NCBI GenBank assembly: GCA_049967035.1 | Contig: JBMFTM010000001.1 | Span: forward strand, 1-57,268 | From: Candidatus Acidifodinimicrobium sp. | Lineage (GTDB): Archaea > Nanobdellota > Nanobdellia > Parvarchaeales > Parvarchaeaceae | DNA length: 57,268 nucleotides | Direction: 5' to 3' | Shown: positions 1 to 57,268 of the stretch, one piece after another | How the letters are laid out: every line of letters begins with the position of its first letter | Position numbering within the stretch: position 1 is the first letter of the stretch | Made by a program: the position numbers and the translations under genes | Notes under the pieces: model-generated | What the model saw: only the letters and a program-made list of their open reading frames with translations | Databases searched by the model: none | What the model was told of the DNA's origin: nothing

Positions 1-109
1 ACATTAACGAGATTCAATAAAACTTTAAGTAACAAGCGGTTATTAAGAGTTATGCACACGCGTAATTTAAAAATAAAGTTATAAATATCTAACTATCCTT
101 ATTTCATAG

Positions 110-307
110 ATGAAAAGACATAATTTTGAAAAGATTGTTGAAAGATCAATGATAGGTTTCGCATTCTTCTTGGGTTTTGTCTCAGTCTTCTACAGCTGGA
201 TAGACAGCGAGTTGGGGATAAATGTAAGCCCATATATATTGACGGCGATAGGCATAGTCATCGCAGTTTTCATCGTTTATCTAATGTACAGATTTGACAG
301 GGAATAG
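110..307 (+). CDS. small predicted membrane protein, function unknown
   Basis: ATG-started 65-aa ORF with two hydrophobic helices (IGFAFFLGFVSVF; ILTAIGIVIAVFIVYL). It ends just before the Pop5 ATG. No family recognised. Confidence 0.35.
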   Translation: MKRHNFEKIVERSMIGFAFFLGFVSVFYSWIDSELGINVSPYILTAIGIVIAVFIVYLMYRFDRE

Positions 308-311
308 AAAA

Positions 312-644
312 ATGATGAGGTATAAGAAGAGGTACATACTGGTGAGGGTTTCCGCCGTTGAAAACATTGAGAAATTCAGAGACCTTGTATACTCGACGGT
401 GAATAAGTTCGAGCCGACTTTAGCTATAAGATCCAGTCTTAAGGTCATCGATGATATCTATTTAAAGGAAAAAGATGGATTATTAGGTGTTATAAGGGTG
501 AGCAATAAATATAAATACCAAGTTATATTTACATTATCATTAATGGAAAGAGATTTTCCATTCAACCTTATAACACTGAGCAACAGTGGAAGTCTGAAGA
601 GATTAAAGGGGAGGTTAAAAGACTATGGAACAATTACAGAGTGA
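312..644 (+). CDS. rnp2: RNase P protein component 2 (Pop5/Rnp2)
   Basis: KKRYILVRV near the N-terminus, GVIRVSNKYKYQVIFTLSL and GSLKRLKGRL match the archaeal Pop5 pattern. It lies directly upstream of psmA as in the archaeal superoperon. Start moved from TTG 294 to ATG 312. Confidence 0.8.
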   Translation: MMRYKKRYILVRVSAVENIEKFRDLVYSTVNKFEPTLAIRSSLKVIDDIYLKEKDGLLGVIRVSNKYKYQVIFTLSLMERDFPFNLITLSNSGSLKRLKGRLKDYGTITE

Positions 645-1335
645 CATGATGGGTTATGACCGTGCTATAACGCTTTTCAGCCCAGATGGAAGGCTTTTGC
701 AGGTGGAATACGCAAGAAAGACAGTGTCACAGGGTTCCGCAGCGATAGGTTTAGTCGGGAAGAACTCCGTTGTTTTGGCGGCGGATAAAAGACTGCCGGA
801 GACAGAAAAGCTGATAGTTCCGGACAGTGTAGAGAAGATATTCAAGATCAACAACTACATAGCTGCAGCCATGTCAGGGATGATAGCTGACGGGAGGGTG
901 CTTATAGAGAAATCGCAGCTTGAAGCCCAGCAGCACATGATAACTTACAATGAGCCTGCGGACATTCTATTGCTTATAAAGTCAATAAGTACTGAGATGC
1001 AGGCATTTACCCAATATGGGGGGGCAAGGCCGTATGGCGTGAGCATTCTGTACGGTGGTTTCAAGGCGGACAAGCCGGTCCTTTACATGCTCGAGCCGAG
1101 CGGGATATTCTTCCAGTACAATGCGGTGGCGATAGGCGAGAACTCAAGCGAAATAAACAAGTACCTGGAAAGCAATTACCAGCCGAACTCTGACAAAGAA
1201 ACACTGATAAAATTGGCGATAAAAGCGTTCAAGGCAAGCGGCATAAAGCTAAGTCCTAGTAGGTTCGACATCGTAGTCGTCGACAAGAGCGGTTTCAATA
1301 GGATGAGCCTTAAGGAGATTGAATCATACTTATAA
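625..1335 (+). CDS. psmA: proteasome subunit alpha
   Basis: YDRAITLFSPDGRLLQVEYA and TQYGGARPYGVS are hallmark alpha-subunit motifs. ATG 646 is an alternative start, immediately after the Pop5 stop. Confidence 0.95.
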   Translation: MEQLQSDMMGYDRAITLFSPDGRLLQVEYARKTVSQGSAAIGLVGKNSVVLAADKRLPETEKLIVPDSVEKIFKINNYIAAAMSGMIADGRVLIEKSQLEAQQHMITYNEPADILLLIKSISTEMQAFTQYGGARPYGVSILYGGFKADKPVLYMLEPSGIFFQYNAVAIGENSSEINKYLESNYQPNSDKETLIKLAIKAFKASGIKLSPSRFDIVVVDKSGFNRMSLKEIESYL

Positions 1336-1361
1336 GATTATAGTGTAAGAATTTTGGGTTT

Positions 1362-2045
1362 ATGGCAGAAGACAAGGTTATAGCTAGATTGCAGGTAAAG
1401 GACAAGAGATTTGAGGTTTGGGTCGACTGTGAGAAGGCCATGGACATAAAGAACGGCAAATCAAATGACATAGAAAGCGCTTTGCTAGTCGACAAAGTTT
1501 TCAAGGATGCAAAGAAAGGAGAGGTTGCCGGCAATCTCAAGGATCATCTCAAGACCGATGATGTATACCAAGCTGCTTTGAAGATAATAAAAGAAGGAGA
1601 GGTTCAGGTTAGCGCTGCTTATAGGGAAAAGCAGCTAAATGCCTTGAAGAACAGGGTCATAGATGAGATTGTCTCCACAGCAATAGACGCCACTAATAAT
1701 CTACCTATCCCCAGAAAGAGGATAGAACTTGCCTTGGAGCAGGTGCACTACAATTTCGACCTTAAGAAGCCTGAGAAGATGCAGGCTGAAGAGATTATGG
1801 AAAAGTTAAAGCCGATCCTTCCGCTGAAGGTGGGGGAATTCTCTTACATGGCAGAGGCAGACCCACAGTACTCTAGTGCGGTTTTAAGCACTATAAAGAG
1901 GTTCGGGAAGGTAAAAGGCAGCAATTTGGAAGGGGAGAGGATAAAGGTGGAATTTTCAGTGAGTCCAAAGGACAGGGACTTGCTGATAAGCAAACTTAAA
2001 GAGTTGACGCACGGAACGATAAGCCTCGTGTCAACGAAGGAGTGA
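1362..2045 (+). CDS. sdo1: ribosome maturation protein Sdo1 (SBDS family)
   Basis: VIARLQVKDKRFEVWVD, KVFKDAKKGEVAG and LKPILPLK match archaeal SBDS. Position between psmA and rrp4 is conserved. Confidence 0.9.
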   Translation: MAEDKVIARLQVKDKRFEVWVDCEKAMDIKNGKSNDIESALLVDKVFKDAKKGEVAGNLKDHLKTDDVYQAALKIIKEGEVQVSAAYREKQLNALKNRVIDEIVSTAIDATNNLPIPRKRIELALEQVHYNFDLKKPEKMQAEEIMEKLKPILPLKVGEFSYMAEADPQYSSAVLSTIKRFGKVKGSNLEGERIKVEFSVSPKDRDLLISKLKELTHGTISLVSTKE

Positions 2046-2047
2046 AT

Positions 2048-2734
2048 ATGTTATTCGTAAAGAACTATGATATTGTTACGCCGGGCGAGATGCTGGCGGA
2101 TGAGGGCGTCGGAGGAAGCGGCACCTACACTGAAGGGAAGAAGATCTTTTCAAAGTACCTTGGTACGGTGATGATTAACAAGGACTGGATAAATGTCAGC
2201 CAGCTTAATGGGGCGTACATACCCAAGGAGGGGGACGAAGTTATAGGCAAGATCGCTGCAGTGGAGGGCACTTACTGGGCAGTAGACATAGACACATCCC
2301 ATTACTGCAGGCTTGATGCGAGGGAAGCTAACACAGGCTACAGGGTAGAGGACCTGTCTGAACTCATGGATGTGGGTGATGTAGTCTACGCAAAGATAAT
2401 AAGGGTTGGGAATGACCTCTCATCTAGTTTAGGCTTAAGGGGCGGAAGATACGGCAAGCTGCCTGCGAGCATGCTGATAAAGTTTAATCCAATGAAGATA
2501 TCAAGGATAATCGGAAAGGAAGGATCGATGATAAATCTACTGAGAGAGCGCTCAAAATGCGACATACTGCTCGGAAAGAACGGAGTGGCTTGGGTAAGCG
2601 GCGATAAGATAGGGATGGAAGCAGTACTGGCTGCGATAAATGTTATAAACGAGGATTCTTATACAGGGGATATGTCTGCTAAAGTCAGAGACATCCTAGA
2701 GAGATACTCATCTCAGAAGAGCGGTGTGGAATAG
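2048..2734 (+). CDS. rrp4: exosome complex RNA-binding subunit Rrp4 (S1 + KH)
   Basis: N-terminal IVTPGEMLA, an S1-like block (GDEVIGKIAAVEGTYWAVDI) and a KH block (ISRIIGKEGSMINLL). It is the first gene of the exosome operon. ATG 2048 preferred over GTG 2042. Confidence 0.85.
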   Translation: MLFVKNYDIVTPGEMLADEGVGGSGTYTEGKKIFSKYLGTVMINKDWINVSQLNGAYIPKEGDEVIGKIAAVEGTYWAVDIDTSHYCRLDAREANTGYRVEDLSELMDVGDVVYAKIIRVGNDLSSSLGLRGGRYGKLPASMLIKFNPMKISRIIGKEGSMINLLRERSKCDILLGKNGVAWVSGDKIGMEAVLAAINVINEDSYTGDMSAKVRDILERYSSQKSGVE

Positions 2735-2742
2735 GAGGAAAC

Positions 2743-3447
2743 ATGTACGAAGAAAGGTTTGATAAGAGACAATTTGATGAATTGAGGCCGATAGAGCTGG
2801 AGACAGGCATCGTGCCAAATGCAAATGGAAGCGCTAGGTTCAAGATAGGTGGAACAGAAGCCATAGCTGCAGTTTATGGCCCGGCTGAAGTCAAGCCAAA
2901 ACACCTTGAAAAATCTGACCAGGGCATAATAGTCTGCAAGTATGATATGATGCCTTTCTCTGTGCCGGATAGGGCTAAGCCAGGTATTGACAGGAGAGAC
3001 ATGGAAATATCATTAGTCATATCGAATGCGCTAAGCAGAGCGATAATGCTGGATGAGTTCCCAAGCTCTATGATCAGTGTTTATGTGTATATAACCCAGG
3101 CGGATGCAGGAACAAGATGCGCCAGCTTGACCGCGGCATCGATGGCATGCGCCGATGCAGGCCTTCCAATGAGAGACTTGATCGCTGCTGTTGCAGTGGG
3201 TAAGATCGGTGACTCGATCGTGGCTGACTTAAGCAAGGCGGAAGAGGATTATGAGGGTGGAGCTACTGATATACCGATAGCTTTTCTCCCTTCAAAGGAT
3301 GAGATAGTCCTGCTTCAGCTTGATGGTGAGATAAGCAAAGACGACCTGAAGAAGGCTATAGAACTTGGAAGGAAGGAAGCGAGTAAAATTTATGAGCTTG
3401 AAAAGGCCGCTCTTAAGAGGAGGTTTATGTATGAAAGTAAAGATTAG
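2743..3447 (+). CDS. rrp41: exosome complex exonuclease Rrp41 (RNase PH fold)
   Basis: RFDKRQFDELRPIELETGIVPNANGSARFKIGGTEAIAAVYGP and ITQADAGTRCASLTAAS are typical of Rrp41. Confidence 0.9.
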   Translation: MYEERFDKRQFDELRPIELETGIVPNANGSARFKIGGTEAIAAVYGPAEVKPKHLEKSDQGIIVCKYDMMPFSVPDRAKPGIDRRDMEISLVISNALSRAIMLDEFPSSMISVYVYITQADAGTRCASLTAASMACADAGLPMRDLIAAVAVGKIGDSIVADLSKAEEDYEGGATDIPIAFLPSKDEIVLLQLDGEISKDDLKKAIELGRKEASKIYELEKAALKRRFMYESKD

Positions 3448-4744
3448 GGGGATATATTCTACAGCAATAACTAAGCTGTTAATTGATGAGGGGGTTGAAG
3501 TGACTCAGGCAAATGACGCAATAAAGGACCTTTTCAAAATCCAAAGCGAGGATAGGCCGACAGTGGTTATCGAGGACCTTGAAACAAAGGCAGGCGTCTA
3601 TGTTTATGGGAATGACAGTGACAAGGTCATAAATATACTTAAGAAAACATGCAGGTCTAGCTTTTTCTATGAGGAAGATATAGGGAAGATATACTGCGGT
3701 GTGATAGACAGCACGGACCAAAGGTCAAAGTCAATAATAGTCTCCCTTGGCGGAGACGAAAAGGGATTATTGGACATGAAGAACTTTTGGGGCTATGTAA
3801 AGCAAGGCTCAAAGATCCTTGTGCAGTCAAAGGGCAGCTATGACGGTAAGGCAATGCTATCCACTCAGATAAGGCTATTTGGCGATGATCTCATAATAAT
3901 CAAGAACGGGTTCACCAAGATGAGTAGAGGGATAAGGTCTAAGGAGGGGAAGGATAAGCTGTACGACATAGCGAAGAATCTAGACTTGAAGGACTGGGGT
4001 ATACTCTGGACTCAAAGCGCAGAGGACAAGGATGAATCCGTTTTGAAGGCAGAACTGGAGGACCTCATAAAGCAGGAGAAGGAGATATCCAAGAAATTTG
4101 AGGAAGCAGATAAGCCAGGGTTGCTGTACAGCGGCGTAAAGAAGTACTTCGTTCTCATCAGCAAAGAAGACAAATACGAGCTAGATAAGATAAGAGGGAA
4201 AGCGATGCCTACGATAACCGGACATCACTCGCTTAAGTCAGCAGGTTACACAATACTGACTGATTTTGCAGAGGAGATACTAAAGGACGTTGATGAGAAG
4301 CACATTACTGAAAGCATAAACAAAACACTGAGTAGATACGGACCTGTTGACAAAAAACTCTATAAGATAATTGTGACTAGGCCAAATGGAACTTCCTACA
4401 GGATAGAGGGGATATCCACGGATATCTCTGGAGAAAATGAGATTAAGAAAATGAAGGTTTTGGTAAGAGGAAACTGGGGGAGCAGGGAATATGAGTTGGA
4501 CTCGGATAATGGTGTCTTGACCGTGAGGAGCCAGGAAAACGAAGAGAGGGTACTGACCTTAGGAATTGAAATATTCCCCAAGTTTGCAAAGGTAACGGAC
4601 ATCAACATGCATGTCAAGATAAAGGGACAGGCAGTGGAATCCGCAGACAATGAAGCCATCGCAAGGATGGTGAAAAAAGAGGAGATAACTCAGGAGCTGG
4701 CCAAGAAGCTTGAAGAGCAATACTCCGCCATGGAGAAAGTATGA
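3431..4744 (+). CDS. FAU-1-like protein (archaeal RNase E/G-like RNA-binding protein), tentative
   Basis: The N-terminus MKVKIRGIYSTAITKLLIDEG and the length (437 aa) resemble my memory of the archaeal FAU-1 family. Start set at ATG 3431, because the track's upstream extension overlaps the rrp41 3' end. Needs an HMM check. Confidence 0.55.
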   Translation: MKVKIRGIYSTAITKLLIDEGVEVTQANDAIKDLFKIQSEDRPTVVIEDLETKAGVYVYGNDSDKVINILKKTCRSSFFYEEDIGKIYCGVIDSTDQRSKSIIVSLGGDEKGLLDMKNFWGYVKQGSKILVQSKGSYDGKAMLSTQIRLFGDDLIIIKNGFTKMSRGIRSKEGKDKLYDIAKNLDLKDWGILWTQSAEDKDESVLKAELEDLIKQEKEISKKFEEADKPGLLYSGVKKYFVLISKEDKYELDKIRGKAMPTITGHHSLKSAGYTILTDFAEEILKDVDEKHITESINKTLSRYGPVDKKLYKIIVTRPNGTSYRIEGISTDISGENEIKKMKVLVRGNWGSREYELDSDNGVLTVRSQENEERVLTLGIEIFPKFAKVTDINMHVKIKGQAVESADNEAIARMVKKEEITQELAKKLEEQYSAMEKV

Positions 4745-5502
4745 GCGTAGAAAATTATTCATATCTGAAAGAGTTGGCGAAAAGCGGTTTAAGGTCAGAC
4801 CAGAGAAAGCCGTTCCAAAGGAGGAACCTTGTAATAAAGACAAAGGTCTCAAATCATGCGGATGGCTCGGCCTACGTCGAATTGGGAGAGACCAAGGTCA
4901 TAGCCGGTGTTAAGGTGCTTCCGGGTGAGCCATATCCTGACAGGCCTGATGAGGGGTCTTTAAATGTGAATTTTGAAGCTTCGGAACTTGCTGCGAATTA
5001 TCCTGGCGACAGGCTTATATACTCAGTGGAGGTCGGCAGAGTCACTGACAGAGCGATAAGGGAATCGAAGATGATAGACATGAAGCAATTGTGTGTAACA
5101 TCTGGGTCAAAGGTTCTCTTTGTGTTTATAGACATATACGCTATCAACAACGACGGCAATCTTTTGGATGCCTCAAATGTTGCGGCTTTGGCTGCGTTGT
5201 TGGACGCGGAGTACAGTGTTGAGGGAAAAGAGGGGAAGATGAAATTGCCCATAGACATCGACAAGATACCAATCAGCAGCACCTTCGTAAAGATAGGAGA
5301 AGCCATATTTGTAGACGGAAATTCGTTGGAAGAGAGCGTGGCAGACGCAAGGCTTACGATAGGCGTGGGCAAAGAGATAAACTCCATGCAGAAGGGCGGC
5401 GTCGGCTATTTCAAGCAGGAGGAGATAGAGGCATGCGTCGACGAAGCTTTTAAGTACAAAGATGAAATGAAAAATATATTAATCGAAAAGGTTAAGCGGT
5501 GA
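4741..5502 (+). CDS. rrp42: exosome complex subunit Rrp42 (inactive RNase PH-like)
   Basis: [41 protein letters not shown] is an RNase PH-like fold. ATGA overlap with the preceding gene. Confidence 0.85.
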
Positions 5503-5504
5503 TT

Positions 5505-5684
5505 ATGGATAAGTATACGAAGTTTGAGAAGACCAGGATAGTCGGTGCGAGAGCTCTTCAGCTGTCATTTGGTGCGCCTTCGCTTGTGAAGGTAAACAAG
5601 TCAACGGACACCTACCTGCAAATAGCTCTAAGGGAGTTTGAGAAGGGGGTTCTTCCGATAACAGTGAAGAGAGAAAATCAGTAG
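5505..5684 (+). CDS. rpoK: DNA-directed RNA polymerase subunit K (Rpo6)
   Basis: [21 protein letters not shown] is the RpoK/Rpb6 signature. ATG 5505 follows the rrp42 stop. Confidence 0.8.
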
Positions 5685-6646
5685 TAAAGGCCCCATTTTG
5701 GCCCTGAATAATCCATCCTCACTGGCATTTTACTAGACAATGAACCTATCATGTTGAAAAGCAGGAACCTGATATATTTCAGGAAGATCCAATTTTGCGC
5801 TTTTATTTTGTTCAACAACAGGTCTGAGAAAGAGAGATACTCAAAGGCATTGTATAAATTGTATCCTTCAAACACCATCGGAAGCTTCTCAGCCAACCAG
5901 ATCTCGAATACCTTCACCTCCTGCTGAGATGAAAGATAAGTATCTACATTGGACACATCTCCCGAAAAAATTGCGTTTAATCTCGCGAATATGTTTGAAT
6001 CTGGGTTCCTATGGACTGGTGTTACCCCGCCAGTTATGTAGTAAAACTGCAGATCGGTTATCGCGCTCATTATATTGCCGTCAGAATTCGCGGCTATCTC
6101 TGCAAGTTTCGCCCCGCTTACGTTTATAGAGTTCATCATCGCCACCTTGCGTAAATATAGCTCCACATTTTTTTCGTTTATCTTGTAAAAGTTTATTATG
6201 ACGTAATCTGACACAAACTGCCTGTTGTCAGCCTTGAATATGTCGCTGCCGTGCGATTCGAATATTATCAATGTATTGCTCAGGTCCTTTATTTTTTTCA
6301 ATATTGAGGGATTCACTTTGATCAGCTTTTCTATGTCCGTTATGTAGAGGACTTTCTTCCTCTGCGAGAATATGCTTGTGGACATCGCCTCCTGAGTGAT
6401 ATAGGAGTAGAACAGCTTGGAAGTATCATCCTCTTCGCCGTACTCTAAAGTGTATAGGTTTATCTCCTTGAAGTCTAATTTTGCGTCGTTTGCAAAGGCC
6501 TTGGCTAGAAAAGTTTTTCCAGTTCCATATGCACCGTTGAATATGAACCTTTTTTTGCCCTTCTCAATTGCGGAGAGGAATTGGTTCTTTATCCTGCCGT
6601 AGCCGTTCTCTATGAAATTGGATATCGTTTCCTTTGGGAGCTGCAT
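5678..6646 (-). CDS. rfcL: replication factor C large subunit, short and divergent
   Basis: AAA+ P-loop [21 protein letters not shown] (compare GDLRAAINDLQ) and a C-terminal EIWLAEKLP...[11 protein letters not shown] block. It lies directly downstream of rfcS. Start set at ATG 6646, 1 nt after the rfcS stop. Confidence 0.6.
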
Positions 6647-6647
6647 A

Positions 6648-7595
6648 TCATCTCTTAAGGGAGGATAGGAAGGCAAAGAATGACTGTAGCTGTATGAATG
6701 GCGTTGCACCTTCAACTATCCTGTATTCCGCTTCAGCTAGCTTCTCAATGATGTACCCTTTCATCTTTTCATCCACTTTTATATCTGAGGATGTTATCAG
6801 TTCGAACGTCTCTGAGATTATCTCCTTTGGTCCAACACCTTCATCTATAAATGAGGATATTATCGTCTTTGCCTCCAGATATTTGCCTGATAATGCAAGC
6901 TCTATTGCTTTTTTAAGTCGCTCTAAATTGACGGTTCCGCTGCTCTTATAAACAACTTCCGCCTCTATCTTCTTTGAAACCGTGGACAGAGACTGCATTA
7001 AATTGGTCAAAGCGCGTAGATCTCCCTTGGAAACGAAAAAGAGCGCTTTCTTTGCTTCTTCATCTACTTCTAGCCCCTCCTGCTTTGAGATCTTGTCTAT
7101 AAATTCATAGACATCCTCTTCCGAAAGAGACTTGAATCTGAATATTGCGCATCTTGATTGTATAGGCTCTATTATATTGTTCTGATAGTTTACACTGAAT
7201 ATGAATCTACAGGTTCCGCTGTATTCCTCCATCATCCTTCTAAGTGCCTGCTGTGCTTCCTGCGTCAGGGAGTCGGCCTCGTCAAAAAGTATCATCTTAA
7301 ATGGTGCATCTATCGGCTTTGACCTTGCAAACTCTTTGACCTTCCCCTGAATCACGCTGAGCTTTCTATCGTCTGATGCATTGAGCTCTATAAAGTTGTG
7401 AGACCACTGGTCTCCGAATATGGTCTTGGCTAGCACTATCGCAGACGTGGTTTTGCCTACCCCGGGCGGGCCTGACAATATCATATGCTGCACTTCACCG
7501 GCCTTCGCCATTGCTCTTAGCTTCTCTATCGTGTCCCTTTGCCCAAGAATGTCATCAAATGTGTTTGGTCTGTATTTCTCTATCCATAGATCCAT
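6648..7595 (-). CDS. rfcS: replication factor C small subunit
   Basis: WIEKYRP, GPPGVGKTT, Walker B LFDEADSLT and SRC motif QSRCAIFRF. Confidence 0.95.
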   Translation of the reverse strand: MDLWIEKYRPNTFDDILGQRDTIEKLRAMAKAGEVQHMILSGPPGVGKTTSAIVLAKTIFGDQWSHNFIELNASDDRKLSVIQGKVKEFARSKPIDAPFKMILFDEADSLTQEAQQALRRMMEEYSGTCRFIFSVNYQNNIIEPIQSRCAIFRFKSLSEEDVYEFIDKISKQEGLEVDEEAKKALFFVSKGDLRALTNLMQSLSTVSKKIEAEVVYKSSGTVNLERLKKAIELALSGKYLEAKTIISSFIDEGVGPKEIISETFELITSSDIKVDEKMKGYIIEKLAEAEYRIVEGATPFIQLQSFFAFLSSLKR

Positions 7596-7620
7596 AATTT
7601 TAAACTCCCTACAGTTTTAT

Positions 7621-8328
7621 TTATCTATTTTCAACGTCTGTGAACAGCTCAGCATTTGGATACACAATCAATCCTTTCCCATTTACTATCTCCATTGGGC
7701 AGAACTTTGTAAGATGGTCTGTTCCTCTCATCTTTACAACCCTCAGTGCTCTTATGAATGTGTCCTGTCTCTCGATAAGGTACAGGGCTATAACTGCATC
7801 AGCTGCAAATTCTTCGACTCCGAATGCGGACAGTTTGTTTTCTCCGTATGGTATCTCACCTATAAGGAAACCAGCGCATTTGTGCATCCTCAGAATTGAG
7901 GATATTTCCATTATCCCCTTCCTTATCGACATTATATCCGGAAAGAACATTTGCAGGTAGGTTATGGAGTCTATCGCCACCCTAGTTGCATTTATAGCTT
8001 CTATCTCAGTCGTTATGGTCTGCTTGAGGGCATCATAGTCTATGAGAGGCACATCCACAATTTTCAGCGAACCAGCTTTTATCAAGTCGCGTATGCCAGG
8101 ATCGAACGCAGAGAAGGTTTTTATGATTGACTCTGCACTCTCTTCAAGCGTAAAGTACACGCCATTTTCCCCATGTCTTGCTCCGTATGCAAGAAACTGC
8201 AGTGAAAATGTTGTCTTTCCGGCGCCTGGTGTGCCAGTCACAAGCGTTATATCCTCCCTTGGTATACCGCCTTTCGTGACCTCATCAAATCCCTCTATAC
8301 CAGATACTACTCTATCAGATGATTCCAT
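7621..8328 (-). CDS. single-domain KaiC-like / RecA-superfamily ATPase
   Basis: GIEGFDEVTKGGIPREDITLVTGTPGAGKTTFSLQFL and VVKMRGTDH are typical of KaiC/RadA-paralog ATPases. Confidence 0.8.
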   Translation of the reverse strand: MESSDRVVSGIEGFDEVTKGGIPREDITLVTGTPGAGKTTFSLQFLAYGARHGENGVYFTLEESAESIIKTFSAFDPGIRDLIKAGSLKIVDVPLIDYDALKQTITTEIEAINATRVAIDSITYLQMFFPDIMSIRKGIMEISSILRMHKCAGFLIGEIPYGENKLSAFGVEEFAADAVIALYLIERQDTFIRALRVVKMRGTDHLTKFCPMEIVNGKGLIVYPNAELFTDVENR

Positions 8329-8330
8329 GT

Positions 8331-9053
8331 TTATTTCACCTTCAATATTGGGTTTCCAACCAGCCTGTATTCAATTTTAATTTTATTATTATCATTGAGC
8401 AGCTTAGCCCAAGTCTCTACCAAGGATGTATCAAAATTTAAGGCTTTAGCAGCATCTGAAACTGAGATCGACTTCTTCTCATTAATCAACTCAACGAGCG
8501 CTTCCATCGGGTTAATTGTCCCAGTGCTTTGTGGCTCTATCTCCACCTCTTTTTCTTCTGTAGGCTGAGCTTCTTTGGGGTTCTTGATTTTACGGCTGAA
8601 TTTGGACTCTAACTCGTTCAATTCCTTTCCAAGGTTTGGGTTTATTTTCGTTTTAGTCTCTAGTTTGTAAACTTCTTGGTTAGGAGGCTCTGTAGCATCA
8701 CCCTCATTTTTTGATGTACTCTTTGAAGGAGTTACGGCTATAGATTCCAGTTTTTCGATCTCCTTTTTTAAATCTTCTGAGGTTTTATTTTGTTTTTCAT
8801 CGTATTCAAATTTAGTGTCTAATCCTTCCTCATCAGTTTTTTGAGTCGTCGTTTTAACTTCTTTCTCTTCAACCGGTTCAGGTTTCAGTTGGGGGGGCGC
8901 TTTGCTCTCTTCTATGTGAGTTTTGATAGCAGTGCCTCTGCCGATGATGACAGATATATTATTTAGTGAATTTTCTATAGAAGTTATATTATTTATCATT
9001 GAGTAAGTTATATTCATTAGATTCTGAATCCTATCTTTAGGTATTATCTCCAT
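8331..9053 (-). CDS. hypothetical protein: K/E/T-rich low-complexity centre with a possible winged-helix-like C-terminus
   Basis: ORF coupled 2 nt upstream of the KaiC-like gene. Start moved to ATG 9053, because the track's N-terminal extension runs into the RNase P RNA gene. No family recognised. Confidence 0.45.
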   Translation of the reverse strand: MEIIPKDRIQNLMNITYSMINNITSIENSLNNISVIIGRGTAIKTHIEESKAPPQLKPEPVEEKEVKTTTQKTDEEGLDTKFEYDEKQNKTSEDLKKEIEKLESIAVTPSKSTSKNEGDATEPPNQEVYKLETKTKINPNLGKELNELESKFSRKIKNPKEAQPTEEKEVEIEPQSTGTINPMEALVELINEKKSISVSDAAKALNFDTSLVETWAKLLNDNNKIKIEYRLVGNPILKVK

Positions 9054-9116
9054 TTCAATAATTATATGCTCTTTATTTATAAATATGAAAATAGCTGAAA
9101 AAATACACACTATATA

Positions 9117-9403
9117 TATACGCGGCGTTGAATAGCCCGTTTTCTGTCGCATCTCCACCATCTAAAGTGGCATCACTGTAATGCGTTGTGATATTCGACT
9201 GAGCGCCCAAATAGGGTTTGCACGCCACAGGTCCGCTGTTTCATCCCCTCTCTGCAAAAATCAGCCTTGCCTCATACTTAGCTTGCAGTAGGGGTGTCAT
9301 TTCTGTTCGGTTGCCTACATTTTACTGTACTGCATTGCTGCAGTGTGGTTTTTGCCGTGAACGGACTTCCTCCGACGGTAAATCACATACAACGCCGCGT
9401 ATA
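9117..9403 (-). ncRNA. rnpB: RNase P RNA
   Basis: All elements read on the minus strand. A 14-bp terminal helix pairs 9390-9403 with 9117-9130. CR-I is GGAGGAAGUCCG (9362-9373). ACAGAAAACGGGCU lies at 9134-9147, and its AACGGGCU pairs with AGUCCGUU to form P4. There are GCAA and GUAA-type hairpin loops. GC content is higher than the flanks. A TATA-like box sits about 25 nt upstream, and a T-run (9098-9103) lies downstream. Confidence 0.85.
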
Positions 9404-9506
9404 GGATTATAAAAGGCATGAAAATATATAAATACTTGAAAATTGAATTAGAATTAATTTGAGTTTAGGTGTATTTAAATAATATAAAATCGTTTAAAAA
9501 GGAATT
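9404..9506. promoter_or_regulatory. divergent promoter region for rnpB (minus) and the L2 operon (plus)
   Basis: Minus-strand TTTATATA (9425-9432) is centred about 26 nt upstream of the rnpB 5' helix. Plus-strand TATTTAAATAATATAAAA (about 9473-9489) lies 20-30 nt upstream of the rpl2 ATG. Confidence 0.45.
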
Positions 9507-10205
9507 ATGAAGGTACCAAGATCGAGAAGGAGAGGAAAGAGTAGGATCTTTAGAGTCAATACTTTTAATGCTATCGCTGATGCCAGGATAATAAAAGGCA
9601 ATAGCCCTATGAACTTCAAAGTGGAGGACATAATACATGATAGCTACAGGACAGCGCCGCTGATGAAGGTCAGGTTCGAAGATGGCACCGTATCTTATCT
9701 GCCAGCTTTCAATGGCGCATACGTTGGTCAGATACTAACCTTTTTGAAGGGCGGGGAGAAGGCAGGGAGCATAGATTCGCTCAAGAATATACCAACTGGT
9801 GCGAATGTCTATAATATAGAGCTCAGGCCGAATGACGGTGGAAAACTCGTCAGGTCAAGCGGATTAACCGCTAAGGTGATAAAGAAGGAGAAGGGCTTTG
9901 TATCAATCCAACTCCCAAGTTCCAAGATAATAGATGTGAATGAGAACTGCAGGGCAGTGGTTGGAGTGATATCTAATAGCGGTAGGATGAACAAGCCACT
10001 CTATAAGGCTGGCAACAATTATCACTTAAACAGGGCTAGGGGCAGGTACTGGCCGCTCAATGCAGCTGTTGCGATGAATGCGTATGAGCATAAATTTGGC
10101 GGTAAAAGAAGGAGCTCCCAGCACAAGTCAAAAAGCGTTTCAAGGAATGCTTCTCCTGGTGCTAAAGTGGGAACCATTGCTCCAAGGAGAACTGGCGTGA
10201 AGTGA
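9507..10205 (+). CDS. rpl2: 50S ribosomal protein L2 (uL2)
   Basis: DIIHDSYRTAPLMKVRFEDG, GGKLVRSSG and NAYEHKFGG...SRNASPGAKVG..APRRTG match archaeal L2. Confidence 0.95.
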   Translation: MKVPRSRRRGKSRIFRVNTFNAIADARIIKGNSPMNFKVEDIIHDSYRTAPLMKVRFEDGTVSYLPAFNGAYVGQILTFLKGGEKAGSIDSLKNIPTGANVYNIELRPNDGGKLVRSSGLTAKVIKKEKGFVSIQLPSSKIIDVNENCRAVVGVISNSGRMNKPLYKAGNNYHLNRARGRYWPLNAAVAMNAYEHKFGGKRRSSQHKSKSVSRNASPGAKVGTIAPRRTGVK

Positions 10206-10206
10206 T

Positions 10207-10593
10207 ATGGAAGAGTTCAGGTTCAAGAACAAGACCGTGGAAGAGCTGTCAAATATGCCAACAGATCAGCTTCTGAACTTTGTAAGCTCTAGCTTAAGGC
10301 GCAGGATGAAACGCGGCTTCACAGATCAGGAGAAGAAGCTGATTGAGAAGGTCGAGAAAGCTAGGAAGAGTGGCAAACCAGTAAGGACCCACCTGCGTGA
10401 GATGTTCATTTTACCTTCATTTGTCGGCTTGACGATTAAAGTGCACAACGGCAAGGAATTTGTACCGGTAGAGATAAAACCAAACATGGTATTCCATAGA
10501 TTGGGAGAGTTTGCTATAACCGTCAAGCAGGTTAAGCATGGAACGCCAGGTCTATCTGCAACTAGGTCAAGCAGCTTCGTGCCGATCAAGTAG
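10207..10593 (+). CDS. rps19: 30S ribosomal protein S19 (uS19)
   Basis: VRTHLREMFILPSFVGLTIKVHNGKEF and GEFAITVKQVKHGTPG. Confidence 0.95.
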   Translation: MEEFRFKNKTVEELSNMPTDQLLNFVSSSLRRRMKRGFTDQEKKLIEKVEKARKSGKPVRTHLREMFILPSFVGLTIKVHNGKEFVPVEIKPNMVFHRLGEFAITVKQVKHGTPGLSATRSSSFVPIK

Positions 10594-10595
10594 TT

Positions 10596-11153
10596 ATGGT
10601 AAAACAAGTTTCAGCTAAGAGTGAAAGAGTGCAAGTCTCATTAAAGCATGTGCATGAGATAATGGAGAGCATAAAGGGAAAGAACATCGACAAAGCTATA
10701 AAATACCTTAATGGTGTTTTAGAGGAAAAGAACTTTGTTCCCTTTAATAAGTATGGCGGCAAGGGGCATAAGTCTGGGGTTCCCAGAGGGTATCCAAAGA
10801 GGGCCACCAAGTTTGTGATATCTTTACTGGAAGAGTTGAAATCAAATGCTAAAAATATTAATTTAGATGAGTCCTCGGTTATAATAAAAAAATATTCGCT
10901 TGGTAGGGGAGGATACCCTAGATTTCCAAGCGGGGCCGTGTATAGGCACGGCAAGTTCACTAACCTGGCTGTCTTTGGCGAAGCCGAAGTGAAGGCACAG
11001 AAAGTAGAAAGTAAGGCTTCTGCGCCGGCTGAGGCGGCAGAAGCGGTGAAGGAAAAGAAGGAGGAAAGTAATAACGATGCAACCAAAGAAAATGATAAGC
11101 TCACTGATGAAGGAGCAGGTGACAAGGGATTACCTGCTCAAGCTCTTCAGTAA
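10596..11153 (+). CDS. rpl22: 50S ribosomal protein L22 (uL22) with an Ala/Glu/Lys-rich C-terminal tail
   Basis: SLKHVHEIMESIKGKNIDKAIKYLNGVLE...VPFNKYGG and operon position. About 30 extra C-terminal residues overlap the rps3 start. Confidence 0.9.
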   Translation: MVKQVSAKSERVQVSLKHVHEIMESIKGKNIDKAIKYLNGVLEEKNFVPFNKYGGKGHKSGVPRGYPKRATKFVISLLEELKSNAKNINLDESSVIIKKYSLGRGGYPRFPSGAVYRHGKFTNLAVFGEAEVKAQKVESKASAPAEAAEAVKEKKEESNNDATKENDKLTDEGAGDKGLPAQALQ

Positions 11154-11748
11154 GTTTGGCATAAGTGATATAAAGTTGGATAAGACCCCTCTGGGTGTAA
11201 GGGTCGTAATAAGGACACCAAAGCCAAGGGCGATTGTGAATCGCGCAAGCAATGAGTTGAGGATAGCGTCAAAGAAGCTTGGTGAGATCTTTGAACAGAG
11301 CTCTCCAAGGATAGAAGTAGAAGAGAGCGAGGACCCTATGCTGGATCCGAACGTTGTCGCTGATGCGATCGCTTTTAGGATTGCGAGATTTGGCCCTATG
11401 AAGTACAAGGTTATCGCGCACAAGATGCTTGATGCAATAATGGCAGCTGGAGCAAGAGGAGCAGAGATAGAGATAGGGGGCGTGATAAAGGAGAGAGCAG
11501 CCCATTTCAAGTTTAGACCAAATGGTGGCATCTTGCCTAAGTCGGGTCAGGTAGAGGATTATGGTGTCAGAAAAGGGCAGAAACAGCTCCTTCTAAAGAG
11601 AGGAGCTATAGGTATAAAGGTGACAATAGTCACAAAGAGCAGTAAGTTGGGAGGTATAAACATAACCGATGGAAGAGAAAATAGAGGACCTGGAGATGGA
11701 GCTTCTAAAGATGAACATAAAGAAGACACAGGGTCTGCAGCCAGCTGA
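11092..11748 (+). CDS. rps3: 30S ribosomal protein S3 (uS3)
   Basis: KH-domain block IKLDKTPLGVRVVIRTPKPRAIV, then ARFGPMKYKVIAHKMLDAIMAAGARGAEIEIGG. Start chosen at ATG 11092 by analogy with archaeal S3 N-termini; 11077 and 11107 are alternatives. Confidence 0.9.
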   Translation: MISSLMKEQVTRDYLLKLFSKFGISDIKLDKTPLGVRVVIRTPKPRAIVNRASNELRIASKKLGEIFEQSSPRIEVEESEDPMLDPNVVADAIAFRIARFGPMKYKVIAHKMLDAIMAAGARGAEIEIGGVIKERAAHFKFRPNGGILPKSGQVEDYGVRKGQKQLLLKRGAIGIKVTIVTKSSKLGGINITDGRENRGPGDGASKDEHKEDTGSAAS

Positions 11749-11836
11749 TGCTGGAAAGTACAGAAGCCTTAAGAAGAAGATTGCCAGGTTGAAGAATGAG
11801 ATTCACATGAAAGAACTGAAGGAGAAAAAGTCTTAA
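11669..11836 (+). CDS. rpl29: 50S ribosomal protein L29 (uL29)
   Basis: A 55-aa ORF below the track cutoff: MEEKIEDLEMELLKMNIKKTQGLQPADAGKYRSLKKKIARLKNEIHMKELKEKKS. It has the L29-like helical pattern (..L..EL....., R.LKK.IARL) and the canonical position after rps3. It overlaps the rps3 3' end by 80 nt in another frame. Confidence 0.65.
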   Translation: MEEKIEDLEMELLKMNIKKTQGLQPADAGKYRSLKKKIARLKNEIHMKELKEKKS

Positions 11837-11855
11837 GAAAAAAAATTCAAGTATC

Positions 11856-13214
11856 TTAAGCTGCGCCGATCAAGGCGACACCGGCAAAAACAATAGCCAT
11901 CAATATGATGATTATTGCTTCTTTTAAGGCCCACCTTATGTCTGACTTTATGGGCACAGACTTTATAAGAGAGTACTTCCTCCTATACATGTTTCTAAAT
12001 ACATTGTAATAGTAGAAAGTTGAGAGTAGAAGTATAGCTATCAAAACTATAACCACCCATACATAACCCTGAAATATAAGCGACATAAATATCAGTAGCT
12101 TTCCAAAGAAGCCTATTGTTGGTGGAAAACCTGCCAGAGAAAGCAGCCCCAAGCTCAAGCCTAAAACAGGGACTATCCCTAAATTCTTTGCTTTTCCAAG
12201 GTCGCTTATCAGATACACCCCTTTGCTTTCCAGCATTGAGAGAGAAAGAAATACTAGTGCATCTGCGGTTGCGAATGCAAACACATAGAATACAGCCGAA
12301 TAAACACTTATCGTTGATAGCAAAGACACCCCTACGAAGGCGAACCCAGACTGGGCTATGCTTGAGTATATTAGCATCCTTTTTAGCTTGGACTGTGAGA
12401 TTGCAATTATGCTTGGTACGATTATCGTCGCTATTGCCAGGGTCATCAAAGTCACAAGCATGAACTTCTCAGCGAGTGGAAATGCGTATGTGAATATGTG
12501 CACTATCACTATCAGCCCCGCAGCTTTAGGAACAGAGGATAAGAAAGCGGTTATTGTCGAGTCAGCTGCATCATACGTGTCTGGGGCCCAAGAATGAAAA
12601 GGTACCAGAGTGGCTTCGTAAGCGATTCCAGCCAGTACTATAGCTATCCCTGGGAGAAACAGCAAATAATTTACAGTTGATAAACTAGAGAAACTTAACG
12701 AGCCGGAAGATAGAAAGATGAGCGAAGATCCAAAGACAAGAAGTGCTATGGATAGCATGCTTATGAAAAGATATTTGAATGTACCTTCAAGATGCTTTTT
12801 GTCCTTTACTATTAAAACCAAAGCATATGAAGGAATCGACATCATCTCTAAAGATATTATCAAGGACAAGAAATTGCTTGAAATTACCATCAATGTCGCA
12901 CCAAGTACGGTTATTATGAAAAACACATCTATATAGGTGTCAAGCCTATCAAAGTGAAGCAACATGAAACTAAAAATCAACGTAGATAGTAGAAGGATAA
13001 AACTATTTATGAAGTAAGAATAATCGATGGAGTTAAACAGTGTCGATTGGATGTTACCAAATAAGACCTCGAAAATGAATGATAGCAAAAGTATGCTAAG
13101 GGTAAGGTAATTTATTATTTTAGTAGATTTCGCATTCAGCTCTCTTCTTAATAAGTCAGCCAATGGCACTAGCAAAGCCCCGACTATAAGTATGTACTGT
13201 GCATTTATCATCAT
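11856..13214 (-). CDS. nuoN: NADH-quinone oxidoreductase subunit N-like (antiporter-like)
   Basis: Polytopic membrane protein with LIISLEMMSIPSYALV...EGTFKYLFIS. It is the last gene of the J-K-L-M-N series. Confidence 0.8.
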   Translation of the reverse strand: MMINAQYILIVGALLVPLADLLRRELNAKSTKIINYLTLSILLLSFIFEVLFGNIQSTLFNSIDYSYFINSFILLLSTLIFSFMLLHFDRLDTYIDVFFIITVLGATLMVISSNFLSLIISLEMMSIPSYALVLIVKDKKHLEGTFKYLFISMLSIALLVFGSSLIFLSSGSLSFSSLSTVNYLLFLPGIAIVLAGIAYEATLVPFHSWAPDTYDAADSTITAFLSSVPKAAGLIVIVHIFTYAFPLAEKFMLVTLMTLAIATIIVPSIIAISQSKLKRMLIYSSIAQSGFAFVGVSLLSTISVYSAVFYVFAFATADALVFLSLSMLESKGVYLISDLGKAKNLGIVPVLGLSLGLLSLAGFPPTIGFFGKLLIFMSLIFQGYVWVVIVLIAILLLSTFYYYNVFRNMYRRKYSLIKSVPIKSDIRWALKEAIIIILMAIVFAGVALIGAA

Positions 13215-14632
13215 ATCGCCCCCAAGTTTATACTATTTACCAATATGTAAGGCATGATGCCAAGTATGATTATAACGAAGGAGAATGCTCCCGTTTGTAT
13301 TAGTTCGGATCTGCTCAAGTCATGCAGGTTTTTAGCCGGTGCGAAGAACTTTTCAAAAATTATCCTCTTCACTGCAGACAGGTAATAACCTGTCGCTATC
13401 AACATGGACACGATCGATATGATCATCAGTGGATAGAATTTGAATGCCCCAAGGAATACTAAAAACTCTCCGATAAAGTTGCTGAAACCTGGCACACCTA
13501 TCGACGCAAATACAACTATGAAAAAGAAGAGCGCAAAATTTGGCAACTTCTTCATTAATCCCCCCACCTTAGTCATATCAGTTGTCCCTGTTTGCGATCT
13601 TAGGTAGCCTGTGAGCATGAACGCAAGGGGAGAGATGAATCCGTAGCTTATCATTAAAAATATCCCTCCTTCTATTCCTATAGGATTGCTAGACATGATC
13701 CCCATCAAAGCCAGGCTCATATAAAGCATGCTAGAGTAGATGAACATCATCTTTAAGTCTTTCTTTGAGAGAGCTACAAAAGCAGCGTAGAATGCAGATA
13801 TCACTGCCAATGTCATCACTGGCATTGAGAAGTAGCTCGCAGAGCTTGGTGTTATAAATAAGATAAAGAGAAGCAGGATATAACCCCCTATTTTTGAAAA
13901 TAACCCAGATAGCAGAGCCGTTATATTTGTCGCGGAATCGTAGTATGCACCCGGCATCCATACATGGAGAGGAAACACTGGGAACTTTATTATTGCAGCT
14001 ACTAAAACAAGCATAAACACTGTACTTAGATAGATAGAATTTGCACTATGCGTGAAGGCTGCTATAGAATTTAGCTCAAAGGAACCAGTGTAAAGAAAAA
14101 CCATCAAGAATGCGGTTAAGATGAGCATGCTTGATATCTGTGTGAAGATTAGGAATTTCATCGCAGAGTTGAATGAGCTTTCATTTCCCCATAAGAAGAT
14201 AGCAAAGAAAGCAGATAGCAAAGATATCTCCATAAAGATGAAAATTGAAAGCAAATTGGAAGACATGAACATCGATATAAGGGACACGTATATCACCAGA
14301 AACAAGGCGTCGAATGTCAGCTTCTTGTCGAATACATCGTACTTAGATGAAGGCAGGACAAGCATCGGCATAAGTACAGCTAGGAACAGAAATGGTAGGC
14401 TTATACCGTTTAGATTAAAACTTATAGAGAAGTCGATCGCCTTAGAGATCACAAGATTGAATCCACTGAATCCAAAAATTGTCCCAAGTAGAAGCAATAG
14501 TAGAGTAACGCCCATAGCCGTATAACTTATAGATTTTGATGGTATATTCGAATGTGTTAATCCTTTCAGATATAGGGCTATTATACCCAATGCGCCGGGC
14601 AGTGTCAAATATACAAGACTGATCATATTCAA
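13211..14632 (-). CDS. nuoM: NADH-quinone oxidoreductase subunit M-like
   Basis: IFMEISLLSAFFAIFLWG....AMKFLIFTQISS and VFPLHVWMPGAY are NuoM/ND4-type motifs. 4-nt overlaps with both neighbours. Confidence 0.8.
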   Translation of the reverse strand: MNMISLVYLTLPGALGIIALYLKGLTHSNIPSKSISYTAMGVTLLLLLLGTIFGFSGFNLVISKAIDFSISFNLNGISLPFLFLAVLMPMLVLPSSKYDVFDKKLTFDALFLVIYVSLISMFMSSNLLSIFIFMEISLLSAFFAIFLWGNESSFNSAMKFLIFTQISSMLILTAFLMVFLYTGSFELNSIAAFTHSANSIYLSTVFMLVLVAAIIKFPVFPLHVWMPGAYYDSATNITALLSGLFSKIGGYILLLFILFITPSSASYFSMPVMTLAVISAFYAAFVALSKKDLKMMFIYSSMLYMSLALMGIMSSNPIGIEGGIFLMISYGFISPLAFMLTGYLRSQTGTTDMTKVGGLMKKLPNFALFFFIVVFASIGVPGFSNFIGEFLVFLGAFKFYPLMIISIVSMLIATGYYLSAVKRIIFEKFFAPAKNLHDLSRSELIQTGAFSFVIIILGIMPYILVNSINLGAI

Positions 14633-16377
14633 ACACCTACCATCATAAGTATCATAACAAGGATGACCCCTGCTATAAAGACCACTATATAGTTGCTTAG
14701 GTCCCCACTTTGCAGCTCCCTGGAGATATAAGATAGGCTGAATGATAGGGAACTTACTCTGTTGAAAGCTTCCCCAAGCGTGTATTCAAATCTGTCAACT
14801 AACCCACCGAATTTTGTTATCGCTGTGCCAGTTGATGCTAGCACATCATCATACGTCACTCCCCTGAATACAGATTTCAGTTTTCTGTCAAGCTTTGCAT
14901 AGGAGAAATTGCGATTTGAATACAAATAGTAGGCCGCGAAGAGACCAAGCAAGGCTATTATTGAGTCTAGCACCAGGAATAAGTCAAAGGAGTAAGCTAT
15001 AGGTATTATCGAGTTGAAAAAGAATAAGCTGGCACCACCAACTGTTGAAAGTATGGACAGGATTGCGATAGGTATAATCGCGAACTTGTCTTCTCTTATT
15101 TTTTCTGTTCCGTTTTCATGGTAAACTGTAAAGAACAATCTGAATGAGAAAAGCGATGTAAGGAAAGTCGCTGCCATAAATATGAGTTCGATTGATAGGG
15201 AAAAATTATAGGAGAGTGTGGCGTGTGCAAAGAAACCCAAGAAAGGAGGTATACCTGCCAATGAAGCCAGGCCTATGAAAGCAGGCACATAGAAGATAGG
15301 CTTCCCTATCCCAAGGCCCCTCAGCTTGAATATATTTCTGGTTCCAAACAATATTATGAGCTCACCTGCGAGCAGGAAAAGAAGGGATTTGAAAATCGCG
15401 TGCATTATCAAGTAGAACAAGGCACCATCTGGGTTCAGCGTAGCCACGGCAAGGAACATAAAAGCCAAGCTGTCTATTGTTGAGTAAGCCAATATGCGCT
15501 TTGTGTCCACGCTGTCAAGCGCAAGCAAGCTTGAAATAAATACAGTGATCAAGCTTATCAACACCAAGTAGGCCATTGTTCCGCTCGCATACATTAACGG
15601 GGCTATCACTATAAGTAGAAAAGCCCCGGAGGCTACCATCGTTGCAGAATGGAGAAGCGCGCTAACTGTAGTCGGTGCTTCCATAGCATCTGGGAGCCAG
15701 ACATAGAATGGGAATTGGGCGGATTTAGATAGTGCGGCTATTATAAATAAAGCTGCAGAGATCGTGAGATACACCTGAGGGATGGAGCTTAAACCGGACA
15801 GGGTTGCACTTATGGAGAGTGTTCCGGTGTTGGCGAATAAGACTATTATCGCAGCGAGAAGCGAAATGTCCCCTATCTTTGTAAGGATGAGAGCTTTCTT
15901 TGCTGCCTTGGAAGCAGCTTCTTTCTCGTACCAAAATCCTATCAGAAGATAAGACGATATGCTCATAAGCTCCCAGAAAATGTAAAACAAAAGGAAGCTG
16001 TTGGATATAACTAAACCAAGCATTGCGAATATGAATAAAGACATTTCAAAGTAGTACTTCTCCTGTTTTTCTCTTCTCATGTAAAATATGGAGAAGATAA
16101 GTATCATCAGCGAGATGAAGGAGACCACTATCGCCATGAGTAGGTGCAGGTTATTCGCTATAAAGGAGATCTGAAAGGTATAAGTTCCTATGCTGAACCA
16201 GCTAAAACTCTCAATCAAGTCCTTTGAGAAGTAAACATAGAAAAAAACACTGGATATAAGCAACGATAACGATGTCATTGACACGGCTATCAGACGGCTT
16301 CTCACAAGTTTATCCTTTAAAAAGGCTGTCAAAGCCATTGATATTAACATCGGCAATAAGATCAAGTATAATATCAT
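14629..16377 (-). CDS. nuoL: NADH-quinone oxidoreductase subunit L-like
   Basis: IFWELMSISSYLLIGFWYEKEAASKAAKKALILTKIGD and SAQFPFYVWLPDAMEAPTTVSALLHSATMV are NuoL/ND5 signatures. Confidence 0.85.
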   Translation of the reverse strand: MILYLILLPMLISMALTAFLKDKLVRSRLIAVSMTSLSLLISSVFFYVYFSKDLIESFSWFSIGTYTFQISFIANNLHLLMAIVVSFISLMILIFSIFYMRREKQEKYYFEMSLFIFAMLGLVISNSFLLFYIFWELMSISSYLLIGFWYEKEAASKAAKKALILTKIGDISLLAAIIVLFANTGTLSISATLSGLSSIPQVYLTISAALFIIAALSKSAQFPFYVWLPDAMEAPTTVSALLHSATMVASGAFLLIVIAPLMYASGTMAYLVLISLITVFISSLLALDSVDTKRILAYSTIDSLAFMFLAVATLNPDGALFYLIMHAIFKSLLFLLAGELIILFGTRNIFKLRGLGIGKPIFYVPAFIGLASLAGIPPFLGFFAHATLSYNFSLSIELIFMAATFLTSLFSFRLFFTVYHENGTEKIREDKFAIIPIAILSILSTVGGASLFFFNSIIPIAYSFDLFLVLDSIIALLGLFAAYYLYSNRNFSYAKLDRKLKSVFRGVTYDDVLASTGTAITKFGGLVDRFEYTLGEAFNRVSSLSFSLSYISRELQSGDLSNYIVVFIAGVILVMILMMVGV

Positions 16378-16378
16378 A

Positions 16379-16681
16379 TCAACCTCTGTACTCCTTCAAT
16401 GCGGACATTTCAAGGCTATCGGTTATCTTATTATAGAATATTATCAATGCTATCGCGACCGCAGCTTCAAAAACTGCTATCACAAGGATTAATAGCGCGT
16501 AGGAAACTCCATTCAAATATCCAAAGTAATAGGACCCGGCTGCGAAGTTTATAAGGGCGGCATTTACCACTATTTCGATGCTTATTACGAAGTTTATAAG
16601 GTTTTTCCTCATCAACATCCCGAATACCGCTATTACGAAGAGTATGGATGTAAGATAAAAGACGTATTCGTATGGTATCAT
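16379..16681 (-). CDS. nuoK: NADH-quinone oxidoreductase subunit K-like
   Basis: 100 aa with 3 TM helices. RKNLINFVISIEIVVNAALINF matches the NuoK/ND4L pattern. Confidence 0.8.
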   Translation of the reverse strand: MIPYEYVFYLTSILFVIAVFGMLMRKNLINFVISIEIVVNAALINFAAGSYYFGYLNGVSYALLILVIAVFEAAVAIALIIFYNKITDSLEMSALKEYRG

Positions 16682-17148
16682 TCTCCCTCCACTGATCTTA
16701 TGAAGTAAACTGCTGTCATCAGGCTCGTTAGGAGTGTAACTGCAGCGACTAAAATTAGAACCGAATAATGTGAAAACAGATAAATTCCAAGACTAGGTTG
16801 GTTTGTCTGGCCAACGCTGGTTGTGCTTGCTTGGCCGAACGGCAGAAGTAGCATGAGAGCTATCATCAAGATCGGTAGGGCTATCAAGAGTTTTTTTCTA
16901 TCAAATCCAAGTCTCTCCTCCGGTATAAGTGATGCAGCCACAGTCAACAGGACTACTATCCCGCCGTTGTATATTATGAGTTCTGCTACACCTAGGAATG
17001 GAAAAGCGAGGAGTATAAACATTGATGAAACTAAAACAACGAAGAAGAATAGGAATATAAGCGAATGCATCAACCTCTTGCTAAGCACAACAGCTATTGA
17101 CATCAAAATCAGCAGAGTAGATATCACATAAAAAATCAAGATATCCAT
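16678..17148 (-). CDS. nuoJ: NADH-quinone oxidoreductase subunit J-like
   Basis: LGVAELIIYNGGIVVLLTVAASL resembles the NuoJ/ND6 motif (FLA.vQi.vY.GAi.VL). It is the first gene of the cluster. Start moved from TTG 17196 to ATG 17148. Confidence 0.7.
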   Translation of the reverse strand: MDILIFYVISTLLILMSIAVVLSKRLMHSLIFLFFFVVLVSSMFILLAFPFLGVAELIIYNGGIVVLLTVAASLIPEERLGFDRKKLLIALPILMIALMLLLPFGQASTTSVGQTNQPSLGIYLFSHYSVLILVAAVTLLTSLMTAVYFIRSVEGE

Positions 17149-17234
17149 ATTCTTTATACGACTTTTATCTTTAATAATGTTTAGGAGCTTGAGCAAGATA
17201 GATTTAAATATCGGGGCACTTCATTTGAATTAGA

Positions 17235-17780
17235 ATGGTTAGTAAAGACTTGGAAAGCATCATAAACTCTATGGAGCTTTTTGAGGGGTTGTCATTCTAT
17301 CTGACCGTAAACAAGCATAAGCCAGCAGCTATTATAAGCTCAATCTATGAGGAATCCGCCGAAGATTTCGGCTTGAGGTGCAGATATACGGGCCTTCCCT
17401 CAGCGGTTATTGTTTCATATGATCAGAATAGCCTCAAGGAAATTGATAGAGCAATAAGGAGCAAGGATGATTTCAAAATTGGGGTTGCCCTCGGCTACCC
17501 GGAAAGGGCATCAAGGTCTTTTTTGAAGGATGGTTGGGATGGGACTAGGTTTTTTATGGAGGTAGAAAAACTATTTGAAGAGACAGGGGAAATGCCAATT
17601 CATCTAGCTTATCTTCCATACGTACCTGAGCCAGAAGCGGTTAGAGACGAAAGCTCTGAAAGTTCTGTTCTCGGCATGGAATATATGGAATTCATAAAGG
17701 GGAGATCCCCAGGTTTTTCACGGAAGCTTGAGGAAAACTTCGAAGAAATTGTTAAGGATATAAAGTACTTTAAAGACTGA
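17235..17780 (+). CDS. hypothetical protein
   Basis: A 181-aa ATG ORF divergent from nuoJ. No recognisable motif. Confidence 0.45.
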   Translation: MVSKDLESIINSMELFEGLSFYLTVNKHKPAAIISSIYEESAEDFGLRCRYTGLPSAVIVSYDQNSLKEIDRAIRSKDDFKIGVALGYPERASRSFLKDGWDGTRFFMEVEKLFEETGEMPIHLAYLPYVPEPEAVRDESSESSVLGMEYMEFIKGRSPGFSRKLEENFEEIVKDIKYFKD

Positions 17781-17798
17781 GATGTCCCTATACATGCA

Positions 17799-18332
17799 TT
17801 AGACTATTTTTCTCTGGCTAATCTCTTTAATCATGAATATATTGCCGCTTTTTGTGCTCTCCGGCGAATGGTCTCTCTCATTCTCTAATCTAGATAAGCC
17901 GTGCTTTTCGTAAAAATTTAGAGTTTCAGTGCTTTTTGTTGATGTTATCAAAGATAGATAATTGAAATTTAATTCTTTTGCTTTTTTCATGTATGCTGAC
18001 AGAAGCTGGCTTCCAACCCCCATACCTCTCAGAGCTGGCTCTACAGCGATAGACGTTAGATAAGTGGTGGTTTTTTCGTTTATTTCCTTATTTATAACAT
18101 ACCCAAGCTTTGATCCGAAGGCGAATCCAACTGGGTTTTTGCTAGTTTGGCCATTTGCCCTAGCGATTAGGCATATGGAGTCATCAGATTCTAATATAGA
18201 ATCCAAGTAAGAATCAACATCCTCCCTATTCATCCTGCTATTCCATGGTTTCTTCTTGAATGTCCTCATGAACAAATCGCTTATATATGCTTTGTCTTCT
18301 TTGCTGCAGTATCCAATCTCAACCCCTTCCAT
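17799..18332 (-). CDS. GNAT-family N-acetyltransferase
   Basis: IAVEPALRGMGVGSQLLSAYMKKAKE...FYEKHGL is the acetyl-CoA binding motif A/B. ATG 18332 preferred over GTG 18341. Confidence 0.8.
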   Translation of the reverse strand: MEGVEIGYCSKEDKAYISDLFMRTFKKKPWNSRMNREDVDSYLDSILESDDSICLIARANGQTSKNPVGFAFGSKLGYVINKEINEKTTTYLTSIAVEPALRGMGVGSQLLSAYMKKAKELNFNYLSLITSTKSTETLNFYEKHGLSRLENERDHSPESTKSGNIFMIKEISQRKIV

Positions 18333-18428
18333 TGCAATCACAATGAATACAAGAGGTATAAATATCTTTAGGCCTACTTAAGGCTCGAACCTGTAAGGTA
18401 TTTATTGGCAGCAAATCAATTAATTATT

Positions 18429-19295
18429 ATGTTCGGTAGCGTAGTTAAGAACTACGAAAATGAGTTCGACACTAAGGTGATGGAGAACAGGCATGTATTC
18501 TATGACCTGTACATTAAGAGCAATGATCCTCAAGCTTTGAGAAATGATATAGCTGAATCTTTGGGAGATTTGGATTACAAGCTGCTTTTAAACGAAATGA
18601 CCAAATTCGACGATGAAAATCTAGAAGAGGTATTTCGAGGCGGTAATTCCAAGCCGATAAGGGTTGCGATTAAAGCTGCTAAAGATAATAAGAAGGGATC
18701 GAAGTATCCAATTCTTTGGAAGGCTTTCCTAGTCTTAGGTGTAATCTTACTAGCCGTTCTTTTGGTTTATGCAAGGGGGGAAATTTATAATAACATCTCA
18801 ACATTTAGTGTAACGCCCTCTGCATTGTTATTGTACGGAACCATAGCAAGTTTCTTGCTTTTCATTCTGTTCTTAGAAATAAAGTACATAGTGCCGATCT
18901 TCCTATGGGCGAAGATAGTGGGCATATACGACCCAACTTCATCCTCAGCCAATGTCAGAATAGTTCTGGCTGGAGAATGCCAATTCAAAGATAAGGACTC
19001 CTATGCAAGGCTAGAGAGTGACATGAATGAGCTATACAGTGAGCTTTCGAGAAAGTTTACAAACAAGCTGGACAAAAATCAACTGTCAAGTAACATAGAA
19101 ACAGGTCTTTCGATAGGAAGAGGGCAGAACCAAAAGCTTACCAATGAGCTTAGAGACATAGAAAACCAGCTTTCTGATTTGGAAAGAAACTTCGCGGCTG
19201 GAAAGGTCAGCGAAGCGTCATACAAAGACCTCAAAGCTAAGTTGGAGATGAAACGTACCCAGCTAGAGACACTTTTTGACCTGCTTCTGCCTTAG
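18429..19295 (+). CDS. hypothetical membrane protein with a C-terminal coiled coil / SHOCT-like motif
   Basis: Two central TM helices (ILWKAFLVLGVILLAVLLVY; LLLYGTIASFLLFILFL). The C-terminus reads LSDLERNFAAGKVSEASYKDLKAKLE. The track start at 18405 is TTG; the first ATG is 18429. Confidence 0.45.
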   Translation: MFGSVVKNYENEFDTKVMENRHVFYDLYIKSNDPQALRNDIAESLGDLDYKLLLNEMTKFDDENLEEVFRGGNSKPIRVAIKAAKDNKKGSKYPILWKAFLVLGVILLAVLLVYARGEIYNNISTFSVTPSALLLYGTIASFLLFILFLEIKYIVPIFLWAKIVGIYDPTSSSANVRIVLAGECQFKDKDSYARLESDMNELYSELSRKFTNKLDKNQLSSNIETGLSIGRGQNQKLTNELRDIENQLSDLERNFAAGKVSEASYKDLKAKLEMKRTQLETLFDLLLP

Positions 19296-19348
19296 TTCTG
19301 TCTCTTTTGCACATTTAGCTATAAATATATTTGTAGATATCTCTGTTT

Positions 19349-20014
19349 ATGTCAGTCTCATATAAATCTAGGCCGGAAGATAAGATCTTGGTCCTTTGTA
19401 GATTCTTGGAGCGAAGATATGGCAAGGTTAAATTTAGGACAGAGGACCCATTTAGAGTGTTGATAAGTACTATAATCTCACAGAGAAACAAAGATGAGCT
19501 TACAGATAGGACATTCAATAGAATGTCGTCTGTTTTAAACTCTCCAGAAGACTATGCAAAGGTGAACATCAAAAGACTTGCTTCTTTGATTAAGCCGTCT
19601 GGGTTCTATAACCAGAAAGCAAAGATGATAAAGAGGACAGCGAGAATGATAATAGAGGACTACGGCGGCAAGGTTCCGAGGACAAGGGAAGAGCTGATGA
19701 GGTTGCCAGGAGTAGGCGGGAAGACAGCCGATATCGTGCTGTCTTATGGATTCGGCGAGGATGTGATTGCATGTGATACGCATGTCATCTGGATATCAAA
19801 TGCTTTAGGGCTTGTAGACTCGAAGAATCCGGAGAAGGTTAGAGAGAAGCTAATGGAAATCACCCCAAAAAGATATAAAAGAATGTTAAATCTGCAGATG
19901 GTAGAATTTGGGAAGGAGATCTGCTTGACATCCAGGCCAAAATGCTACATGTGCGAATTAAAATATATATGTAATTATTATAAAAAGGTGTATAAGAAGA
20001 GATATGGTAAATGA
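19349..20014 (+). CDS. nth: endonuclease III (HhH-GPD DNA glycosylase/lyase)
   Basis: HhH LPGVGGKTADIVL, catalytic-region ACDTHV, and the [4Fe-4S] loop CLTSRPKCYMCELKYIC. Confidence 0.9.
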   Translation: MSVSYKSRPEDKILVLCRFLERRYGKVKFRTEDPFRVLISTIISQRNKDELTDRTFNRMSSVLNSPEDYAKVNIKRLASLIKPSGFYNQKAKMIKRTARMIIEDYGGKVPRTREELMRLPGVGGKTADIVLSYGFGEDVIACDTHVIWISNALGLVDSKNPEKVREKLMEITPKRYKRMLNLQMVEFGKEICLTSRPKCYMCELKYICNYYKKVYKKRYGK

Positions 20015-20744
20015 AGCTTTGAGTTCATTTGGATATGGCTTCTTCGTCTACAAAAACAAGTACATATTGCTGTCCGCAGCTGCGGTTTTCCTTTTATTCT
20101 TATTTGTCGGCTACTTTGTGATCTATGACAATTTTAATCTTTACATCCACAATCCTTTTGTGCCGACTGGTTTGTACGTATCTGGGTATGACGTGAGCGC
20201 CTCTTCCTTGCTTTTCGTGTCCGTCGCATTAGTTTCCCTTTATATTGTGAATTTCTCTTTGAACGAGCAGAGACGATTCAATGAGAAGGTTAAGCTAAGG
20301 CAGATAATTTCAATTTCAAATAGAACATATCCCAAGTTTTTGATTACAGCATCTGCACAGATTATCTTATCGGTTATAGGCTGTATCTTTTTCGTTATAC
20401 CTGGGCTTTACTTAGGCATGAAAACGCTTTTTCTAGGCGCTTCCTCGGTTTATTATGATTATGACCTTTTATCCTCTCTCAGAAAGGCTTTCTCAATCTC
20501 AAAGGAGAACTCTACGAATGCCTTCATTCTTTTCTTGCTTTATTTCATTGTGTCGGTAGTCCTGATATACCTTGCATTGGTCGTATCTAATAGCGTTCTG
20601 ATGAGCTACATAATATATGGGTTCCTATCCTCTTTCTTTTTGATATCTTTTTTCTCCAGCACTTACAAATTAATACCCTTGCTGTCAAGTAAAAAAAGCA
20701 GACTTGAAGAGTTGACATCTGATTTCCCCGGATTCGGAGGGTAA
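20004..20744 (+). CDS. hypothetical polytopic membrane protein
   Basis: 246 aa with about 5-6 TM helices. ATG start overlaps the nth 3' end. No family recognised. Confidence 0.45.
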   Translation: MVNEALSSFGYGFFVYKNKYILLSAAAVFLLFLFVGYFVIYDNFNLYIHNPFVPTGLYVSGYDVSASSLLFVSVALVSLYIVNFSLNEQRRFNEKVKLRQIISISNRTYPKFLITASAQIILSVIGCIFFVIPGLYLGMKTLFLGASSVYYDYDLLSSLRKAFSISKENSTNAFILFLLYFIVSVVLIYLALVVSNSVLMSYIIYGFLSSFFLISFFSSTYKLIPLLSSKKSRLEELTSDFPGFGG

Positions 20745-20747
20745 GAC

Positions 20748-21311
20748 ATGCTAGACATGCTAGAAGATCCAAGCGTTTATCCCGTATCTGATGATTCCAA
20801 GCTTCTTTTGAAGGCGGTATCAGCAAGTAAGGGTAAAGTTCTGGACATGTGCGCTGGAGGCGGTATAATCGGATTGAATGCTGCAAAATTTGCCGATGAG
20901 GTAACGTTAGCTGATATAAATGACCATGCGTTGAATCTGATAAAATTAAATGCAAGTAAAAACAACATAAAAAATATAAAGGTGATAAAGTCAGACTTAT
21001 TCAAAGAGATCGGAGAAAAAAGGTTTGATGTTATCTTCATGAATCCGCCCTACTTGCCTGGGGATCCATTGAATAGTGATTATCTGGATATCGCCACACT
21101 CGGAGGGAAGGATGGATCTGAGCTAACTGAAAGATTCATATTAGAAGCGCCAAATCATTTGGAGCCTGGTGGAAGAATATTCATAGTCCTCTCGACTAAA
21201 TCAAATCTAGATAGGATCTACGGGGCAATTCGCAGGGCAGGTTTAAGTTACACTGTCATTGATTCGGACAGCTTTTTCTTCGAGAAATTAATCTTAATAG
21301 AACTCCATTGA
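20748..21311 (+). CDS. SAM-dependent methyltransferase, HemK/Mtq2-like (N5-glutamine MTase family)
   Basis: SAM motif I VLDMCAGGGIIGL, the ADIN acidic loop and the NPPY catalytic motif (FMNPPYLPG). The size is typical of archaeal Mtq2-like proteins. Confidence 0.7.
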   Translation: MLDMLEDPSVYPVSDDSKLLLKAVSASKGKVLDMCAGGGIIGLNAAKFADEVTLADINDHALNLIKLNASKNNIKNIKVIKSDLFKEIGEKRFDVIFMNPPYLPGDPLNSDYLDIATLGGKDGSELTERFILEAPNHLEPGGRIFIVLSTKSNLDRIYGAIRRAGLSYTVIDSDSFFFEKLILIELH

Positions 21312-21355
21312 GGAAGTCTCGCTTGGAGCTTAGCTCAGTGTTCTCTAAAAATCTT

Positions 21356-21754
21356 TCAAGAGCTAACGTTTGTGGAAGGCGAAAGAACATCGCCTTTCTC
21401 AACCTTTACAAAGTCAGGCACAACTAGCAGGTAATCTTCATCTATCCCGACTATCTGCGCCCCAGCTGCATCTGCGCTTCTCTTGATCTTTGTTATCGTC
21501 CTCTTGAGTTCATCCATTCCACCTTTCTCTCTTAATTCCTTCACCTTTACAAAGACCAACGTGTATCCCGACCTTATGTCGTTTAGCAGCGCACTTGCGT
21601 CCTCATATTTCACCAACACAAAGTACTTCACATAGACCTTTGCCGATGGCTTATCACTTTTTTCAACTTCCAGCTCAACATATTGGCCGGAATTTTCTAC
21701 ATCCACTTTTTTCTTAAATACATTAAGAAAACTGTCAAAAGATAGGTTTGTCAT
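21356..21754 (-). CDS. sepF: cell division protein SepF-like (DUF552)
   Basis: VKYFVLVKYEDASALLNDIRSGYTLVFVKVKEL...ITKIKRSADAAGAQIVGIDEDYLLVVPDFVKV matches the SepF core pattern. Start set at ATG 21754; the track start is TTG 21787. Confidence 0.6.
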   Translation of the reverse strand: MTNLSFDSFLNVFKKKVDVENSGQYVELEVEKSDKPSAKVYVKYFVLVKYEDASALLNDIRSGYTLVFVKVKELREKGGMDELKRTITKIKRSADAAGAQIVGIDEDYLLVVPDFVKVEKGDVLSPSTNVSS

Positions 21755-21864
21755 ATTGATCACCTTAATATCAATTGTTGTTTTCAATATTTAAATGTAT
21801 TTAGTTCAACCTTTTCAGTCGCATCAGTAAATTCTGGTTCAAACTGGGGGATAACCATATAAAG

Positions 21865-21947
21865 TGCAGGGGGTGGGATTCGAACCCACGAAGACCTAAG
21901 TCATAAGGTCCTAAGCCTTACGCGTTTGACCACTTCGCCACCCCTGC
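21865..21947 (-). tRNA. tRNA-Leu (anticodon UAG)
   Basis: Minus strand reads GCAGGGGTGGCGAAGTGGTCAAACGCGTAAGGCTTAGGACCTTATGACTTAGGTCTTCGTGGGTTCGAATCCCACCCCCTGC. It has a 7-bp acceptor stem, anticodon arm TAAGG-CTTAGGA-CCTTA, a long variable arm and T arm GTGGG-TTCGAAT-CCCAC. No encoded CCA. Confidence 0.92.
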
Positions 21948-21960
21948 TTTTATAAGATGA

Positions 21961-22335
21961 CTAGTCTTCTGATAATTTTATTTTAAGGGCTTTTTCTAAT
22001 TTTCTTGTAAGGTCTATTCTAGGGATAATTTTTCCATTTATAACTTTATTCAGCTCATCTACCGGAGTCTTAGTCTCCTTGCTTAATTCCTCTACACTTA
22101 TATTCCTCGATCTTATTGCTTCTTTGATTTTATTGGAAAAGTTAAAGTCTATGTCTTCTCCGTATATATCCTCTATACTTAGGTCTTTTCTGTTCATCGA
22201 CTCCTCTTTACCTTCTACTACCTCAGAGATTATCTTCCCTCCTTTTGCGCAGTTTGAGCACGCTATGAATATTGATCCATCTATTTCGACTTTGTAGAAT
22301 TTCTTATCGCTTAATCCGCAGATCTCACAGTTCAT
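21961..22335 (-). CDS. archaeal MBF1-like transcription factor (zinc ribbon + HTH)
   Basis: N-terminal CEICG...CSNC zinc ribbon and a C-terminal XRE-type HTH (IKEAIRSRNISVEELSKETKTPVDELNKVINGK). Confidence 0.7.
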   Translation of the reverse strand: MNCEICGLSDKKFYKVEIDGSIFIACSNCAKGGKIISEVVEGKEESMNRKDLSIEDIYGEDIDFNFSNKIKEAIRSRNISVEELSKETKTPVDELNKVINGKIIPRIDLTRKLEKALKIKLSED

Positions 22336-22336
22336 T

Positions 22337-23983
22337 TCAAACCTCTATTATCTTGTCAAGGAATAACTCAGCAACACTAGCTGGGAACGATATATTGAAT
22401 TTGTTTAAAACACGGGGGTGTAACTCGCCTATCATACCTATTTTTTTATCTTTATACATTATATCTCCATGTCTACCGCTTATAAATGTCTGTTTAAGAT
22501 CTTCACTTTCAGATACTTTGAACTCATCTATGTTGAATATATCTGAAAGGACAATCCTCACAACAGCTTTTACATCGCTAAAGTTGGCATCCACTCCAGA
22601 GTAGACTATAGCCAGATGTAACTTGTTTGAGAAGTTCGTGTCAGAGCTAGGATCTAACTCTACAACATAGCCTATATCAAACAGCTTCTGTGGGAATTTT
22701 CTGTTTATGTTGTTGGATATAAATCTCAAAATCTCCGGGACTATAAGGCGCCTCGCCATGCTTATCTCTGAGCTCCTCGATTCAGACAGCTTTGCATAGT
22801 TCTCTCTCTTCAATTCCATATTATCAAATTGGATAGTCTCATTTGTCAAAACATTCGAATCTAATTCCTGATACCCAGCCCCAGCCAATGTATTTCCTAT
22901 AAAATCGGATAATCTGCTTTCTTTTAGTTTTTCACCAGTGAAGTAAGTCCTTACAGGCAAAGGTCCTAGGTTTGAGACCCCATAAAATCTAAGGATGTCA
23001 TCGATTATATCAACTTGGCTTATAACGTCATCTCTGTAGAAGGGAACCTCTACCGCATAAATGCCTTTCTCAAATTTTACATTGTAATCAGCGTATCTGA
23101 GTAGTTTTATTACCTCTCCTGCACTTACAGCGCTCCCCATAAGATTTTCTAAATCCTCATGTCTCAAGCGCATTTTTGTAGGTGAAAGAGTCAAACCAGT
23201 ATCTATATCTTTTGTCTGATATTTTATCTTAAGTATCTCTACATCACCGATCATTGAGAGATTGAATATCAAGGCCTTTGTTGCAGAGTTTACTGATTTC
23301 TTTGACACACCAGTTATGTCTATGAGGATGTTCTTTGTGTTCTTCTCTATTGAGTACTTGTCCGCGTTTATTATCGGCGGCAAAGCCATTATGTCCCCGT
23401 TAGCTGTCTTCCATATTATTGGCTTTTCTGGACTGATCTTACTGTACCATATCCCAGCGTCCGTGCTGTTCAGTATCTCATCATAATTTTTTTCGTTGGT
23501 GTAACTTAATGGCGTAAATTTTATATTCTCTTTTTTTTCGTGTCTGTATACTATCGGAAACCCTATTTTATCGTAATCGAAGAGCCCTATAGCAGCCATC
23601 TTCCTTTTTCTACCTATAACTAAATCTACTTTGTTTTGTATCTCAACCAGTTCACTTGTTCTTTCTCCAATTTCTTTTTTCAACCTCAATAGAAGACAGT
23701 TTACAAATGGCCTTTCGGTCTTCTCCACTGATATGCTTAGCCCTTCGTTTATCTTTGGGTCTCTCACCTTTATTGGTTTGTGTATAAGCTGCGATAGCAG
23801 TCTGGCAAGGCCATACTTTGATATCAGTTCCGCCCTGTCAGAGGTAGTTTCAAAGTTTAATTCATCTCCGTTTACATCTAAATCTAAGCCGTATTTGAAG
23901 GCTATATCTGAGTATTCCTCTTTAGTCAGCTTTTTCCCTAAGAGTTTATCCATTTCGTCTATTGAAGTATTTATCATCACCAT
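22337..23983 (-). CDS. pheT: phenylalanine--tRNA ligase beta subunit
   Basis: 548 aa, archaeal PheT architecture (B3/4 and B5 regions, class II-like C-terminal domain). It is immediately downstream of pheS. Confidence 0.9.
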   Translation of the reverse strand: MVMINTSIDEMDKLLGKKLTKEEYSDIAFKYGLDLDVNGDELNFETTSDRAELISKYGLARLLSQLIHKPIKVRDPKINEGLSISVEKTERPFVNCLLLRLKKEIGERTSELVEIQNKVDLVIGRKRKMAAIGLFDYDKIGFPIVYRHEKKENIKFTPLSYTNEKNYDEILNSTDAGIWYSKISPEKPIIWKTANGDIMALPPIINADKYSIEKNTKNILIDITGVSKKSVNSATKALIFNLSMIGDVEILKIKYQTKDIDTGLTLSPTKMRLRHEDLENLMGSAVSAGEVIKLLRYADYNVKFEKGIYAVEVPFYRDDVISQVDIIDDILRFYGVSNLGPLPVRTYFTGEKLKESRLSDFIGNTLAGAGYQELDSNVLTNETIQFDNMELKRENYAKLSESRSSEISMARRLIVPEILRFISNNINRKFPQKLFDIGYVVELDPSSDTNFSNKLHLAIVYSGVDANFSDVKAVVRIVLSDIFNIDEFKVSESEDLKQTFISGRHGDIMYKDKKIGMIGELHPRVLNKFNISFPASVAELFLDKIIEV

Positions 23984-23988
23984 ATTAG

Positions 23989-25500
23989 TCAGTCAAGTAT
24001 AGACGCAGTTTTTACACCTCTTAAGAAATTCAAATCTGTGTAGGGGCTATAAAGTTGTCGTATATCCTCCAAATTTAACCTTAAAGCTAAAGCCCTCTCT
24101 AGTGCAAAACCCCACGCTATCACTCTCTTCTTTATTCCGAATGAGATCAGCGTCTCCGGTCTGAAAACACCCGAGTTTCCTATCTCTACCCATCTTTTCA
24201 ATTTTTCATTGAACCCCTGTATCTCTAAGCTGGGTTCCGTGTAGGGGTTATAAGTGGGTTTTACTCGTATCTGTTTTATCCCTAGTTTTCCATAGAATTC
24301 ATAGAAATAGCCAATTAAATCTCTCAAATTTAGGTTGTCATCATAGACTATCCCTTCTATCTGATAGAACTCAGGAAGATGAGTTGGGTCGTTTGTCTCA
24401 TTTCTGAAGACTTTGCTGACTGAAAAATATTTCGCAGGCAGGTCCTTATTCTTTGAGATTAAATCATGGATATACCTAAACGTAGTTGCTGTAGTGTGTG
24501 CACGTAGTATCACGTTGTCACTGGAAGAAACATCAAATTCTGATCTATATCCTAAGGATAAGTCGAAGTCATTGTCCTTGAATCCATTCTCATAAGTCTC
24601 CTTTATCTTCTTAATTAGTTGTTTTTCCAGTTTGGCTTTTGCGTCTTTTACATAAAATGTATCCAATATCTCCCTATCAGGATGGTCTTGCCTAAACATC
24701 ATAACATCAAAATTCCAAAATATGCTCTCTGTAAAATTGCTCTTCATCTCTTTAAAGCCCATGGAGATCAGGTTCTCTTTTACAATAGAAATGAATTCCT
24801 TTACAATGTTCCTTCTGCCTATTATGGGTGTTGGTATATTAGAATTGACATCGTACCTTCTGAATGACAAGCCCTTCCAATTCTCTATAATATCCGGTGT
24901 CAATTTATCCACCAGCTTGGCAGAGAACTTATCTGATTTGATCAGTTCCAGACCTTCAGGAGTAGCGTATAAAAATTCTTTTGTGTTCTCCGAGACGGTT
25001 ATTATCCCTCTTTTTGTAAATTCTGAGACCAAATCATTGTTTATATCGCCACCTTTGTCAATTCTCGCTAACAAGCTGGATCTGAGTTCTATTTTTGATT
25101 CGTCTCCACTTAATATGATCTTATTGCCGCTTGTTTCTACTACACCCTCCTTCTTGAGTATACCCACAGCTACGTTTATCTCATTCTTGTCCAGCCCCAA
25201 CGTTCCAAGATCTGAATAATAAATCTCTTTTTTTGAGGAGAGCAACTTCAATACTCTGTACTCTGGAAGACCGTCTTTAAAGTATCTCTTGCCTACTTCT
25301 GTTAGCCTGTAGTTTACCGTTGTTTCATTCTCAATGTTTATAAGACCCAATGAGAAAAGCTTCCTTGCAGATGCACGCACTGTGTCTAAATCTAGTGGTA
25401 TCTTATTGGATATGTTATCTACGGAGGTTCTTTCCTTCGAGCTTAGAAGAACCCTCTTATCATTTTCACTAAGTGATTCGATAATCCTATCAAAATCCAT
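23989..25500 (-). CDS. pheS: phenylalanine--tRNA ligase alpha subunit
   Basis: Class II motifs HPDREILDTFY, FRNETNDPTHLPEFYQIEG and GFALERALAL. Confidence 0.92.
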   Translation of the reverse strand: MDFDRIIESLSENDKRVLLSSKERTSVDNISNKIPLDLDTVRASARKLFSLGLINIENETTVNYRLTEVGKRYFKDGLPEYRVLKLLSSKKEIYYSDLGTLGLDKNEINVAVGILKKEGVVETSGNKIILSGDESKIELRSSLLARIDKGGDINNDLVSEFTKRGIITVSENTKEFLYATPEGLELIKSDKFSAKLVDKLTPDIIENWKGLSFRRYDVNSNIPTPIIGRRNIVKEFISIVKENLISMGFKEMKSNFTESIFWNFDVMMFRQDHPDREILDTFYVKDAKAKLEKQLIKKIKETYENGFKDNDFDLSLGYRSEFDVSSSDNVILRAHTTATTFRYIHDLISKNKDLPAKYFSVSKVFRNETNDPTHLPEFYQIEGIVYDDNLNLRDLIGYFYEFYGKLGIKQIRVKPTYNPYTEPSLEIQGFNEKLKRWVEIGNSGVFRPETLISFGIKKRVIAWGFALERALALRLNLEDIRQLYSPYTDLNFLRGVKTASILD

Positions 25501-25571
25501 ATTAAATTATACATCTATTTATTAATAAGTCTGATTTACGATTTAAAAGCTTGTGATAACATAAATCCGAT

Positions 25572-26087
25572 ATGATAATAGCTTTAACTGGCACGCCAGG
25601 AGTAGGAAAACATACAGTTGCTTCATATCTGGCGAAGCAAACAGGGTACAAAATAATAGACTTGAACTTGCTGTTAAGGAAGAAGCATATAAAAGAGATA
25701 TCCATAAATCAATTGAATAAAATTGCTTCCCCTTTGATAGAGGAGGACTCAATTATAGTTTCGCATATGGCCCACCTGCTTAAATCCAATAAGATAGATC
25801 TGTTCGTAGTGCTTAGGTGCAATCCAATAATATTAATAAAGAGGCTAAAGAAGCGTGGCTATTCGAGTAGTAAGATCCGAGATAACGTTATCTTTGAGAT
25901 TCTAGATGGGGAATATATAGAGGCTATTGAAGCGCATAAAAACGTGATCCAAATAGACAATTCATCGGATTATGTTCGGACATCCAAGCTAATAATCAGA
26001 TACTTGAAAGGAGGGAAAATAATGGGCGATCCCATAGACTTCAGCGCGTATATGCCGCGTGTACTAAATCTCTTAGGCAAAATTTGA
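25572..26087 (+). CDS. adenylate kinase-like NTPase (Fap7/AK6 family)
   Basis: P-loop MIIALTGTPGVGKHT, then VVLRCNPIILIKRLKKRGYSSSKIRDNVIFEIL, typical of Fap7/AK6. Confidence 0.7.
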   Translation: MIIALTGTPGVGKHTVASYLAKQTGYKIIDLNLLLRKKHIKEISINQLNKIASPLIEEDSIIVSHMAHLLKSNKIDLFVVLRCNPIILIKRLKKRGYSSSKIRDNVIFEILDGEYIEAIEAHKNVIQIDNSSDYVRTSKLIIRYLKGGKIMGDPIDFSAYMPRVLNLLGKI

Positions 26088-26088
26088 A

Positions 26089-26724
26089 CTACCTGCTGGC
26101 GCCTGCTTGCCTTTCTAATTCTATCCTTTTAGACACTGGGAAAGAAGAGTCTGAATTATTAGCAGCCCCTGTCAGGATCTCGTATAACGCTTCATCAGCT
26201 TTTTTCCCGGTTGCAGACATCTGGAAGGTGCCTTCCGCTATCCATCTTAAAGATAAGTCCACCCTTCTGAGAGGGGAGACATCTACCTGTTTGGCAAGTC
26301 TTTGTCCTGCTATAAGCATTGACATAACTTCTTCTCTAGGTGATGAGTTCTCTATAGCTTTTACGAGTACTTGTATAGGATTCTTACCGTCTCGTTCAAT
26401 TCTTTGAAAGCTCTTGTAGACTATATTGAAAGCAGTGTAATATCTACCCGACATAAGCTTTGACGTTCTAAGGTGTTTCTTGCCTTTGTGACCAGGCACC
26501 ATCAAGTGTGTTATGAGCCTCTCTATTATGTTTACCTTAGCTCTTCCAGATTTCTGTTGAGAGTATAGTCCGGTGCTTCTTGGTATTATGGTCGGCTTTA
26601 GATTTATCACGTTCTTAAGGCCCATGTCGTTTATTTCAACGTCATAGCTATACTTGTTCGCAAACAGCGGATTAACCTCTGCTTTTTTAATCTCTTCAGT
26701 TTCCTTTGATTTTTCAGCTGCCAT
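26089..26724 (-). CDS. rps7: 30S ribosomal protein S7 (uS7)
   Basis: IIERLITHLMVPGHKGKKH...KAIENSSPREEV and its position after rps12. Confidence 0.95.
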   Translation of the reverse strand: MAAEKSKETEEIKKAEVNPLFANKYSYDVEINDMGLKNVINLKPTIIPRSTGLYSQQKSGRAKVNIIERLITHLMVPGHKGKKHLRTSKLMSGRYYTAFNIVYKSFQRIERDGKNPIQVLVKAIENSSPREEVMSMLIAGQRLAKQVDVSPLRRVDLSLRWIAEGTFQMSATGKKADEALYEILTGAANNSDSSFPVSKRIELERQAGASR

Positions 26725-26726
26725 AT

Positions 26727-27164
26727 CTATCTAACTGGTTTTTGTTTTCTTCCTTTAACTAACTCTTTTATGGATATCCCATTGACTTTCGTCACTACGA
26801 ATTTTACCCCTGGGAGGTCTCCTCGGGCGCCCTTCTGTGCTCCCCCAATCCTTTCAATCATAACATCGTTGTGTTCATCCACAAAGGACACACCTTTCGC
26901 ATAGGGTATATAAGCCGTTATGATCTTTCCGTTCTTGGTGAGTTGAACCTTACACGACTTTCTCTTACCTGATGATGGTTTCTTTGGTGTGACTTCCACC
27001 TTCTCTAGCACTATTCCGTGGGCTTGCGGTGACCCCTCGAAAGGATCATATTTTTTCCACTTGTTACTGAATAGAGATTTGCTGTGCTTCTTGCTGAACC
27101 TGTACTTTGCCTTTCTCTTCAGCAACGCATTTCCACTGAACAAACCTTTAGTTTTTCTTCCCAT
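26727..27164 (-). CDS. rps12: 30S ribosomal protein S12 (uS12)
   Basis: GIVLEKVEVTPKKPSSGKRKSCKVQLTKNGKIITAYIP and GDLPGVKFVV. ATG 27164 preferred over GTG 27173. Confidence 0.95.
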   Translation of the reverse strand: MGRKTKGLFSGNALLKRKAKYRFSKKHSKSLFSNKWKKYDPFEGSPQAHGIVLEKVEVTPKKPSSGKRKSCKVQLTKNGKIITAYIPYAKGVSFVDEHNDVMIERIGGAQKGARGDLPGVKFVVTKVNGISIKELVKGRKQKPVR

Positions 27165-27169
27165 ACATT

Positions 27170-27574
27170 TCACTTAATATTGATATTACTTATATTAAAA
27201 TACCTTTCCATAAGGAATTTTATGAGTTTTATCTTTTTGCCGTTTAAATTACTTGCCACTGTTGCTTCTAAAGTCTTCTGTTTACTCGAATCTATCGCTA
27301 CATACCCAGATATTAGTTTAATCGGTTTTAGCAGGTTCTCCAAGAATTTTACTGGGTCGTCAGAGTATTCCACTATGGTTATATCTTTGCCGAGTAGTTT
27401 TTCGATAAGTTTTACAGTTTCGCCGTTCTTTCCAATAGACATTGCAGCCTCACCCATAGGGACAGTGAATATTATTCTATCCTCTAGGTTTATGCAATCT
27501 TTTGGTATCACTCCTGTAGAATTTGAGAATAAGGTTATCAAAGATAATACATCGCTGTCAAACTTTATATGCAT
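27170..27574 (-). CDS. nusA: transcription termination/antitermination factor NusA (archaeal two-KH form)
   Basis: KH GxxG block AMSIGKNGETVKLIEKLLGK and its conserved position between rpl30e and rps12. Start at ATG 27574 abuts the rpl30e stop. Confidence 0.85.
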   Translation of the reverse strand: MHIKFDSDVLSLITLFSNSTGVIPKDCINLEDRIIFTVPMGEAAMSIGKNGETVKLIEKLLGKDITIVEYSDDPVKFLENLLKPIKLISGYVAIDSSKQKTLEATVASNLNGKKIKLIKFLMERYFNISNINIK

Positions 27575-27575
27575 A

Positions 27576-27833
27576 CTACTTCTTGAAACCAATTACAGCC
27601 ACTTTGAATGATTTTCCACACAGTATTGACAAAGCCTCACTGTCTTTTTCATATTCTACTTTCTCAACAGGCAGCGCTTTGATCTTGTTGGCTATCTCAT
27701 CGGTCAAGTTATTTGCATATACTATCGTGTCTATCTTGCCGTCTTTGGCAGCTTTAACCGTCCTTTTAAAGCCTATTACAACCTCATTCTTCTTTATCTT
27801 TTCGGTCAGCTTTTCCTTCAGTTTTTCTTCCAT
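27576..27833 (-). CDS. rpl30e: 50S ribosomal protein L30e
   Basis: [25 protein letters not shown] and [16 protein letters not shown], in the conserved position after rpoA2. It overlaps the rpoA2 3' end by 50 nt. Confidence 0.8.
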
Positions 27834-28914
27834 AATCCAAAGATATCAACTTCACACTACCTGTCCCCACAGGAACTACTTGGTTAGATATAACATTGTT
27901 CGCTACGTATTTGAACTCATCTATGTCATGCTCCAATGAAGCGTTTATCAGGTGTTTCAATGGCACCTCAAATGACGCTCTCGCAAGTATAGAACTGGAT
28001 TCGCCGGTTATTCCGTACCTGTTCACGCCCTTCACTTCACCGCTGAAGCACATTGCATCTGCTATTAACATTATGTGTCTTATGTCAACTGCTAAGCCGA
28101 CATTTTCAAGTGTTTCGGATACTTCTTCGATTATTAGGTTTCGTGCTATCTCTATCCCTAAAACCTCAGACGTTTCGATTATATCATTAGTTATCGTTCT
28201 AGATTGATCAACCTCTTCCATCCTAAGTATATCTTTAAGGTTTGAGCCGGCGGTTGTTATCCAATATTTTTTATCATCTGTTTCATTTATTATCACACTA
28301 CTTATACCTTTAACTCCCGATAGAGTGAGTCCGACTATCTTGTTGCGCAGTTTTATCAGCTTTTTGACTGAGTCTGCGCCTTTATCTTTGATTATTAGAC
28401 TATTGTCATTTATATTGACCTCTAATTTCATGTTGGATAAAAGTTTCTCAATGTCTTTAAGCGTAAATCCGTAGCTCTTAATAGCTTCCTTATCAAATAA
28501 AAGCGTGACCTCTCTTCTTTTGATATCTATGCTATAAGAACTGATCACATCACCTGCTTTTATTTCCATTATCTTGCTTGCAAATTCTGTGGCTTTTTGC
28601 TTAGACTCTTCATACTCTTTCTTTAGGTAGATCTTCATAGTCGGCGTAGAGATTTCCTTCTTTGCATCGAAGATTTCTACCATTCTTGGTAGTCCAGAGG
28701 TAGTGTTCAAAGCCGCTATACCAGCCGCGTGCTTTGTCCTCAATGTAAGTTGCGTGCTTGCTTCACCTAGACTCTGAGCAGCTATGACGCCCACATCCTC
28801 TCCTGGCGTTATGAGTGATCTTTCATATACGGCCTGAAGCTTATCCATATCAGCATCTTTTCCGTACTTTTCTATGTACTTATTCACATATTTCTTAGGT
28901 ACATCTATTTTCAT
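27784..28914 (-). CDS. rpoA2: DNA-directed RNA polymerase subunit A'' (Rpo1C)
   Basis: [29 protein letters not shown] (trigger-loop region) and [21 protein letters not shown]. Confidence 0.95.
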
Positions 28915-31433
28915 ATGTTAAGCTCTCCTTTATCACTTAATGATACATCCAGTCCATCTTCCCCATACACAAACTGTATAATCTTATTGCCTTCCCTAAC
29001 TGATAAATCCTCTGCTACCTTCAAGTCCTGCAGTGCAGATGATAGTCTTCTGTTCATGTAACCAGATACAGGTGTCCTTATAACATTATCCATTAACCCC
29101 TCCCTACTACTTCCTGCATGTAGGAAGAATTCTATCGGATTAAGTCCGTCTCTATAGTTAGACACTACAAAGCCCCTAGGTATAAGGCCCATGTCGTTTT
29201 TCTTGAAGTGTGCAGTTAATCGGCCATCGTAACCATTGTTCATACGCGTATCTCTAAGAAGCTGCTGTCCAATCATACCAGCTGCTGGGAAGAAATTCAT
29301 TATGCTCCCCTTTGCGCCTGTTATCATCATATCGTTTATTTCATTTGCTCTTTCGTTTATCCCTGCTCTTGTGGCATTTCTTATCTTGCCTCTTACCTTG
29401 TTAGTCAAAGACAATATATCCTGTTCGACATCCTTGTTGTAGTCTTTTAGCATCTTATTTACTTCTTCATTTGCTTCTTCAAATATGCTATGTATCTCCG
29501 ACATAGTCTTTTCAGGCAAGTCGAAGTTTGCTATGTTGGCGCTTATACCGAACTTAAGCAATGTAATGAGTGCTAATCTTGAAAGCTGGTCTATGAATTT
29601 TGCAGTTGTCTCTCCCCCATACTGAACGAACAAGTACTGCAGTAGGCTTCCATTCTCTTTACCTATGGTTGCACTGTCAATTATCCCCCTCTCTAGTTTT
29701 CCATTCTTTATGACAACGTACGAATCCTCATCGTTTGAAAACTTATACACAGAGCTTTCACTTTCAAAGTTCAGGTCTTTTGGCAACAGCATACTGAATA
29801 TCTCTCTGCCGGTATATGTCGACTTGCTCAGTTTTGTGTCTATTCCTATGAATGTTAGAAAATCTTCCGCTGTGCTTTTGTCTATTTTGGTTTCCTTTCT
29901 GGTTAGAATAGCCGAACCGGAGATGTAATCTTGAGCTGCGCCTATTACTGGTAATCCATGTCTAGGCGAGACTATATTGTTCTTTATGTTCATTATAAGT
30001 GCAGCTTCTGCGAGAGCTTCTTCTGTCTGTAGAACATGGATATTCATTTCATCTCCATCGAAATCTGCGGCATAAGGAAGCGTGGATGCGGGGTTTATCC
30101 TAAATGTCTTTCCATCTAATACTCTAACAGAATGGCCCATTATGGACAGACGATGGAGAGACGGCTGCCTGTTGAATAGGATTATGTCACCATTTAGCAT
30201 GCTTCTCTCGACAATGTACCCGGGCTTAAGCTCGTCTAATATGTTTTGAACCGTACTCTCTGTAATTTTTCTTCTTATGCCATCCGGTGTAACTATATAG
30301 CTTGCATTTGGATAGCCATTCAGATTCTTTATGAGTGCTTTCAGCCTATCAATGTTTATCTCAGTTACTCTCTCTGGATAAGTGACTTCTTTCGCTATCT
30401 GCATTGGCACACCTACCTCATCTAAACGAATCATCGAATCAGGAGATATTGTAGACCTGGCACTATAGTTTGCCCTCTTTCCAAGCGTTGAGCCTCGGAA
30501 CCTGCCCTCTTTGCCCTTTATCCTGTCCTCAAGGGTTTTAAGTTTCTTTCCAGATTTATGCCTAGCAATTGGAACCTGTGCCGTTCCGTTTGATATGAAT
30601 GTGGTTATATGATATTGGAGTAAATCCCACAGCTCTTCTATTATGACTTCTGGTGCTCCAGATTTTATGTTTTCAGCGAGTCGCTGGTTTGTTCTAACTA
30701 TATCTGTCAATTTGTGTGTTAGATCATCTTCGCTTTTCTGTCCGCTTTCAAGTGTTATTGGCGGCCTTATGGTCACAGGTGGTATCGGTAATACTGTGAA
30801 TATCATCCATTCTGGTCTTGAGTATTCCTGGCTCATCCCTAAAAATTGGAGATCTGCGTCGCTTATCCTCTCTAATCTTTCCCTTACGTCACTTGCATTC
30901 AATTTCTGGCCATTGTATATAAAGGTATACGGCTTCTCTAATTTCACTTTGTGTTGTTTTGAGTGGCAGAATGGGCATGTGTTTATGCTTTTTGCATGTT
31001 TGATTAGCTTCCTTACATACCTCTTTTTCCCTAAATCACCTTCTCTTGCTTCTATAGCATCCATTGTGATCGTAGCTTTCTTTAAGATAGCCTCAGGTAT
31101 AAGTATTCTCCCACATGCATCGCAAGTTGCATTCAGCAGGTCATATATCTTTGGTATCATCTTTATGTTAAACACTGGTCTTGCAAGCTCTAGGTGGCCA
31201 AAATGCCCGGGGCAGTCTTTTATTGTGTTGCCGCAGGTCCTGCATACTAATCCAGGATCAGTTATGCCGAGCCTCATGTCCGCTAATCCGCCATCAACAG
31301 GGAACCCATCTATATCATACAATTCAGATGAAGTTATGGCTACACTGCTCATCTTCTCTATCATCCTAGGCGAAAGCACACCAAATTCTATCCCGTATAT
31401 CTTATTGAAAACAAAATTTGAATCTAATCTCAT
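28911..31433 (-). CDS. rpoA1: DNA-directed RNA polymerase subunit A' (Rpo1N)
   Basis: Zinc motifs [34 protein letters not shown] and the catalytic [10 protein letters not shown]. Confidence 0.97.
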
Positions 31434-33232
31434 ATCTTACTCCCTATCAACAGCTTTGGATAAATTCCCATTGATTTTAGCTCATCTAACAATATCTTGA
31501 ATGAATTCGACACTTCTACTAACTTTATAGGCACGTCCTCCCCATCTACGGGGCAGTAACCTGTTCTCTTTTTCACGTTGTAAACTGCGACTAATCCGCA
31601 TTTTGCACACACTGGTATTGTCACCTTATCCGAATCAAATCTCTCCTTCAACGCAAGCGCTGCCCCATAGGCGACAAAACAGTCTTTCTCCATCTCCCCT
31701 AATCTTAACCCCCCACGCTTTGACTTGCCCTCTGTTGGTTGCCTCGTTAAGAGCTGCACAGGTCCCCTGGCTCTCCATTGGACTTTGTTTGTGACCACAT
31801 GTTTCAATCTGGTGTAGAGCATGTCCCCTACGAATATTGTAGCTTCTATTTCATCGCCAGTTATAGCATTGTACATCTTCTCTACCCCATTTTCTCTGAA
31901 GCCATAAGATTGTAATTCTTTTCTAAGATCCTCTCCTTTCTCTCCTATGAATGGCGTTCCATCAACGAATCTACCGCCAAGTGCCCCAACTTTCCCACCT
32001 ATCATCTCTAAAAGGAACCCCATTGTCATCCTACTGGGTATAGAGTATGGCGAGAATATTACATCAGGAACTATCCCAGATTGAGTGAATGGCATATCCT
32101 CCTGTCTTACCAGCATACCAACCACGCCTTTTTGGCCGCTTCTTGTACCAAACTTATCACCTATCTCTACCGGTAAATCCTCCCTGATTTTTACCGACAC
32201 ATATTTGTTACCTTCCGAAGTTGAAGAAATAAATACATTGTCAACCACTCCATGCTCTGTCTGTCTACATTCTACAGAAGTTTCTATCCTCTTTTGTATT
32301 CCAAGTCTGAATTTATCTATTGATGATACAAATCTAGGCGGGGACACTTTGCCTATTATAACATCCCCACCCTCAACATAAGTTCCTGGGGAGACTATTC
32401 CATCTTCGTCTAAAAGTTTGTACGCTTCTTCTGACTTGTAGTCTATAACATCCTTATCTGGTATGCCTATCTCATCCTTCTGTCCGCCGACATAGTGTAG
32501 TTCTGTAACCTTATAGGGCCTAAAGAACGAGGCTCTGAACAATCCGCGCTCTACTGCTGACTTATTGATTATTATCGCATCGTCCATGTTGTAGCCTAAG
32601 TAAGATATGACTGCTACAACTATGTTCTTTCCTATAGGATGTGCTTTTATGTTGTCTTCATCGTATATTTTTGTTTTAACGATTGGTTGCTCTTGGTCAT
32701 AAGCAACTATTATATCATTGTCCATCCTTATCCTGTAATTTGAACTGTATATCCCAACACCCTGCTGTACACTTTTTATGGCTATTACACTTCTGTGCGC
32801 ATTGTTGTGGTTTATGAAAGGCAGCATAGTTGCTTGTAAGCCTATCACTGATAATGGGCTTATTTCCAGATGAGTATGTTCCTTTGTTAGGCTCTTCTCA
32901 TCCAAGGCTATGTATGCCTCTTCCTCCTCATCTGCATCCAAATATTCTATCTTCCCTTGAGCTACAAGGTTTTCCCATGTAACTCTCCCCTGCTTCAAGA
33001 ATTCAATGTCTTCCTTCGTGACTAATGGTTTTCCATCCTTTACGACTATAAGCGCCCTTGTAAGTCTTCCGCCCTCTGTATTCACTAACAATGAATCTAT
33101 ATCCTCTCTATATCTTACGTTTATATTTTGATTTATCTTGTTGTTTCTTCGATCTTCTATTATGTTCTGCTCTATTTCCTTTGCTTTATTGGTCTTTCCT
33201 ACAAGTTTTCCGTCTACGAACACTAAACTCAT
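31430..33232 (-). CDS. rpoB1: DNA-directed RNA polymerase subunit B' (C-terminal half of Rpo2)
   Basis: GDKFGTRSGQKGVVG, GGLRLGEMEKDC and a C-terminal Zn ribbon CAKCG...CPVDG. Confidence 0.97.
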   Translation of the reverse strand: MSLVFVDGKLVGKTNKAKEIEQNIIEDRRNNKINQNINVRYREDIDSLLVNTEGGRLTRALIVVKDGKPLVTKEDIEFLKQGRVTWENLVAQGKIEYLDADEEEEAYIALDEKSLTKEHTHLEISPLSVIGLQATMLPFINHNNAHRSVIAIKSVQQGVGIYSSNYRIRMDNDIIVAYDQEQPIVKTKIYDEDNIKAHPIGKNIVVAVISYLGYNMDDAIIINKSAVERGLFRASFFRPYKVTELHYVGGQKDEIGIPDKDVIDYKSEEAYKLLDEDGIVSPGTYVEGGDVIIGKVSPPRFVSSIDKFRLGIQKRIETSVECRQTEHGVVDNVFISSTSEGNKYVSVKIREDLPVEIGDKFGTRSGQKGVVGMLVRQEDMPFTQSGIVPDVIFSPYSIPSRMTMGFLLEMIGGKVGALGGRFVDGTPFIGEKGEDLRKELQSYGFRENGVEKMYNAITGDEIEATIFVGDMLYTRLKHVVTNKVQWRARGPVQLLTRQPTEGKSKRGGLRLGEMEKDCFVAYGAALALKERFDSDKVTIPVCAKCGLVAVYNVKKRTGYCPVDGEDVPIKLVEVSNSFKILLDELKSMGIYPKLLIGSKI

Positions 33233-34707
33233 ATTGGTTTCACTCCGTATTCCTTAAGTTTATTTATTATCTCTTCTTGGTAATTGTTCTCCGAAGAGAT
33301 CTTTGCAAAATTAGCGATATGTTTAGTTAGACCTATCTTTGGCCCTTCTGGTGTTTCAACGGGACAGAACCTTCCGAAGTGCGTCCCATGTAAATCCCTT
33401 GCTTCATAATTCTCTCTGTTGGATGACAGTAAAGATTCAACCTTTCTGAGGTTAGAGATAGTAAAAGGAAAGCTCTTCCTATCAAGGTGCTGTGTTATCC
33501 CTACTCTCCCTCCAACCCACTGTCCAGTTGCCAACGCTGAATTTAACCTAGATGTCAGTTGATCTGAAGTGAATATGTACTGTGGCGGCTGTATCTTGTC
33601 TTTTTTCATTCCTCTTTCAAAGTTATATTTTGCATCGTTTATTACCTGTTTGAATATGAATCTGAAGAGCATATCAAGGTTATAATTCTCCGAGTGTAAC
33701 CTTTTGTTTGAATAATGGTCCTTGAATACCTCTTTCCCTTCTTTCTCATAGCTCAGTAGATACCTCACTACGAATTTTAGGTATTCGGCTTTCACAGCCC
33801 TAGATTCTTTTGTTCTACCTAAAAACGGCAGAAGCAAGGAATCTATATTCGTCTCAGCCGTTTCTTTTGGATGTGACGAGTGTATCGAATTTCCAATGTA
33901 CTCCAATGCTTCTTTCTCCGTGCCTGGATTGAAAACCTCAAAGTTTATGTCGATTATGTTTTTAAAGTCTTCATCTTCACCAGCTATATCCGCTCTTATA
34001 GAGCTCTCGCTCTCTACTCCGAGCGCTTTTAGCATGGTCACCACTGGTATCCTCTTCATCTTGCCAAAGTTAATGTAGAGCAGGTAGCTATTTGACAGGA
34101 ATATAACATGGGGGACCTTCACTTCTTCAGCGTCTGCAAATACCTTTGCAGTGTAAAGTACACCCTCTCTATTCTCTTTGTTTATAAGTACATTGTTTGG
34201 AACAAGGTCCTCAGTAGTAAGTATTATCCTCTCAGTCCCGTTTATTATGAAGTATCCACCAGGATCATAGGGGTCCTCTTTCGCTTTTATTAGTTCATCG
34301 CGGCTAAGCCCATAAAGGTGGCATAGCTTGGATTTTACGACTATGGGAAGCCTGCCTATAAATATCTTCTCTTCGAGTATTGGATTGTCATCTGCTATGT
34401 ATGATACCGGCACAAACATAGGCGCATTATAGGTAAGGTCCCTTATCCTGGCCTCCATAGGCATAAGTTTCCTAACTGCGCTGTCAACTTCGTTTATCTC
34501 AGGTTTTAGAAGTTCAATCTTGCCCAATTTTATGTAGAATTCTTTTGAAGTGCTGGGTTTTATCGCTGGTTCTATCACTGAATTTGAATCTATTATCTTT
34601 TGCAAGGTATTTTCAGTGAAGAAGTTGAAGGAATCTATGTGATACTGCATCACTTCGTGCGCAGATAAAGCCGAATTTAAAAGCTGAAGATAGTCCTCTT
34701 TTTCCAT
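33229..34707 (-). CDS. rpoB2: DNA-directed RNA polymerase subunit B'' (N-terminal half of Rpo2)
   Basis: HIDSFNFF, GYFIINGTERII and CPVETPEGPKIGL. 4-nt overlap with rpoB1. Confidence 0.97.
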   Translation of the reverse strand: MEKEDYLQLLNSALSAHEVMQYHIDSFNFFTENTLQKIIDSNSVIEPAIKPSTSKEFYIKLGKIELLKPEINEVDSAVRKLMPMEARIRDLTYNAPMFVPVSYIADDNPILEEKIFIGRLPIVVKSKLCHLYGLSRDELIKAKEDPYDPGGYFIINGTERIILTTEDLVPNNVLINKENREGVLYTAKVFADAEEVKVPHVIFLSNSYLLYINFGKMKRIPVVTMLKALGVESESSIRADIAGEDEDFKNIIDINFEVFNPGTEKEALEYIGNSIHSSHPKETAETNIDSLLLPFLGRTKESRAVKAEYLKFVVRYLLSYEKEGKEVFKDHYSNKRLHSENYNLDMLFRFIFKQVINDAKYNFERGMKKDKIQPPQYIFTSDQLTSRLNSALATGQWVGGRVGITQHLDRKSFPFTISNLRKVESLLSSNRENYEARDLHGTHFGRFCPVETPEGPKIGLTKHIANFAKISSENNYQEEIINKLKEYGVKPI

Positions 34708-34725
34708 ATTGTTCTAACACTAATT

Positions 34726-34959
34726 TTATCTGATTACAACTCTGTAATAGATTGCTTCCCCCGCGCTTTTGCTTGCTCTTGTTATCTCTAGGATATCACC
34801 TTCATTCGCTTTTAAAGCTATGACTGCAGGGTCTGTCATTTTTATCTTTGGCAAATTGCTTCTGGAGCATTTGAATCTTAAGAGTATTTTATCTGCTTCA
34901 TTTGGGTCTAAAATTTTATATTTAGGGGATAACCTATTATTAAAGATATCTATGTCCAA
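34726..34959 (-). CDS. rpoH: DNA-directed RNA polymerase subunit H (Rpo5)
   Basis: 77 aa containing LPKIKMTDPAVIALKANEGDILEITRASKSAGEAIYYRVV. It is the first gene of the rpoH-B-A operon. Confidence 0.88.
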   Translation of the reverse strand: MDIDIFNNRLSPKYKILDPNEADKILLRFKCSRSNLPKIKMTDPAVIALKANEGDILEITRASKSAGEAIYYRVVIR

Positions 34960-35036
34960 GCAGCCTCACTTTTTAACAACATTTTATGTAGTTTTACTAT
35001 ATAGTTATAGTATTTAAATGTTTCTCTTTGTTAAGT

Positions 35037-36479
35037 TCAGCTTTTTTCTTCTCTTAATTGCGGGAATGGAATGACCTCTCTTATTGACTTTGAATTTGTA
35101 GCTATCATAGCCAGCCTCTCAAGGCCCATACCCATACCCCCGGTTGGAGGCATCCCGTAAAACAATGACTCCACAAACTCCTCATCAAACTCCTGTGTCT
35201 CCTTTATTCCGCGCTCCTTTCTTTTCTCCTCGTTTTTGAAACGCTCAATTTGATCCAGGGGGTCATTTAATTCAGTGAAAGCATTTGCGATTTCTATCCC
35301 CCCCACAAATAGCTCAAATCTATAGACAAATCTCGGATCATCTTCCATTTTCTTCGCAAGCGGCGAGATCTCTATAGGGTACTTCGTTATGAAAGTAGGC
35401 TGAATTAGCTTCTTCTGTACTTTCTCCTCAAACAATGTGTTAAGAGCGTCGCCATAGGATACGACGGTCTTATCTATGTTTTTTGCTAACTTTATTATAT
35501 TTTCCTCCCCGATGTCTCCTACTTCTTTTTTCACAGCTTCATCCATTGGAATTATAGAGAACTTTTCAAAGTCAAGTTCATCTTTATCAAAGTTGACCTT
35601 ATACTTTCCATTAACGGCAAATACGGCGTTTCTAACTATCTCCTCTGTAAGTTTTATCATATCATTTAAGTCACCATACGCCTGGTAAACCTCTAATTCT
35701 AGGAACTCTGGGTTATGCCGCGTGTCTACCCCCTCATTTCTGAAGCTCTTGCTTATATCATAAACTCTCTCAAACCCGCCGACCAAAAGTCGCTTGAGAT
35801 GAAGTTCAGATGCTATCTTGAGATAGAAATCCCTATGAAGTGCATTGAAATGCGTCTTGAATGGGGTTGCGTTTCCTCCGCTAGCAACGTATTGCAGTAG
35901 TGGCACTGGGACGTCTATAAATTTGTTTTTATCAAGCGTACTTCTTACAGCGCTCACAACTTTACTTGAAAGAAGTATTTTTTGCCTTGATTCTGGATTC
36001 ATTATAAAATCTAAATGCCTCTTTCTATATCTTTTCTCTATATCTTCTATTCCAAACCATCTCGATGGGAGATTCAGCAAAGATTTGCTCAAAAGTTCTA
36101 TTTTCTTTACTAAGACGGATTTTTCATTCGTTTTTGTCCTTATTACATCACCATTCACCCCTATTATATCGCCTATATCAAGTAGCCGTAAAATGTTTAG
36201 AGTTTGACCGTTTAATTCTGCTTGGTTCACAAAAAGTTGTATTTGCCCATCTTGGTCTGCAATGTCTATGAATTCCAATTTGCCATGGTTTCTTCTTCCA
36301 ATTATTCTTCCGGCGATATCAACGTTCTTTCCAAGCATCTCATCAAAATTCTTTATTATGTCGGATATAGAGTTTGTTCTATCGAATTTATGACCATATG
36401 GATCTATGCCAAGCTTCTTTATCTCATTGAGATGCTTCAATTTGTTTTCGTCAGGCTTTACATCGATTTTAAATGCCAT
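35037..36479 (-). CDS. lysS: lysine--tRNA ligase, class II
   Basis: An OB-fold N-domain, then class II motifs FRNEGVDTRHNPEFLELEVYQAY and GMGMGLERLAM. Start at ATG 36479 (MAFKIDVKPDE...). Confidence 0.9.
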   Translation of the reverse strand: MAFKIDVKPDENKLKHLNEIKKLGIDPYGHKFDRTNSISDIIKNFDEMLGKNVDIAGRIIGRRNHGKLEFIDIADQDGQIQLFVNQAELNGQTLNILRLLDIGDIIGVNGDVIRTKTNEKSVLVKKIELLSKSLLNLPSRWFGIEDIEKRYRKRHLDFIMNPESRQKILLSSKVVSAVRSTLDKNKFIDVPVPLLQYVASGGNATPFKTHFNALHRDFYLKIASELHLKRLLVGGFERVYDISKSFRNEGVDTRHNPEFLELEVYQAYGDLNDMIKLTEEIVRNAVFAVNGKYKVNFDKDELDFEKFSIIPMDEAVKKEVGDIGEENIIKLAKNIDKTVVSYGDALNTLFEEKVQKKLIQPTFITKYPIEISPLAKKMEDDPRFVYRFELFVGGIEIANAFTELNDPLDQIERFKNEEKRKERGIKETQEFDEEFVESLFYGMPPTGGMGMGLERLAMIATNSKSIREVIPFPQLREEKS

Positions 36480-37737
36480 ATATAAATGAAAAGTAAGCAA
36501 CGAGTGAAAGTATTGCACTGAACCCTAGAGAGTAGGCAAATATGGCGTTTCTGAACGCCTTATTCTTTGAGAATAGGCCTATTATACCTTTCTCCAAAAC
36601 AGCTCCTATCAGCTCTAATCCCAGCAGAAATGCAGCGTAACTTGCGCTTATGTGGTGACTGGCGAATAGTAATCCTACGGTCAAGGAAGCTGCTATAACA
36701 TTTGCAAAACTAGCTATAAATATGGTTACTGGAAGCAACTGAGGCACAACCTTTACAGCAACATCCGCGGCGATGATCACCACGAAAAGTATTATCGCAA
36801 ATTCGAATATCGGTATTAAAGGAAGTGGATTTCTCTTTATTTTTATCTCCTCCTTTATATTCTTCCTGTATAAAACAAATGACAAAGCCATAAGTGCAAA
36901 GAAGGTCAATGTAACAGGTAAAAAGTATACCAAGGCAGTCGTTGAGTATGTCACTAGGAAGAAAACAAGGATTATCTGAGTTATTATCATCATGAAGTTT
37001 GAAGAGAATAATCCGTTTGCAATTAGCGCCTTTGTTTTATTTTTCAACTGCTCGGAAAGTTTCAATATTATAAGTATTATAGTAGTACCGCTGATTATCC
37101 CACCGACAAGCGATGAGAGGAAGAATCCCGATTTTATCATCTTAGAAGTAAAGTACTGGATAAAGAATATCACTGCGACTATAACAACTATCTCCCAAAA
37201 TTGAAACGGGTTAAAAATATCATAAGGCCCGATTGGATAATTCGGCAGAATGGGCAGTATAACAAGCGCTATTATTAGTAAGTTTAGCGTGGCAATTAGC
37301 TCAGTCCTCTCTATGCTTTCCACGAACTCTTCCATCTCTATCTTGTAGAAGCTAAGCGCCGCGACCAGTACGGTTACGATTATAGCATACAGGTATGCAC
37401 CAAGCGCAGTCAGTACACCTATCGTGAACAATATCAATGTGCTTACTAATGTCGTAGCCGTTGGAGATTTGAATATATTCGTTTTTTCGATGTACATTAA
37501 ACTTGCTATCACTGATATAACCCCAAATCCGGTGATCAATATTACTAAGCTATTAAGCATAATAAATAAGAGGCCAAAAAGATAACCCAGAAGCGCTACG
37601 AATATGCTTGTCCTGAGCCCTAAGAATATCTTGACCCCCTTGATTTTTCTATATTCATTTTCAAGCCCTATTATAGATCCAAGCGCTAGAGCTAAGAGTA
37701 GATACAGTATATTCTGATCAAACATGTTTGCTAACAT
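36469..37737 (-). CDS. MgtC/SapB-like membrane protein with an extended C-terminal membrane domain (DUF4010-like), tentative
   Basis: The N-terminal LALALGSIIGLENEYRKIKGVKIFLGLRTSIFVALLG resembles the MgtC family motif, followed by about 10 further TM helices. The track start is TTG 37761; ATG 37737 chosen. Confidence 0.5.
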   Translation of the reverse strand: MLANMFDQNILYLLLALALGSIIGLENEYRKIKGVKIFLGLRTSIFVALLGYLFGLLFIMLNSLVILITGFGVISVIASLMYIEKTNIFKSPTATTLVSTLILFTIGVLTALGAYLYAIIVTVLVAALSFYKIEMEEFVESIERTELIATLNLLIIALVILPILPNYPIGPYDIFNPFQFWEIVVIVAVIFFIQYFTSKMIKSGFFLSSLVGGIISGTTIILIILKLSEQLKNKTKALIANGLFSSNFMMIITQIILVFFLVTYSTTALVYFLPVTLTFFALMALSFVLYRKNIKEEIKIKRNPLPLIPIFEFAIILFVVIIAADVAVKVVPQLLPVTIFIASFANVIAASLTVGLLFASHHISASYAAFLLGLELIGAVLEKGIIGLFSKNKAFRNAIFAYSLGFSAILSLVAYFSFIYGI

Positions 37738-37997
37738 TATGTATCCAAAAACGGCTCTCAATTTATATCTTTCTATTCATTAAAAAATATAATATTAGTT
37801 GATTTTTCTTGTAGGAATTGTATCACAGCAAAATAACATGAAATGTTTTTATATAGTGCAGAAAAAATTCTTCTAAAAAAGGTAATCATAAGAGATTTCT
37901 TATTCGTGATTATCTGTCTTAATCCTTTGTAAATAATGGCGTAAAAGGTAAGTGTTAGAAATCTTTTAAATTTATGGCACTGAACTAGTTGGGGGAT

Positions 37998-38070
37998 AGC
38001 CTTCGGTGGGGATTGAACCCACGACTTCCTGATTACAAGTCAGGCGCTCTAACCACTGAGCTACGAAGGC
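37998..38070 (-). tRNA. tRNA-Thr (anticodon UGU)
   Basis: Minus strand reads GCCTTCGTAGCTCAGTGGTTAGAGCGCCTGACTTGTAATCAGGAAGTCGTGGGTTCAATCCCCACCGAAGGCT. It forms a clean cloverleaf with anticodon arm CCTGA-CTTGTAA-TCAGG. A TATA-like TTTTATTTAAAA lies about 25 nt upstream. No encoded CCA. Confidence 0.92.
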
Positions 38071-38124
38071 ATAGGTATCTTAATATCTCTTTTAAATAAA
38101 ACTCTTTGTTATATATTATTAATT

Positions 38125-38898
38125 ATGGTTGAAATTAAACCTAACACCTACATCGACATACACGCCCATCTAAGTGATGAAAGATTTGATTCTGTCAGAG
38201 AGGAATTAATAAACAAATTACAGGACTTTATAGTGCTTAATGCAGGAGAGAACAAGAAAGAGGATATTAAAGTTATTAATGAGTATCACAGTCACACTAA
38301 TATCCTGCCTTGCATCGGTCTGCATCCAAATGAGGTAGTTAAGCTGGGGGAGGACCAACTTTCTGAAAATATGTCTTATTTGGATGAAAACATAAGTAAA
38401 TTTTTTGCAGTGTCTGAGATAGGGCTAGACTACAAGAGGAAGACTGAGGATAACATCGCCTTAGAGAAGAGAGTACTAGAGCAGATCCTAAGCCTGTCTG
38501 AGAAGTATGGAAAAGTCTGCATACTTCATAGCAGGAAATCGATGACTGATCTATTGGATATATTAAAATCTTATAAAATCAAAGCTATATTGCACAATTT
38601 TGAGGGAAATTCCACACAATTGTCTACGGCAGTCGATGCGGGTTTTTTCATAAGTGTATCCACTGGTTTCATGAAATTTAAAAAAGACAATCTAATAAAG
38701 AAGATCCCACTCGATCATCTTTTCTTTGAGACAGACTCGCCAGCCTTAAACGCAGACGGCGCCCCAGGGGAATTGAATACGCCTTTGAACATCGTTAAAA
38801 TAATGCAATACTTCTCAAATTTGAGACATATCAGCATGGAAGAACTGATAGAGAAAATTCGTTCTAATTTCATCAATGTTTTTAGGGCAAATCTTTAG
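38125..38898 (+). CDS. tatD: TatD-family metal-dependent hydrolase
   Basis: IDIHAHL, SEIGLDY, ILHSRKS, ILHNFEG and FFETDSP are the TatD metal-ligand motifs, in the expected order. Confidence 0.85.
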   Translation: MVEIKPNTYIDIHAHLSDERFDSVREELINKLQDFIVLNAGENKKEDIKVINEYHSHTNILPCIGLHPNEVVKLGEDQLSENMSYLDENISKFFAVSEIGLDYKRKTEDNIALEKRVLEQILSLSEKYGKVCILHSRKSMTDLLDILKSYKIKAILHNFEGNSTQLSTAVDAGFFISVSTGFMKFKKDNLIKKIPLDHLFFETDSPALNADGAPGELNTPLNIVKIMQYFSNLRHISMEELIEKIRSNFINVFRANL

Positions 38899-38957
38899 AT
38901 TCTCTTTTTCCAAAAATCCCTTAATCTTAAGAAATTACATTAAATTAGTCTTTTATT

Positions 38958-39092
38958 TTAACTAATCCGCCGATAATCCCCATTTCGTGAGATGAGGGAT
39001 GAAAGGCGGTAAGGATAGTATTTATGTAAGAAATGGCAAACAAAAATATGCGTAATTACAAATTCAGGCTGTATCCGATAATCTATGGATAA
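38958..39092 (+). mobile_element. IS200/IS605-family (IS1341-like) left-end remnant with a truncated tnpB 5' fragment, copy A
   Basis: About 120 nt is roughly 90% identical to 51240-51358. It encodes MANKNMRNYKFRLYP (the TnpB/OrfB N-terminal signature YKFRLYP), then breaks off. The residual 19-codon ORF (39033-39092) ends inside the first codons of rnz. Confidence 0.6.
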
Positions 39093-40005
39093 CATCGTAT
39101 TGCTAGGAACTGGCTCTGCTGTGCCTACAAAGAGCAGGAATCACCCATCAATCTATCTCAATCTTTCTGGGAGCAAGGTGCTTTTGGACTGCGGGGAGGG
39201 TACGCAAAGACAGATAAGGATAGCTGACTTAAGCCCGTCTATAGATTATATTTTTTTAACTCACTGGCACGGCGATCATTCCCTCGGTGTAGGCGGTGTA
39301 ATACAAAGTTTGAACATGTCCAAGTCAAATAAGCCATTATATATATTCGGCCCTAAAGGCACTGAAAAAAGTGTGAAAAATATCTTGTCCACGTATAAAT
39401 TCTACAATAATATGAACATTGTAACTAGAGAGATAGACCAACCAAGAGAGAAAAAGATCGTAAGTATAGGCAATCATGATATTTACTCGATGAACGTAAG
39501 GCATTCTGTTCCATGCGTAGGGTACAAAATCAAGGAAAAGGACAGCATAAACATAAATAAGGATTTTCTCAAATCTCACGGTATAAAGCCATCAGAACAG
39601 CTTAGGAAGCTCAAAGAAGGAAAAGATATAGTTTACAATGGAAAGAGAATAAAGGCGAGCGAGGCTACGTACATAAAAAAAGGGGTGACCCTAGCTTATC
39701 TTACGGATCTGATATATGAGGAGAAGCTGGTAAAATTTGTGCAGGGAGTAGATGTTTTAATAACAGAATGCACTTTTTCATTCACTAAACAGAAAGAGGC
39801 AAAAGTATCTTTTCATTTAACCACGGAAGATGCAATTAAGTTGGCTTCAAAGGCGAAGGTTAAGTCGTTAGTGCTAATGCATCAAAGTCAAAGGTATGAA
39901 GGCACTGATATTATAGACAAAGAGGCAAGAGATCTGTGTAAGAAATACAAGTGCAAATTTAATACAATAATTGGTAAGGACTTGGATCGTATAAACTTGG
40001 GGTAG
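39085..40005 (+). CDS. rnz: ribonuclease Z (tRNA 3' endonuclease)
   Basis: Metallo-beta-lactamase motif LTHWHGDHSLG, N-terminal LLGTGSAVPTKSRNHPSIYL...LLDCGEGTQ, and the size typical of short RNase Z. Confidence 0.85.
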   Translation: MDNIVLLGTGSAVPTKSRNHPSIYLNLSGSKVLLDCGEGTQRQIRIADLSPSIDYIFLTHWHGDHSLGVGGVIQSLNMSKSNKPLYIFGPKGTEKSVKNILSTYKFYNNMNIVTREIDQPREKKIVSIGNHDIYSMNVRHSVPCVGYKIKEKDSININKDFLKSHGIKPSEQLRKLKEGKDIVYNGKRIKASEATYIKKGVTLAYLTDLIYEEKLVKFVQGVDVLITECTFSFTKQKEAKVSFHLTTEDAIKLASKAKVKSLVLMHQSQRYEGTDIIDKEARDLCKKYKCKFNTIIGKDLDRINLG

Positions 40006-40012
40006 TGATTGT

Positions 40013-40516
40013 ATGGATTTTGTGGATATAGTCTTGAACAATAATAATGAGTTTTTAGAGAAAGTAAAGAAGTTAGGCTTCAAAAAAATAGTTCTCATGC
40101 AGAACGGGGAACTTTTTGACCCATACAGTAAAAACCATTTCACCTTAAGTGTCTACTCTACAGGCAATTATATAAGCGCTATAAGGAAAGGTTCTGCTCA
40201 GGCTATATTCGGACTGTATGCAAATAAGGTGATATTAAACCCTGGCTTGTGCAAGAAGCTTAAAGAGAGTGGGATATTCGTAGTATTTGATTTCAAGTCA
40301 TTGATAAGATCCAAAAATTATTTTGATGCGTACAAGCTATACCTTAAAAATTCTACTTTATGCGATGAACATGGTGTAGATGCCCTGTTTGTATCTGCGG
40401 CCGAAAATGTCAACGAGATAAAATCCCCAATACAGCTCGTTTCTTTTGCTTTGGAGTTTGGTTATAAATACCAAAACTTTAGGAGAGCATCTAAAAGATT
40501 TATAAGCATGCTGTAA
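40013..40516 (+). CDS. rnp3: RNase P protein component 3 (Rpp30/Rnp3)-like, short
   Basis: The C-terminal pattern HGVDALFVSAAENVNEIKSPIQLVSFALEFGY matches the Rpp30 signature (vp.i.SSgA....lRsP.dl..l...lG). The preceding IFVVFDFKSLI matches the barrel strand. At 167 aa it is shorter than typical. Confidence 0.5.
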   Translation: MDFVDIVLNNNNEFLEKVKKLGFKKIVLMQNGELFDPYSKNHFTLSVYSTGNYISAIRKGSAQAIFGLYANKVILNPGLCKKLKESGIFVVFDFKSLIRSKNYFDAYKLYLKNSTLCDEHGVDALFVSAAENVNEIKSPIQLVSFALEFGYKYQNFRRASKRFISML

Positions 40517-40541
40517 ATCAATTTATAGCAGGGCATGGTTT

Positions 40542-41408
40542 ATGTCGCAGATAAAATTGTTTTTGTTGTTCTCTGTATTGGCTGTCTTGCTGGTGTTCTT
40601 GGGAGGCATAATAGGCTACATTTTTGGCGATGTACTGCTGTTCGTGTCGATTTTCTTAGTATTGGCACTGGGGTTGAACTTTTACTCGTATTTTTACAGC
40701 GACAAGTTGGCATTGAGAATGACAAAATCTAAGCTTGTAACAGAGAAGGAAGAGCCAAGGCTGTACAGAATAGTCAAGAAAGTAGCAGATAAAGTTAATA
40801 TCAACATGCCGAAGGTCGGAGTTATGGAGACAAATATTCCCAATGCCTTTGCTACAGGGAGAGATGAGAAGCACTCTGTCGTAGTTGCCACTAGGGGGAT
40901 ACTGAATATGCTAGATGATGATGAGTTGGAGGCTGTTATTGGACATGAGATAGGTCATATCACAAATAAGGATATATTGATATCTACAATCGCAGCAAGC
41001 ATTGCGACGATGATATCGTATATTGGAAATATCATCATATTCTCTGAGATCTTCGGTGGAGATCAAAGGAACAATAACTCAGGGATACTGTTGCTGGTAG
41101 CTGCGGTTCTTATCCCTATAGGCGCAACGTTTGTTCAGTTAGGGATATCAAGATCTAGGGAGACAAGTGCTGATATAACAAGTGTGAGGACTGTGAAAAA
41201 GCCGGATGCTTTGATATCGGCTTTGAGGAAGATAAGCAATGTTACGCCGGCTAAAGCGGTAAGAAGCAATAATGTAGGCGCTTTCTCCTCCCTTTTTATT
41301 GTTAATAACTTTAGTTCCCACACTTTGATGAATCTGTTCTCTACCCACCCCTCCTTAGACAAGAGAATAGCAGATATAACAAAGGCGAAAAAAGAACTAG
41401 GAATGTAA
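40542..41408 (+). CDS. htpX: HtpX-like M48 membrane protease
   Basis: Two N-terminal TM helices, NAFATG, HEIGHI zinc motif, two further TM helices and a C-terminal STHPSLDKRI. Confidence 0.9.
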   Translation: MSQIKLFLLFSVLAVLLVFLGGIIGYIFGDVLLFVSIFLVLALGLNFYSYFYSDKLALRMTKSKLVTEKEEPRLYRIVKKVADKVNINMPKVGVMETNIPNAFATGRDEKHSVVVATRGILNMLDDDELEAVIGHEIGHITNKDILISTIAASIATMISYIGNIIIFSEIFGGDQRNNNSGILLLVAAVLIPIGATFVQLGISRSRETSADITSVRTVKKPDALISALRKISNVTPAKAVRSNNVGAFSSLFIVNNFSSHTLMNLFSTHPSLDKRIADITKAKKELGM

Positions 41409-41411
41409 AAT

Positions 41412-41702
41412 CTATGTCATCCCTATGAGTGTGCATTTGCTGTTAACTATGACGGTGTCTTTGGACGTGCATGTTGATTTCAGTGAGCTGTTAGACACAG
41501 CACACCCATACCCATAAGCAATGTCATTAGATATGCAGGAGTTAGATATGGTTCCCGTGGTTCTGCTAAGATTCTGACACTGTAATTCGCACAATCCCTG
41601 TGCAACTTCTCTGTGTTGTATCGTTGGATCAGAATAGAATATAATCGCACCTATAATTAGAATAAACACAATAGCTATAATTATAGTTTCAGACTTATTC
41701 AT
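41412..41702 (-). CDS. small secreted or membrane-anchored Cys-rich protein, function unknown
   Basis: 96 aa with an N-terminal hydrophobic anchor (IIIAIVFILIIGAIIF) followed by 8 Cys in about 70 aa. Confidence 0.4.
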   Translation of the reverse strand: MNKSETIIIAIVFILIIGAIIFYSDPTIQHREVAQGLCELQCQNLSRTTGTISNSCISNDIAYGYGCAVSNSSLKSTCTSKDTVIVNSKCTLIGMT

Positions 41703-41707
41703 AGTTT

Positions 41708-41839
41708 TCAGCCTATATAGTGTTTAATCTGATCTTTATCTGACCAAATCTCGATAAGTTTATCTCTTTGTTTAGGATCAAGTTGGTCCAATGAGATAAA
41801 ATCATCATCTTCATCGTAGTCTGTATAGCCAATCTCCAT
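41708..41839 (-). CDS. possible 43-aa acidic protein
   Basis: Untracked ATG ORF MEIGYTDYDEDDDFISLDQLDPKQRDKLIEIWSDKDQIKHYIG. Its stop is 5 nt before the ATG of the Cys-rich gene. There is no homology evidence. Confidence 0.2.
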   Translation of the reverse strand: MEIGYTDYDEDDDFISLDQLDPKQRDKLIEIWSDKDQIKHYIG

Positions 41840-41950
41840 AGACGAACCTTCAGTATTCACCTGAAAACCTATAAATTATACTAAAACATCAAATTATTTA
41901 AGCTTGATGGACTATATGTTTTTTATATACACAGGAGAAATGAGACAATT

Positions 41951-42373
41951 ATGCCATATAGAAGGGTTAGTGTTATTATTCTAAAGGGCGACCAAGTTCT
42001 CTTGGTCAAATTAAAAGAGATGGATAGAGCTCTGCCTAGATCTACATGGGTGTTCCCGTTTCTTAATCTAAGCGAAGGAGATAGCCCGCGTAAAGCTATG
42101 GGCGATCTGCTTACAAACCTAAGTATCTCCTTTGACATACAGGATAAGATATTTAGGTATGTGCCAAGTGAAAATCCAAAGTTAAACTACATCGTATATG
42201 TGGTGTCATATAAATCTGGAGATCCGGATGTTTCCAAATACTTCCAGACCTACAAGTGGGTTAACATAAAAGATATAACAGCATATTCCACTTCTTTCAT
42301 GGACTCGAATATAACTGCTTACCTTAATGACGTTGCTGAAAGATACGCTAAATTTGATTTCAATAAGACTTAG
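41951..42373 (+). CDS. Nudix-fold protein with a degenerate Nudix box, tentative
   Basis: VSVIILKGDQVLLVK...WVFPFLNLSEGDSPRKAMGDLLTNLSI has the Nudix layout. The REx2EE acidic residues are replaced. Confidence 0.35.
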   Translation: MPYRRVSVIILKGDQVLLVKLKEMDRALPRSTWVFPFLNLSEGDSPRKAMGDLLTNLSISFDIQDKIFRYVPSENPKLNYIVYVVSYKSGDPDVSKYFQTYKWVNIKDITAYSTSFMDSNITAYLNDVAERYAKFDFNKT

Positions 42374-43625
42374 TGAAGTTTATATCTTTCACTAGAATAG
42401 ACGGCACGTGGGTCGGTATGTCATTCTCCCAAGATTTCACATATCTTCCGTTGTTCCCGAAGTATAGTATGTTTTTCATTTGATTAAGGATATTATCACT
42501 TATTCTTAGGTTTTTTATTGCGCCTTTGACTGTTCCCCTCTCAATCAGCAGCACTGCGTCCTTTGGCATAGTTGAATAATCGCCTTTCAATATGTTGTTG
42601 AATCTGGTGTACCACAGGTTATTTATCACAATACATCTTTCAGTCTTGCCTAAAAGTTCATCGTAGGATAAATTTCCATTGTCTATGAACAGGTTCCTTG
42701 GCTCCCCGCTTATTATCCCTGCATTACCATGATTCTTTGCCTTTAAGGCAGCAGCTGTGGTGTTGTTGTGCAGCAATTCCAATAACTTCCCGTCTTTTAC
42801 GATGTAAAAGTTAGAGCATTTTGTGTTCTCATCGTCAAACGGAGTAAACTCAGGCCCATCAAATCTGTCTTGCATGGAGACAACTTCAGATGCTACATAA
42901 GTGTTTATTTTGTCAACTAGAAAGCTTTCATGGTTCAATATATTAAACGCGGATGCAGACTGCGCAAGCATAGAAAACAGTACAGAGCTTGCCATGGGGA
43001 GCAGTATGGCATCAGCTTTGCCTTGAAAGTCCACCCAATTAGGTTTTATGTCAGCTAAGCCTTCTATTTCATTAATCACAGTTTTAGGGTCTATCTTCTC
43101 ATTTTGGCTGTATACCCTGCCATAGGCACCAACATAACTTTTCTTTCCGTTTAAGTTGAGTTCGCTGCTTCCAGTTTGAACTGATATATCTTTACCAAAT
43201 GAGTCCACAGTATGTGTTTTAATTTTGTTTTGCTTTATAGTCCCGTTTAGTGTTATACCAGTTTGTGAAGATTCCTTCAACAAGTCTTCTATTATATTGT
43301 TTTGTTTTGTGTATTTTCCATTGAATATGTATTTTGTCTTTCCAGGGGTTATACCATTGAATTGGGTTTCTCCTACATTATTAAGTAAGTTTACCGCTCT
43401 CTTTACTATTTTATCCTCACTGTCATCTATCTTTGCGTATATGTTTGTCCTCTTTTTCCCTCTTATTACATAGGCTATGATCTGTTCCGACCATTGTTTC
43501 TCTAGTATGGAAACTTTATTGTCGAATATCCTTGTTACCTCTGCTTCAGATATAGCGTAGTTTATAGATGAGGTTATACCCTCTTGTTCTAGCTTTTTGA
43601 TCAGTAAATTCAGGTTAATACACAG
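42360..43625 (-). CDS. pmbA: PmbA/TldE-family protein (TldD partner); start codon unresolved
   Basis: The track ORF (42360-43283) starts at TTG. The same frame stays open upstream to 43625 and encodes a PmbA-like N-terminal domain (LIKKLEQEGITSSINYAISEAEVTRIFDNKVSILEKQW...). That stretch contains no ATG, GTG or TTG. Confidence 0.7.
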   Translation of the reverse strand: MCINLNLLIKKLEQEGITSSINYAISEAEVTRIFDNKVSILEKQWSEQIIAYVIRGKKRTNIYAKIDDSEDKIVKRAVNLLNNVGETQFNGITPGKTKYIFNGKYTKQNNIIEDLLKESSQTGITLNGTIKQNKIKTHTVDSFGKDISVQTGSSELNLNGKKSYVGAYGRVYSQNEKIDPKTVINEIEGLADIKPNWVDFQGKADAILLPMASSVLFSMLAQSASAFNILNHESFLVDKINTYVASEVVSMQDRFDGPEFTPFDDENTKCSNFYIVKDGKLLELLHNNTTAAALKAKNHGNAGIISGEPRNLFIDNGNLSYDELLGKTERCIVINNLWYTRFNNILKGDYSTMPKDAVLLIERGTVKGAIKNLRISDNILNQMKNILYFGNNGRYVKSWENDIPTHVPSILVKDINFTKSY

Positions 43626-45036
43626 TCACCCCCTCAATTAGCATGTTAGGCCCGCCTACAAAAACAGGTATACCCTGCATCGGATCTCCTTTACCGCACT
43701 CCGCAGCGTTAAACTCTAAGTTTTCATCAACAGCAACTACATTATTCCACAGGTTCTTGGTGGTGATCTCTATAACAGGATCCTTTATCATTTCTCTTAT
43801 CTCCCCATTTTTCACATAGTACGCTTCTAAGCCAACATATTTTTGGTTCTCTCTAGTTTCATTTATGTTCCATTCATTGAATGATTTAACATATATCCCT
43901 TCTTTCAGTTGTTCTAGAAGCTCTTTGAATGTTAAGCTACCCGGCGCTACATAAGTATTTGCCATCCTTATTATGGGCTCCATGGCTGCTGTGGAAGATC
44001 TTAGAGCTGCATTGCTTTGCATTCCTATCTTTCTTGAGTAAGCTCTGTCCATCAAGAAGCTGTTAACTATCCCTTTGTCAACAAGCTTTCTCTTCGAAGC
44101 TTTTGTACCTTCGCTGTCGAATTTATAGAAACCATATGAGCCAGGTATAGTAGGGTCATCAAATATGCTGACTTTATCTGAACCTATCCTTCTTCGGTTT
44201 GAGATGTCATTCTTATCGAAGTAAGAGCTGCCTCCTTGTGCTTGCTCCCTCCCCAAAACCCTATCTAATTCTAATGGATGCCCTATGCTTTCATGCGCCA
44301 TTATCCCAGATATCTCGCTTCCAACGATTATATTATACTTCTTTGGCACGGCTTTATTGGTATTTCTTGATACCTTGTGAAGCACATCCACCTCACTCTT
44401 TAGTTTGTTTGTTAACTTAAAGTCCAAATCACGATACGCCCCGGAATATCCTACTTGAATGTAGCGTGTTACTGGATTTAGATCATCTATCACCAAAGTA
44501 ACTAATGAGTTGATGTAAGGGATCTTAGCCTCTATGAAGCTGCCCGCACTATCTATGAATATGCGTCTAGTAAGCGTAAGTCCAAAGAATACATTGTTTG
44601 TCTTGACCTTCTTATTCTGCAGGTATTCGGAGATATGATTTGCGTCTTTACCTAATCTATCCAAACTGATATCTTCAATTTTTTCTTTTCCATCTTTTAC
44701 CTCGTACTTTTCATTTACTGTTTTATCAGTCGAGGATATATCATTTATTTCAAATCCCTTTATTTTGTCCATCTTTTCTTTTAAGTGATTTACAGCGTCG
44801 TAAACATCAAATTTATTTGGGAGATTTAAAGAGGCAAACCCAATCCTTCCCTTCTTGGAGAATCTGACACCTACGAGGACTTCATCCCCCTCCTCAGATA
44901 TGTTCAGCTTCCCATTCGTGATCCATACACCTTTCGAAACACTGCTCTCTAAATTTATCTGCAAAAAATCTACTTGGCTCTTTAATTTCTTACGCAGTCT
45001 TTCAGCAAAATCAATGTGATCATCAAAATCAATCAT
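43615..45036 (-). CDS. tldD: TldD-family metalloprotease
   Basis: HESIGHPLELDRV (HExxxH) and the C-terminal CGKGDPMQGIPVFVGGP are typical of TldD. Confidence 0.9.
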   Translation of the reverse strand: MIDFDDHIDFAERLRKKLKSQVDFLQINLESSVSKGVWITNGKLNISEEGDEVLVGVRFSKKGRIGFASLNLPNKFDVYDAVNHLKEKMDKIKGFEINDISSTDKTVNEKYEVKDGKEKIEDISLDRLGKDANHISEYLQNKKVKTNNVFFGLTLTRRIFIDSAGSFIEAKIPYINSLVTLVIDDLNPVTRYIQVGYSGAYRDLDFKLTNKLKSEVDVLHKVSRNTNKAVPKKYNIIVGSEISGIMAHESIGHPLELDRVLGREQAQGGSSYFDKNDISNRRRIGSDKVSIFDDPTIPGSYGFYKFDSEGTKASKRKLVDKGIVNSFLMDRAYSRKIGMQSNAALRSSTAAMEPIIRMANTYVAPGSLTFKELLEQLKEGIYVKSFNEWNINETRENQKYVGLEAYYVKNGEIREMIKDPVIEITTKNLWNNVVAVDENLEFNAAECGKGDPMQGIPVFVGGPNMLIEGVTVY

Positions 45037-45047
45037 AAAAATTGACC

Positions 45048-45761
45048 TTATCCGTAAGTTTCTTCCTTTAAGCTTTTTGTTTGGTTTGTTTTGTTTATTA
45101 AGCTGTTTAATTTACTGACGACCCTCTTGTACTCATTCACTAAATCAGTGGTGTCAATATGAATATCAACCACGTTCTCCAGGGCTTTTATTAGAGATGA
45201 CGCAGCTAACCCATCAGGGATGCTCATGTGGGTCTCTGCCATCAAACCTAAGAATGGAATTTTATTATCCTTCGCTGTCAAAGCTATGCTTGCGTTTATG
45301 CCTATCATAGCGCCGTCTTCCAGCTCCTTTGCATTTTTTATCTCCTTATCAAAGCCTTCAGATATGAAATAAGTTTCACCTTTTTCCTTCTCTTCAGAGG
45401 CTTCTATAGCATCTATCGCAATTATCCCTCTGGCCTTTATCTTTTCGTATAGCTCGAGGATATCCTTTGTAAGCTCATTTATATTTTGTGCAGGTATTGG
45501 AACCTGAGAAGTTATGAAAATAGAATTTCCACCCTCAAATAATCTCACTGGATAATCCAGATGTTTATCTTCGATTATTGCAATTTGACTTAGGCTGCTT
45601 ACTTGAATATGGCCCACTTTTTTGATTATCTTTTTTTGTATCAGATAGTTCGCCGCAAGCAAAGACACAAGCCCCGCAGTCGGAAAAGCGGTAACTATAT
45701 AGTGACCCGGCGTTATCTGCGAATTTAAAACAATTTTATTTTCCATTGGAATACTTCTCAT
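45048..45761 (-). CDS. PAC2-family proteasome assembly chaperone-like protein
   Basis: HYIVTAFPTAGLVSLLAANYL...YPVRLFEGGNSIFITSQVPIP and the roughly 240-aa size match archaeal PAC2/PbaB-type proteins. Confidence 0.55.
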   Translation of the reverse strand: MRSIPMENKIVLNSQITPGHYIVTAFPTAGLVSLLAANYLIQKKIIKKVGHIQVSSLSQIAIIEDKHLDYPVRLFEGGNSIFITSQVPIPAQNINELTKDILELYEKIKARGIIAIDAIEASEEKEKGETYFISEGFDKEIKNAKELEDGAMIGINASIALTAKDNKIPFLGLMAETHMSIPDGLAASSLIKALENVVDIHIDTTDLVNEYKRVVSKLNSLINKTNQTKSLKEETYG

Positions 45762-45811
45762 TATCAGTTTATAAGTTTTTAGCCGAATAGTGCATTGTAT
45801 GTCTGCCTAAT

Positions 45812-46591
45812 TCACAGCGGGAAATAAGGTATTTTCCCTAAAAATATCATAACACTTACGGCTAATGAGATGACAAAAAATGTAGCCCATATTTTCTTGT
45901 TCCATCTGAAGACCTTTGCCCCATCCAATGGCATTATTGGTATCAAGTTAAACGCACAAAGATAAAAGTTTACGAAAGCTGGTATCGCGAGTATTATCAG
46001 GATAGGGTAAGCAGCTGCTACAGTTAAGTTTAAGTATACGGCTAAAAAGAAAGCAAGATAAAATAATCCAAGGAAAACAAAGCCGAATATCAGATTTATC
46101 TTTGGTCCGGCAAATGATATTATTCCATACCTTTTCCTAAATCCATTTGGATCCATGTACATCTCACTCGGGTCTGGTTCAAAGTATGTCGCCCCAGGTG
46201 CGGCGTATACAAATCCGAACAAGCTGGTTACAAGCGCAAGGAGAAGCCCAAAAATCCACATCCTGAAATGCGCTTCGTACCCATATCTCTGCGCGTCGAA
46301 CTTATGCATTAGCTCGTGCATTATGAATCCACAGGCTATGGCTATCATTGAGCCTATGAATATGTAAATGAAGGAGAATTTACCTAAAATCTGCAGAATT
46401 TGCGACCCCGAAAAGTCATAAAAGAGAGCGTAGGCGAATGCGACTGATAGCGCGAACCATGCGATACCTATATCTATCAATTCTCTTTTGTTGAAACCGT
46501 ACCTGGTATAGTCAATATTGAGTCTAAGATTGAACCTGCGCAACGCATGTCTTTTCCTATGCTTTATTACCCTCGCTCTTCTCTCTACCAT
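45812..46591 (-). CDS. site-2 protease family (M50) membrane metalloprotease
   Basis: HELMH zinc motif within a TM helix, and NLIPIMPLDGAKV (NxxPxxxLDG). Confidence 0.85.
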   Translation of the reverse strand: MVERRARVIKHRKRHALRRFNLRLNIDYTRYGFNKRELIDIGIAWFALSVAFAYALFYDFSGSQILQILGKFSFIYIFIGSMIAIACGFIMHELMHKFDAQRYGYEAHFRMWIFGLLLALVTSLFGFVYAAPGATYFEPDPSEMYMDPNGFRKRYGIISFAGPKINLIFGFVFLGLFYLAFFLAVYLNLTVAAAYPILIILAIPAFVNFYLCAFNLIPIMPLDGAKVFRWNKKIWATFFVISLAVSVMIFLGKIPYFPL

Positions 46592-47367
46592 ATGCCAGCA
46601 GAAACTACCTCTTTGTATAAATCCATTAAGTCATCCAAGCTAAGAAAGAAAACTTTCTCCTTTAAATAGTTCTTGTTGACTTTACTCAGCTTTTCCCTTA
46701 TCGAATCTTTGTCGCTTGTTTTAAGTTTGCTTCTGCTTGACATTATAGCCGTGTAAACGTTCTTTTTTTTGTGTTGGAAAATAAGTTTGCAGAAGTTTAT
46801 GAAGTTGTCATCAATCTTTATGTTTTTTGGTTTTATCTTTATCACTATTGAATCAACTGAGGGAATAGGCCTGAAGTTTGCTTTGCTGACATCCATTATC
46901 TTGGTGATACTGCAAGTATATGTGCAGAATATAGTTAGCATAGAATAATCAGTGTAGCCGGGGGCAGCGAGCATTCTCTCCCCAAACTCCTTCTGATACA
47001 TTAAAACTGCTATAGAGTCCACATGGTTGTTCATAAAGCGGATTATCCTTTCAGTTATAGGTGATGCGATGCTGTAGGGTAGATTTGATATTATCTTATT
47101 TACATCCCCGGGGAAAGGCATCTCTAGAATATCCTGGTTTATGAACTCTATGTTTTTGTAGTTTGAAAGCTTTACCTTTGACTTATCTATTAGGAATAAG
47201 TCTTTCTCGACTGCATACACTTTTTTTGCCTTTGAAGCTATTTTCTCTGTGAGCCTTCCATCCCCGCTCCCTATCTCTAAGACTATATCGTTTTTATCGA
47301 GTTCTGCTGCTTCTATTATCTTGTCCATTATAGCTTTATTCTTCAGGAAAACTTTTGAGTTGTTCAT
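46585..47367 (-). CDS. rsmA: 16S rRNA (adenine-N6,N6)-dimethyltransferase KsgA/Dim1
   Basis: VLEIGSGDGRLT, AVEKD, ISNLPYSIASPI and FRPIPSVDS. Confidence 0.9.
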   Translation of the reverse strand: MNNSKVFLKNKAIMDKIIEAAELDKNDIVLEIGSGDGRLTEKIASKAKKVYAVEKDLFLIDKSKVKLSNYKNIEFINQDILEMPFPGDVNKIISNLPYSIASPITERIIRFMNNHVDSIAVLMYQKEFGERMLAAPGYTDYSMLTIFCTYTCSITKIMDVSKANFRPIPSVDSIVIKIKPKNIKIDDNFINFCKLIFQHKKKNVYTAIMSSRSKLKTSDKDSIREKLSKVNKNYLKEKVFFLSLDDLMDLYKEVVSAGIW

Positions 47368-48503
47368 ACTATTATCTTAATTATCTGCCCATTTTCAAGT
47401 GGTTTGTCATTTCTTATCTTAAGTCCGGTTCTGCAATCTATAGCGCCTTTGTAGTTTTTGGCCACTTCTGTGTGTACTTTCTCTGCTAGATCTTTTGGCG
47501 TTGCATTCTCATCCAAAAGATACGCATCTGGTAGGACTCTTCCCTGGCTGTCTGTGAGCCTTTTCTCATCCACGACAGGAAAGGCAACCTTCCAATTCAT
47601 AGTCTTGAAAACTAGTGCGTTTATGAGTGAATCAACACCAGTCCCTCCAAATTTGTCCAGCATGCCTTTAATCATGTCCAGCGCACCCCGCTGCTGTGGA
47701 TTTATATCTTTTTTTATTTCAAAGCTGCTTCCGTTGTAACTTATAAAACCATGCTTCTCAGCTTCCTTAAGTGTAAGTTCTGCCCCAGCTGAGCAGGGTA
47801 TGAAATCATATTGGAATTTAGATCTCAACTGTTTCAATTTCTCTTCTAGGTTTTCAGTTATATCCATCTTATTGCATGCGATTATCATCTTTTTATCTGA
47901 ATCTAATAAGAAGTCTATGAATTCCCCTAAGTTAGGGTCATCTGGCCGATTTACGTTGAATTTTTTGATTCCCTCTTTTATGGTTTCAAATCTGAACTTT
48001 AATCCGGACAATTCTTTGTACATAGCCTCAGCCAAGCCCTCGCTGCTTTTGACTCTTACCTTATGTATGAGCCCGCCTATCCACGCTGTTAGCTCCTCCC
48101 TAACCATGTTTATGTCCTCAGCTGGGTCATAGCTCTCAGTCTTTTCACCGCTTCCATTGGTTTTTCCTGATATGTCTATGACCTGTATAAGTGCATCAGC
48201 TTCCATTGCGTCTGTTAAGAACTTATTGCCTAGCCCCTTTCCTTTGCTTGCATCCTTTATTAAGCCTGCTACATCTATCAGTTCAAAAGGGACATACCTG
48301 ATTCCATTCACGCACGGCGCATTATGTGGGTTGCATTTCAGTCCAAATTCCTTATCAGGGCAGGTTATCTTTGCATAAGCCACGCCTCGATTAGGTTCGA
48401 TGGTTGTGAAGGGCCTGTCAGCTATCTCCACCTCCTCCATTGTCATCGCTTTAAACAATGTGCTTTTTCCAACATTTGTTCGCCCTATTATCCCTACTTT
48501 CAT
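47364..48503 (-). CDS. OBG/YchF-family P-loop GTPase with a C-terminal TGS domain
   Basis: G1 GIIGRTNVGKST, G2 PFTTIEPN, G3 DVAGL, NKMD, and a TGS-like C-terminus (TGLKIRNDKPLENGQIIKII). Start set at ATG 48503 (MKVGIIG). Confidence 0.8.
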   Translation of the reverse strand: MKVGIIGRTNVGKSTLFKAMTMEEVEIADRPFTTIEPNRGVAYAKITCPDKEFGLKCNPHNAPCVNGIRYVPFELIDVAGLIKDASKGKGLGNKFLTDAMEADALIQVIDISGKTNGSGEKTESYDPAEDINMVREELTAWIGGLIHKVRVKSSEGLAEAMYKELSGLKFRFETIKEGIKKFNVNRPDDPNLGEFIDFLLDSDKKMIIACNKMDITENLEEKLKQLRSKFQYDFIPCSAGAELTLKEAEKHGFISYNGSSFEIKKDINPQQRGALDMIKGMLDKFGGTGVDSLINALVFKTMNWKVAFPVVDEKRLTDSQGRVLPDAYLLDENATPKDLAEKVHTEVAKNYKGAIDCRTGLKIRNDKPLENGQIIKIIV

Positions 48504-48508
48504 AATTA

Positions 48509-48847
48509 TCAATATAGCATCGCAACTATGAATTCTATTACTAAGAATAACAAGAAATAAAGTATAGACCTCGCGAAATTCCATTTCCTTGCGAAGTAAA
48601 ATGAAAAAGAGAACAGGTTGAATATCACAAGGATAGCGCCGATGGCATAAATCATGGGGTTTAGGAGCCGCATAACCGCTGCAAATAACGCTATTTCAAC
48701 GGCAAATGCAGGCACAAATATTCTGTCAGTGAAGTATTTAGTCAGATTTTTTATCTCCCTTTCACTGTATTCTGCGACTATGTAACTCAATGGAAAACTG
48801 ATTGCAATTATAAGTATTATCGCACTTTCAGCGTATATCCCAATCAT
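48509..48847 (-). CDS. hypothetical small membrane protein
   Basis: 112 aa with 4 predicted TM helices, upstream of and co-oriented with the GTPase gene. No family recognised. Confidence 0.4.
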   Translation of the reverse strand: MIGIYAESAIILIIAISFPLSYIVAEYSEREIKNLTKYFTDRIFVPAFAVEIALFAAVMRLLNPMIYAIGAILVIFNLFSFSFYFARKWNFARSILYFLLFLVIEFIVAMLY

Positions 48848-48906
48848 TTATATTCGTATGTCTTTTATTAATTTAAATATGACAATTAAGTCAAAGTTTG
48901 AGTTTT

Positions 48907-50448
48907 ATGTCAGACGAGATAACTAATGAGCTTACTGAGGAAAGGGTAAAAATTGCTTCTAACAGCTCTTACTCATTTTTAGGGTCGATAGTGAACTATT
49001 TTACATCCTTTTTTATAGGTCTTTTCTTAGCAAGATTCCTGGGACCTACAAATTTCGGTGTTTATTCTCTTGCTGTCACTATATGGTCGATGTTTTTAAC
49101 CTTCTCGTCCATAGGGATAAATGGTTCTCTGCAGTATGCTGTTTCAAAGTATAAAGCTAGAGATGACAGACCGGCTTTGAAGTGGGTGGCCAAAAATTAT
49201 CTGTATCTGATAGTTATAACATCTATCTCACTTAGTGTTGCGATGCTTGTTCTTTCCGGGCCAATTGCTTCATTTTATCATGAACCTATTCTCAGGAATC
49301 TTTTGATAATACTCGCTATAGGTTTGACATTTTACTCACTTGTAAACTCTTTCTATCAGAGCCTCTTCTCTGGGTATCAACTGCAGAAATATCGGTTCAT
49401 AGTGAACGCTACTTTGGACATAATGAGGGTAGGGCAGATATTGGTCCTTTACCTGGGATTAAGCTTGATAGGTGTTATAAGTGTTTATGATGTAAGCTAT
49501 TTTGTGGCGTTCATAATCGCCTTTTTCCTTGCGAGGAAGATAATAAATCATATAAAAGAGGTAAGAAAACCTACCTATGAAGAGAGAAAGGAATTGAGGT
49601 CTTACTCTACATTTACATACACTGGGTCTCTCTTTTCTATATTCTACTCTTCATTTATAGTGATCCTTCTAGGGGTTATAGCGCCTAACATGAGTTTTGT
49701 TGGGTTCTATAGGATAGGTGCAGTTCTTTCTGGCTTGGTAGGCGCTCCTGGAGGGGCTATAGCTATCGCTTTCTTTCCATCCATAACTAAGATGTTCGAG
49801 AAGAAAAATTATGATTATCTATACAGATTGATGAAGGATTCAATCAGGTTTTCTGCTCTTATAACTATACCACTTGTTTTTGGTGCAGCAGTCACAGTTA
49901 ATCCTCTGATTCGCCTGTTTTATCACCAGGAGTTCTTGGGGTCTGCTGGGCCATTTTTAGTGCTCATGACTGGCGTTTTGATAAGTAGCATTCTTTCGCC
50001 TTTAACAACTGTTTTGAGTGCAAGCGGAAAACAGAAATATTCCATGTACTCTACAATCTCAGGCGCAATGGTTGGGATAATATTGTCTATTCTTTTAATA
50101 CCCAGGTTCTTCTCCACAGGGGCGGCTTTGGTTTCATTAGGTGTGACGGTTCTCACTATTACAATAAATCTATATTTCACGAGAAGGTATATAGAGATAA
50201 AACTGCCGATCGGGGCCATAATAAAGGGGACCATTGCAGGGTTACTTATGGTAGGTTTCATACTGTTGCTTCTTGCCAACTTCACTAGGTTGATAGAACT
50301 GCCGTTCATACTGGTTGCTGCCGTTATTTTGTATATATTTCTGCTTTATATCTTCAGAGCGATAAGCAGATCGGACATTATCTTTATACTTATTACGGTA
50401 AGGCTTGGTAGATTAGCGAGATTGTTTGAACAATCTAAAAAGATTTAA
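48907..50448 (+). CDS. MOP-superfamily oligosaccharide/polysaccharide flippase (Wzx/RfbX-like)
   Basis: About 14 TM helices. The N-terminal region (SFLGSIVNYFTSFFIGLFLARFLGPTNFGVYSLAV) is typical of polysaccharide-biosynthesis flippases. It lies near aglB. ATG 48907 preferred over TTG 48898. Confidence 0.7.
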   Translation: MSDEITNELTEERVKIASNSSYSFLGSIVNYFTSFFIGLFLARFLGPTNFGVYSLAVTIWSMFLTFSSIGINGSLQYAVSKYKARDDRPALKWVAKNYLYLIVITSISLSVAMLVLSGPIASFYHEPILRNLLIILAIGLTFYSLVNSFYQSLFSGYQLQKYRFIVNATLDIMRVGQILVLYLGLSLIGVISVYDVSYFVAFIIAFFLARKIINHIKEVRKPTYEERKELRSYSTFTYTGSLFSIFYSSFIVILLGVIAPNMSFVGFYRIGAVLSGLVGAPGGAIAIAFFPSITKMFEKKNYDYLYRLMKDSIRFSALITIPLVFGAAVTVNPLIRLFYHQEFLGSAGPFLVLMTGVLISSILSPLTTVLSASGKQKYSMYSTISGAMVGIILSILLIPRFFSTGAALVSLGVTVLTITINLYFTRRYIEIKLPIGAIIKGTIAGLLMVGFILLLLANFTRLIELPFILVAAVILYIFLLYIFRAISRSDIIFILITVRLGRLARLFEQSKKI

Positions 50449-50471
50449 ACTTGCGTCTACTATTAACGATA

Positions 50472-51230
50472 ATGAAAATAAGCAGCAACATCTTAGATTT
50501 AGAGTTCGATGAGAAGGGGATGTCATTAAAATGCGATGGCGCAAATTTAGCAGCCGATATAAGAAGATTGAATGAGATGAGCGATGTACTTTTCAACAGG
50601 ACCTTCATCAATACCTCCAACAAGAATGACCCACTATATTACATGTTTAGGGGTGTTGGATTTGATAAAAACTCATCTGTGTTCGAAGCACATACCATAC
50701 GGTACGATATAACAGTATTGGATCACTATGACTTAGGTGGTGAATTCAACAAGACCTTGGGCCATTATCATCCAATAGTTGAGGATAACCTTTCTTATCC
50801 AGAGATTTACGAGGTGTTATACGGCGAGGTCTTATATATTCTGCAGAGGGCCAATGAGGATGGATCATATGACGTCAAGCTTATCCATGCCAAGAAAGGT
50901 GATAGAGTTATAATGCTTCCAAATTACGGCCATATAACTGTAAATGTTGGGAGTGGTATTCTTATAGAAGCGAATCTAGTAAATTCTACTTTCAAGTCGA
51001 ATTATAACCCAATGAAACAGAAAAGAGGCGGAGCAGTATATGTTTTGGGTAACAACAACATCGTTATGAATAGAAACTACAACGATTTGAAGGTGGATTA
51101 CTCAGAGGCTACTAAGATAGATTTCTTAGATTATTCAAGGCCTACCATATACGACGAATACGTGGCTCATCCGGAGCACTTTGAGTTCTTGAATAAGCCG
51201 TCTTTGTTGAGAAGTTACAATCTTATATAG
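50472..51230 (+). CDS. cupin-type glucose-6-phosphate isomerase-like protein (cPGI family), tentative
   Basis: Cupin motifs TLGHYHP...YPEIYEVLYGEVLYILQ and VIMLPNYGHITVNVG parallel the Thermococcales cPGI motifs (TxGHxH...EvY...G..llQ / PPxxaHRtiN.G). It carries about 70 extra N-terminal residues. Confidence 0.45.
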   Translation: MKISSNILDLEFDEKGMSLKCDGANLAADIRRLNEMSDVLFNRTFINTSNKNDPLYYMFRGVGFDKNSSVFEAHTIRYDITVLDHYDLGGEFNKTLGHYHPIVEDNLSYPEIYEVLYGEVLYILQRANEDGSYDVKLIHAKKGDRVIMLPNYGHITVNVGSGILIEANLVNSTFKSNYNPMKQKRGGAVYVLGNNNIVMNRNYNDLKVDYSEATKIDFLDYSRPTIYDEYVAHPEHFEFLNKPSLLRSYNLI

Positions 51231-51239
51231 AGTTAAGGT

Positions 51240-51450
51240 TTAATTAATTCGTCGAGAATTCCCCTTTCGTGAGATGAGAGATGAAAGGCGGTAAGGATAA
51301 GTATTTATGAAAGAAATGGCAAACAAAAATATGCGTAATTATAAATTCAGGCTGTACCCAAACAAGGTAGTGGAAGCAGAACTGGACAGACAGTTGGATT
51401 TATACCGTTGGGAGCCTGAAAAAAGGGGAAATGGAAAACAATGTAAATGA
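51240..51450 (+). mobile_element. IS200/IS605-family (IS1341-like) left-end remnant with a truncated tnpB 5' fragment, copy B
   Basis: Homologous to 38958-39076. It carries a potential hairpin CCTTTC(51263-68)/GAAAGG(51283-88). It encodes MANKNMRNYKFRLYPNKVVEAELDRQLDLYRWEP, then loses TnpB similarity. The 44-codon ORF (51316-51450) ends 20 nt into aglB. Confidence 0.65.
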
Positions 51451-54400
51451 AGGTAAGCCTCGAGAATCCTCCTCGGAAATCCATGAAGAAAAAAAGACGG
51501 AAAAAGTCACCGAGCTTGAATTAAATCTCAATCTTGATTCTATAAAATCGATGTTGAAGCCAGTGGTAAAGTATGGCGTAGGTTATGGTCTCATATTTGC
51601 CATTCTAGCGGTTTTGATGGTGGCCTCTTTGCTTTACACTTACCTATCGATTTATTTCTATATCACCCTCGGGCTTATGATAGTCTCGGCTGTCCTCTCA
51701 GCCTTATTCACCAAACACAAGGCGCCTTTTTACGCGCTTTTGTTTACAGCAATAATCCTAGGTTTGTTGATAAGGACTGCTAGTCTGCCTGCATTAGGGG
51801 CTACGCCACTGGTCGGCAATGATTATCTAGGTATGGGTGGTTCACTTACTGGTCTAGACCCGTATGAATTCTATGATCTTATGAGGGACATCATTACAAC
51901 TGGCAATGTACCAGTGATAAATCACCTTCAGTACCTCCCGATAGGGTTACCTTCTAGGTCTCAGGAGGTTCTTATATCATTTTTCGGCGCATACATGTAC
52001 CGTTTCATGCAGCCTTTGGTTCCAGCCGCTACTCCAATGACTTGGTTTATGATTTATCCGCCGATTGTTGCGGCGGTTATGACTCTGCTTTTATTCTTTA
52101 TTCTGTTGTATGTCTTTAGAGATTATTGGATGGCTTCTTTGGGGGCCTTTGTTTTTCCCGCGTTTGAAACACTGCTAGGCAGGACCTCAGCAGGATTTTC
52201 AACTAAGACCGCGATGGGTTTCATGTTCATATTCTTGTCATTTTTCATGCTTGTAAAAATATTCACGTCAAAAGACAGAAATTCTAAACTGCTGTATGGC
52301 TTTCTGATGGCCATATCAGTAGGTTTTGGGACGATAACCAGCGGCTACCCCGTGTTCTCTGTAATAACCATACCGCTGACATACCTTCTTTTGATAATGT
52401 TTGAATTTGATAAGAAGGAGGATCTGTACGCGTTTTTGCCATTTGGATTGTTCCTAGCATTCGAAGCCAGCTTCTTGAACTTCAGTCTGTCGAACTTGTT
52501 GAGCTTTGAGCTGTTTCCGATGTACTTTGTATATTTAGTGATACTCTTTAAGCTTTTCGTTTATGATAAATACAAAGACAGATTGAGGATACCGCACATC
52601 AACGAAGGCACAAGCCCAGTGATATATGCACTCTTGATAGGCTTTGTGATAAGCTTAATCCCCAAGTTGAATTTACTCCATAAAATCCTTACATTCCTTA
52701 GCTCGGAGATAGCTCATCCGCTTGGCCTTGGCGCTGTAAATCCGCTGTCTTTGACGATTGCTGAGTACGGCGTCGTTAACCTCGCAGATAGGTTCTCAGA
52801 GTACAATTTTGTTGTTTCAGGTATTGGGGTAAATTTCTTGCTGCTGTTCATTGGCTCAGGAGTGCTCCTTTATCTTATTTCAAGGAGATTCAAACACTGG
52901 TATATCTTCTATTCTCTGTTGCTTCCGATGGTGGTACTTATAAATGGTGGAACATTTTCGTTCAGCTTATCATCTGAAGTTTACCTTATAGTGGCAGTTA
53001 TAATGTCATTTTTGCCAGAGGTCATAGCGCTGTATGAATTCAGTCGGCACAGAAGCAAAAAGCTCCTCGGAAATGTGGCTGTTTTTGTGTTTATATCTAT
53101 AATCTTGATTGTTGTTTCGCTGGCTATAGGGCAAGCTAAGAATTACTATAAATATGGGGCCTTTGGTTTGATTGGCATATTCACTATATTCTTAGTATTT
53201 GATAAATTTGAAAGAGAAAGTGTCTCCGATAAAGTGTACCTCATGCTCCTAACTTTATTCATTTTGACATTGGTGTTATCAAATTTAGAGTTGAGACTTC
53301 TGGAACCGACTGATCTAACAGCGGCGTTGTTGGTTCCTCTAGCAGTTGTTTTCTTGACTAATTCCGGGATCAAATACACTAAGTCATTATTCAAGAGCCC
53401 TGAACAGAAGAGGTTATTTTATCTAGCAGTAGGTCTGATAACCATTATAGCGCTTACATTCGTTGCTATAGAGCTGTATGACAGTTTGACAGTATCCTAT
53501 CAGATAGCGCAGCAAAGTGGCTCAGGTCTTGCGCTTTGGGGCCCTACTATGCTCTGGATAAACCAGAATACCCCTGCTAACAGTTCAATAATCTCGTGGT
53601 GGGATTATGGTTATTGGGAAGAGGCGATAGCTGGAAGAACAGCCGTTGCTGACGGGAGTAACGCCTATGGATATCAATCTATGATTGCAAAGTACTTCTT
53701 TGAAGCCACATCGCCTTATCAGTATGCGACTTATCTTCATTTTATCCACGAACCAACATACGCAGTTATAAGCGGCAGCGAAGTTTTAAAGTTCTCAGCT
53801 ATCTCAACGATAGCATTGAAGTCGACTGAATTCTCTCCACTGATAGAGGGAACCTCACAGTTGAATTCTAACAACATCGGTAATGCTAGTTATAAGTATC
53901 TGGCTGTGTTTGGAGGGAGCCCAAGCACAGGTTATGCTTTAGTCAATTCGAATGTAACAGTTGGATTACAGAACATCCCGGCAAGTGATGCCATACTACT
54001 TGAGGTGCTGCTGCCATTTAATTCATCAACAGTGATAGGAAAACCTTACGGTATAATCTACAATACCTTAACACAGCAGGCTTCGTCTCCTATGCCGATA
54101 GATTACATGTGTACTTATTCTAAGGGGTGTGTGCAGGAAAGCACAAGCGGCATACCTGGAGGGTTCATGCTTCTTCTTCCAAACGAGACAGCAACTCTTC
54201 ATATAGGTGGAGTAGGTCAGGGCTATATACCGGAACCAATTAATCTATCATCCTACGGAAATCAACCTGCTGGCTTATTCATGCCAAATCAAACATTGAA
54301 CACATTATTCGTAAAGTTATATCTGTTAAATGAGACTGTGCCTGGCTTTAAATTGGTGTTCTCTGACAACCTGCCAGTCAACTCTCTTCTAAGTATCGAG

Positions 54401-54577
54401 AATCAAGTTCTTACGAACATAAATGTTTATCAGATAAACTACACACAGCTTTCAAAGTATGAATTGACCGGAGAATGTTCGACTTCCCCTACAGCTATAA
54501 ACTACTGTGATAACCTAAGCTATCTTCCAAGTGTGTTTGATAAGAACCTTTCTCTCATAGAAAACAATAGCATTTAG
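51431..54577 (+). CDS. aglB: archaeal oligosaccharyltransferase AglB (STT3 family)
   Basis: About 13+ N-terminal TM helices followed by the WWDYGYW (WWDYG) catalytic motif, and a large soluble C-terminal domain. 1048 aa. Confidence 0.9.
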   Translation: MENNVNEGKPRESSSEIHEEKKTEKVTELELNLNLDSIKSMLKPVVKYGVGYGLIFAILAVLMVASLLYTYLSIYFYITLGLMIVSAVLSALFTKHKAPFYALLFTAIILGLLIRTASLPALGATPLVGNDYLGMGGSLTGLDPYEFYDLMRDIITTGNVPVINHLQYLPIGLPSRSQEVLISFFGAYMYRFMQPLVPAATPMTWFMIYPPIVAAVMTLLLFFILLYVFRDYWMASLGAFVFPAFETLLGRTSAGFSTKTAMGFMFIFLSFFMLVKIFTSKDRNSKLLYGFLMAISVGFGTITSGYPVFSVITIPLTYLLLIMFEFDKKEDLYAFLPFGLFLAFEASFLNFSLSNLLSFELFPMYFVYLVILFKLFVYDKYKDRLRIPHINEGTSPVIYALLIGFVISLIPKLNLLHKILTFLSSEIAHPLGLGAVNPLSLTIAEYGVVNLADRFSEYNFVVSGIGVNFLLLFIGSGVLLYLISRRFKHWYIFYSLLLPMVVLINGGTFSFSLSSEVYLIVAVIMSFLPEVIALYEFSRHRSKKLLGNVAVFVFISIILIVVSLAIGQAKNYYKYGAFGLIGIFTIFLVFDKFERESVSDKVYLMLLTLFILTLVLSNLELRLLEPTDLTAALLVPLAVVFLTNSGIKYTKSLFKSPEQKRLFYLAVGLITIIALTFVAIELYDSLTVSYQIAQQSGSGLALWGPTMLWINQNTPANSSIISWWDYGYWEEAIAGRTAVADGSNAYGYQSMIAKYFFEATSPYQYATYLHFIHEPTYAVISGSEVLKFSAISTIALKSTEFSPLIEGTSQLNSNNIGNASYKYLAVFGGSPSTGYALVNSNVTVGLQNIPASDAILLEVLLPFNSSTVIGKPYGIIYNTLTQQASSPMPIDYMCTYSKGCVQESTSGIPGGFMLLLPNETATLHIGGVGQGYIPEPINLSSYGNQPAGLFMPNQTLNTLFVKLYLLNETVPGFKLVFSDNLPVNSLLSIENQVLTNINVYQINYTQLSKYELTGECSTSPTAINYCDNLSYLPSVFDKNLSLIENNSI

Positions 54578-54616
54578 GAATTTAATTTTATAAAATATGA
54601 ATGTCTGGGTATATGT

Positions 54617-55174
54617 ATGATAATAACAGTATCCGGTCTAACAGCTTCAGGAAAGACCACTTTGGCTAAGGGTTTAGCAGATGAGCTCAACTTAGAGTAT
54701 CTTTCAGGTAGTTCTAAGCTTAAAAATCTCCTTCCAGACAAGACGTTTAGGTCGTGGGAATCCAAAGAAGGTATGCAGATGATTCTCTTCAGGCTCAAAA
54801 ACACTAAGTTTGATAAAAGACTAGACTCGGAGCTCCTTAGGACCATTAGGAGAAGCGACAATATCGTAGTGGATAGCTGGACTATGCCCTGGCTGTTAGG
54901 TAGCAATAGAAATACGGTGAAGATATATGTTAAAGCACCGATAGAGGTGAGAGCACGTAGGGTTTCTATAAGAGACAGTATCCCATACAAATCTGCCCTT
55001 GCTGTAACTAAAAAGAAAGACGATTTGACCGCAAAGATTTATAGAAGTTTGTACAAAATAGATGTGGCCTATGATTTAGCTCCATTTGACCTGATTGTGG
55101 ATTCCAGTAAATTGGACAGGGACAATCTAAGAGATCTCTGCGTAGATTTTATATTTAAATTCTTTAAAGTATAA
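54617..55174 (+). CDS. cmk: cytidylate kinase (archaeal type)
   Basis: P-loop MIITVSGLTASGKTT, the roughly 180-aa size, and the conserved archaeal neighbourhood next to cbf5. Confidence 0.8.
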   Translation: MIITVSGLTASGKTTLAKGLADELNLEYLSGSSKLKNLLPDKTFRSWESKEGMQMILFRLKNTKFDKRLDSELLRTIRRSDNIVVDSWTMPWLLGSNRNTVKIYVKAPIEVRARRVSIRDSIPYKSALAVTKKKDDLTAKIYRSLYKIDVAYDLAPFDLIVDSSKLDRDNLRDLCVDFIFKFFKV

Positions 55175-55183
55175 TCTAGTTCA

Positions 55184-56201
55184 ATGGGCCTGCCTTATGA
55201 GGGTATAAAACGTGAAGTTATGTCTTTGCGCGATGAGGCGACCTGTGAGGATTACGGAGTATATCCCGACAGGAGAGATATAAAGCAGAAGCTTGACCTT
55301 GGCTTCATTTTGCTTGATAAGCCAAGTGGAATGAGATCAAAGACTTCCGCTTTTATCGCCAAGAGGATACTGTCTCCGCTGAATGTCAGTAAGATCGGTT
55401 ACTCAGGGACTTTAGTGTGATTCACAAAGAAATCCCAACGTGACTGGATTACTGCCTTTATCCTTAAACCGCGCAAATAAAGCGATAGCTCTCCTTCTTT
55501 TAGGCGGAAAAGAATACATTGCCTTAATGCATGTTCATAAAGAATTCGAAGAAGAGAACCTGAAGAAACAGATGCTGGAGTTTGTTGGCAAGATAAATCA
55601 GCTTCCGCCGGTAAGATCAAATGTGAAAAGGCAGTATAGAGAGAGAACAGTTTATTATCTAGACGTATTGGAAGTAGATGGAAGAGATGTCCTCTTCAGG
55701 GTGGGTGTAGAATCAGGCACATATATAAGGAAGCTGATACACGACATGGGGGAAAAGATTGGTGTAGGCGCCCATATGGTGGAATTGAGGAGAACGAAAG
55801 TTGCTAACCTCACTGAAGATGATGGTTTGTCGACCCTTCAAAATTTAGAAGATGCAGTTTACTTCTATGAAAAGGAGGGGGATGAAAAGCCATTAAATAA
55901 GGTGATACAGAATATAGAGAAAGCGGTAGATTTTCTTCCGAAGGTGTGGATATCTGATTTTGCCGTTGATACGGTCTGCAAAGGTGCTCCAGTAGCTGTC
56001 CCTGGCGTAGTGAAGTTTAATCCTTTCAAAATAGGCGAATGGGTTTTGATATACACGTTGAAGGGCGAGATAGTCGCTATAGGTAAGGCAGCGATAGATT
56101 CAAGTTCACTGAAAGACATAGAGAAAGGTATAGTAATAAGAACTGACAGTGTTATAATGAGATCTGGTGTGTATCCGGAGTATCATAGAGCACGACAATA
56201 G
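55184..56201 (+). CDS. cbf5: H/ACA RNP pseudouridine synthase Cbf5; proposed spliced CDS join(55184..55415,55432..56201)
   Basis: Two track ORFs (55184-55420; 55440-56201) together cover a complete Cbf5: LLDKPSGMRS, GKEYIALMHVH, GVESGTYIRKLIHD and a PUA domain at the C-terminus. After removal of 55416-55431 the reading frame is continuous (333 aa) and the catalytic motif reads GTLDPNVTG. Confidence 0.85.
55416..55431 (+). other. putative 16-nt bulge-helix-bulge intron in cbf5 pre-mRNA
   Basis: The region folds into a canonical hBHBh' motif. The outer helix is 55406-09/55433-36 (GGGA/UCCC). The central 4-bp helix is 55410-13/55426-29 (CUUU/AAAG). The two 3-nt bulges are AG|U (55414-16) and AA|A (55430-32). 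The apical helix is 55417-19/55423-25 with an AUU loop. Confidence 0.7.
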
Positions 56202-56206
56202 TGTAT

Positions 56207-56280
56207 GGGGTGGTAGTCTAGCTTGGTATGATACTGGTTTCGGGTGCCAGAGGTCGTGGGTTCAAATCCCATCCACCCCA
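56207..56280 (+). tRNA. tRNA-Pro (anticodon CGG)
   Basis: GGGGTGGTAGTCTAGCTTGGTATGATACTGGTTTCGGGTGCCAGAGGTCGTGGGTTCAAATCCCATCCACCCCA. Acceptor stem GGGGTGG/CCACCCC, anticodon arm CTGGT-TTCGGGT-GCCAG with G37, and T arm GTGGG-TTCAAAT-CCCAT. No encoded CCA. Confidence 0.9.
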
Positions 56281-56323
56281 ATTGCGCGTATAATCAAATA
56301 TTTGCATTGAATTTTAAAAAGTA

Positions 56324-57268
56324 CTATTTGTAATAACTTTGGTAGAATTTTTCGTTGAATTTCAAAATATCCTTTGCGGTCTCATCATAGTAAAAAGTAG
56401 AGATGATCAGAGTCCTGTACCTCTTTCCTATTAGTTTGAAATGATCAAAGTGAAACTTACTGACATCGTCTTGCAGTTTGTTAAATGCCTCCAGATTTTG
56501 TAGCCAAATCCCAACAGTTAATATTATATATTTTTTAGGTATATGCAGTTTGCGTGGATCTATTATCCTCGTATTGTCAGCCATATAGATAGAGTTAATA
56601 TATCTATCTGAGTATCTATAAACTTTCTGCCTAAGAATTTTTATTTTTAATAGTACAATCTTTGCCAAAAATTCATATGAACGCGTTTTTCTGATTACAT
56701 CTTTGAAATGAAGTGCACCTTGAGCCTTTAAAGCGGCATCGGTTGCCTTGTAAAGTCTTATGAGTCTCTTTAATCTGCGGAATTTAAATCCAGAGTATCT
56801 TTCTTCCCTGTTTCCTCTTGCTATCTCGTTTTGGAACAGATGAACTGGCAAAGAATAGATTTTAATGCCTTTAGATAATGCCCTAGCATAAAGCTCCACA
56901 TCCTCTGCAGCTAGTAAGTCCCTCCAATTACCTATCCTATCCATGGTTCTTCTGTCCATGAAATGTATCGGGTTTATCAAAGAGTATGGTTTGTATGTTT
57001 TTATCAACCCTTCTATTACTTTCCTTAATATTGGTTCGTATATGTTGTCAAGGTCTATTGACATAAAATATTTGCCAGTAGAATGGTTGTAAGCTATCGC
57101 CCTTCCTAATCCTCTAGAGCACTTGGCTTGAATTATCTTGAAGTTTTTATACTTTTTTGAATAGGATTTAAGTATCTCCCAAGTTCCATCAGTAGAGAAG
57201 TTGTCGACTACAACGACCTCAAATCCACCTTTTAAACCATTAAACTGTTTTAAGATTGAATCTAAACT
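56324..57268 (-). CDS. family 2 glycosyltransferase (5' end beyond the window)
   Basis: The frame is open from the window edge. The N-terminal part reads ...EVVVVDNFSTDGTWEILKSY...RGLGRAIAYNHSTGKYFMSIDLDN (GT-A fold with DxD). The track ORF starting at M 57064 is an internal Met. Confidence 0.8.
   Translation of the reverse strand, partial: SLDSILKQFNGLKGGFEVVVVDNFSTDGTWEILKSYSKKYKNFKIIQAKCSRGLGRAIAYNHSTGKYFMSIDLDNIYEPILRKVIEGLIKTYKPYSLINPIHFMDRRTMDRIGNWRDLLAAEDVELYARALSKGIKIYSLPVHLFQNEIARGNREERYSGFKFRRLKRLIRLYKATDAALKAQGALHFKDVIRKTRSYEFLAKIVLLKIKILRQKVYRYSDRYINSIYMADNTRIIDPRKLHIPKKYIILTVGIWLQNLEAFNKLQDDVSKFHFDHFKLIGKRYRTLIISTFYYDETAKDILKFNEKFYQSYYK

Follow-up and report, generated by a model that had tools for sequence, protein, structure and literature searches.

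A putative bulge-helix-bulge intron at the catalytic aspartate codon of cbf5 in Candidatus Parvarchaeota

Introns in the pre-mRNA of cbf5 are known from the Crenarchaeota, where they have been described in Desulfurococcales and Sulfolobales (Watanabe 2002; Yoshinari 2006; Yokobori 2009). The crenarchaeal intron interrupts the catalytic residue's codon (Yokobori 2009). It is cut by the tRNA splicing endonuclease EndA and spliced in vivo, as the ligated exons have been seen in cDNA sequences. Canonical cleavage of the bulge-helix-bulge (BHB) motif takes place between the second and third residues of each bulge (Yokobori 2009). In the literature, protein-coding BHB introns are held to be an extreme rarity, and no report of a cbf5 intron outside the Crenarchaeota was found there; an earlier mention for the cbf5 of ARMAN may exist. 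The intron type is already known; its occurrence in a very distant lineage, the DPANN, appears to be the new part.

The window, i.e., the whole stretch of 57,268 nucleotides analyzed here, carries cbf5 near its end, in two reading frames. The ORF at 55184-55420 encodes 78 residues with the C-terminus ...KIGYSGTLV*, and Cbf5 homology continues downstream in the +1 frame, in which the mechanically called ORF runs from a GTG at 55440 to 56201. Between them, positions 55406-55436 read GGGACTTTAGTGTGATTCACAAAGAAATCCC. Removal in silico of 55416-55431 (TGTGATTCACAAAGAA, 16 nt) gives a single ORF of 333 codons with the catalytic motif GTLDPNVTG, every coordinate being as originally predicted; the Asp codon is lost if either boundary is shifted by a single base. 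The features are the following, all on the forward strand:

55184-55415, forward strand: cbf5 exon 1, 77 codons and the G of the Asp codon (ORF list and translation)
55406-55436, forward strand: complete hBHBh' motif of 31 nt, read directly; RNAalifold on the homologues recovers the register
55406-55409, forward strand: 5' strand of the outer helix, GGGA (Gly codon and first base of the Thr codon), pairing with 55433-55436
55410-55413, forward strand: exon strand of the central 4-bp helix, CUUU, pairing with 55426-55429, all Watson-Crick
55414-55416, forward strand: 5' bulge, A and G followed by U, with the 5' splice site at 55415/55416
55416-55431, forward strand: 16-nt BHB intron, UGUGAUUCACAAAGAA, the excision of which restores GAU (Asp) and a single 333-aa ORF
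55417-55425, forward strand: apical helix h', GUG/CAC (3 bp, 55417-19 with 55423-25), and AUU loop, read directly
55418-55420, forward strand: in-frame TGA that ends translation of the unspliced mRNA after 78 residues (ORF list)
55426-55429, forward strand: intron strand of the central helix, AAAG, covarying with the exon strand
55430-55432, forward strand: 3' bulge, A and A followed by A, with the 3' splice site at 55431/55432, read directly
55432-56201, forward strand: cbf5 exon 2, from the AU of the Asp codon to the stop codon (translation and domains)
55433-55436, forward strand: 3' strand of the outer helix, UCCC (third base of the Asp codon and the Pro codon), pairing with 55406-09

The spliced protein has the domains of Cbf5 in full: exon 1 encodes DKCLD and the beginning of TruB_N, and exon 2 encodes TruB_N, TruB_C_2 and PUA. 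It is collinear with solved structures of Cbf5; in the match to Pyrococcus abyssi (2aus, E 2e-90), GTLDP is aligned on GTLDP. Its predicted junction-spanning peptide is ...GYSGTLDPNVTGLLPL... As anticipated, gene callers split the gene: two ORFs are called in every relative. Exon 1 is annotated there as a gene of its own, 78 aa long and matching DKCLD, while public gene calls give exon 2 only, as a "Cbf5" of 235-253 aa (P0001, P0002, P0016, P0020), and the protein database contains no full-length spliced-type protein of the window clade above 65% identity. Cbf5 would be systematically mis-annotated as a truncated protein in intron-bearing genomes.

All elements of the textbook hBHBh' proposed in the original prediction (helices, bulges, apical helix and loop) are present. 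The two 3-nt bulges lie on opposite strands, exactly 4 bp apart, with an h of 4 bp and an h' of 3 bp. Each splice point comes after the second of the three nucleotides in a bulge, so that the canonical cutting rule, applied in silico, delivers the complete Cbf5. The geometry is also that of tRNA introns at position 37/38, as had been suggested: the spliced junction GGGA-CUUUAGA-UCCC forms a 4-bp stem and a 7-nt loop, with the intron placed between loop bases 6 and 7. The BHB conformer is feasible (-4.4 kcal/mol), yet the predicted minimum (-8.4) belongs to another register of the 31 nt; the minimum-energy folds of the relatives correspond to the BHB register.

A strict hBHBh' motif alone is not rare. 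All-Watson-Crick versions occur three times in the window, both strands taken together, compared with 0-3 (mean 1.2) in shuffles; at one given site, the chance of such a motif is about 1e-5. The cbf5 motif exceeds chance because its cut sites match, to the nucleotide, the only deletion that restores the Asp, and because the structure is conserved and covaries in relatives.

A relaxed scan of the window for BHB motifs, allowing G.U, returned 318 matches vs. about 300 in shuffles, and the strict motifs other than that of the cbf5 intron were rejected. A second all-Watson-Crick hBHBh', at 55313-55363 in exon 1, is attributed to chance; its excision would take the conserved KPSG region out of the protein, and in three relatives (L007, L001 and L049) its helices are disrupted with no compensating change. 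The Watson-Crick matches at 29602-29640 and 46085-46125 are antisense to the local genes. Apparent "8-nt introns" at two other loci (L054, L072) are pattern-match artefacts, both genes being intact. No further copy of the 16 nt was found within 3 mismatches, and thus nothing points to a repeated mobile element. Rfam matches in the window comprise RNase P RNA and three tRNAs only, with no intron-containing tRNA and no tRNA or other Rfam match over the intron site. A Pfam scan of about 50 ORFs identified neither the EndA nor the RtcB gene in the 57-kb window.

The expectation that the host is not crenarchaeal is borne out. The nearest genomes are Candidatus Parvarchaeota MAGs (DPANN), including ARMAN-4/-5, and a neighbour-joining tree of Cbf5 places the host in this clade with a bootstrap of 100%. 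The same 16 nt are present in 10 other assemblies of the clade (NCBI, ENA, Logan) with at most one, pairing-compatible, change: they are identical in eight (L001, L003, L004, L006, L007, L049, L153, L154), and L002 and L005 carry a single A>G that turns a U-A pair into U.G. Divergence from the window at four-fold sites amounts to 0.43 for L001 and 0.66 for L049, and the intron is still identical at 16 of 16 positions. Between the window and L001, 109 codon differences are synonymous and 34 non-synonymous. Both exons and the intron are under purifying selection. The ARMAN-4/-5 clade has a 12-nt version, an in-frame insert with a conserved TGA, which has GAUU...AAGAA in common with the 16-nt form; in the cbf5 of ARMAN-4/-5 the region is 2723-2749 (L015 and L014). 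The apical helix and loop are invariant across the window clade, other small hairpins taking their place in other lineages.

Inserts of 12-67 nt were identified at the same site in 85 of 151 cbf5 loci, many of which are close relatives and hence not independent observations. Versions of 13-67 nt occur in some Woesearchaeota/Nanoarchaeia, in archaeon HR01 and in Bathyarchaeota-like and Sulfolobaceae-like contigs, the crenarchaeal-type loci being taken from a metagenome scan with an exon-2-only alignment. At all 85 loci the position is identical (between the G and the AY of the Asp codon), the 5' bulge is AGA, AGU or GGA, and the 3' bulge has an exon base, the A of the Asp codon, in third place. 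Between lineages, the bases in common are those set by the exon sequence and the BHB; the inner parts of the intron are wholly different. In one Woesearchaeota MAG, cbf5 was seen to carry a second BHB intron, which hints at more general mRNA splicing; the second cbf5 intron of L056 is at 2647-2668.

The central helix is paired at 4/4 positions in 82 of the 85 loci, and 99.2% of its cells are paired over 30 distinct sequences. Two of its pairs switch from C-G to U-A on both sides, with a covariation score reached by none of 500 shuffles; as the intron is near-invariant inside the window clade, this signal comes only from other lineages. Compensatory exon/intron forms are CUUU/AAAG, CCUU/AAGG, CUCU/AGAG and CCCU/GGGG, and the intron strand varies among AAAG, GAAG, AAGG, AGAG, AGGG and GGGG. 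All 30 loci of the genome set that bear the intron have a completely paired outer helix (4/4), compared with only 14 of 55 TACK-like metagenome loci. In the intron-bearing genes of the genome set, the Gly codon is GGG and the Asp codon GAU without exception (30/30 each), and the Pro codon is CCC in 28 of 30, the remaining two being CCU, which gives G.U. Intronless genes, in contrast, combine GGG and CCC in only 2 of 43 cases. In intron-bearing genes, the synonymous exon positions of the outer helix are fixed (Gly GGG, Pro CCC).

Independent assemblies, the constraint on the 16 nt, the compensatory changes and the fixed outer-helix sites support the prediction of a BHB intron in cbf5 pre-mRNA. 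It is highly probable that 55416-55431 is such an intron in this Parvarchaeota gene, cut by EndA and joined by RtcB, both steps being predicted from the sequence. In the folded transcript, GGGA from the Gly and Thr codons would pair with UCCC from the Asp and Pro codons, and CUUU from the Thr and Leu codons with AAAG in the 3' part of the intron, so that a 3-nt bulge would be left on each strand, with 4 bp between the two. EndA would cut after the second base of each bulge, between G55415 and U55416 and between A55431 and A55432, and RtcB would join the exons into the GAU codon of the catalytic Asp and a Cbf5 of 333 aa. The unspliced mRNA gives only the 78-aa fragment, so that Cbf5 synthesis would depend on the tRNA-splicing machinery.

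Cleavage might also take place without productive joining of the exons, the motif then being a signal for destruction or attenuation of the cbf5 mRNA, like the decay initiated by the tRNA endonuclease in yeast, where TSEN is described in a review as cleaving mRNAs without ligation. This is improbable: both exons are under purifying selection as a single collinear Cbf5, the cut sites are just those that restore the catalytic Asp codon, cDNA sequences show ligation of the crenarchaeal counterpart, and the locus would otherwise yield no active Cbf5. Slightly less probable still is a gene that is truly split, into polypeptides of 78 and about 250 aa that assemble, or dead. The two ORFs called in every relative and the presence of split genes on the contig, such as rpoB, would fit. 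However, the catalytic Asp is absent from both fragments, and the second ORF could start no earlier than GTG 55440, within the conserved VTG motif; decay is ruled out because synonymous changes outnumber non-synonymous ones, and the ARMAN-4/-5 insert is in frame with its TGA conserved. Moreover, the invariance of the 16 nt, the compensatory exon-intron changes and the fixed GGG and CCC codons would be left unexplained.

Translational recoding, i.e., a ribosomal frameshift or a hop across the 16 nt, is very improbable, even if a stable hairpin at the site, together with a stop in frame just past the take-off region, superficially resembles bypass signals. The Asp requires G55415 to be joined to A55432-U55433 in the RNA, and no frameshift or hop can decode it; matching take-off and landing codons are absent, and the insert lengths of the relatives (12, 13, 16, 17, up to 67 nt) all fit the BHB geometry and follow no recoding rule. 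An assembly or sequencing artefact, conceivable for a metagenome-type contig, is effectively refuted by the same insert in 10 other assemblies, which come from different projects and were made with different assemblers.

The spliced BHB intron is the reading retained. The original prediction had also considered an unreported lineage or an independent case. The non-crenarchaeal host stands; however, the site is the same as in Crenarchaeota, and the intron is not specific to this contig, as it is found in ARMAN-4/-5, other DPANN and Bathyarchaeota-like lineages. DPANN archaea, among them ARMAN-4/-5 with genomes that have long been public, and Bathyarchaeota-like lineages conserve an intron at the same nucleotide. 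So wide and patchy a distribution speaks against one crenarchaeal gain in the ancestor of Desulfurococcales and Sulfolobales, as far as sequences tell. Only tentatively, and with more doubt than conviction, two origins can be proposed: either the Asp-codon intron is ancient, predating the divergence of DPANN and TACK with many precise losses, or it has repeatedly colonised the G-T-L-D-P hairpin. In the case of repeated colonisation, a micro-intron may enter the anticodon-arm-like hairpin, for example by a reversed EndA/ligase reaction. If either origin is true, the intron would be no crenarchaeal oddity, and BHB splicing of protein mRNAs would form a general, so far overlooked level of archaeal gene expression, carried out by ordinary tRNA endonucleases, even strict ones of alpha4 type. 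Equally tentatively, the intron may act as a checkpoint linking the production of the pseudouridine synthase to the tRNA-splicing capacity of the cell. The question of why one codon of cbf5 recurrently hosts an archaeal mRNA intron is sharpened.

The crenarchaeal cbf5 intron has both gene and codon in common with the one from Parvarchaeota. The comparison of insertion sites that had been suggested revealed the same phase, G/AY, in Sulfolobaceae-like contigs (L073-L075), which read GGGACCCUGG, a 23-nt intron and AUCCA. The size class is also alike, with 16 nt and no ORF here and 16-44 bp reported for Crenarchaeota, and so is the architecture: Gly and Pro codons form the outer helix, Thr and Leu codons pair with the 3' end of the intron, and the cut follows the second bulge base. 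The host differs, a DPANN archaeon instead of the Desulfurococcales and Sulfolobales of the described introns, and the motif is a strict hBHBh', whereas for most crenarchaeal cbf5 introns the description is of an unconventional or relaxed motif. For Crenarchaeota splicing has been demonstrated, for Parvarchaeota it is predicted. The enzyme differs as well: crenarchaeal cbf5 splicing has been tied to the (alpha-beta)2 endonuclease, whereas a homotetrameric alpha4 EndA is expected in Parvarchaeota, the EndA of ARMAN-4/-5 being of alpha4 type (Fujishima 2011); the accession of the ARMAN-4 enzyme is EEZ93328. The proposed tie of mRNA splicing to the relaxed-specificity (alpha-beta)2 enzyme would be weakened, and the short natural substrates (27-31 nt, with 31 nt in the window and 27 nt in ARMAN-4/-5) would be suited to specificity tests of the alpha4 enzyme.

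The BHB intron of Haloferax volcanii HVO_1309 is likewise an EndA substrate in a non-crenarchaeal mRNA, with an enzyme that is not (alpha-beta)2 (Schwarz et al. 2020). There, the intron is located in the 5' UTR, and the gene is an unrelated one, in contrast to the coding sequence and active-site codon of cbf5. In the splicing of HAC1/XBP1 mRNA, IRE1 cuts, tRNA ligase or RtcB joins the exons, and the reading frame is changed. The likeness, an endonuclease cutting two small mRNA structures followed by a ligase of the tRNA-splicing pathway, is an analogy of mechanism only, as the IRE1 system has another endonuclease and recognition motif, is eukaryotic and is regulated by stress. With the canonical archaeal tRNA intron at 37/38, the cbf5 intron has in common the hBHBh' with two 3-nt bulges 4 bp apart, the exon-exon outer helix, the exon-intron central helix, the short intron and, presumably, the enzymes. 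The host RNA, on the contrary, is an mRNA without a tRNA body, and its exon bases must also encode G-T-L-D-P.

The cbf5 gene is divided between two frames. Its 5' open reading frame (ORF, 55184-55420), as listed and translated, ends in ...KIGYSGTLV* with a TGA at 55418, and the Cbf5 homology resumes in the +1 frame, reaching 56201. Removal of 55416-55431 (TGTGATTCACAAAGAA) joins G55415 to A55432-U55433 as a GAU codon and gives one ORF of 333 codons containing GTLDPNVTG, while a one-base shift of either intron boundary loses the Asp codon. In the TruB/Cbf5 family, the Asp at the GTLDP site is the catalytic residue. The spliced Cbf5 has the full set of domains (DKCLD, TruB_N, TruB_C_2 and PUA), and its alignment with Pyrococcus abyssi Cbf5 (2aus, E 2e-90) covers the full length, GTLDP over GTLDP. 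Translation, domains and alignment bear out the original prediction that this 16-nt deletion gives one continuous Cbf5. Motif I (window 55325-55360, Cbf5 residues about 48-59) reads KPSGMRSKTSAF in the window clade and ARMAN-4/-5, an unusual form of what is KPxGPTSHEV in most archaeal Cbf5.

The gene calls in all relatives consist of a 78-aa ORF and a 235-253-aa "Cbf5"; two fragments or a pseudogene had been expected from a gene caller. In the public protein records P0001, P0002, P0016, P0020, P0057 and P0067, the exon-2 fragment alone (235-253 aa, without the catalytic Asp) is named "pseudouridine synthase subunit Cbf5". The misannotation is systematic across Parvarchaeota metagenome-assembled genomes (MAGs).

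The junction lies in a strict bulge-helix-bulge motif with flanking helices (hBHBh'):
55406-55436, + strand: hBHBh' motif, 31 nt, as originally described
Outer helix: GGGA/UCCC
Central helix: CUUU/AAAG
Bulges, on opposite strands: AGU and AAA
Apical helix: GUG/CAC, with loop AUU

All the helices, bulges and junction positions first proposed can be formed by these 31 nt. Each of the two inferred junctions follows the second base of its bulge, in line with the canonical rule for cleavage (Yokobori 2009). The BHB conformer of the 31-mer has an energy of -4.4 kcal/mol, versus -8.4 kcal/mol for the minimum fold, a register-shifted hairpin; in the single-sequence folds of the relatives, the minimum is the BHB register. 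In the spliced junction, GGGA-CUUUAGA-UCCC, a stem of 4 bp closes a loop of 7 nt, and the intron lies between loop positions 6 and 7. The canonical 37/38 tRNA intron has this geometry, a likeness already part of the prediction; the codons on either side of T-L-D, GGN for Gly and CCN for Pro, are the counterpart of the "anticodon stem".

A BHB motif alone is not rare: a strict scan of both strands (all-Watson-Crick hBHBh' with helices of 4, 4 and >= 3 bp and introns of 11-60 nt) returned 3 motifs in the window, versus 0-3 (mean 1.2) in block shuffles. A second strict Watson-Crick hBHBh' in cbf5 exon 1 (55313-55363, 36-nt "intron") is taken as a chance match: it is unconserved in relatives, and its excision would drop the conserved KPSG motif. 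The motif at the Asp codon coincides to the nucleotide with the sole deletion restoring frame and codon, for which the probability at any single specified site is on the order of 1e-5. What gives the observation weight is this coincidence together with the comparative evidence, not the rarity of the motif.

The junction is defined in 151 cbf5 loci (66 from a species-representative genome collection, 80 from metagenomes, the rest from look-ups), and in 85 of them 12-67 nt are inserted at G|AY of the Asp codon. Pairing between the four exon bases that precede the 5' bulge and the four intron bases that precede the 3' bulge is complete in 82 of the 85. The counts are not independent events, since close relatives are numerous among the loci. 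The central helix changes by compensation: it is CUUU/AAAG or CUUU/GAAG in Parvarchaeota, CCUU/AAGG or CUCU/AGAG in Woesearchaeota/Nanoarchaeia, and CCCU/AGGG or CCCU/GGGG in Archaeon HR01 and TACK-like loci. Among 30 distinct sequences, cut down to the paired and bulged positions, its pairing reaches 99.2%. A C-G to U-A double switch is seen at two of the four pairs (5 and 6 sequences), with zero unpaired cells, and the covariation score was matched by none of 500 shuffles. Sliding the 3' partner along lowers the pairing from 89% to at most 80%. From untrimmed sequences, RNAalifold independently recovered the outer and central helices together with the 3-nt 3' bulge.

The exon side is under constraint too. 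In the genome set, all 30 intron-bearing genes encode Gly by GGG, Asp by GAU and Leu by a codon with final A; Pro is CCC in 28/30 and CCU, giving G.U, in the remaining 2. GGG and CCC occur together in 2/43 intronless genes, two regex artefacts left out. The pattern of pairing and codons recurs in six or more separate lineages.

We infer that the window cbf5 is spliced, and the established archaeal pathway, demonstrated for cbf5 in Aeropyrum and Sulfolobus, is the best-supported reading. The tRNA splicing endonuclease EndA would recognise the two bulges 4 bp apart and cut after the second base of each, and the RNA ligase RtcB would join the 2',3'-cyclic phosphate and 5'-OH ends. As the unspliced mRNA would give a 78-aa fragment only, Cbf5 output would depend on both enzymes. 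A regulatory role was proposed earlier for the crenarchaeal cbf5 intron; such a role remains speculation.

Cleavage by EndA without ligation would leave no active Cbf5 from a clearly maintained gene. Codon differences between the window and L001, a window-clade locus, are 109 synonymous and 34 non-synonymous, and this excess of synonymous change indicates a gene functional in both exons. Divergence from the window at four-fold sites is 43% for L001 and 66%, near saturation, for L049 of the same clade. The intron is identical at 16/16 positions, against neutral expectations of 0.57^16 ~ 1e-4 and 0.34^16 ~ 3e-8, and is thus far more constrained than neutral sites. Against a split or dead gene stand the loss of the catalytic Asp that it would entail, the purifying selection, and the constraint seen both in the intron and at synonymous sites of the exons. 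Ribosomal frameshifting or hopping cannot make the Asp codon. An assembly artefact is excluded, since the 16-nt insert is present in 10 other assemblies of the clade (L001-L007, L049, L153 and L154, from NCBI, ENA and Logan), eight identical and two with A>G at the equivalent of 55426, turning U-A into U.G. The splicing reading is retained, and the intron is a real feature of the window cbf5.

The ARMAN-4/-5 clade (17 genomes) has a 12-nt insert, GGGACUUUAG|AAGAUUGAAGAA|AUCCC, varying at three loop positions only. It lies at L014:2733-2744 in ARMAN-5 and L015:2733-2744 in ARMAN-4 (also in L010-L026, L155 and L156), and in the Parvarchaeum clade it is in frame with a conserved TGA. Its inner region of 5 nt (A-NNN-U) leaves an h' helix of at most 1 bp, and the 5' splice site is effectively inside an 8-nt loop. 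The alpha4 type of EndA is held to require a strict BHB, and ARMAN-4/-5 are reported to have plain alpha4; either the enzyme still accepts this mini-motif, or it is more tolerant than has been assumed.

Within Parvarchaeota, two intronless genomes (L008:2717-2731 and L009:2726-2740) are bracketed by the 16-nt window clade and the 12-nt group made up of the ARMAN-4/-5 clade with L011 and L012. Monophyly of the intron-bearing sequences was found in 1% of 200 bootstrap neighbour-joining trees, which are simple distance trees. This nested position suggests a precise secondary loss in L008/L009, followed by codon relaxation (GGG to GGT, CCC to CCA). The intron is sporadic in Woesearchaeota/Nanoarchaeia, where L056 and L067 stand beside intronless L042 and L043, and L068 beside L045. 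The Woesearchaeota MAG locus L056 (CAYMIM010000004.1) has a second cbf5 insert of 22 nt at 2647-2668 in motif I (KPAGP|SSHQ), GGGCCUAG|AUAGGUUUCAUACCUAAGGCAA|CUCGCAU, absent from its close relative L067. At minimum energy it folds into a perfect hBHBh' (outer, central and inner helices of 3, 4 and 5 bp, 3-nt bulges), and cuts after the second bulge bases restore the frame. It would represent a position new for introns of protein-coding genes, seen in a single MAG.

The metagenome loci (L073-L152) were found with a crenarchaeal exon-2 profile, and 55/80 have a 16-67-nt insert at the Asp codon; as in the survey as a whole, the sampling is query-biased and locus counts are not frequencies. A 19-nt family comprises 16 of these loci, including contigs up to 889 kb, and the insert of L151 is 67 nt. 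Intron-bearing L114 and L077 show 76% and 72% identity to proteins named Candidatus Bathyarchaeota. Archaeon HR01, unclassified in the NCBI taxonomy, has a 13-nt form (L070:2715-2727, BEHD01000022.1), GGGACCCUAG|AGGUUUCAGGGAU|AUCCC, with central helix CCCU/AGGG.

The window (39.9% G+C) is archaeal, as indicated by an archaeal RNase P RNA and three tRNAs. Other features are:
33229-34707 and 31430-33232, - strand: rpoB in two genes, beside rpoA' and rpoA'' (block 27784-34707)
21356-21787, - strand: SepF homologue
9122-9398, - strand: archaeal RNase P RNA

The split rpoB and SepF had been cited against a crenarchaeal host, and that assignment holds: the closest proteins and genomes are those of Candidatus Parvarchaeota (DPANN), with 96% identity to L007 (MAG KMA_Bin11) and 58-61% to ARMAN-4 and ARMAN-5, and the window and Parvarchaeota Cbf5 form one clade with 100% bootstrap in the neighbour-joining tree. 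The gene order cytidylate kinase (cmk)-cbf5 is kept in relatives. Immediately upstream, 51431-54577 (+) encodes a 1048-aa multi-pass membrane protein with zero Pfam matches at E <= 0.001; its counterpart in relatives, in the same location, has 1056 aa. A tRNA-Pro(CGG) (56206-56281, +) starts 5 nt past the cbf5 stop codon. The three genes cmk, cbf5 and tRNA-Pro(CGG) may share a transcript, in which case the tRNA-processing machinery would work on the same precursor.

Yokobori et al. (2009) described 16-44-bp introns in the cbf5 of Desulfurococcales and Sulfolobales, with mostly unconventional BHB motifs, that break the codon specifying the catalytic amino acid, a role stated there for the Asp of cbf5 too. 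Full-text literature searches turned up no cbf5 intron described from beyond the Crenarchaeota, although an earlier passing mention is possible. The window intron widens the phyletic range, challenges a single-gain scenario and the link of mRNA splicing to endonuclease type, and brings a systematic misannotation to light. Of the original alternative, an unreported lineage or an independent case, the new lineage stands, whereas the site is the known crenarchaeal position. The Sulfolobaceae-like contigs L073-L075, which in exon 2 share 92% identity with the S. solfataricus sequence, carry a 23-nt insert, GGGACCCUGG|AGCCC...GGGGUA|AUCCA, of like phase and architecture. Crenarchaeal splicing has been demonstrated by experiment, whereas that of the window cbf5 is predicted from sequence. 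The hosts differ, a DPANN archaeon against Crenarchaeota, and the window motif is strict: the outer helix is paired 4/4 in 30/30 genome-set loci, versus 14/55 TACK-like metagenome loci. The enzymes probably differ as well; alpha4 EndA, reported in ARMAN-4/-5 (Fujishima 2011), would by analogy be expected in the window lineage, whereas in publications on cbf5 mRNA splicing is linked with the (alpha-beta)2 type. The bases common to the window and crenarchaeal introns are those forced by coding and pairing, and may or may not reflect common descent. Given the shared phase and architecture, the window intron is the positional counterpart, in a distant phylum, of the known crenarchaeal intron.
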